Shown: positions 1-49,080 of the stretch, in pieces | How the letters are laid out: every line of letters starts with the position of its first letter | Position numbering within the stretch: the first letter of the stretch is position 1 | Assembly (NCBI GenBank): GCA_002104905.1 | Contig: MCFE01000659.1 | Span: 1-49,080 of the forward strand | Direction: 5' to 3' | DNA: 49,080 nucleotides | Source: Basidiobolus meristosporus CBS 931.73 | Taxonomy: Eukaryota; Fungi; Basidiobolomycota | The notes under the pieces: generated by a model | The model's database searches: none | What the model saw: only the letters and a program-made list of their open reading frames with translations | Told to the model about the DNA's origin: nothing | Translations under genes and position numbers: made by a program

Positions 1-1686
1 GGATGTTGTACGAAAAAGTCGAGGGATCGTCTACTAGTTCTTCTTCACGTAAATACCGAGCAATCGAGACAAATTCGGCAGCTAAATATATGCAGAACAC
101 TCAAGATTATTGGACTGGCCTAATATATCTGCACCATCTTATCCAAAGCATCTTACCATCTTCAAGGCATTCTCTAACCATTCCCATGTCCCCAGCATCA
201 CAAAACAACGTCGCCTGGATTTGATGCAAGTGCAGCTTGCTGATCAGGTAGCTGATTCGCATCCACTTGGGGATATCTAGATGGGTACTGGCATGTACAT
301 TTTCGGCTAGAGCAGCATTGTATCTGTATTCCGAAGGAAGGCGATCACTCCATGAATGAAGGGCGCTCTGCAATTGCTTTAGCTTCAAAGGTGCATCCAA
401 TATCCTATCCGTAATCCGTATGATGCCAAATAGTGTTGGCACCTTGTTATTGGAGACTGAACTCATAAAATTCGAAATATCATTAAGTAGAAACTCCATT
501 TCGATCATGAACGACCACATCTTTCTGTCCTCGTATGATAGTCGATACTGTGCGCTCGGCAGCAGGAATGATAGCTGCTGCCACTTCGCTTCGTCCCCTG
601 GTGGCAGTATACACGCTGTCTTCTCCTCTACCGTCATTGTTCTTTGACGTGTCCAGCGATCTAAAATAAGCAGCCACCAGAAGAAACGTCGGCGCTCTTC
701 TTTCTCGATGCCATCTGTAGGGCTGCTACCCAGGGCATCGTGGTCAATATCCTGCAATGCCAGTCCAGACTCCTGCACAATCCTAACAACACGAGTTCCA
801 ATTATTATGGGATTTTCGGTAGGTAAAACTTGATAACTCTTCTTACTTGGTGGCTAGCACTAAAATATGGGGACACGTTTTGATTAGCGTTAGGATAATT
901 TTCAATGGACCTCAAAACTTACTAAAGCAAGTAGTAGCAACAGATTCACGGCCATCATAAAACAACATCAGGGCCAAAAGAGTCAAGGCCATAGCATTGT
1001 AGATGTTTGGCTCCATAAATATCTGTTGTTGGGCCATTTGCAAAGCATTTTCAGTGAAGTCAGCCTCAAGTACTAAATTCACCCATTCCATGGGACAGTT
1101 CGACTCGATTTTAGAACGAGATACTTTTATGAAAAACCTACTCCCAATAGCGAATATAGCTTGGCGCAAAAAGTCGGGAATAATTCGTTTGTTTAGGCGA
1201 TAATGCAGATATTCATGATGGAATATAGGTGCAGGACACCCAAAATGTTTCAAAAAAGTTCGAAGTAGCTCTGTTTGTAGGGGTAGTGGCAGCTTTGAAG
1301 ATGCGAACGATGGATTTGAGAGAGAGTATAGGTGTAGCGACGGTTTCTCAAGAAGTTCCTTACGGCTTCGAGCTATCTTCGTAACGGCCGTTTTTTCTGG
1401 TTGAGGTTGCCTACTGGAAATATAGCTGGTTGAGCGTTTACCTTGCATATATCCCTTCGGAGGACCACGCTAAAGTAAAAAACAGGTTATTGAAACAAAC
1501 CTATTGATCTTGGCAGATATCAAAGCAATATACTTGTCGCGATCGTTTATATTGGCATATCAGGTTACTCTTTAAGCACATAGTGCAAATTGGTCTTTCT
1601 TTGCTACATTTCCGTTTACGACGACGGCATTCCTCACAAGAGAGGGAATCCTTTGTAACTGACTCCAAAGAATTTACTAAACTCAT
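1..1686 (-). CDS. Zn(II)2Cys6 fungal transcription factor, paralogue A (3' end runs off the window start)
   Basis: Exons 1686-1534, 1469-923, 859-847 (13-nt micro-exon), 782-157, 81-<1, all flanked by GT..AG introns. N-terminal CEECRRRKRKCSKERPICTMCLKSNLIC binuclear cluster. Fungal TF middle-homology-like segment (EERRRFFWWLLILDRW). Intron positions match paralogue B. Confidence 0.9.
61..850 (-). repeat. Left arm of a ~790-bp near-identical inverted repeat (pairs with 3863-4655)
   Basis: Manual alignment of the reverse complement to 3863-4655: 718-850 identical (133 bp); 489-717 has 10 mismatches; 433-488 is diverged (about 16 substitutions plus a 3-nt indel); 61-432 has 3 mismatches in 372 bp. 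Confidence 0.95.
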
Positions 1687-3023
1687 GGTACTGCTCTCAC
1701 AATACTGCAACCAGTTAGTACGTCGGTGCTATACCACATTGCAAAAGGCACACTAGGTTGAACACATAAATGCATGCCAAGATATATGTGAAGTTTGATT
1801 GGGCTTTGCTTGATAATATCGTGACTGTTTCGTTACAGAAGAAATTCTAGAAATAACTAATGTTTCAGATCCAAAGCCGACAATCAAATCACACTTGATA
1901 TACGTAGCTACACCGCAGTCTCCACAATGTCGGTACACAGCCCACAACATTGTGAGCAGTATGGACCTCTTTATAGGCATTATAGAATTCTTGCATATAG
2001 GAATGCTTAACAGTATTACTTGCACGTGGAACCATGACATATATCGTAGTGGACCCTACAAGTAGTTAGATCCATTTACACTGAAGGATTAATAGCTAAC
2101 AGTAAAAGAACATCAGCAAAGTGTCATCACTTGTTAACAGAGCAAAAATGCTGGTTTTCCCAATAGCATATTACTGGCTTCGCTATAGGATTGGGCTAGG
2201 GAATTTCTCGGATCCTATGGTTTAATGTTTATTAGTAGTATTTCCATTGTCAATACCTCAGAACAACACACTGTATAGAGGCTGCTGTCATGCCGAAACA
2301 CTCGCAAGAAAAATGTACCAGAGAACAATGGTACTGATGTCGCCATTCAATGAGATCAATGAGAACGAAGCCAACCAGTGCTAGTGAATCTACACAAGTT
2401 CTTTGCAATATCTGCTTACCGCCCAAAAAATTCTTTGTACATCTACTAGCAACCAATTGTGTCTTATCAGCAATACGACTCCTAGTGTACTGGGGAAATT
2501 GAAATAGCAAAGAGCCTGTATCACAAGCCTGGGTGACTCAGATGACTTAGATAAGAACATATAGTAATGACATTGTGTGAACTGGCTCACCAATGCTTGT
2601 GGAATCTAAGCCAGAGGATGGTAATTTATGCCACAATCAATACATCAGTGTTAGTAAATAGTATTTGGTTTTCAATGCCCAAGATGCCAAATGCTCAGTG
2701 ATATTAATATCCACGATACATATTCGAAGATTTTGTGGGGGATATACTTGGCATTTGATGAATTGCAACAGTCTGCTGCGGAGAGACAACTCCATATAGT
2801 ACAAGCCAATTAGATTGGACACTGGGATATACAAATCAAAGCCATCCTTACTATTTAGAGTGCCCTTCCTTATCTAAGCGTATGTATCATATGACCAGTG
2901 CTGAGTTGCTTCATGCTGGATTACAGTATTCTTGATAACCTCGATATATATACACGCGCACAAATCTCGGTTAATTTTACATGAATATTGTTGAGGAAGT
3001 TGGCTGTCGCTTCAAATAATACA

Positions 3024-5137
3024 ATGAGTTTAGCTGAAACTTCGGAATCGACCACACGCTCTACACTATCTTGTGAGGAATGTCGCAGACGAAAACGCAA
3101 GTGTAGCAAGGACAAACCAATTTGCACCATGTGTCTGAAAAATGATACCGAATGCATATATAAGCGGCCTCGAAAAGTATTACCATCTATTCTACGACCA
3201 ATTTACATCGTTCACTCCGACTAACTTGTTTGGTTCCACAACAGCGTGGTCCTCCCAAAGGATATATGCTCGGCATGCGTTCCACGGACTATATTTCGAA
3301 CCAAGAATCCCCTCAAGGGAAAATGTCACCAATGAAAGCTTCGTTGGGCCGTAGAGCGTATTTCAAGGAACCTACACTGCACTTATATTCTCTCTCAAAT
3401 CCCGCCTACGCGCCTCCCAGGATTCCTTTACCTTTGCAAACTGAGCTATTCCGCACTTTTTTAAATCATTTCGGTTGCTCAGCACCATTGTTCCACCATA
3501 AATATTTATACTATCGCCTAAATACCCACGTTCTACCTGATTTCCTACTCCAAACGATATTTGCTATAGGAAGTAGGTTTTTCTTGAAAGCAAATCATTC
3601 CGAATTGGACCCTAGTATTCCAACGGAATGGATGAATTTGGTGCTGGAGACCGATTTCGCTGGAAATGCTCTGCAATTGGCGCAACAACAAATATTTATG
3701 GAGCCAAACATCTACAATGCTATGGCCTTGACTCTTTTGGCCCTGATGTTGTTTTATGATGGCCGTGAATCCGCCGCTTCCACATGTCTTAGTAAGTACG
3801 AAAGTTTAAGGAAACTTTGCACACTATTGTTAAGTATCTTTGCTATTCTTTAGTGTTGGGTGCCAAGTAAGAAGAGTTATCAAGTTTTACCTACCGAAAA
3901 TCCCATAATAATTGGAACTCGTGTTGTTAGGATTGTGCAGGAGTCTGGACTGGCATTGCAGGATATTGACCACGATGCCCTGGGTAGCAGCCCTATAGAT
4001 GGCATCGAGAAAGAAGAGCGCCGACGCCTTTTTTGGTGGCTGCTTATTTTAGATCGCTGGGCACAGAAAAGAACAATGACGGTAGAGGAGAAGACAGCGT
4101 GTATACTGCCACCAGGGGACGAAGCGAAGTGGCAGCAGCTATCATTCCTGCTGCCGAGCGCACAGTATCGACTATCATATGAGGACAGAAAGATGTGGTC
4201 GTTCATGATCGAAATGGAGTTTCTTCTCAGTGATATATCCAACTTGATGAGTTCACTTTCTGATCGCAACAAGCTACCAGCGTTATTTGGCATCATACGG
4301 ATTACGGATAGGATATTGGATGCACCTTTGAAGCTAAAGCAATTGCAGAGCGCCCTTCATTCATGGAGTGATCGCCTTCCTTCGGAATACAGATACAATG
4401 CTGCTCTAGCCGAAAATGTACATGCCAGTACCCATCTAGATATCCCCAAGTGGATGCGAATCAGCTACCTGATCAGCAAGCTGCACTTGCATCAAATCCA
4501 GGCGACGTTATTTTGTGATGCTGGGGACATGGGAATGGTTAGAGAATGCCTTGAAGATGGTAAGATGCTTTGGATAAGATGGTGCAGATACATTAGGCCA
4601 GTCCAATAATCTTGAGTGTTCTGCATATCTTTAGCTGCCGAATTTGTCTCGATTGTTCGATATTTACCGGAAACCGAGCTGGTAGATGACCCATTAACAT
4701 TTTCTTACAACATCCTTACTTCTCGTATTCTCCTTACGATCATGGAGTATACGTTCCGTACAAATGAGAACGATTCTGACTTCACGCAGCATATGGCCAC
4801 GTTAAGAAACGTGGAGAAGTATCAGATGGCACTGCAAGCAAAGCAACATATAGATTCCATCTACGAGCTTCTCTCAGACTCCGTATCTATATGGAGGCAG
4901 TCAGCAAATGATCTTTCTCAGTTGGTAGAGATCAAAACCACTGCCGAACACATATGCGCTGAGATTGAATCTCAATGCATGATACCTTCCTCTACACTAT
5001 CGGAATCGGACACTAGTATTAGCTTTCAGGAGATCATGGAGACACCACTGCCACCCGACATGGACATCTTCAAGGGAAGCGAACCCTCCGATGAGATTCA
5101 AGAATTGAGCAACCTACTACTTCTCCGAGAATGTTAA
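3024..5137 (+). CDS. Zn(II)2Cys6 fungal transcription factor, paralogue B (614 aa spliced)
   Basis: Exons 3024-3176, 3245-3791, 3854-3866, 3931-4559, 4635-5137 sum to 1845 nt with an open frame. CEECRRRKRKCSKDKPICTMCLKNDTEC cluster, KRPRK/RGPPKGY linker across intron 1, EERRRLFWWLLILDRW middle-homology segment, acidic C-terminus. Confidence 0.92.
3863..4655 (+). repeat. Right arm of the near-identical inverted repeat (pairs with 61-850)
   Basis: Same alignment as the left arm. Intron 3 (3867-3930) is 64/64 identical and intron 4 (4560-4634) is 73/75 identical to paralogue A. Confidence 0.95.
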
Positions 5138-5841
5138 TCATTCTGTCAGGTATCTCGGCATGATGATTTCAATTATTGAAGCCGTGTCATATGTATAGAT
5201 TTGGAGCCCTCGACACGAAAGATTACAAAAAGATATAACAGAGCATGATTGTAGTAGACACTGCTCAACATCAACATCAACGCCCATCGATCATTTATAT
5301 CTTTCCAAGTGTTGAAAGTCAGCCTGTTACATAAATAAAACTCTCGGTAAAATCAATTCCTGCGTGACGCTCGACATGAACTACGACAACGGGTTGTTGA
5401 ATCCAAAGATAAACTGATATTGTGATACAACGGCTTGAATGGTATACCATATGGGAATCGTTTGCCTTCTATACATGAGGGCGGAGTTTGTTGTTTGTCC
5501 ACTGTTATGGTGGAGGCGAAAATGATTTTACAAACAGGCGTAACCATCGTGTCTTATAATAATGACTACATACAAACATGTATGTTGCGAAGCAGATGAT
5601 AAGAATGGGTGAAGTCATACAGTACATTAGACTAAGGGAAGATTGATCCATGCTTATCGATGTGAGAGATTAGAAATAAGGCGCTTTGTAACAATGATTG
5701 GAACCATTACACCAGTAAGATCCAAGATCCAGCTGGAAACCATTTCAAGTCAATTCATAGTAAATATCGATATCTCTATCGGTAAAGATTGGGAACAAGA
5801 GTGGATTTTAATTCAAGTCAAGGTACCTTTCTTGACTCATA

Positions 5842-7983
5842 TTACAAGGAATCAACATATTCTTGAACATCATCGATTAGGCGAACCTTATGATCTCGAA
5901 CAACATATATGCGAGAATCAAATGCTTCAGAATCCTCCGCCTCATCATCCTCATTCTGGCCACAAGTTTCCTGCACGAAGTACTGGTCGTGGGTTACCAA
6001 GACAACAGCACCAGCAAATGTTGCAATAGCCTCTCGCAACCCCTCGATGGATTCTAAATCCAAGTGGTTGGTGATTTCATCCAACAGGAGGAGGTGAGGA
6101 TTTGTTAACATCGTTATTGCTAAGGCTACTCGAGATTTCTGTCCTCCAGACAAGGTATTGAGAGGCTGCAAGGGAACATTGCCTGATAATCCGAAATTAC
6201 CGATGTACCTTCTAATCTCTTGAGTATCTTTCAGTGGGATGGTGCCGTTGCCTTCATCGACTTTCTTCTTGATATACGTAACAGCTGATTCGTTGTCAAT
6301 GTTGAGTAGGTCGACATGGTGCTGCGAGAAGTATCCAATACGCAAACTTGGATTCCTTTCGATAGTTCCCTTAGTTGGGCGTAAGGTACCGTTGATTAGA
6401 TCCACCAGTGTGGATTTACCACTTCCATTTGCACCAACAAGACCGATTCGTGACCCAGGCTCAATACTTATTGAGATTGATGTCACTACGTCGGCCTTGG
6501 CACCCGGGTATTTGAAGGAGATGTTACGTAGCTGCAGCATTGGCGCGTTGTTTCGGAGAGGATCGGGTTGAGGGAAGGTAAATGTCACAGATGGCTCAGC
6601 TTTCTCCAGCTCAACCTGGACTCTGGCCGTTTCGTGCCAACCGACTCGGTAGGACACCTTGAACCGCTTGCCATCTTCAGTCTTGTCCATTCCCATCCGC
6701 TCTAGCTTCTTCTTACGCGATGCGACCAACCCCAGTCTTTTGTCGTCGCCACTGGATTTTGCGTGTTGAACGGCCTTCTCGATCGACTTCTGAATGTGCT
6801 TCTTCTTTTTCTCAATGTTATCATGCAGATGCTGTTTCTTTTTGGCTACGTCTTCGGTGTTCTTTTTGTAGTCATCATAGTTACCAGGATGGTATGTCAG
6901 AGTCTTGTTTTTGAAACAGATGATTTCATCGACCACTGAATTCAAAAAATGTCTGTCATGGGATATAATTACAAGGGTTTGGTCGGTGATCGAAGATAAG
7001 TAAGATCTAAGCCAGACGATGGCCGGCAAGTCCAAATGGTTTGTGGGCTCGTCCAGCAGAAGAATATCGGGTTTCATATACAGTGCCTGAGCTAAAGCTA
7101 CTCGCATACGCCAACCACCGCTCAATTCTGAGACAGGTGCGTCCTGTTGTTTCTGACTGAACCCAAGTCCGTTCAGAATATCTCGGATCATGTCATCCTC
7201 ATCATCATCCTCTAGCAGGGTTAACTTGTCGTAGAATTCGGAAAGCATCTCATAAATGGTCGAGGTTTCTATTTTTGGTAAAGCCTCGGCGTTTGCTAAC
7301 TGTTCGCTGACTGCGGCTGCGTTTGCTTCGGATTGAAGTGCTTTGGCTCGGGCCTCCATGCCTCGCTTGCCACTGCGCTTGATGGCGTCTTGGTTGTCCA
7401 GTTCGGCTTGCTCCTTTGCTTGCTGTGCCATGACATTGTAGGCTGCCCTATTCAAAGCAGCAGGTGTGTTGACTTCAAGTGCATCCTCCAGCTCAGATAT
7501 ATTATCCATTAACTTGCAACGCTGAACATTCACACTCAAGACAGTTTCAAACACAGTTCGGTTGAAGGCTTGACTCTCTGATTCTTGTAATTGCTCTATG
7601 TACAATGTGGAGATGTTCTTTGGAAATCCAATAAGTTTACCATAGCCGATGCTTTTCAGTAAGGTTGATTTCCCAATGCCATTACGCCCAATAAGACCGT
7701 AGTGAGTACCGGCTTTCAACAAGAGTCGTGAGTCAAGAAGCAGGTCAACAGAATTTACGGCAAGATTCACACCAGGAAGGTCGACATCCTTCGATTGATT
7801 TTCGGTGGACTCTTTGTGGAAACGAGAAGCCTGCGACACGGCCGAAACCGAGCTCCAAAAATCATCCTTCTTGAGAGCAGCATTGGTATTGGACTCCATG
7901 GTGGTCATTTTAGATAGTGATGAATTGACCCTCGACCACAATTGATTTTTATAGTGATCGATGCATTGTTCCGCAGTAGACAT
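5842..7983 (-). CDS. ABC-F family ATPase (soluble, two NBDs, no transmembrane domain), 713 aa, single exon
   Basis: NBD1: GRNGIGKST, LSGGWRMR, LLLDEPTN, ISHDR. NBD2: GANGSGKST, LSGGQKSR, LLLLDEITN, VTHDQ. Charged inter-NBD linker and no hydrophobic spans. An extra 5' exon cannot be excluded. Confidence 0.92.
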   Translation of the reverse strand: MSTAEQCIDHYKNQLWSRVNSSLSKMTTMESNTNAALKKDDFWSSVSAVSQASRFHKESTENQSKDVDLPGVNLAVNSVDLLLDSRLLLKAGTHYGLIGRNGIGKSTLLKSIGYGKLIGFPKNISTLYIEQLQESESQAFNRTVFETVLSVNVQRCKLMDNISELEDALEVNTPAALNRAAYNVMAQQAKEQAELDNQDAIKRSGKRGMEARAKALQSEANAAAVSEQLANAEALPKIETSTIYEMLSEFYDKLTLLEDDDEDDMIRDILNGLGFSQKQQDAPVSELSGGWRMRVALAQALYMKPDILLLDEPTNHLDLPAIVWLRSYLSSITDQTLVIISHDRHFLNSVVDEIICFKNKTLTYHPGNYDDYKKNTEDVAKKKQHLHDNIEKKKKHIQKSIEKAVQHAKSSGDDKRLGLVASRKKKLERMGMDKTEDGKRFKVSYRVGWHETARVQVELEKAEPSVTFTFPQPDPLRNNAPMLQLRNISFKYPGAKADVVTSISISIEPGSRIGLVGANGSGKSTLVDLINGTLRPTKGTIERNPSLRIGYFSQHHVDLLNIDNESAVTYIKKKVDEGNGTIPLKDTQEIRRYIGNFGLSGNVPLQPLNTLSGGQKSRVALAITMLTNPHLLLLDEITNHLDLESIEGLREAIATFAGAVVLVTHDQYFVQETCGQNEDDEAEDSEAFDSRIYVVRDHKVRLIDDVQEYVDSL

Positions 7984-8104
7984 CTTCCATTTATTATTGA
8001 AATCTACTCTATCAGCCGCACCAACAAAATCCGTTCAGATTAATCTCCAATTGGCGTGTATTTGCACCATAAACAGTCGGTATTCAGAAAATAGATCATC
8101 GATT

Positions 8105-8900
8105 TTGCCTTACCCCCCACTTGGTTGAAGTCTAAGACTCTGTGAGCTACATTACCTTCCTGGCTACATCACTGTACGGAAAAATGGATTCAAATTAATG
8201 GATGATTTCAGTCTAGTCCATATAAAGTGTATACCACCTGTAAAGCACACCATCGTGCCATCATTCGTCACTCTATCACACTGTAGTTGCCCAAGTGGAA
8301 TCTTTCACACCCACTCGCAAATGGCCCCTAATCGCTAGGACAGCATTCTGTCTTGTTGAAGAGCAGTTTAGGCCTACGTCCACAAAACAGCTACACTCCG
8401 CTGGATGTCGCAGGCTAGGTTGATTAGAATGAAGTCCCTGTCTAATAGGTACGCTATTTCAAGATTGGATTTTCAATTTTAAAACTTGCAACTGCGGAAG
8501 CAACCTGATCTTCATAACACGCAAATTGCACTGTCCCAGAGTGGATCCAGATACTGAATGCCTAATAATGATTTAACTAAGCAAAATCAACGAAGATGTT
8601 CCACGAGATAAGGCTCAATATGTTGGTTTGTGCTCTATATTTGTTCTGCAATTGCATGGTTTGTAGGCAATTCACCAACTTTTTTAGAGCCAATGAGGTT
8701 GGATTATGGAATAAAAGTAATATCCAAATCCATCATCTACCATGGCGAATATATTCGGAAACTCCCTTTTATCGACCATTGATATATTTGGCCTGCCATT
8801 CAGTTAACCAACTTCCCATGCTCAGTCCTAGAGCTCCGCAGTTGAGATTCCGTGTACTACTAATAGAATGACATTCATTGGATCAACTACCCCATTAAAC
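8105..8900 (-). mobile_element. Decayed retroviral-type (Ty3/Gypsy-like) integrase C-terminal half
   Basis: Motif-like fragments in the expected order across stops and frameshifts: VDKREF (~8759-8776, cf. xDNGxEF), EQI*STNQHIEPYL (~8605-8646, cf. GQTERxNQxLEQYL), LFCGRRPKL (8364-8390, cf. LLYGRxPRL), GPF (~8320), LGNYSV (~8285), TRLK (~8210). A purine-rich AAGTGGGGGG tract follows at ~8113-8122. Confidence 0.5.
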
Positions 8901-10170
8901 CTTGTTCAGATTTGCCAACTGTATTCAGCTCTGCGAGCTTTACTCACCATATTATCTCATTTAAGTCGAAATCACTGAGACTAGTAATAGCCAGGTACGT
9001 TCAAGTAGCCCTGAATTAGTATCGCCCTGATCAGCTCATTTTAATTCGAAGGGACACCTATTGTTGCAAATAACTAACATTGCACTATATTTTATAAATT
9101 GGTCCGTTTGTTGAACTAGAAAGTTGTTTGGATTTGAATTGAATTTTAACAGATCTCCAAAATAGCGTTAGAAAAATGTATGCAAGCTACAATCCTCCTA
9201 TACAAGACTTTCCACAACAAACAGCATCACCCATGTTTATAAAATTTTCAAAATAATAGACTTTTGGCTGCACTGTCCATCTATAGGCAGGCTTTTCGAA
9301 ATTTCATATTTACACCGAAATATTTGTAAAGTTAAACTTGGATCCTAGCCGATATACTTCGTCATTTCTTGTCCAAATTCTTTGTTGGGAAATAGTTTCA
9401 TCAAGATGTCAAGTTGTCCAAGAGACCTAAATCTGCACAAATGCTCTTAGGAGCTTACTAAACGTATTTGAGGTGTTGCAGATATCCACTCTACACCTAA
9501 ACTATATATATTCCACTACAATTCCCCTTGGCTTTTTGCTAGATTATTTACTTGAGTTTTAGTTTGTTATATTTTGACCAATCCTTAGAATTAATAAAGG
9601 CCTAGAAGTTATTTAAGTTATCAAGCCTGTCCAAATGACCCCGCGCTTTGCGCTCTACTTTTTGAAGCCTCTTTCAAAACATTCTTGGCATTATTTTGGG
9701 CACCAATTCCTAAAACCTTTCTTAAAACTTTAGAATTTACATTGCTGGTTCTGCTAGAATCTTACCATATAATTGACCCTGTAGAGCTTCCTCTGGCAAA
9801 CTGACCAAGGGGTTTGAAATTGGCAATGATAAATTGGGAGAACTGGTAAGTTCAAAGGTTCTCACTTTAAATCTTATCAAGTACAAAAGTGGTATTCATG
9901 CTTAGCAACACTTGGTGTTGCAAGACTCTAAGCTGTTGTAATTATTAAGTTGTCACCTAAATATTCATGCTAACTTAGTCACATAGATCTTATTCTTTGA
10001 TTAGCATTCTGTCCTGACCAAATTTCTTGTCGGGACTTAGAATATTTTCACCAAATTATCAGGTGCCCAGATTATGATCTTTCTCAGAGTTGTCCAAAAG
10101 CCCCCAAACTTTGCACACATATTCTTGGGACCTTCCTTAACAAACTCTACACGTTTGCTTGCTCTATCTT

Positions 10171-10199
10171 ATCAAAAGTATAAATATCATACTTTTGAT
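10171..10199. repeat. Perfect 11-bp inverted repeat with 7-nt spacer
   Basis: ATCAAAAGTAT (10171-10181) / ATACTTTTGAT (10189-10199). Confidence 0.85.
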
Positions 10200-10232
10200 C
10201 AATAAATCTACAAGTGAACAACATGTAAATTC

Positions 10233-10311
10233 TCTAGTTCTCCACATCACTTCCAATACTCCTCAGAATATTGCAACATAAGCAGTATTAGAAGTGATTT
10301 GGAGAACTAGA
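10233..10311. repeat. 28-bp imperfect inverted repeat (26/28) with 23-nt spacer
   Basis: TCTAGTTCTCCACATCACTTCCAATACT (10233-10260) versus the reverse complement of 10284-10311, TCTAGTTCTCCAAATCACTTCTAATACT. Confidence 0.9.
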
Positions 10312-12793
10312 ATAGTTGTATGGTTTTTGCAAGTTGATTCAGCTAAAATAAAGTATTTATACATTAAGTGGAGCATTGTAAAGCTAATGACAATCATAAC
10401 TAAAGAAAGGCCCCAGTAAGTGGTATTCAAGGCTTGGGCATAACAATGAGCCAAGCAGAGTTTTAAGGTACATGAATAATTCAAATATATATTTTCAACA
10501 AATTGAGGATGTTTGACTTTAAATTCCCTTCAAGTATATGAATGTTCAGGAGCAATGCCATTTGTGTGGAACATTGGGTACAATCCTCACCATCAAAAGC
10601 ATCTGTGCTATTGATTATCCCATGATCACCAAACATTACTGATAACAACAACCTGCCCATTGAGATTCGGCTTTAACCTGCATCATCACTAGTAACTGAC
10701 AATAGAGATTAAGGCGTATAAGCAATTAGTGCATCACACCCTATCTTCCAAACAAATAACAGCTTATAGCCAGAAACGGATGGTTCTCGAGCATGTGAAT
10801 GCACAGCCTTGAGTTTGGTAGAACCAGAAGCTTTTGGTCTAGATTTTTAGGAAGACTTGTACCAGCGTACTTCATAATTCCCATCCAATTGACCAGCCTT
10901 TTCACGAACAGTAACTATCCCAGGCAAGGGTAGTATACAAGGCTGGACTGGAAATAAATCCATGGGCAACATTGCCAAGCGCAGTTTCAAACAAATGATT
11001 TATGATAAATGGCTTCTGTCCTGCCACTATGAACTGCGGGCATATGCATTATCAATTATTGGTACACACTAATCGCATTACGATCTAAATCATCTGAGAC
11101 CATGATTGCACCTTTGGGTATGGCCAAATTACGCAACACCTTTGCTCACAGGAGAGTAGGAAATTATTTTCCTCGGCAGACCTTACTCTAGTTTCGGATT
11201 TTGACAGCAACCACGATAATACCAGTTGGGGTGGATAGGGTTGTAGATACTCCTATATGATGGGAGGGGTCGATCCCCCGGCTTAGAAAGCCTGCTCCAG
11301 AACTCGCAAAGTTTTATTTAGTATCAAGAGCTACACTACATAAATCTGCCAGTTAAATTCAGCAGCTACAGTAGCTAACCAGGGCTTGCATTCCATCGTT
11401 GTTGGCCATCACCAAAAGGGGAAATCTCTAGAATCAGCTCGCTACAACACCAATTGGTTTGTGTATTGGAGTTATAGATGAGTGGAATCAGTACTACGTG
11501 CTGGGTGATGCTTGTCTGACTGGCTTGACAAGATTAGGCGCATGGCTATAGGCTGCGAAAACATTTATTCAGGCTCCAAAAAAGTCATCCAGGCCACATC
11601 CACGCGCCTGAGTCTGCCTCAACCATATATATTGAGAAAATTTTCAATGTTTGCGTCGTCGAGTTACCTGTGATCCAAAATAATCAGCTCCACCAAGACC
11701 ATTCTATTTCAGAACTGCCGGCTTCCACGGAATTCTCCCTATCTTACACTGCAGATACACCCAATCCTATAGTGATTAAAGTTATATACCACCTGACAGC
11801 TGTCAATAATAATCTTGTGTAATATGCTCAGCATACTTCTGATTGAATCAGGCAAAATGAGCAACGGCTGGAAAGTATTTGTGGAGAGGTGTGAGAGATA
11901 TGTAAAACCATGTATGTTCTTGGCCAACTTTCCCATGATGAGGATAGTTGGCTGTTCATTCCATGGCAGAGGGATCAGAGCTAAGATACCTCATTGATCC
12001 CATATTAGGGTGTGACCTAGTATGGACATCAACCAGATTCCGGCTAGATTCGAGTGTACAAACATCCTTCCTATAATTGGTAACCACATCAACCTAAGGC
12101 GAACGCGTTACAAGGACCTGCAAATGTCGAGTCCTCCCCGTCAAAATTAATATAGCTGGGGTAAGTTGCTTTGGAAGCCACGCCGGTGCGTCGATGCCTT
12201 ACTGAATCACATACTCTGCCCAAATGGGTGAGGTTTCAATTGTCAGAAGCCTTGCTTGAATTCGAGTAAATGTTTGGGGCTACGATCTTTAAACAGTGTA
12301 ATTTATTCCCTTTAACAGGGTGGGATTCTTTTTTTTCATGGGCTTCTCTGAAACATTCAATTAGGAAAATCTCTTAATTGGACTGCAAACCCTGGGTATT
12401 GCCAGCACAGTATAACAGCCAATGATCTTGTTGGCCATCCAACTCCTCCAAATTCTGGTGCAAATACCAAATAAATCCAGCATGACGAATAAAGTGCTGT
12501 GTTCTTACATATACTGCACTCATATTTCCTCACCCGTTTAATTTGGTGTGGCGTGGTGAAGACATGTATTCATCATTTGGAAAGGGTGACATGGAAAAAA
12601 GGTTTCAGACAGATCTACGCGCAACTTGTCCAATCGATGGTTCCCAGCTTGGCTATTTTCGTCGCTATATAAGCACCGTCAATCGTACCGTACTCGACTT
12701 GCTTGGTACTATACAATTGCATTTGCTCTGCATTTTGTTGCTTGGATCGATCGATTGATTCTTCACAGCCCTGAACAGAATATCTCGGTTCCT

Positions 12794-14609
12794 ATGTTTC
12801 GTTCCAAACTAAACCACGTCTTTCATTCTCGCGGAATGGCCTATCGTCAGATCGGCTCGTCTGCTCGACCAAGCTTTCGCGTCGCATCCAGCGTTCTTCT
12901 TCAGAAACGCCACCGTTTTGTTCAATCGGATGCAGTCGCAACCGAAATCCAAAATAAACCCAGCGATTCAGAGGAGACTAAGCATGCTGTGGTCTCCACG
13001 TTTGATATGTTCTCTATAGGCGTTGGCCCTTCTTCTAGGTTGGTTGCATTTGCTATACCATACTTGATGTACATCCTGTGATCACATTCTCACCTGCTCT
13101 CACTATAGCCATACAGTCGGACCTATGCGTGCAGGCAAAATGTTTGTTAGCGATCTGGCCAGCAAAGGAATCCTGGACAAGGCAAAAACGTTGCGCATTG
13201 ACTTGTATGGTTCTCTCGCTCTCACTGGTGTGGGCCATGCTACTCCAGAGGCAACTTTGATGGGAATCGAAGGTGAATCGCCCGAGACAGTTGAAACTTC
13301 TACGATTAAATCGCGAGTAAAAGCAATGGAAGATACGGAAACGATCAGCCTCAATGGAACTAACAAAATCAAGTTCAAGCCGAGTGAGGATTTGAAGTTT
13401 CATTACTTTGAGAACTTGCCTCAACATCCGAATGGGATGAGATGCTCCGTATTCGATGAGAATGGCGATATGCTAGCTACAAATGAATACTTCTCTATTG
13501 GTGGCGGCTTCATTGTCAAAGACGAAACGCATATTGCTGGTGGTGCGAACGTCTACTTTAAGGGGGAAACTCCCGACGCTCTGCCTCTATTTGATAAAGA
13601 GCGTAAAGAGCAAGATTCCGTGATTGCTGCTTTACCATTCAAAAATGCCCATGATTTAGTAGAAGTGTGTGAGCGCCAAAATATGACTATTGCCCAGGTG
13701 GTTTATGAAAACGAGCTGCAGTGGCGTTCGGCGGATGAAATTCGAGAGAAAATATTCAGAATATGGAACACCATGGATCTGTCCATCAAGAATGGGTGTC
13801 TATCCACCGAGGAGTTTCTACCAGGTCGACTTAAGGCTCACAGAAGAGCTCCTATATTGTACAGGAAATTACTTCGAGGCTTATTTTCCCCGAACATGGT
13901 TGGGAAATCTAGCATAACCCCTGCTACTCCTAACCCCACCCCTTCCGCCGAGTCCCTTCAAAACTACTCCGTAAGCAAATCCATTCTACCCAAGCGCAAC
14001 GTCAAGCGCCTGTCGCTCCCAGCATTGGATTATCTTTCTGTTTACGCCATCGCTGTAAACGAAGAGAATGCAGCTGGAGGTCGTGTGGTTACCGCCCCAA
14101 CCAATGGAGCATCTGGTGTTATACCTGCAGTGCTCAAGTATTATCTGGAATTCTTATCGGAGGATGTAGAGACTGATGTAATGGAGTTCTTATTTACTTC
14201 TGCTGCCATCGGTATGCTTTACAAACGTGGCGCCAGTATCAGTGCTGCCGAAGTCGGTTGTCAAGGCGAAGTTGGTGTCGCTTGTAGTATGAGTGCCGCT
14301 GGATTCGCTGCTGTCATGGGTGGTTCACCGCAACAGGTTGAAAATGCCGCAGAAATTGGCATGGAGCATAACCTTGGTTTGACCTGTGACCCGATAGATG
14401 GACTTGTGCAAATTCCTTGCATCGAGAGAAACGCTCTTGGTGCAGTAAAGGCTGTGACTGCTGCTCAGTTGGCCTTGAATGGTGATGGTTTACATAGAGT
14501 CACCCTCGACCAGGTTATTGAGTCCATGAGACAAACCGGGTTGGATATGCAATCCAAATACAAGGAGACATCTCAGGGTGGACTTGCCGTGAATGTTCCT
14601 GTTTGTTAA
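12794..14609 (+). CDS. sdaA: Iron-sulfur-dependent L-serine dehydratase (bacterial SdaA/SdaB-type, single chain) with a probable mitochondrial presequence, 581 aa
   Basis: Exons 12794-13038 and 13109-14609 (intron GTTGGT..TAG). Hallmark [18 protein letters not shown] spans the intron. Also [42 protein letters not shown], and the cluster cysteines in GCQGEVG, LGLTCDP and IPCIERN. The N-terminal ~42 aa are Arg/Ser-rich with no acidic residue. Confidence 0.95.
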
Positions 14610-15232
14610 TTTCCACTCTTCCGAAACCTATCGAGTCTGAACGTATCAAACTCTAATTCTGTTAATTACACCTGTATTTTCTACTGTATCTGCCTTTAAT
14701 ATATAATTCTACTTACGTCATAAGCAAGATTGTCGGCTCCCCTTCCATCTCCGATTAAAAATAAACCTTGTTTCTATGGCCAACGAGATTCGTTCAACTA
14801 ATCTCTCGAGTCGATCAGTGTCTGAATGGTCGGACATGAACCGAATAATCTCCTTTTCCGTGTTTCTTCTGTTAGAGGTTTGGTAGTCGATCCCGGGAAT
14901 ATATGACCAATGTAAACCACAACAATTAATGGTCCGAGCTATCGGAATATCATCATGCGACGAACATCTCTCCGGGGGTGAACAGTTCAAATGCTTAAAA
15001 TGCCTCGCCTTCTGGATATATATATCATACACACGGGAAAGGTTTCTTTAGATCCAAGTAAAAACGTCTTGCCAATATTCAAGGAGGTAACTCGGTGGAA
15101 ACAGCAAGCCCGCAGTTACTTTATTCCCAGGATTCTGTAGCAAACCCCATATTGCTGGCAAAAGCTCTATTTTATCTCTGAAGAGATATCCAAATTCCAT
15201 TAAATCCCGCGACTAGTCACGCACCCCAAGTC

Positions 15233-17469
15233 ATGTATTTGTCTACTTGGCCCCTCTTTCTATCTCTAGTATTCGTAGTTAACGTGGAAGGACAGTGCAC
15301 AGCAGGAGTCACCGTAAGGAAAGAGATACACCAACTAACTGATCAAGAGCGAAACAGCTTCATTGACGCAGTGGTACGTTTGAAGTCGGACGGAACCTAC
15401 AACAGACTGGTGGAAAGCCATATCAATAGTTTTCCATATGCTCATTCAACACCTGGCTTTTTCCCATGGCACCGACAGTTTTTAAAGCAGTTTGAGATGG
15501 CACTACAACAAATAGACTCAAGGCTCTCTGTCCCATATTGGGTAGGTTAGCCTCATTTTTATTTCCCGTGTAATATACTCACCTCAAATTCTTCAGGACT
15601 GGACCTTAGATTCGCAGGCCCCTGAACTAAGTAAGGTATTCCAATGGTTTGGTGGGAATGGCGCAGGTCCAAGACGGTGTGTTGAGGATGGGCCGTTTGC
15701 AAATTGGCAAATAGAAATACCTGAACGCAGCTGTCTAAGACGCACATTTAATCTGCAGTCAAAGATTGCTCCATTCTATGCACCAGAGGTTATCAACCAG
15801 ATCATATCCAATTCCGACACATATGAGGAGCTACGCGAAGCAATCGAGGGAGGCCCCCACGGCACTGTGCATATGGGAGTCAATGGAGACATGAGTCGTA
15901 TGGGTAGTACGAATGAGTAAGTAGTTTGAGGTCATATCTATCTCTCGTTTACAACGAGCCATTAACATCCCTACCTCGAAAAGCCCACTCTTCTGGCTTC
16001 ACCATTCTTTCGTGGACAAGATCTGGACAGAGTGGCAAATAGCGCACCCAGCGCAAGCTTCAGAGTATCATGGAATAAATGCTCACAACAAGGAGGAGGC
16101 AAGCGCCGATGATACACTACCGCCTTTTGGGATTCCTGTGTCCGCTATACTGGATCATCGCAAACTATGCTACGAATATTCAAGCTCGCCAAGCAGGGAA
16201 TTCTCACATCCACTTACCCCAAACTCACAACCACAACGTAGGGGTTTGTATCATGCAAGCGCTGCAACGCTGAGATCAAAAGTCCGTCGGTGTAACAAGA
16301 ACAAGCTTCCAAAGTGGTACCGAATGCTAGATGCACCCAAACCTGACGACCGTATAAATCAAACCAAGCTCCGAGTACCGCTGCCTCTTCCTCGAGGTTA
16401 CCTTGAAATGATGGGATTGAATGTCCGGAAAGTCAGGAAACAGGAACGAAAGCTAGCGAAGTTCCTGGAGAAGTTGAACAAGGAAGATTACATCTCCCCG
16501 GTTTCTTTAGCGAAGCAAAACTGTACACTGGCCAAACTTGCACCAAATAATGATTCCCCAATGATCTTTTCCACAGTGGAACCAACATTTCCTCTTTCAG
16601 AATTTATTGACGAAATAGAGCGCGCACACCCAGCCCTAGATCCCAGCGTTGAGGAGTTTCTTCATAAAATCAACGAAGATGCACTGGATTCCGAGCCGAG
16701 GGACAAAGTACCAGCACATGACACGCGATTGACAAGCTTCGAGTCAACTCATGATACTTCCGGCACATCGGGAAATCCTAGCGGATATCATCTGAGTGAG
16801 AACGGCGAGGCGTCTTACTCCCATGAGAAGCCAAAACTAGGCCAATTCGGAGAAAAATCCAGTCACTCCAAATCAACCAGGCCTCATATGCCAGAGAGGA
16901 AAGAGAGCTCCCCAGATCCTTCGTTGATCAGATCTGCGGAAGTAGCCTCAGCCCCACAAACTCATTCCAACTCTAATAGCCTGAACTATCTCGTATCCTC
17001 AACAACCTCCGGCAATGCTGAGATAACCCAACCACTTCAAGGCCTGCCGATTTCTGAGGTGATCTCGGAGACACCACCAATTCTGACCGAGGAACAATCA
17101 AAGAGCCGGTCCTTGAACGAAGGATTCACAACCAAAGAACAAGAGAATCTGGGCGCGTTAAGTGGAAATACCCCAACACCTAAAAAGGTGGGAAGCGTGG
17201 AAGGGAAGCTGCCAAAAGACCCCCAATCAGTGAGCCCGGATGTGGCTTCAGACATCTCCCCAGATCTGATCAGCTTTCCCTTGATGAACAACCTCCAAGC
17301 AGACGGGAAACCATCAACCAGCGAAGATAAGCTCGCAGAAGCACCTGCTCCATCAGTGGTTGAGAAACCAATGGAGCAATATATCATCGATGACCCTATC
17401 GGAACCAGTGGAGAGGGTTTTAAAGTGCCAACCCTGAAAGATTCTATCCTGCCCAACGAGAATATTTAG
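15233..17469 (+). CDS. Secreted tyrosinase (type-3 copper) with a long low-complexity C-terminal extension, 704 aa
   Basis: Exons 15233-15541, 15597-15916, 15984-17469. Hydrophobic signal peptide, VRKEIHQLT, CuA (H..AH..FFPWHR), PYW/DW across intron 1, CuB (PHGTVH..MS..STND/PLFWLHH). Confidence 0.93.
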
Positions 17470-18944
17470 CTATAGATCAGTGTGTATCATCACTGAGAGG
17501 TAGCCAGTTTGGTTGACCTATTGTTGCAAATAAAGTATGGGATGATTTGCCATGATGTCATCTTAATTGGGGAAAAGTCTCGAATTTCGCGAGAGGTTTG
17601 GTGGACTAGGCTGAGCATTGATGAATCTTCCACAGTACTAAGCACGTAGATCACGTAAAGGCAAGATACCTGGGAATAGGAGCTGTGTATCATTCGGTCA
17701 TGGTAGTTGTACATGTCATGATAGCCATTCGATCATTTGCACTTCTGCTCTTGAGTGGAGTGCGGCCTATCAACAATTCTTGGAACCACGGATATGAATC
17801 AATAAATTAATGTATCACGAACGTCATGTGGCACGTGGGTTAGTCTTTCCCACCTTTGAGCTGAGTTGAAATACCTTGGAGTCTAGAGTCAACACCAATT
17901 ATCTGAAACGACTCGTAGCTCGTACTCGGAAAAGCCGAACTTCAACCTTTATATCGGCGGCGATCGGATAATCTATAGAACTAATGTTCTCGCGATGTAG
18001 GCGGAGTTGAGTAACCATATGGCACTTCGATTGTTGCATTGTATCAGCCTACCTAAAAATGGGTTGAACAATAACTTTATCCTTCTGGCGAGTTGTCCTT
18101 GAATCAGATGCTTGGACTTCATGCGATATTCGTCGTTGCTAAAAGTCACAAGATTGACCTCCCAATTTGGTTGTAATTACCTAACATTGAGGTTTGCTCA
18201 TTATGCTAGACGTACGTTGAGAACAGCTGATGACCTACCCATGATATCATGGTCAACGCCAGGTACCACCAATCCAAGTATGCTGGGGATGATGGTTGAG
18301 TTCCAGGAGCCCTTTATTCATCACGGTACAGTCAGCATTAGATGATCGCTAGAAAGGTGATATCGGCGGAGCTTATGTGGTGGAGTGTATTGCTTCATGG
18401 CCTATTCACTCTTGGAACGAGCATGGGCACACTGATACATGCTGATCGGCTGATATTGATTTCAGAGTGGGCTAGCTTTATGTTCGTTTTTGTGAATTAC
18501 TGTTCGTTGAGGAATACATGGTTCAAACTTAGCCACAAACATTATTGAGCACCCATGATTGGTCAGCACTTAATTAACACTACCATATTTGTTCGCTATA
18601 AAGGTATTCATTAGCAGCAGGAAATCAGATCACCTCAGCAGAATGTAATTCAGGTGAGACAGTCATGAATTCTTCATACTATTCTATATTCTATCGGCAT
18701 ACTGTTCAGACACAAGATGAGTGAGCTGACTGACATCTCAGAAATGTGCAGTCAACCTTGTCCGGTAATTTTTTTGTCGATTATTTCGCGGTACCATAAA
18801 AATCAACTTTAAGCGGAAATCGGCTCTTCTGGTGTCCAGTTTCAACCTGACCAAGTTAACTTCTCCACTACCGCTACCTCTCCCACTCTTCGGTTATTTG
18901 CTTTACACACCCGAGTTTACTATAATAGAAAGTACCTCAGAATT

Positions 18945-21532
18945 ATGCTGACCTCGGTAACGCTCGACTTTGGAATTCCTGCAGCAATCTTCCAAACTAA
19001 TCGTCTTTTGATGTGCGTTGACAGAATGCCGAGACCGACCCTGATAAAGTATACACCGTTTTGGAGAAACTTGGCAGCGGCTCTTTCGGAACCGTCTATA
19101 AGGGGTATGTTTTTACTGCACCTAAACACATAGCCTAGTCCTTTCTCATTTCTTTCGTTTGAAGAATTCACAATGAAACGAAGCAACTGGTAGCGATAAA
19201 GAAGATCGATTTAGAAAATGCCGAGGACGACATAAGCGACATACAGCAAGAGATAGCATTGTTGGCCCAGTGTGATTCTGAGCATATTACACGATACCAT
19301 CATTCATATGTCAAAGGCTTCAAACTCTGGATTGGTGCGTATCTGTCTCGCTTGTCTCGGATTTCACTAACGCCTTTTCGCAGTGATGGAGTATATGTCA
19401 GGCGGATCTTGTTTGGATTTGGTAATGTCGTTTTCTTTAGATAATCCCATAATTAAGACTAGTAGCGGATTGCTCAACAAGAGCTTTTCAACCCATCGAA
19501 CCACACCTTGACAGCAACAGAAACTGACAATTTTCTCAGCTAAAACCTGGCTCATTCCCGGAACCAATGATTGCGGTGGTGTTACGCGAGCTGCTAATGG
19601 GTTTGGACTACTTACATTCAGAAGGGAAGATCCATCGAGATATCAAATGTATGGTTCATGAGGACTCGTGTGCTCTCTAGTGACCGTACTTAGCAGCCAA
19701 CCTTTTTCCACAGGTGCAAATGTATTACTCTCGGCACTTGGAAATGTAAAGATAGGTATGCGAATCCACTTCCTCTCCTGCCGATCGCTTTGTATTAACG
19801 TCTTCAAACTAGCTGACTTCGGTGTTGCCGCACAATTAGCCCACCAAAAGAGCAAACGGAGAACATTCGTGGGAACGCCGGTAAGCCTACTCATCCATTC
19901 ATTTTGATGATCATGTCTTCCGAATTTCAACTCACATGCATACTACACGAAGTTTTGGATGGCACCTGAAGTCATTCAACAAACCGGATATGATGCCAAG
20001 GTATTTGAGAGATCATTTAACAAGATGGCATTGATGTACACGAATGTTAAGCCCCCTTTCCCTAGGCGGATATATGGTCACTTGGAATTACTGCCATAGA
20101 AATGGCCAAGGGACAGCCACCTTTTGCTGAGCATCATCCTATGCGCGTTCTCTTCATGATTCCAAAGAACAAACCACCGGTATTGGAGGGGAACTTCTCC
20201 GATGCCTTCAAAGACTTTGTTGCCCAATGCCTTACGAAGAATCCGAACGAAGTTTGTTTGAAATCACTATAGATTCAGCTAGCTCAATCGGTTTATTTAC
20301 CCGGTAATTGGTAGAGGCCTTTGGCTAAGGAATTGCTCAAGCATCCATTTATCTCAAATGCACGGAAAGGAGTCGCATGTCTTCAAGAGCTAATAGAGCA
20401 GTATGAGCAATGGAAGATCATTGAGAATGAGGACGATTCCTTTGCAGAAAGTTGGCGCACACCGTAAGAGCGCTTGTGCGATATTTTCCAAAATGGCAGT
20501 GCGATAAACAGTACTTCAGAACTATAGGAACAGAAGAGAATTATTACATGTCGTGGGACTTTGACACCATCAAAATGACTCACAAAACTGTCAAGGAAAT
20601 AAGCCCTGGCACAAGAGTAAACATCATCCCATCTGCTTAAGGGTATTCAACTACTAACGACGCCATTTGGGAACTATAGACCTCTGTGATTTCCGAAGCT
20701 ACTATTTCTTTAGCGGAAATTGAGAAGTTTTACGATGGTGGTAATGAAGTTGAAGATTGGTAAGTTGTATCTCATAAGATCAATATGTATTTATGCATCT
20801 TTCATCTTTACTCCTGTGTTTAAGGTCGGAGACGGTCAGACCTGCGAATTTCCATATACTAAGCGAGGAAAAAAACGAGAGTAAATACATTGGTGAGCTG
20901 GAAGAAACGGGGCGAAATCTTACCAATTATGTTGTTCTCCCTACTGTTGTCAAGGTACACTTCATTTCTACACCCTGTCGTTTAGACACTTCTCTGATTC
21001 ATGGCTCTGCAGGTAAAGGACCGAAACCCTGATGCAATGAATCCCCTGAATATGATCGCCATGGGTTTCGAGCAATTGAAGCAAACAAGGCCGGAGGTGG
21101 TTGAAGAGCTCATCACGGAATTGTGGGAGAATTTGAAAAGGTTGTGCTTAACTGGGCTTAAACTGCTGCCATTCCTAGAGATAATACTAACTCTGCAGTT
21201 TATCTCATGACAGAAATCCTGAGCTTTACTCCAACGTAAATAAAACTGGTACTTGGAAGTACGGAAGCCAGAGAAGTCGCCGCCAGGAACTACCTAGTTT
21301 TGATACCGCAGACATAGACACCCAACGAACTGCACATACTGCGGTCACAGACACATCTATGTCTTCAGTGATAATCAAGGAGGATGAGCCGATGATTTCA
21401 GCAACTTCAAATTTACCAACACCACTGTTGCCTGCCAAAAGCGATGTCACGGTGGCACCTGAACTAGTCAGCTCAAGAAGTACTTTCCTAGATTTCCTGA
21501 GTAGTGCGCTACGGTTCAAATGGGGAAGTTGA
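18945..21532 (+). CDS. STE20-like Ser/Thr kinase, GCK-III group (Sid1/MST3-4-like), 15 exons, 551 aa
   Basis: Exons 18945-18956, 19025-19104, 19165-19334, 19384-19421, 19540-19648, 19714-19755, 19813-19880, 19953-20000, 20066-20251, 20315-20463, 20520-20616, 20680-20759, 20825-20954, 21013-21140, 21214-21532 sum to 1656 nt. [39 protein letters not shown], a WDF (MO25-binding-type) motif and a C-terminal helical region. Confidence 0.93.
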
Positions 21533-21767
21533 CCGAATCTACATTGGAGAACTCTACTCTCACTATCTAGTCACTGTCGATGTGCATCATCAATCCCCTA
21601 TTTACATTTCGACAAAACAAACACAAATCAATGCAAATAAATAAATGCTGGTAATATGCATAAAGCTGCAAGATATACATACTAACATCAAGGTAGTTTA
21701 TGGGTGAGTTTAAGGGAACTCGTTATCGAGTCGTGATGTTGGAAAATGACAGCTCTAATGAGGAAAT

Positions 21768-22022
21768 TCAGAATTTTTGGCATATCATGTGTGTCTTGTT
21801 TGGGTCACTCGATAGCTGACAGAAGAAATCCAGTTTCTGGATTAAACTGAACATCTCTTTTTGCTCTAGATTTAATTGAATGCACTTAAGCTGCCCTTCC
21901 GGTGTGGTTCTACACATGGTGTTGTTGTGCGCATCCAATATATATTCGGCAGATTTGTTTGCTTCAACGAACTGGACCAAACGCTCTTCTTCACTTGGCG
22001 GTTGCTTATGTTCTTGACTCAT
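21768..22022 (-). CDS. Small 84-aa protein of unknown function with four cysteines
   Basis: ATG at 22022 with A at -3 and a single open frame MSQEHKQPPSEEERLVQFVEANKSAEYILDAHNNTMCRTTPEGQLKCIQLNLEQKEMFSLIQKLDFFCQLSSDPNKTHMICQKF*. Globular-like composition, and it lies between two real genes without overlapping either. Confidence 0.6.
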   Translation of the reverse strand: MSQEHKQPPSEEERLVQFVEANKSAEYILDAHNNTMCRTTPEGQLKCIQLNLEQKEMFSLIQKLDFFCQLSSDPNKTHMICQKF

Positions 22023-23042
22023 AGTTCCTAGAAAACTCGGATCAATCTTATATTCGACAAACAAAAGGGCCAAGAGCACTGAGGGAGTGGGGTTGGTTGA
22101 GACTGTGATCTCATGAAGTCTTTGTTGAGGATAGTTGATGGCTATCTAACCACCCCTTAAAGACGAGCAAATAAGTAGGAGACTTGAGGTAATCTACTTA
22201 TTGCCGATACCCATTCTTATGAAGGATTGCCACGATTCAATATTTCTCTCGTTGTAAAAGGACAGCACTACAAACTAGAGCGAGAGGCCTCTCTTGCTTA
22301 CCTTTACTCCTCGAGGTGACGTAAATAAGATAGCAAAGAAAGCTAAAAATAGTTAAATAGGGATTGAACTTCAGTGCTCCAAACTACACGGGATATCTTT
22401 CCCCATTGAGTCCAGATATGATAAGATGCCATTTGATCAGCGCATCTTGGAAAGCCATAATTTGCATTAACTCCATCTTTCGCAATAGACCAATCATCTC
22501 GTGGTATAGAACGTGGAGACAATATTGTTGGATACAGTCGTGTAGACCGATCTTCGCACTTACTCTATTTAGACGGGCGATGGGCAGATAAAGTTGGGGG
22601 TGAATATGGGGTTACAATCTTGGGAAATGCTCAGAAAATATGTTTGCAATTTTGATGTGGGACTGTTACACATTAACGTGTCGTAAGTGTATTGCCGACA
22701 AGTATTACTAATCATTATGGCTCCCCAAGCGTTCATGCAGTTACCAGGCTCCCCTTGGTGCCCTGACTTCGCGCTGTAAATCCCATCTTAGAACTTGCCC
22801 GCGGTGTAAGGAGATATAAATTACGTATCACATACTCTCCAACAAAAACACACTCCGGACGGGTTGTATGTATTTCAATATTTATAACAAACATATGTGT
22901 ATACTGGTAATTAGCAACCAAAGCCATATGTGGAAGCTTCCAGTGGATTTCGCAGGTAACGAAGATCAGTTTAAACAGTGCAGGTGACTAAAAAGGTCTA
23001 AACACGCTTGATAAGTCCTCAAAACCACCGAACCTTACTTCC

Positions 23043-23583
<541 letters not shown>

Positions 23584-26171
23584 CTTCGATAAGTAAGGAG
23601 AAGTTTAGTGGTACGAGTAAGAAACTACAGTAATATATAAGAAGTATTAAGTTATAAATATCGCTAAGAGTATGTTCTACAGTTACTTTGTAGTTCAGGC
23701 AACAAAAGATAAAAAGAGGTGAAGGCTAGAATATAAAGGGTAGTACTGAGTAGAATCCAGATTGGAAATTAAGGAGGCTTAGGAAAGGAGAAGGGTGAAG
23801 TTGGGCTAGGATGCTGCGGTCTTCTGCGGAAAGTTATTATAATGGGAGGCCTTTGAAAGTCACTGAACAATATTCAAGTGGATATCATAAATTACAAACC
23901 TTTCGACAATGTATGGAACGCTTTAATTGGAAGAGTTATGGTGTAAGGAGAAGTCAAGATCCTCTTCAATTTATTAGCATATGGAACGTCATCTTGCTGA
24001 ACACGGATACCATTTGATGGGTAGCAAGTCACATGGGTTCGTGCCGCTTGTTGTTGACATTTACTAGCACACACGTTCAAGCTATGATATATTGACACAG
24101 ATATTACGTTATTGAATGTCCGGATACACCAATACGAAGTCACCTCGCTTTGTTTGACTTCTTATTTAATCTCCTTTCTTGAGTGATTCATAGATGAGAC
24201 TTGCTCAGCCACTGTTTTCGAAATACCATTCTTTGCCATGAACCATGCTACACTGCGATCGTTACATACATACAATTGCAACGAATTGTCAGTAATCGGA
24301 TTGATTCAACATGGTTGATACCATCTCTGGTATTGGTTGGCTCGTAGGTAGGGTTATTATATATGCTGGTAATATAAACTCCGTAGCAGGCACTTGGCCA
24401 TCCTAACTCGGGCAAAATTGACAAACCACCAGAATATTGCGATCTTGAGTCACAAGATGTGGTTATATTGACATATCTGCTGTACATCTGGTAGCGCCTC
24501 CTAGCCAGACCAGTGGCTTAGCCGCAAGCTGGAAATCTAATATTAAATACAGGTGTTGATTCACCCCATGATTGATTATTCCCATACATACTAGTTTGTA
24601 AATGTCTAAGCTCCGGTTACTAATCCGTAGACACCATATTCAACATGCATTTGATTTCAGCTTTACACACCGAAAATGACCTATGCTACTGAAAGCCAGT
24701 CATCAAGCTATCATGGTCTACTGATTTTTTGTGACAACACCAACATACGTTCGGATGTCAGGGGCCTAGGCTATCCAATTCTTCCGGATTCCTGGAGGCA
24801 TTACTAGAAAAAATGGAGTATCCAAATACACATGAGCAGTATTTTAGCCTCATGCCAGACATCTGCCAATTTGGTGTGCTCCTTGTACGCATACCGCTTG
24901 ATATACAACACCAGCTATGACTAGCGATAGGCGGGCAAGATACGCTAGGAAACACTGCTCTACCCCAACTACACCCCTGATCAGTCTGTATGCTGTCACG
25001 TATCCTTGCAAGTGCCTTCAGCATTTGGTCGACCCCTCTGGGACTTCAGTTACCCAATTTGTACCAAGATATGACAGTCTCTTCTCATGCATCCATACTT
25101 ATTCGGGCGATAAGAGTCACTCACCCCACCCTATTGATGACTCGACGCATGCAAGGTTAATTTCTGGGTTATATTCTGCATCAAAGCCCATCCAGCAAAT
25201 CGGCTTCGCGTATATGTCAAAAGAAAAACAATGCGAATGCAGTTCACAATAACCTTGGTGGATATTATGCAGTAAAAAAGCACCATGAAGTAGATCTCCA
25301 GATAATCACGAAGCTTGCAACCATTGACCAAAAAACTCCATCGGAATCTGGCAAGAGGAAAACAATGCAAATCCGCCTTCACATGTACGATTCAACAATC
25401 GATACATAGCCATAATCAACTCGAAATTAGCAGTGTCATCACATCAATAATACCTGGATACTCGATACAAGGACCAACGCTTGAAGGTGATAATTTATGC
25501 AGATATCTTTCCTAAAATAATTTGCCACTAAATTTCGTCCTAATGCAAGTAACACAAATTTCAGGTGTTCCAAATTACCAGTAAGCCTCGCTTTGATTGG
25601 GCGTACGGGCTGATAAAATGATATGCATATACAATAATCAAAAACAATCATTTGATCATACATTGAGATTTACTTCAATAAGTACCCATCACCAAAGGTT
25701 TGAGTTGTTGACTCTTTGTTGGTTTTGGTTTAGATTTTGGTCTTGCTGTGCTCTTTGAAACCGTGTATCAATAGCTTTTGCTCTTGTTTAACGTCAGGAC
25801 ACTTCCCTCCAGGGAAAGAGAACCGTAAGACGCAGGCCTTATAATACACTCTTAGTTCGCGCATTTACCTTTCTGATACTGCTTTGAACTATCTTATGTC
25901 GACCATTGTTCGTTAAACCAACTGTCATAGTTTCACACTTCAGCACCATATAACACAGTCGTTAGCTTTTCTCTCAAGGGATTTTGACTCTTGCTTAAAA
26001 CCAGCAAAACGTTCGTGGCAGGTGCACAGGATACAGCGCCGATATTTAACATAATCTTCCCGCCTTAAAGTAACAGAAACTTGCTTCATATTGAGCATTC
26101 TGACTACACTTTCAAGCCGATAGTAGCTATTGTCCGGAAAGAGTCCATATACTCCTCACCGATTGCTCGAA

Positions 26172-28566
26172 ATGTTCGATACATCACGACTTCTAAGCTA
26201 CCTCTCTAAACCAATTGAACTTCCTAACTCTCTGTGGTCGGATATAGATTATATCCCGAATGAGACGCAGTCACTATCTCCTGAAGACAGAAGCAATTTA
26301 GAGGATTCTGCTGCTTCACAAGCCTCCGGACCTACCACTCCAACTCCCAATTGTACAAAACTTCAACTTTTTTCAACCGCGACAGAAGATATGGACACTT
26401 CTATGGGACTACTCACCAATGATCATTTTATGGTGTCTTCACCCGTCCCATTCCACCACGAAGTTGCTCAGTCAAACACGCTGTCACCTCTTCCTTCCTC
26501 ACGCACTTCAGAGAGCAACCGCATCAAACTCAAAAATAGCTCTTCCAATCCGCATCTTCGTGCTGCTAATCATTTCACTGGCCGACGTTCATTACATCCC
26601 GTTGCAAGTTCGGCTTCACTATTCTTGCCTCGCCCTCTAGTCAGTCGAAGCAAAGGCGAGGGCTCTGCTCTCAATACTTCTACTCATACCAAAAAGCACA
26701 GCTCTGGCGCCTCATTCGATGAAACTCTCTTTGCTCGTCGTTTGCGTACAAATCAACCAACCTCAGACCAACCTTGTTCTTGGTTTTTAGAGGATGGAAA
26801 AGATGACTGTAGTTTAGATCTGGTCAGTGATGATTCACCTATCTCTACACCTACAATCTCACCATCAACCTCACCTCTACCGCAGACTTGTCAATATGGT
26901 GGCCGAAAACAATGTGACAGAAAAAACAGGATAGATGGCGATGTCTATCTTCGTCGCTCAAATGATCAGCATTTCCCCAAATCTAAAGGATCTCCTCAAA
27001 CTACTGAAGCGGTGAAAGTAGTTCACTCCACCTCGTCTAGCGACTCGGATTGGTGTAATGAGCTAATGGACGGTCTAGATTTTGGTGCTAGCGATGAATG
27101 GATCAGCACTTGCGTGAATAAGCCAAATTGTCACCAAAACTTGCGATTTTCTACTTTTGGCGAGGATAAATCACTCAGGCCACCACTACCTTTTAATCAC
27201 AAGATACAGTCAAGAAACACCTCGAGTCCTGTGGCTAACAATGCGAAAAGCCCAATACGTCGGGTCGATTCACCACACTCCTTAAAGCTCGCACAGAACT
27301 CAGACAATAATGATCCCAAATCCGGCCCACGTCTTCGCAGAGTCACAGCCTCTATCAAAAACACGTTGTCCCTAAACCCAGCCAAGCAATCAATTAAAAG
27401 TGATATATCTCCGCCTAAAGTAAAAGATGGTTACCCAACGACCCGCGAAAACTCAAGATCAGACTCCAGAAACACAACCTTGGTTCGTCCGCAACATTAC
27501 CCATCTAATAACAAGAATGCCTTGGTTGCTAGTCCTCGAACTATTGCAGTAGAACCTAAATCAAGTAAGTGGTGATAATGCAAGAGGTTGACTTTTGTAT
27601 CTGGCCCTTACTATAGTTGCTACCTTATTTGTTACAGATACGACAATTCTTCGGCCTTTTTTGAGGAAAAGCCCGGCTGCAATCCCGAACAAGACCCGCC
27701 AACCAACCCATTCAATTTCAACGAATCAACAGACGGCTGTTCACAGAGGACCCCCGTCAGATACACTCGGCAAAATTAGCAACACCAATCCTTCACGTAG
27801 TGCCAGCAGAAAGTCGTCTTTATCTAGACCAAATCTAGCTCAAAGCAGAACGCCACTTTTGAAAGGTGAGGAGTTGTATAAAGACTATCCTGTATTATCA
27901 ATGGTTAATTTTTGCGCAGAGCAAACGCGCCCTAGCCATGGTCCCCCAGCAACTCTAAAGATTAACACTAGCCCCGAAACGGCAACGAAACTACCAAGCA
28001 AATCCCCTGGCAACAGTGAAACCGTTACCAAATCCTCTCTTAGCGGCTTACTGTCTCCGACCCGACCTGGTCTGATACCATATCCGCACAAAGAAAAAAA
28101 GAAGGCACATATAGTTGGCAATATGCAATTTGACCCAATAAAAATGTGCTGGAACAGTGTCAATGGAAATGGTAGCGAGCCAAGCGAAGAGGATGATCCA
28201 TTTGCAGATTTCTCGTCCGATGAAGAAGATCCAATATTCTCAAACATCCATGGAGCTCTGGAAGAACCTGTTGAAGAATTCATTGTAGGTACTGAGTTTC
28301 AGCTCAGCGCACACGAGCTACGCGGGATGTTCAAAACCGAAATCGAGCACAAGTCCTCTATGCAAAGATGGTACGCGAAAGCCGACCGGTGCACCAACCA
28401 TGACCGGATTGGTTTGAAAAACCCAGTGGTACGTAGAGGTGATTTGTTAGATATTCGCCTGGTAAACATTCACATAAGGTATCCATTACGGAATCGTTTT
28501 AATAACTCCATGCATTCCTAGACTTGGCCAGATCGTTTTGCGTCGAAATCATCACAGCGAGGCTGA
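26172..28566 (+). CDS. Large Ser/Pro-rich protein, Byr4/Bfa1-like (septation/mitotic-exit GAP scaffold) by its C-terminal motif; start and last exon tentative
   Basis: Exons 26172-27564, 27638-28461, 28522-28566 keep frame (GTAAGT..CAG; GTAAAC..TAG). The C-terminal IVGNMQFDPIKMCW...EEDDPFADF...FIVGTEFQL...EIEHKSSMQRW resembles, from memory, the VVGGMVFDPQRMCW...DPFAG...VGEEFDV..W block of fungal Byr4 homologues. Confidence 0.6.
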
Positions 28567-29623
28567 ATTGTGATATGAGATGACAAGTATGCACTGAATT
28601 CCTTTCAACCGCCACGTACTATTTAAAGAATCAATTTTTTGACTTGAACATTTATTCTTATCCCTGGACAAGAAATCATGTACCATGTAGGAATGTGGAG
28701 AGGCAGAGAAATGAAACGCAGGAGTTCACCCTTCTATGCACTCTCTTTATTAAATGTGACCGTTTTCCAATTCGTTATACTCGGGTATATGAAAAAGAAA
28801 TGGCTTGTTCGATGGGAATGAATGTCCATTCAAGATTCGTGAGATTCTTCAGCAAATATTCTTATGGCTGAGAATGTACCTGCTTTCGGGTTTACGAATT
28901 ACGCACCAAATGATAATCTTGGACAAGAATAGGAGTGATTTGGGATATATTGTCGCAACCTAGACAATCAAGAAATGTCGAATATTCACAGTCTGATGAA
29001 AATCATTGGAGCTCCAACGATCCCTACCCACTGCCGGACTGCTTCAAGCACACTTAGGCATACAACCAATCAAGTAGAACAGAAAACATGTTTGGATCAG
29101 AAAACGCAAACCCCATTATGAAGTGTGTAGTTGACCAAATCTGATCAATCAACACATGTATGTTGGTCGTGAGGAGTCGTACTACATGCTCAAGAGATGG
29201 CTTAGGAAATTCTGAAGCCTGCCCATGTTACTTCCGAGACAGCATCAAGGCAGTCGTATAAATAGGTTGATACGTGGTGACCTAGCGAAATCAAGTAACA
29301 AATAATAGAAATGACTGGTAACAGTAAGGGTAACACCAAAGTCCAAGGCATTATCGATGCTTCTTTTTCTTGGTAATCAACGAGCTTTATTACTATATCG
29401 AGTCCAGCATCCCTATCCCAGAATTTAGGTCTCGAATCAGCCCAATATCATGATGTTCGAACATCAATAAATAAACTTCGAAACCATCCTACAGCAGACA
29501 TGTGTTATCTTGTGGTATTTCATTCTTCCTTGTATGCTCGGTATACAAATCAGGAAAGTTCAATCGACATCATCATCAAAGCGGATTTGTTATCGGCGTC
29601 CATATACAACGAAGATAAGCCCA

Positions 29624-29695
29624 TTTCCGTCGCCCATTGACTTTGAATTTGATGGGACGGATGGATCTTCCATCATGATAAGCAATCGTGTAACC
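29624..29695 (-). mobile_element. Possible relic of a Gypsy integrase C-terminus
   Basis: GYTIAYHDGRSIRPIKFKVNGRRK resembles the NYxLxxxDG...FKVNGxRLK tail of Gypsy integrases. Short and isolated. Confidence 0.25.
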
Positions 29696-32255
29696 TCTGT
29701 CCCCTTTTTTGGAAAGGTGGCATTTGACGTTAAGGATTCGACAACTCAAATTACGTTAATCCTTGATGGCAAGGCCTCAACTCGTGAGCGGTAAGCCACA
29801 TGCTAATTAGAAAATTCTTGCTGATATCCCTTTTTCGTGCCCTGCCTAGCATACGTTGAGCAATTGTTGAAATTTTTAATCAGAAATTCTTAGAATTCTG
29901 GCAACATCTAGGCGGCGACCGCCTTGGCTATCAACTCAATGTCAACATCAACCTTTTAGGTTAGCAGAGGTGGGTGACGTCAAATATATCAACGGATGGG
30001 CCCTGTGGGGTTGTAACGACCGCCTTCAACCCATAGGGATGCAATCGATGATTGGGCGATGGCGCTTCTTGGTAGGGAATACCATTCACCATGCTGGATT
30101 CGCAGCATCCACTAATGCCTGATTCCAGTGGGTCACAGTGACTGTTGGCTCTGCTAAAAGCAGGGTATGTGCTAGAGCAACTATCCAGGCTAGGCTTGAA
30201 GAACATATATACCCAACGTTAAATCAGATCACGGATACACAAGAATTATAAATCCGCGGCATGGCGATGTCTTTTAGCCAATCTAGGAAATGATATATCT
30301 TCCCTCCTGCAACACCTCAGCAGCAATCTAAACCGGAACTGATGAATTCTCGTTCCTCCTTCTGACAACCACTCTTACGTGTGCGGTGCAATATATTGCT
30401 TTAGGAAGGATCATTTGATCATGGCATCAGGAAAGCATCAAGCTCACAGGTGCATCTGAATTGGTCGAGGCGATGTTGTCGTCTACCAGAGTCCAATTGG
30501 ATTATTTCTATTGCAAGCACTCAGCGCTGTTTGACAAAACGGATTAGTCACTTCTAACAGGTTTGTGGGAATTAGCATCAACATCCACAACAGTTCTTTT
30601 AATAAAAATTCCTTTTTTATCCCTCCGGTGGTAGATAATCAAGATATCTATGAATAGCTACATTACCACATATTTGTCCTCCGTACACAGGAAGTTTGAG
30701 TGGTGTGCATCTTGCTGCATTCCCAGCAACACACACTCATGGTTTAGGCTGTACCTTGTGTGTATTGCTTGATTTCAAGAATTACTGATCTGGTGTCGAG
30801 GTTCCGCATCAGAGGTATCCCGATGGGGGTTATGGGCGACGGCTGTTTGGGAGAGCCAAGCAATTGCGATACATTGGCAAGGCTGGCTTCGGGTAAGGAT
30901 GTCCTGGCGCACCCACACCAACTACATGCATGCCACGGCCAGGGCTGGGTATATTGTACATCCACACATTGCTGTTGCCATCAAGGGCCACAGAGCATCT
31001 CGGCAGAAAGGAGATGCAAGTGAAACTAGCAATCTCCTATTTCATTAAATTAAACATTCCTACCGTTGCTACATTAAACCAATTCTACCTAATGGCAATG
31101 GTTAATGGTTTTGGTTTCACTACAAACCTATGCCCAATATGTAAATGAAAAATCTTGCGAGCTCCATTCGAGCATGTGAAAGCTTATCCGTTGATCTCTG
31201 AGCTTATCAGAGCCAATCATGCACATTGGATCCCAGTTGTTGGTAGCATCTCCATATAGAAAACTCTGGGGTCTAGATGGCATGCTGACTTGATGGAGTA
31301 GAATGACTCACTGGTGAGCGGACAATCTGCTCACCACATGCCTTCGAGCGTCAACTTGTCGAATGTCATGCAGCACAGCCAGGGATGCTATGTACAAATG
31401 ATGATAAACAAGAAAGCCTGCGCGTGTAGCAACGAGGGGAGGGTAAGCATATGATTGGGTTTAGCCTTGGAATCTTAATCCCCTTGGCATGTTTGGGCCG
31501 AAGTATATTTAACAAGAGCCTCACTATTGGATTCACTCCTGGAGCGAGCTATTGGCTGTGCACCAGCGATCCATGATCGATACGGCCATAACTTACAATT
31601 ATGAACAATGGCTGGGATTAGTCTTTGATCCAAAGGCTATTGTTACGGGCCTGGCTGCTTGCGCCAATGAATAGCCAGGGCACCTCTATTAGCCTGGCTT
31701 ATGGTTGGTTTATCTAAACCGGTTCTTGTGTTTCTAACCATACTCTGAGGTTTAGATCTATATTAAGAAATGCCCATATATTGCGTGTTGTGTGGGTCTG
31801 CTGCTGTGATTGGCCCAGTGGTGCGCATGGCATTTGATATTGGCACACCATCTGGAATATCTGTTCGGCCTTTTTTGCATTTTTTTTCATACAGCCAGAT
31901 TTGTTGCAGGATGGATTCCTATTTAATCCCACACCCGTTTTGCTGAAATGATCCGGCTTTCCGCCTTTTTCCTCTCAGCATATCATGCTAGATTCTTTTA
32001 ACGCATATACCGAAGTTATTTTACCTTCCTCAGCTTTAACTATCTCTCCTTTCGTTACCTGCTGCGTTTCTCAAGTATTCTGTGTCGCCCAATATACCTC
32101 GACTGACGGTGGCTAACTACAACTATAGCTCATATATATATATTGCTGGACTGTCTGCCTGATTCCTTCTCTTACTCTGCTTCTATTCCAAGCCTTATTT
32201 TTTGGTTTTTATTCCTGCTGAACCTTTTTCAAAGCCTTACTTCCAAATCATAACT

Positions 32256-32898
32256 ATGACTCTTCCTGCTTCCGTGCGTCTCCAATCTCAACCACACAGA
32301 TCTGTCCTCAGTACTGTGGTCTCCTTCATTGAACACAAGAATCTACGCTTTCTTATCCTTGATTGTCCAACTGATTCGAACATCCATCTTTATCTTAAAG
32401 AATTCCGGAACTTCAACGTCACCCATGTTGTGGTAAGTTTGAAGCAAAGCTCCCTTACTATGGAGTGGTCACTAACCCTTCGTTCCTGAATAGCGTGTTT
32501 GTGAACCTACCTATCGTACCGAAGCCTTGACCAGTGCTGGTATCCAAGTCCATGACTGGCCGTTCCCCGACGGTGGTATTCCACCCGCCTCCCTGGTTAA
32601 AGAATGGGTTTCTCTGGTTAATTCGTGCGCGAACTTCTCCAGCTCAGTACCCGAGACCATTGCTATTCATTGTGTTGCCGGACTAGGTCGTGCTCCAGTT
32701 CTAGTGGCAGTTGCGCTAATTGAGCACGGTATGGAAGCATTGAGCGCCGTGGAATATATTCGCAAAAAGCGTCGGGGTGCTTTCAACAACCGACAAATCC
32801 AGTACCTGGACTCTTACAAGAAGACTAAACCATCTATGGGATTCAAGATCTCGTTTAACAAGATGTTTAAGTTCTCCAAGAAAATTGAAGTCAGTTGA
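32256..32898 (+). CDS. PTP4A: PRL/PTP4A-family dual-specificity phosphatase, 193 aa
   Basis: Exons 32256-32432 and 32494-32898. [18 protein letters not shown] (back-door Cys), DWPFPDG loop, [15 protein letters not shown]-loop with the PRL-typical Ala after Arg, RRGAFN. Confidence 0.95.
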
Positions 32899-33299
32899 CT
32901 CTCTCGCCTATTTCATAAGCCACGATCGTCCATGTCCAGCCATCGTCATAGGTCACTTATTCAGATCCCATCAGATTGTATCCATTGTTTGAATGATAAA
33001 CTCCACCCCATCTCAAACATGGATTGCATCATGGAAATTTCCTTATTGACTTGCGCTCGTTGCACACCACTTTTCGATTTTACCAAGACGATTCTATTCA
33101 GTTACCCATTTTCTATGCTCGTATCTAGGCTGCCTTTCGCCAGTGGCAAAGCTACGATTTGCATATCAATTCCTTCAATAAATCTCCAGTCAAACGAGTA
33201 TCCCATTCCTCATCGCGTAACAAATAAGGCATCTAACTAGCCATAGTTGTGTTATGATACCTACAAATCGGGATTCCTGGGCAGCCCAACCAGCCAGTA

Positions 33300-34030
33300 A
33301 GCAAACTTAAAACAGGGGGCGGCCAAGATAATGGCCCAACCAGGATTCATCGATTCTATGGACGCCTTGGTTGGTACCTTAGTTAAAGTTCAGTATTTGG
33401 CTATAAATAAACAGACTGCCGTCTAGACCTAGTGGAGCAGCCAATTCAAATAGATCGAGGCGATTGATATTTCCAGCATATCTTTCTATAAAAGGATGAT
33501 GATCCCGATCATTTGCTGATATCTTCGTGTATCATGTCCATCTAAATTGCTGATGTTTAGGTCGCTTTCGTGGGCGACAAGTTTTGAGGAATAATGTGTA
33601 AATTGGATTCAAGCCCATCAGAGCTTACGGCATCGATGTTGGTGTCACTAATTGTAGTGGCCTCAATCCTTGACCCTCACAAGCCTGCATAATGCACAAC
33701 CAAAATTTCAACAACGGAGAAAATGATGGAGACCGGGATTGCACATTTCGAGGGAATCAAATATTTGAGTTATGCTTTATGGAGAGCAATTAACTGTGCC
33801 CTGCTTTATAGTGGTTTGTCAGAGGGTTTGTGTATCCCAGCTGTAGTACGCTGGGAAATTTCGTGGTCCTTTTCTTTTCGATACTGGTATTGGTCTTTGT
33901 GAACGTGGAGGGCGCACCAAATGGGATTTCGATAAAATCCGTATGGTTGTGATGCACACTCAATCATTCCCCTCTTCTCTCACTGGGTTGAAATCTCGGG
34001 GAGCTGGTGCCCTTAAGATACTGCACGGAT
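33300..34030 (-). mobile_element. Decayed Ty3/Gypsy reverse transcriptase/connection fragment
   Basis: Motif remnants in the correct order: PVREEGND*VCITT / FIEIPFGAPSTF (33901-33927, cf. MPFGLxNAPSTF), PSKC..VEILVVHYAGL*GSRIEA (~33750, cf. KCxF..VEYLGH..KIEAI), SFYRK (~33490), ILAAP (~33320, cf. LxxAPVL). Stops and frameshifts throughout. Confidence 0.6.
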
Positions 34031-35739
34031 ATTTCCTTTTCGTTCAAACTGCCCGCACCTACGTATCCGTATGCTACACATTACACAAACCCATTACAAA
34101 CGTTTCACAAGCTTTTGTCTAAACCAGGCGCGTAATATCATGAAAAAGGACAATGGCCTGTAGTAATATGATGTCAACATGGGTCCATTACCAAGCTATC
34201 AGGAAATCGATACCCACAGATAAACTGATGACTGGGTCCCATACAACGAAGCCAGAACTCAGCAATCAGAAATTGAAATCAGCAGTGGCTAGTGAAATAC
34301 ATGGGCCTTGACAATGGTGCGGTACTTTATCACACGGCTTCAGACGCACTAAACGAGTAGTTTCATGCTGATTTTAGGTTTTCTTCTCAGGTTGTAAGAT
34401 ATTGAATAATTGTAGTAATCATCAAATTGGTAAAGTGAGTGTCTAAGAGTTTAACCACATCGCCTTCCCTAAAGCATCATTATCATTCAATTAAACAGTG
34501 TGCAAAATGTTGCTTTGTATAGCCTGATAAAAACTCCCTACCCAGGGATTAAGACCAACGGACATTAAATTAATGGGTGATTATGTTGGAGCCAGGGCTC
34601 TATTTGAAAACATGTCAAGTAGTGAATATTCTTTATTTGTGATATCAAAAGGATGGACTCTAGATAATTCTAAGCTAGAGTAGATTACGTAGAGGAGCAA
34701 TGTATGTATAAATGTGGCCTCGGCGGTACCAAGGTCTCAAAGATGAATACATTAACCAAACATACCATGGGGGGGGGTAGGTAGACTTCAGCGAGTTGCC
34801 TTTGCACTTCATCTGTTTTTACTATATTTAATAGCTAGCTTATATGTCCATACATGGTTTTGTAGCATACCGGTACTTGGGAGCCACGGCGTTGTTATGA
34901 AGTGGAGCACACTCAATCCATTTAATTCATCACCCACTAGTGTGCATGGCCTTAGTGATACGGGTTCTATTTTAACCAAGAATTGTTATCTGTCCAGCAC
35001 CTAATGTTGCATACGCTCTGGTTTAAGACTTGCTATGGATTATACATAAAGCGTTGACTTGGTCATCAAAATAAATAGCTTCTCTCACAATTCTCGATCA
35101 CGTTAGACATTTCACTACTGTTGCTGTATAACACCGGTAGACCTCATATCGTTTCATTCCATTTCACAAATTTTACTACACTCCTACCGAGGTTTGGAGC
35201 CCAAAATTCACACCATCAAAAATTCGGCTTTTCCGGTCCCTGCTTTTTGGCTCCACCGTTCTCAGGTTACAGCATCAAAAACTTCACTTGTAAATAGGAT
35301 GCTTAGGGAATATGTCGGCTCTGTAGAAACCGAATACGCGAGCTTGGTTGAGATATACTATGTAAGGAAAGGTGCTTGCGTTTAATAGTGACTTATTAAT
35401 AGCTTAGGCATGATCTGTGACTATATATCATGTGAAACGCAAGATGAAGCTCAGATACAATGTCAAATCGTCTTGATAATGGGTGTAGACACACATGAGT
35501 CAAGAGAAGTTAGATAATATGCCCTATAGTTACGATATTTCAGATGATAGCCTGAAATAAGAATGACATTGTCTCTAGTTCAGTAGATTAATGCCTGTAA
35601 GAGTAAGTGCTTGCTAGATAACTAAATGCAAGGTTGTGATTACTCCGCCATTGGCTGCAAACAATTGTTGTAGAACTTGAAGTAGTAAAGAGTTGTCAGT
35701 TTGCAGGCGATGTGGAATATTATAGGAAAATGTGACAAA

Positions 35740-36400
35740 TGTTTAGTGTTGTTGCAAGAGTTTTGGGGAAGTGATTGGGGGAGCAAGTAGATTATGTAAT
35801 TTTCACTTAATAATCTATTGAATATAAAAGTAGTATTGAAATTTTACCTAGTCTTGGCAAAAAAACACATACAAAAGGCTCCGAAGGGTATGTGTGCAAA
35901 GTTTGGGGACCTTTGGACAACTTTGAGAATTTTCTTGTTCTGGGTACCTGATGTTTTGGTGAAATATTACAAGTAAATCCAAACAAAAAATTTGGGCAAG
36001 ATATTCCACGATCCATAGATTATGATGTAAGTGACTGAGTTAATGGAATATCTAGGTGCAATTACGAAATTTAAAACAGGTGTGTGCTTGTTTAGTATGC
36101 AAGACTTAGATTATGGAAAGAATTAGAAGGATGTGTGAATGTTTTTGTGCTCTTGGGTCATGAAAATTTAGAAGGGCTAATGGGATATATGAGAGAATAA
36201 CGCTGAGTGGAAAAATAAGATCCTTCAACCAAGTGACTATGGAGAGATACCCTGCTATGATAATGTTGAAAGGTATTAGACACCAAATATATCTGAGAAA
36301 GATGAGGAAAATGAATCTCAGGATGAAGAGCTCCCAGAAATACTTATTGCAATAGATGTGTTATATGGTGTTGGGCCAAATCAAAACCAGTCTCGATGTA
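35740..36400 (+). pseudogene. Second, opposite-orientation copy of the decayed family at 9150-10320
   Basis: TATGTGTGCAAAGTTTGGGGACCTTTGGACAACTTTGAGAA (35889-35929) aligns with the reverse complement of ~10085-10122. Similarity extends over roughly 35740-36070. One + frame reads GYVCKVWGPLDNFENFLVLGT*CFGEILQVNPNKKFGQDIPRSIDYDVSD*VNGISRCNYEI*..LWKELEG, followed by an acidic patch SEKDEENESQDEELPE. Confidence 0.55.
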
Positions 36401-37567
36401 TATATCATGCTGCCCACCAACTCCACCAAGAAGGGTGGATGTAGTTTTGATGGCGATCTATCCGAAATACGACGGAATTCTTGCACAAACTAATCATGTC
36501 AATACTCTCCTCTGCAACATAAATACGCCATGGAATGTCGTGACAAATTCAAAAAACCCACAGCTTTCAACAGTGGTATAATCCGGGCGGTCTGAATGGA
36601 GCTTCTTGATTGGGCGATTTGGCTTCAAAGCTTCATTCAAGTATTATACATAATTCGATCGGTGTATTCAGAAGTTTCATTTCAAATACTGTTGGATTTA
36701 GTGGCTAAATGGATCACCCATAATTTCCGCGTGGGTTAGGAGTTGACGGGTAGGGTAGATATGGTAGCGGGTTTTTCCCACGACCTATCATTGATTTCCT
36801 CAGAATCATGTGACCGTGAGCAAAACATCTCGATAGGCTCGTCTGACGGTCGACGGGGATTGCTAAATGCTACATATAGTGAGACAGTTTGGAGTAGAAA
36901 GGCTAGATATGAAGGTTCTATGCAGTAGCCATTCAAATAGACTTATCAAAGCAATATGAATTGTATCACTTTCATACTCTATTTCGTACATACCGTTTTT
37001 CCATGCTTATGAAATCGTGGATGTCTCCTTGCTTGAATGATAGATGAATATACAAGGGCGTGGGAATAGCTAGGTTCATAATGAGCAGAGCCAACCACAG
37101 CTTCGACATGTAGTCAACTGACTTGGGCTCGGGCACGATGCTAATCCTGAAAAATTTGGAAAGGGTTGGCGAAACGTAAGGGCAGTAATCATCCAGTGAC
37201 CATATCTAGTTCAAGGTCGCCGAAATTTCTGCCAATAGTAGGTGCTTTGGCATATTGAACGGTATCTTCGAATCGCCAAAATGGTTCAATTATGTAGCTT
37301 TGACAATGGGCCCTAAGCCTTGTTTCTTGGTTCTCACCATCATGGAAATCAGGTGAGCATCCAAAAATTCCGGCCAATGCTTGGTGCATTTTGATTCCCA
37401 GTGTTTGACGCACTACCGACCAGCATTAATACCACTCCCTTACCCATTCTTACCCAGAAATGTTCTTTATAAGGCAAATCAGTCCACGTAGTTAAGATGC
37501 GTACAATATTTATATTTCATTTGTATCTTCACCTTTCAGCGGTTGTCTTCCCTCCACTATTAGCGCC

Positions 37568-38926
37568 ATGATTCTCCAAACTATCTTCTCTCAAACCAAG
37601 ACACTTGCTAGAACTGCCAGACTGAGTACAGGAGTTCTTCGTCCTACCTTCTCCTTGGCCACCACCCTCCAACAACGGGCAAACTCCACTGCTGCCGCGG
37701 CTTCCACTTTCCGCGTAAGTTTGAAGCGATGACTTGTGGTTGGTTTTGCATAGTTCTAATGGGCGTTTTCTTTTAAAGGCCGCAGACCTGGAGAAAAGTC
37801 CTAGCACACAGCTCAAAGAACTTGTTCCAAACCAAGATCTTATTTTCGGGCACACTTTCACGGACAACATGCTAATGGTTGAATGGGACGTAGAGAAAGG
37901 TTGGGGAAAGCCAGTCATCAAGCCTTATGGAAAAATCGCCATCGAGCCTAGTTCCGTAGTGCTACATTATTCTTTTGAGGTAAGTCGGTGTACGCAACTG
38001 GCTTCGAGATATCGGGTCTGACCAATTCATGCTAGTGCTTCGAAGGTATGAAAGCGTACAAGGATAAGCAAGGAAGAGTCCGTCTCTTCAGACCAGACTT
38101 GAACATGCAGCGTTTGAACCGTTCCTCCGAAAGACTTACCTTGCCTAATTTCGATGGAAATGAGCTCACCGAGTGTATCAAGGAATTGCTTCGTACTGAT
38201 GATAGATGGATTCCATCAGATCGTGGCTATTCGCTTTATATTCGTCCTACTGTAATTGGTACATCGGAATTCATTGGAGTAGGTCCCAGTGACCGTGCAA
38301 TGTTATTTGTAATCTGTTGCCCAGTGGGTCCCTACTACAAAACCGGTTTCAAGGCAGTTTCTTTGCAGGCTACCGTCGATAAAGTACGTGCCTGGCCCGG
38401 AGGCACTGGTGATTCCAAGATTGGTGGAAATTATGCGCCAGGAATTTTGCCTCAAATCAATGCCATGAAGAAGGGATTCCAACAGAACCTTTGGTTGTTC
38501 GGAGAAGACCACCAAATCACTGAGGTCGGCACCATGAACTGCTTCGTTTTCCTTGAGAACGAACAAGGTGAGAAGGAGCTCGTTACACCACCTCTTAATG
38601 GCATGATTCTTCCTGGTGTTACTAGAGATTCCATTTTGAGCTTAGCCAGAGAATGGAACGAATTCAAAGTCAGCGAACGTAAGATCACCATGTCCGAGAT
38701 TGTGAAGGCAGAAAAGGATGGCCGTCTTATTGAAATGTTTGGTACCGGCACTGCCTGTGTTGTCAGTCCCATCAAGATGATCGGCTATGAAGGCAAGGAA
38801 ATCCATGTTCCTTTGGATCCTAAGGATCCCAATACTCAAGCCGGGCCTTTGACCAAGCGTCTGAATGACACCTTGTTGGCCATTCAGTACGGTGAAATTG
38901 AGCATCCTTGGTCCGTATTGGTTTGA
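37568..38926 (+). CDS. BAT1: Branched-chain amino acid aminotransferase, mitochondrial-type, 412 aa
   Basis: Exons 37568-37714, 37779-37979, 38036-38926. Arg/Thr-rich acid-free presequence, FGHTFTDNML, CFEGMKAY, LFRPDLNMQRL, YIRP, PLP-lysine KIGGNY, EVGTMN, LPGVTR, FGTGTAC. Confidence 0.96.
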
Positions 38927-39464
38927 TTTTGATATATCAGAGTACTGTTGTAAAATACATGTTAGTTTCGAACATCTAAATTTGGAGCATACCCCAAGAA
39001 ATCATTAAATTTGAAGTTCACGCACAAGATGTAGCAGGTCCTCAACCTAATATCCTATATGCCTGAATCGTTGGTTCTAGACTCTACGCGAGGCGAATTG
39101 CTAGCTTAGAGAGTAAGATAAGTTGTCGTGAGATACGAGTATATGATGCAGAGGGAGGAAAGCGCATTGATGCGAAAGCGTGTTTATTACTGGGCATGTT
39201 GAAGCCATATAGCGCCAGCATCTGAGGCATCCATCGTGTGCTTATAGATGACCGTCTCCAGCATGGCTTTGCTTAAAACAGATTTAGCAAAAAGAAAACC
39301 AAGAATCGTGGGTTCTCAACAAACAGCGAAAGATTAAGTAGACCATACATGACTAATAAGAGATTAAATAAGACTGGCATTCTGTACATAAATGGTATGA
39401 TGGCATATGTTCGAAGAAGGTTGGAGCAGTGATTTACTGGGTTGCAAAAAAGATGGAGGCCTCC

Positions 39465-41037
39465 CTACTGATTTGGGACAGACGTGTTTCCCTGCGGATC
39501 GTCCTCTGTTGGTGGAGCCATCAACGATAAGAGCTGTTCTTGATTTACGTGGCTGTAGTCCAACATGCCCGAATAATTATTAAGGAAGTCATCCATATCA
39601 ACGTCGCCTAAATTGAAAATAGGATCGTGAACAGCCAACGGGTCAATTCCAAGCGAAGATGCCAGGGACTCAATATTCTGGTGAAGTTGATCCATTTCGG
39701 ATGTGATAGCTTCGATCGATTTGGAGGTTCCATTAAGGCGTTCATCAAGTGTATTGTGAACTAGTGAGTCGGGTGCGGGGTTTATTGAAGGGTACTTCGA
39801 AGACCCAGGACTAAGAATACGTTCATTTGTGAGTTGGCTTCCAGCCAATGTATTTATGGCTGTAGATGGATTATTTGCTTGGCGTGGAACAGTTTGCGCG
39901 GCAACGATCGGTGCACTGTTGAGGTTTGGTAGAGCTGGTCTATCGTTGAGGAAATCGATGGATGGTACATTCAATTTACGGGCATCTGGGGCTGGAGTTA
40001 TATCATGTAGAATCTCGGCACAGCTTGGTGTAGTATTGATTGGTGGTATACTAGGTTGCGTTGTGGTGAAAATAGAAGGATCTACACAAAAAACATCAGC
40101 TACGACCAGAAGCCAATGCGCTTTAGTATACCAGGAGACTTACCAAATTCTGGAATATGGATAGCGGTGGATGTATTCACGGTTGAAGGATCGAATTCAA
40201 CATTTAACACCGGGGATTTTTCATGTTTCGGAGAAGTATTGTCGGGCATCGAAGGGGTGTCGATATTACCAAGAAGCAGCCTACGCTTTCTAGGAATGAT
40301 TTCTTTGTTTTTGTTTGAGGAGAAAACAGAGGCGAGAAACCGTAGGATCTTGTCGATCGTTTCTTGTTGTCTATTATACCTTTCACGAGAAGAGAGGGTT
40401 TCCTGCCATAGCTGTTGATTCTCTCTTTGTAAATTCTTGAGATCGGCACTAATAGTCAACTGATGCTTTCGAATCGATGCAATCTCGCTCATAACGTTAT
40501 TGAGATCCAATCCACCTGCTTCTTTGTCCTCAACTTCGCGACCTCTCTTTCGGGTAACTAGGTAGAGTAAATCGGGTTGGTTCTTCAAAAAATGCGGGTT
40601 GCTAAACTCCCAACGCTCCGCGCCTTCGTCAGCCTGCAACACTCCCTGCTGAAGATGAGGGATCTTATGGAAACCGTACATATTGAGTTGTCGAACGAAG
40701 CTTGAAAAATTATTGTGTTTGAAAAATCTTGGAAGAACTTCTTTTGCAAATTCCTCGTGTTTGGTCACTATCCGGTACGAAACGAAAATTCTTAATAAAC
40801 CCGTACAGGGACTTGGCCAGAATATCGAATATTGTGGAATACCTATGAAAGAAGTGCCATCTTCTGACCAACGGATGAGTTCATTTGTGGTTGGTTCGCC
40901 CACCATCCTATTAATACCAAACAGGTGAGTGGCTGAAGACGCAAAAATGTCAAGAATACTGTCGTATACTTGTGAAGCTTGTTTAAGAAGGCTGGCACGT
41001 TTTTTCCAGGATGACTTCGAACAGACGTACACATCAT
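39465..41037 (-). CDS. HSF1: Heat shock transcription factor (5' end uncertain)
   Basis: Exons 41037-40970, 40907-40843, 40767-40144, 40081-39465. VPAFLNKLHK/MVGEPTTNELIRWSEDGTSFI/VTKHEEFAKEVLPRFFKHNNFSSFVRQLNMYGFHK DNA-binding domain, HR-A/B heptads ending DKILRFLASVF, and a second heptad segment near the C-terminus. Confidence 0.93.
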
Positions 41038-42030
41038 AACTCTTTCGGTAAAGAAGACAAATATGCTCAACAAAAAGGAATTCACTTGTCAGCAACAGAT
41101 AATATTCGCCTGGAAGCTAGTCAGTAAAGAATGGTAGAGAAAACCAAGCATCCTTATCACAATAGCACACCAATATTCATATTCATCGAGAATGGTGGAG
41201 AGTAACGTGATGTGACATTACAGTTGGAATAGAGATTAGTGAGATTAGTAATATTATGGATAAATATGCAAATAATCACTAGCTGACCAAACTACCCATA
41301 CATGTTAATCACAATAACGAACATATCCTTAAACCAATCAGTATAATATTTTGAAAGATTGTCTCACAAATGGGCCTGAAATCTCTTCATGATTGGAATC
41401 GCATTTCATGTATCATAGCCAATGGACATAAATTAAAACACATTTATCACCACCTTCCAATGACTGCTTGGTGTATTGATAAACCGAATTAAGTCTACCA
41501 AATATGACATGAAATGTTGGAGTTCAGTTAAGCATTCTTGAACACTTAAGCCACAGTACCCTTCAGATCCAAGTATGCATAGTCTGCTTAATTGTTTGAA
41601 CAGGGCCCTCCCACCTTTCTATAGGCTAACGGCTTTTTTAGTACAAGTAATGAAGTCTAACTGAGGCTTCAATGCTGATAAAGCTAAGCCTACTACTACT
41701 ATAATTGATCATATAGCCAATCTGTTTTTACGATCGGTAAGGGTCAGTTGAGTAAAGTGTTGAAATTCTTTATATCAGACTACCTGTGATAGTAAATGAA
41801 GTATCCGCATAAGTATGTTAGCTCTGATGCCTTGTCAAGTGCAGGCAGTTCGAATATTTCGCAAGAAATATCGCTTGCCTAATCGAATTGGTGTTGCAGT
41901 TCCGATTTACTGATCTGAGCATTCTGTTGTATTCAGATGATTCAATCTATCTTCCGCAAACTCGTGAATCCACCAACCACGCATTCATGCCTGTCTGCAC
42001 CCAGATTCACACCTACTTCCGCATCCGCAT

Positions 42031-42078
42031 CCACACCCACACCCACACCCACACCCACACCCACACCCACACCCACAC
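42031..42078. repeat. Hexanucleotide microsatellite (CCACAC)8
   Basis: Eight exact units, flanked by (CCGCAT)2 upstream and (TCGTAC)3 at ~42110-42127. Confidence 0.95.
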
Positions 42079-42430
42079 TCTCATCTACAACCGCACCTGC
42101 ATTCATATTCGTACTCGTACTCGTACACTTGCACTTTCATTTTCACTTTCAGTTGTTGGTTCGCTTCATCAATCCGAGTGTAAGCACTTGTATATACATG
42201 GGATTTCATCCTTGGATTTGATTTGGCAATTCAGATATTAATCCCAGACCTTGACTAATGTCGATGCCCCGTATTGAGACAAATGGCAAGACAAATATCA
42301 ACGCTGATTCGATGCAGATCATTTACTTCGTGATGATTTTTGTCTAGGTCTGGCAGCTCGTTCATTAGCTGGCATTGAGTATGATAACAGACATGTCTAA
42401 ACTGCATCCCAGGTGGCTTTCACATTCATC

Positions 42431-42485
42431 GGGGTGTGTGTGTGTGCGTGCGTGCGAGGGTGGGTGGGTGAGTGGGTGAGTGAGC
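42431..42485 (+). repeat. GT-rich simple repeat: alternating (GT)n(GCGT)n followed by GGGTGGGTGGGTGAGTGGG
   Basis: Alternating purine-pyrimidine run at 42434-42456. Four G3 tracts at 42458-42476. Confidence 0.85.
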
Positions 42486-43166
42486 AGGTTACGTCAAGAC
42501 AAAGCACCCCATGATATTACCTGCTTGATGCTCAACCGTTTCTGTCTCAGCGACACAAAAGTATCACTTCTCCACACTCCCACTCCCACTCCCTTACAAA
42601 CCACTCACACAAACCAACCAACACCTGGCGTGCGGCAACGCCCCTTAATCATCGCAAGTGGCGTTGGAATGTCGTAGGTGGATCTTCCGAGTCAATTGAT
42701 TGGATGTGACTATTGTGAGGAGGGTGCATTCTGTGGAGAGTGCTTACACCAGGTCTTGATCTATGAGATGGATACCGTTCGCATGTCTCACCCAGCGATG
42801 TAATTAATTTTAGGCTGCCTACATTACCAAGCACATCCACATTTTTTATCCTTATTAGTTGGTCAGTTAGGGCTATTTGGGTATGTGCCCTCCACGGATT
42901 CAATATGCATGCAGGAATGAATTTTACCAAAACTACTCATGCTTCTAACAAAACTGGACCAGGTCCTCCTTTTCCCGTAAAGGAACTCAATTACCAGTGG
43001 AGCTGCTCGTTAATGCCTTTCCTTGAGTACAAATATAAACTGGATAGCGTTCTTGTAAATCTTTCAGCATTCTTTCTTGACCTCAGTGTTGAAGCACATC
43101 CGATTTTTGAATACTCTTTGCCACAAAGAATCATTGTAATACTTTTCCGGTCCATATAGATCCAAT

Positions 43167-44167
43167 ATGTTTGCAAAGATGGCACGCCTTCACCTTGGGG
43201 TAAACCCTTACAATGTCAAATCCAACTTTGAAGTTGATTTCCCAGTCACGTCACATTTCATATCTTCTAAGATGTTGGCTACTCTACGTGCATTTATCCT
43301 TCTCTACTCTCTAGTCGCATTCAGCGTAAGTCTGTTTGTGAATAGATCGAGCCTTGCATTATTTCTTGGGCAAATTACTACTCTTTCATATATCGGCGCT
43401 ATTATTCACTTCTCCGTGAGTAAACAGTTGTTGCTTGCCAGTTGTGGAACACTAGCTAATTATGAGATTCTCAGGTCAACCTGTACTACTCGATTCGGTA
43501 CCTTACTTCCGAAGATGACTACCTACTCCATTCCTTCATATCTCGTAGGATTGGCTTCCGCTATTTCGTTTGGTTTATTCGTGACACTGTGGTGATCTAT
43601 CAATTCTTACTGCCGCCATGGTACTGGAGTCAATGGATCAACGGTTCCATTGCGATTCAAGGAAACCTGAATTTATGGATCGAATTTTCATTTAATGGAG
43701 TGAACTTCCTTTTCGTGTGCCTGGAGATTTTCATGTCACGGTGGCAACTTATTCTCATGCATCTCCCCATTGTGCTATTGGTGGTTCCTTTGTACTTCGT
43801 CTTTTCTTGGTTTGTAACATTTATGTAAGTATATTTGCCCATCGAATTCGCTCCAAGTTCCAAGTATTGATTTTTTTCCAGCCATGGGAGTCCACTCTAT
43901 TTGATGTCGGAATACAATCAAAAGCAAGGATCGATTGTGGTGGCTTTCTTCATTTCTTTGGCCATAGTGACGCTGGCGTTCTTGATTGTGTACTGTCTTC
44001 ATCGAATACGCAATATGCTTGGTGACTCAATGATCAGGAGCCATTTGAATCGCCGCCGTTCCGACCTTGAACTTATTGAGAATGGCTCGCGCCGCAAGAG
44101 CACAGTAGAAATCAATACAGCTACGCAAACCCCTCCTTCTGGGATGTCATGCTTTCTATTTTTCTGA
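43167..44167 (+). CDS. Multi-pass membrane protein, FAR-17a/AIG1-like by motif, 294 aa
   Basis: Exons 43167-43415, 43475-43824, 43882-44167 keep frame. About six hydrophobic spans. VTSHFISS..LRAFILLYS, QITTLSY and CLEIFMSR match the pattern I recall for fungal FAR-17a/AIG1-like proteins. Confidence 0.7.
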
Positions 44168-44579
44168 ACTGTTTTACTTTTCCTGCCTCTCTCTACCAGC
44201 ATCTCGACTTAATTTATGGGGCGATGTTCCATTGATCTCAGTTCAAGAAGGACGCTAATTAGGCTATATGTAGATATTTAGTAAAGTGACACAACATTCT
44301 GGATTTTATTACTTCGAAGTCATATCAAACACTGGTCGATCCAGCAATAAATTCATTTCTGAGCCCCACACTACGAGATAAAAACTGTAAGAGGGGTACA
44401 TTCATGCCCACATGTTGAAGGGATTCATTGAGCTCTGTTGAGTTAGTGCCGAGGTTTAGAATCAGCGAAATATCATGATGATGCCGTTGCTTCATATCTA
44501 ACGGTTTAGCGTCATCTATGCCTAGAGGTTGGACTTAATCAGTGGAATATATCGAGTTCATCCAGTCCAGAGCACATGA

Positions 44580-45503
44580 TTAAAGAGATATCCGTGACTC
44601 CAGGCTGCTATTTTGGCTTAGAAAAAGATGATCGATTACAGTAAACAAATCTGCTTCGACCCAATCCTCACAGGCATAATCGGATATACGAACAAGAAAG
44701 TCAGTCACGCTCCAATCCACCCATTTTGGTTCTTGAATCCCCTCTTTGATGAAGACTTGGCCATATGTGGGGCTCCCGGCAGAGACATCTAGCAACACTG
44801 ATAATGTTGGAACCTGGAAACGGCCAGCGATTTCAAGAAAGACAGCAGGTGCTTCGGATTGTGTGCATTCCCGGTTTAAATGGATTAATCGAAGTGGCCC
44901 AGAGCGAGTATTACCCCAATGCATTCCGTGCCATAGATTATCCATATACCCAAAGTATGTATTATACCAAAATCTCTCCCCGTATTTAGTTAGCAGGAAT
45001 ACAAAGTCTACCGGTAGTGGATACGATTCTCGCCAACTCAGTTGAAGCATTGCTAATTCACGGAGCTCCATAGAGACAGGTGGTTGCTGTTTATATTCAG
45101 CTGCTGCTCCACTAGTTTGGAACATGCAAGCACTTTGAAAAGCTTTGGTGGATTGCCGTTGGAGCGTGCTTATCTGATGGAGAACATGGAACTGGCGAAG
45201 TGTGTTTGAATTCGACTCAATGGTGAGGATATTGGGAAACCTCAACTTGAGAGGCCCCGGTGCTTTATCCAGTTCAATATCATAGCAACTGCCCTGTAGT
45301 GTGCCTTTTACTTTGGAAATGCCAGAGTTCGGTAGGAATTCGTGGAATGCTTGTTCAAGAAAAGCTTCCTGTTTGGCTATGTAAGTTTCAAAAGCCTTTT
45401 GCGTCTGGGAAAGCCTGAGGATATCCCATATTGTGAAGTACGATATAATTTTATCCCAAAGCTCTAGTGGCAATACTTCAAATAGGCCGTTGTTCTGCAA
45501 CAT
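44580..45503 (-). CDS. F-box protein with a C-terminal SMI1/KNR4 (SUKH)-like domain, 307 aa, single exon
   Basis: N-terminal LPLELWDKIISYFTIWDILRLSQTQKAF F-box. C-terminal LPVDFVFLLTKYG and LLDVSAGSPTYGQVF..WSVTDFL resemble the SUKH-fold motifs LPxDYxxFL and lD..g...GqV...S.xeFL. Confidence 0.75.
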   Translation of the reverse strand: MLQNNGLFEVLPLELWDKIISYFTIWDILRLSQTQKAFETYIAKQEAFLEQAFHEFLPNSGISKVKGTLQGSCYDIELDKAPGPLKLRFPNILTIESNSNTLRQFHVLHQISTLQRQSTKAFQSACMFQTSGAAAEYKQQPPVSMELRELAMLQLSWRESYPLPVDFVFLLTKYGERFWYNTYFGYMDNLWHGMHWGNTRSGPLRLIHLNRECTQSEAPAVFLEIAGRFQVPTLSVLLDVSAGSPTYGQVFIKEGIQEPKWVDWSVTDFLVRISDYACEDWVEADLFTVIDHLFLSQNSSLESRISL

Positions 45504-48330
45504 GGTTCATTCCACCTGTTGGCAGCAGCAGTTGACTAAAATTAAGGAAGCTGGAGTAAATCATAAAAATCCCGCACTGTCCCAAATTAGCATTACCCCA
45601 ACAATCCCGACTATTTTCAAAAACTTTTCGAATTGTAAGGTAAAAGTATTTCACGGCGGGGTCAATGTTGGATACTGAAAGGTATTTAATGTGCTTTTTC
45701 TGAAAGCAAATCTTTGAATCAGAAATGATATTGTCAAATCATTATGTATATTGCAGCCACTGTTTAACATGACCATTCCACTCCTGCTTGTGAGCAAACC
45801 AACAATCTACCAATATGGCCATTCATAGCAACGCCATCAATGAATCCTTGAACATAGCTGTACAAACTACCTATATTCGTATTCTATGAAATTGATACTA
45901 ACTAAACTGCACACAGAGTAGCCAAAGCCTGTTGGAAAGGGCATCTGATTCGGCCACCGATACAGTGATTCAAGATAGGTATCAAATAGATGCCCCTTTA
46001 AAAGCATCTGCTGTTTCCAATGACTCTGTTGATGGTAGTTCCAGTATAATGTTGCAAGCAAGTAATACCTCAACCATACATGTATCTCATTATGATGCAA
46101 TGTTATACCATAGTATAATAGCCACATTTTTCGACTGTTCATAAGCTAATGTATTACCTTCCCCCATCGCATTCGCGACATTCGAGTTGATGTTGATGGA
46201 TCTTATGATGCAGGGTCCTGAGACAGGTATCATCTGTATATATTGAAGGTAAATATCAAGTTTCAAGTTGCTGGGCCCACAAGCAAATACGTATTTAACT
46301 TGGCACCCTTTTTTATGTGCTTTCGGACACATCGATGAAATTTGATCAACATTAATTAAAAATTAGAATTAGCTCTGCTCCTACATAAACAAATTAAATA
46401 CATCGCGCGACACAAAATTTGACCTACACCCTTTTGGTACATCTTAGGCATTGCTATCACACATAACGCCATTCCTTCCTTTTCCTTGCTTTCATATGGT
46501 AGAGCAGCAGCCGTAATGGCAACAAAAATCTTGGTGAGAAATCAAAGCGGCTACATTGAAGTGATACAAATAGCAATTATTGTTTAGCCAAGCAAACTCT
46601 AGTGGCTCCTGAAGCAAAGAATAATCAAGCGCCATTACGCACGACCAGTATACGTTGAATGGTTCAGACACATCGCGCCGCAAAAATATCAACTCAGATT
46701 GAATCTAGATACGTCTGTCGCCATAGAGTCGATCCAGATTCACGTGATTCAAGTCACACGCTCTTGAGTAGGAGCTGCAGTATAAGCTCAACGGAGAGTT
46801 TTGCCAATAGTCCAAGTATCCAAAGTTCATTCAAGCGTAGAGGTATGCAACATTAAAAAAACCTATTCGCGATCTGAGGTCCCAGATAACAAGAAATCAA
46901 CATGTATCATTAGAAATGCTAATCACATCACATTTCATTTTTTGCAGCTTTGTTCCCAGTAGCTCATTGGTTCAGGTGATTATTAGAATAGTTGTACTGT
47001 TCTTGATATTTGCACATTTACATAAAGTAATTCCATTTGTTCTACATAGGACTAGCTAACTGACTCACTTGTGCGATCTTCGAAACAGGTCACCCTCTAA
47101 CTTCCACTCTTTGCTGATTAGCACAACCTCTCAGGTAGGACGAGCTCCTCCAATTTGTTCTCGCCGACGTTCTGTTAAACCACCCCTATCTCTACGCCCA
47201 CGCCTATACCCTCACTCCCACTTGCCTACTCATCTGCTCGGTCCACTACCCAGAGTGCCATGTGAGCCATGAGAGTAACGGGTGGATACGCGTTCTCTTC
47301 ATTTCTAACAAACTGGTTCGCTGCATAAAAGTGCCTATTCCGCGACACAATCTAATAGTGATTTTTCCAAACATTACCAAATTGTTGTTCGTAGTGAGGC
47401 TTGGTAATACATGATGCTTGCTTGTACTATCCGTCGCCACAGTAGCCCATAGAGACATGGCCTATTGTTTGTCGTCCAAGTTTGCATTGCGCGATGTAAC
47501 TTTTAATGAGGGATAATAGTGGGTGCTTTAGATAAGCTTAGAACGTTACAGATATTCTAAAATGTGGCATCTAGCATGTAATGCATATTGATCATTTGAT
47601 AATTCTACATGCGTAGGTAAAGGGGATATACCCTTTTAAAGTCAATGTAGATTGCCTTGTCAAACACTATGGCATATGCCTTGCTCCATCATTTGTAATG
47701 CAATGCTAGTAGTTAATGACAGCATCGAGAAGTGCATACTGGTGCCCGATGCTAAGCAAACAATCTGCACGCATTGAGATCGTTTCTCACCTGTTTGTAT
47801 CAATTATTTATTGAAAGCCAACTCATCTAGGTGTTACAAAGTAACGATAATATATGGGGATTTCACTTGGATCCTTACTCATACCAACCTTTACCTCCCC
47901 TTTCCTCCTGTCTTTTTTACCAATCTTTTATTCAAGACACCGTTAGCCTAATTTGGCGATTCCCCAAAGCATATCTGTTACTACTCCCACTTTATCCTGT
48001 TGCATTTCGATTGGAATCGTTAATTCATAGCGTAACGCAACTACATAAACACGTTGGGCGGGGTTTGTTGCCTTCGATTTTTTATCTACACATTTCCAGC
48101 CAATTCTTTTTACTTCGCCTACTTTCGCTTTCCCCCGTTCTATGAAGGCCCATTTTTGTCTGCCTTTACCATATCGTTTTCCCAGAGATTTTTGCTAAGC
48201 CGTTGACAAATATCTCAGGATTGGTCTCGCTTCCACTGTATCTTTTACGATTTGATCATCCGTGTACCTGGAAGGAATTCTGTTTAAGCATAGCGAATTT
48301 TTCACTTGGACAAGCAGCTGGTTGCCTATC

Positions 48331-49080
48331 ATGTCTATGCGATTGAATCTCCCCACCATAAGCATTCCTCAAATAACCTTTACACCGAATTCTCGCCACC
48401 CTAACCGTTCTACCGCTTTATTTCCTCGTAACGCTTCCAAAAGAACTGACAAAACTCGAGAGCCTAATTTTTCCTTTGCTCATGTCAACCGAAGTTTTAC
48501 AACCCTAAGAGCCAACTCGTTCGAGCATTCCGAACATGCTGCAGACACTACTCAGTATTTGAACGCTCCGCTCACCCCTATTTACGATAAACACCCCTCA
48601 GAATTACTCTCCCCGCCAGAACTAAGAGTGAGTGGCTCCTCTGATGACGAGGAAACGGACTACGAAGACGAAGACGATAGATTTTTCGAGCAAAGGTGAT
48701 GATCCAGGCTTAAGCCAAAGCCAGTTAAGCTTCAAGGTCACTACACATATACTTACCATTTCCCGCCGATAGAGACCAATACGGATTCAAAAAATCCACC
48801 CAGTATTCAACTAAGGACGACTACGAAAGATTCATCTCCAACTACGAGCCAATTGTTCAGAGACGACGAGAAAAATGGAATATGCTGATAAAGAATTATC
48901 ATGGTTCTTTGCCGGTCAAATCCCCTACAATCAAACGATATATTCGTAAGGGAATACCCAACGAGTATAGGAGACAGGTAAACGACGCTTTGCCATTTCT
49001 TGGTAGCGCCAGCTTCTGACCATAATTTATAGTGTTGGCTGCGCTACAGCGGTGCAGATGTTCGGATGAGGAGCAATCCA
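48331..49080 (+). CDS. Rab-GAP TBC-domain protein, Msb3/Gyp3-like (5' part; continues beyond the window)
   Basis: Exons 48331-48695, 48773-48977, 49033->49080. DQYGFKK..Y..RRREKW..LP..IKRYIRKGIPNEYRRQ/CWLRYSGA marks the start of a TBC domain. Confidence 0.88.

Follow-up and report, generated by a model that had tools for sequence, protein, structure and literature searches.

Two genes for Zn2Cys6 transcription factors, here called A and B, lie at the beginning of contig MCFE01000659.1 of Basidiobolus meristosporus CBS 931.73. They are arranged head-to-head, as inverted copies located about 3 kb apart. A sequence-only reading of this DNA had described them as old paralogues sharing a sharply bounded, nearly identical part that includes two introns, and had attributed this to repeated ectopic gene conversion. 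The locus thus raises the question of how two old genes came to be almost the same over part of their length, and whether one exchange or many are needed to account for it. The sequence studied, referred to as the window, is the whole contig with its 49,080 bp.

Both genes can be read as five-exon models. Gene A runs into the contig end at position 1 of the window, no more than 60 nt past the nearly identical part; its introns all follow the GT..AG rule, and its joined exons comprise 473 codons without a stop. Joining the exons of gene B and counting stops likewise yields an intact reading frame. A and B share exon lengths of 153, 547, and 13 nt with the full-length paralogue P0123 (hereafter paralogue C), whose tblastn alignment to gene B spans residues 1-585. 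The last three exon boundaries of gene B are those of the JGI model P0121 (3854-3866, 3931-4559, and 4635 onward). The five-exon model is therefore backed independently by the P0121 boundaries and by the exon lengths of P0123. The public models of the two genes, P0121 and P0122, are truncated and devoid of the DNA-binding domain, whereas the complete genes are readable in the DNA.

In the domain and family searches, exons and ORFs were queried separately. PF00172 (Zn_clus) matches exon 1 of both genes past the cut-off, with E values of 4.4e-11 for A and 1.1e-10 for B, and both exon-1 peptides contain the six-cysteine pattern C-X2-C-X6-C-X6-C-X2-C-X6-C. The match of PF04082 (Fungal_trans) to the exon-4 ORF is marginal, as the scores of 24.1 (A) and 23.6 bits (B) barely pass the cut-off of 23. 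For P0123, both domains are present in the precomputed annotation. A and B share the six-cysteine cluster and the downstream PF04082 match with Gal4-type Zn2Cys6 factors, which carry a fungal-specific middle homology region. In contrast to that class in general, close relatives of A and B were found only in Basidiobolus by protein search. A and B are paralogues encoding a Basidiobolus Zn2Cys6/Fungal_trans factor; they are old and intact and are arranged head-to-head. A blastn comparison of the two upstream halves of the region between them gave only chance-level matches besides the overlap built into the query. With respect to CGG-type sites, this region contains a single CCG..CGG without clear meaning.

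The identity between A and B changes abruptly along the genes. Exons 1 and 2 are 68-72% identical, with 49 of 153 nt differing in exon 1, and introns 1 and 2 are effectively unalignable, reaching 51.6% in a global alignment. Near-identity begins at A850/B3863, within the 13-nt micro-exon. From there, 133 bp (A850-718) are free of mismatches, 229 bp (A717-489) contain 10, and a short diverged island is followed by a further long stretch, until identity collapses at the first mismatch past it, A60/B4656. Intron 3 is identical at 64/64 positions (100%), intron 4 at 73/75 (97.3%), and exon 4 is 95.7% identical. All lengths, mismatch counts, and end points given by the sequence-only reading, including those of exon 1 and the introns, were reproduced. 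Its view that the DNA-binding and linker half has stayed distinct does not hold in full, because exon 2 contains an 80-bp tract, probably converted, which it had missed and which extends to A1031/B3683 if one mismatch is allowed. The C-terminal tails, which it also considered distinct, can be compared over no more than 60 nt before the contig ends inside gene A. The features are listed in the table below.

Table. Coordinates of the two genes and of the tracts defined between them (window positions).
Feature	Position in window	Strand	Counterpart in gene B	Remarks
Gene A, Zn2Cys6 transcription factor	1..1686	-		3' end lost at contig end
Gene A exons	1686-1534, 1469-923, 859-847, 782-157, 81-1	-		859-847 is the 13-nt micro-exon
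Intergenic region, common to both genes, divergent	1687..3023	.		1,337 bp, 39% GC
Gene B, complete paralogue	3024..5137	+		614 codons and stop
Gene B exons	3024-3176, 3245-3791, 3854-3866, 3931-4559, 4635-5137	+		
Tract 1, probably converted	61..432	-	4284-4655	372 bp, 3 mismatches; 3' part of exon 4, whole intron 4, first 21 nt of exon 5
Island, unconverted	433..488	-	4225-4283	56 bp; 16 substitutions and a 3-nt (one-codon) indel
Tract 2, probably converted	489..850	-	3863-4224	Last 4 nt of micro-exon, intron 3, 5' part of exon 4
Tract 3, probably converted, exon 2	943..1022	-	3692-3771 (+)	80 identical bp
Gene B arm matching tracts 1 and 2 and the island	3863..4655	+		

This pattern is far beyond chance. 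Over introns and third codon positions, the longest matching run comprises 100 columns, compared with a maximum of 45 in 20,000 permutations. Tract 3 corresponds to a run of 26 matching silent columns, the chance of which is about 1e-8 per start position. The 229-bp stretch within tract 2 has 10 mismatches, of which two unconverted 7-bp clusters (A686-680 and A652-646; clustering P = 3e-4) account for eight; A717 and A533 are single mismatches. Most differences within the clusters alter amino acids, namely F/L and TRQ/AQK. In total, six single mismatches are spread evenly over the 809 converted bp (P = 0.95).

Silent sites separate the two kinds of sequence clearly. Outside the tracts, the silent-site divergence pS between A and B is 0.72-0.80 and thus saturated, as opposed to 0.00-0.07 inside the tracts of A61-850/B3863-4655. 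The exon-4 part of tract 1 has a pS of 0.017 and tract 2 one of 0.073. For tract 3 it is 0.06, while the same codons reach 0.90-0.96 against paralogue C. The island, with a pS of 0.72, lies at the background level. Here, A and B match paralogue C at different sites, so both versions of the island are genuine old sequence. Where pS is about 0.73, pN is about 0.21, and by this ratio both genes are under purifying selection.

Paralogue C serves as an internal reference for the nearly identical part. In exon 4 it shares 69% nucleotide identity with A and B at a pS of about 0.7, its general level against both genes, and its introns 3 and 4 are 45-51% identical to theirs (intron 4: 51%). Because P0123 shows this ordinary divergence in exon 4 and in the introns, selection has no explanatory power for the identity between A and B; on this point the sequence-only reading, which had preferred ectopic conversion to selection on the protein, is borne out. 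Two small trees were calculated from alignment columns joined by class. The unconverted columns give an unresolved three-way split of A, B, and C with long branches for A (0.38) and B (0.17), while in the tree of converted columns the branches are 0.027 for A and 0 for B. Judged by their sequences, A and B are as old as their split from this third paralogue, which is located on another contig. Reading a donor direction from the branch lengths was considered and dropped, as rates differ between regions. GC3 in the tract is 0.52-0.54 for A, B, and the unconverted paralogue C alike. The GC3 test for GC-biased conversion hence gave no excess over C, and there is no footprint of biased conversion.

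Close relatives were sought with word-based protein searches using the exon-4 ORF and P0121 as queries. These returned only the two models of the window, two B. meristosporus paralogues, and one protein of B. ranarum, P0124, which is placed outside A, B, and C. Proteins of other strains or of Logan origin were not among the matches of these searches, nor were B9252 and B8920. A B. ranarum contig anchored on the neighbouring ABC-F gene, only 5.9 kb in length, contains no orthologue of A or B. In B. meristosporus itself, the paralogous ABC-F segment on MCFE01000036.1 harbours only a decayed B-like relic adjoining the ABC-F gene and no intact copy.

Taken together, two old and intact genes show an identity pattern that is real in this single PacBio assembly and for which selection can be excluded as an explanation. 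Three features of gene conversion are found: diverged flanks (68-72%) stand against a bounded tract (96-100%), silent sites and introns are homogenised, and the tract is not conserved in C. The identity of A and B is therefore probably the result of genuine ectopic gene conversion, whatever its tempo, and this includes a long-term recurrent process. With regard to tempo, the balance tips slightly towards conversion at a single time, in one event or a short burst, which left a patchy tract and is sufficient for the pattern. The 'repeated' conversion and long-term concerted evolution put forward by the sequence-only reading are not required, because the extra mismatches are clustered, the single mismatches are even, and GC3 shows no footprint.

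Mechanistically, a DNA break in one copy may have been repaired by homologous recombination, for which the inverted copy some 3 kb distant would have served as template. This transfer would have been non-reciprocal and without detectable crossover, and the copied span would have covered roughly A1031-61/B3683-4655. Patchy correction of mismatches in the heteroduplex could then have produced the mosaic of three converted tracts of 80, 362, and 372 bp. The pieces left unconverted between them would be a 92-bp gap over intron 2, the two 7-bp clusters, and the 56-bp island. The inverted orientation would allow exchange from arm to arm without deletion of the pair, so that the pair persists. Divergence since the conversion would amount to about 0.7%.

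The main competitor concerns tempo and assumes that, ever since the duplication, homogenisation has kept recurring in the 3' half, while the flanks, the island, and the clusters escaped, perhaps because selection maintains different residues there in A and B. The amino acid changes in the two 7-bp clusters are in line with such selection, and the converted tracts are separate. Recombination would also be hard to start at about 70% identity with saturated silent sites, which makes a region that never diverged attractive. However, the island is as diverged at silent sites as the flanks and would have had to escape early, while both of its sides kept converting. The even spread of single mismatches across all tracts and the GC3 shared with unconverted C speak against it as well, and long-term concerted evolution is considered unlikely. 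Even less can be said for purifying selection at the nucleotide level, for instance on an intronic RNA or a regulatory element, as the reason why the copies are identical. Introns 3 and 4 of C are unrelated to those of A and B, synonymous sites are saturated in the same exon, no Rfam family was found in the window, and no supporting point emerged; the probability of this explanation is negligible.

The assembly, too, might be responsible, either for the near-identity shown by arm A or for the placement of the genes head-to-head, through a chimeric contig end or cross-polishing. Arm A constitutes the first 850 bp of the contig, which ends 60 nt past the tract, the CBS 931.73 assembly is PacBio-based (PMC7466969), and neither copy was matched by an independently assembled sequence or a transcript in the searches of protein collections. 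On the other hand, arm A is unlike arm B at the island, including its in-frame codon indel, at the two clusters, and in the diverged tail, where the positions matching C differ between A and B. All splice sites of gene A are perfect and its frame is open throughout, unlike those of a poorly supported chimeric end, and a fold-back would yield a perfect palindrome without a diverged 3-kb spacer. An artefact is accordingly very improbable. The history could finally be reversed, with a young inverted duplication in which the 5' half, the island, and the tail of one copy were later overwritten from a distant third paralogue, since with two sequences alone the mosaic would be formally symmetrical. 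Against this, no donor was found among the B. meristosporus relatives, of which P0123 shares 60% and P0125 45% of the unconverted columns with A, in a search that unannotated or badly modelled genes could have escaped. In addition, B has its original ends, both 5' and 3', at this locus, because the decayed B-like relic adjoins the paralogous ABC-F gene on MCFE01000036.1. This reversed order of events is regarded as highly improbable.

Conversion of adjacent inverted paralogues, short introns included, has documented precedent. In Caenorhabditis, interlocus conversion between adjacent paralogues is known from the inverted hsp16 modules, from col-12/col-13, and from hsp70 pairs (PMC3966223). Like A and B, these pairs are adjacent and some are inverted, and they combine diverged flanks with near-identical cores, the tracts measuring hundreds of bp and crossing short introns (PMC3966223); for A and B, conversion is read from a comparison of paralogues. 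Unlike the Caenorhabditis pairs, A and B belong to an early-diverging fungus, their silent-site background is saturated, and their tract is visibly discontinuous, being interrupted by islands of old sequence.

Large palindromes, such as those of the human Y chromosome, are inverted repeats kept near-identical by intrachromosomal conversion from arm to arm. Their arms range from tens of kb to Mb and are identical throughout. A and B resemble them in lying inverted on one chromosome, where crossing over from arm to arm would leave the spacer inverted and not deleted. In contrast to the palindromes, only about 800 bp of genes of 1.7-2.1 kb are homogenised, and the remainder is old. The process itself is ordinary, and the locus probably represents a clean case of it. 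Among the papers searched, none dealt with gene conversion in Basidiobolus.

The near-identical inverted arms could constitute a recurrent recombination substrate, and pairs of this sort might serve B. meristosporus as a regular means of homogenising gene halves or exchanging them, a reading that is speculative and has little probability. If it were true, a crossover would flip the 3-kb segment 851-3862, which contains the promoters and DNA-binding halves of A and B, so that each DNA-binding half would be paired with the C-terminal tail of the other gene. In the one assembly used, this segment is present in a single orientation. Genome-level inference on the retention and reshaping of duplicates in Basidiobolus goes beyond what a single locus establishes. 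The more immediate consequences concern the genes themselves. The public models P0121 and P0122 miss a DNA-binding domain that is readable in the DNA, and a tree or date estimate that relies on exon 4 would give the false impression that A and B duplicated very recently. For an early-diverging fungus, the locus offers what is probably a clean interlocus conversion, in which the patchiness of the tract is plain to see and a third paralogue supplies the internal control.

Genes A and B, the head-to-head Zn2Cys6 transcription factor paralogues, were modelled on the architecture of P0123, a full-length third paralogue of Basidiobolus meristosporus (hereafter C). Pfam detects the Zn2Cys6 cluster in exon 1 of A and of B; the Fungal_trans match, located in the long ORFs 110-853 (minus) and 3854-4606 (plus), is marginal. 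Exons and ORFs were searched singly, and exons were joined solely for stop counting. The introns of A and B are GT..AG throughout, and mapping of P0121, the public JGI model of gene B, onto the DNA confirmed the 13-nt micro-exon, the 64-nt intron 3 and the 75-nt intron 4. P0121 (383 aa; window 3746-5137) and P0122, the model of gene A (141 aa; window 345-968), are both truncated and lack the DNA-binding exon. The public model of the more distant paralogue P0125 (L005 5899-6660) is likewise truncated, without the Zn-cluster exon. Despite the truncated models, exons 1 and 2 of A, B and P0125 are intact and can be read from the DNA. P0121 also contains a 39-nt intron (4883-4921) that is probably spurious, as the frame remains open across it and the residues it removes align with P0123.

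Gene structures of A, B and C and segment-wise comparison of A with B
Feature	Position or length	Strand	Observation
Gene A exons	1686-1534, 1469-923, 859-847, 782-157, 81-1	minus	P0123 architecture; 473 codons, zero stops, cut by contig end
Gene B exons	3024-3176, 3245-3791, 3854-3866, 3931-4559, 4635-5137	plus	P0123 architecture; 614 codons + stop
P0121 exons	3746-3791, 3854-3866, 3931-4559, 4635-4882, 4922-5134	plus	JGI model mapped back to DNA
P0123 (locus L004) exons	153, 547, 13, 623, 431 nt		full-length paralogue C
Exon 1, A-B			49/153 differences
Introns 1 and 2, A-B			51.6% identical
A850-718 vs B	133 bp		identical
A717-489 vs B	229 bp		10 mismatches
A488-433 vs B	56-bp island		16 substitutions + 3-nt indel
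A432-61 vs B	372 bp		3 mismatches
Intron 3, A-B			64/64 identical
Intron 4, A-B			73/75 identical
A60/B4656			identity collapse begins: first mismatch

The two arms were compared by global alignment and by segment-wise alignment including paralogue C, and together these reproduced all figures of the sequence-only reading. An additional tract, absent from that reading, is located in exon 2 (A1022-943/B3692-3771), where 80 bp are identical; allowing a single mismatch extends the tract to 89 bp. The window is the entire contig MCFE01000659.1 (assembly GCA_002104905.1), and its position 1 is a contig end, which falls within exon 5 of gene A (window 1-81), 60 nt past the converted arm's outer boundary. 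The remainder of gene A must be on another contig or unassembled. Distinct C-terminal tails had also been proposed; A1-60 does differ from B, but this comparison is confined to the 60 nt before the contig end. The last 15 nt of gene A (A1-15) match B again at 14 of 15 positions.

According to exon-by-exon Nei-Gojobori counts, pS between A and B is 0.72-0.80 outside the tracts (exon 1, the bulk of exon 2, the island and the tail of exon 5) and 0.00-0.07 within the three tracts. Over the codons of the tracts, A-C and B-C pS amount to ~0.7-0.96; identity to C is 69% in exon 4 and 45-51% in introns 3 and 4. The longest matching run across introns and third codon positions spans 100 columns, compared with a maximum of 45 in 20,000 permutations. 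The exon-2 tract by itself contains 26 consecutive silent matches at a background match rate of 0.49. An Rfam scan of the whole window revealed no RNA family. Selection as the cause of the A-B identity is ruled out by the pS contrast, the divergent C, the run-length permutations and the lack of an Rfam family. The proposal of ectopic gene conversion instead of protein-level selection therefore stands, since silent sites and introns are homogenised in the tracts and diverged in C, and A-B gene conversion is well supported.

Alignment columns were pooled by class solely for two five-row trees. In unconverted columns, protein identity is 64% (A-B), 60% (A-C) and 66% (B-C), and the maximum-likelihood tree joins A, B and C in an unresolved trichotomy, set apart from the B. 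ranarum protein P0124 and the distant paralogue P0125 with 97/97 support. Terminal branches measure 0.38 (A), 0.17 (B) and 0.30 (C) in these columns, and 0.027 (A) and 0 (B) in converted ones. Identities and tree indicate that the A/B split is about as old as the split from the paralogue on another contig. The A-B pN of ~0.21 where pS is ~0.73 points to purifying selection on both genes.

Conversion had been described as repeated, and recurrence is attractive, as it spares the need to initiate recombination between copies just 70% identical. However, the 229-bp stretch need not be an older layer: eight of its 10 mismatches sit in two 7-bp clusters (A686-680 and A652-646), and of the nine intervals separating mismatches, six measure <=3 nt (permutation P = 3.5e-4). 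With the clusters counted as small unconverted patches, six single mismatches are left in 809 converted bp (0.74%), and their distribution across the five converted segments is consistent with one rate (P = 0.95). Third-position GC in the tract (A 0.54, B 0.52, unconverted C 0.52) shows no footprint of long-term GC-biased conversion. One event, or a short burst, that left a discontinuous tract thus suffices.

If only A and B are considered, the reverse history is conceivable, in which a young inverted duplicate could have had its diverged parts overwritten from a third paralogue. No donor was found among the relatives returned by the protein searches, with P0123 60% and P0125 45% identical to A in unconverted columns, and both ends of B are native to the locus, given a B-like relic beside a paralogous ABC-F gene (window 3019-3349 vs L001 9657-9353, 72%; window 5113-5180 vs L001 9336-9269, 75%). 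The position of arm A at the extreme end of the contig calls for caution over an artefact, namely that its identity was produced in assembly. Yet arm A departs from B in the island, which carries an in-frame codon indel, in the two clusters and in the tail A1-60, and along its whole length gene A keeps canonical splice sites and its reading frame open. Moreover, at sites differing between A and B, the two agree with C at different positions, the pattern expected of two independent old lineages. A fold-back read artefact is improbable, as it predicts a perfect palindrome, whereas the arms are 3 kb apart; between them lie paralogous sequence 50-72% identical and a non-homologous promoter region. 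The assembly of strain CBS 931.73 is PacBio-based (PMC7466969). Among the protein collection matches, there was no independent assembly or transcript of A or B.

The decayed relic (L001 9269-9657, MCFE01000036.1) adjoins a 75%-identical ABC-F paralogue and comprises exon 1, intron 1 and the beginning of exon 2 fused to the 3' end, all in between being deleted. Its location indicates that the neighbourhood of transcription factor and ABC-F gene is older than an old segmental duplication. In B. ranarum, a weak TF-tail-like stretch (JASJQH010001457.1, L002, 128-463; ~27% aa identity to B exon 5) is located upstream of the ABC-F orthologue on the same strand, while B and ABC-F are convergent in the window. 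This stretch is truncated where its contig stops and probably belongs to another member of the family. The window also contains an 85-nt inverted repeat (10046-10130 and 35880-35964), whose arms lie 25.7 kb from each other and are 82% complementary; it may represent copies of a short repeat element.

Flip-flop inversion at the A/B arms is a speculative reading, though mechanically possible. There is ample documentation, e.g., in Caenorhabditis (PMC3966223), of gene conversion among adjacent paralogues; inverted pairs are among the cases, and short introns can be part of the converted sequence. The literature search returned no study of gene conversion in Basidiobolus. The process is ordinary gene conversion, and A and B provide a new example of it in an early-diverging fungus.
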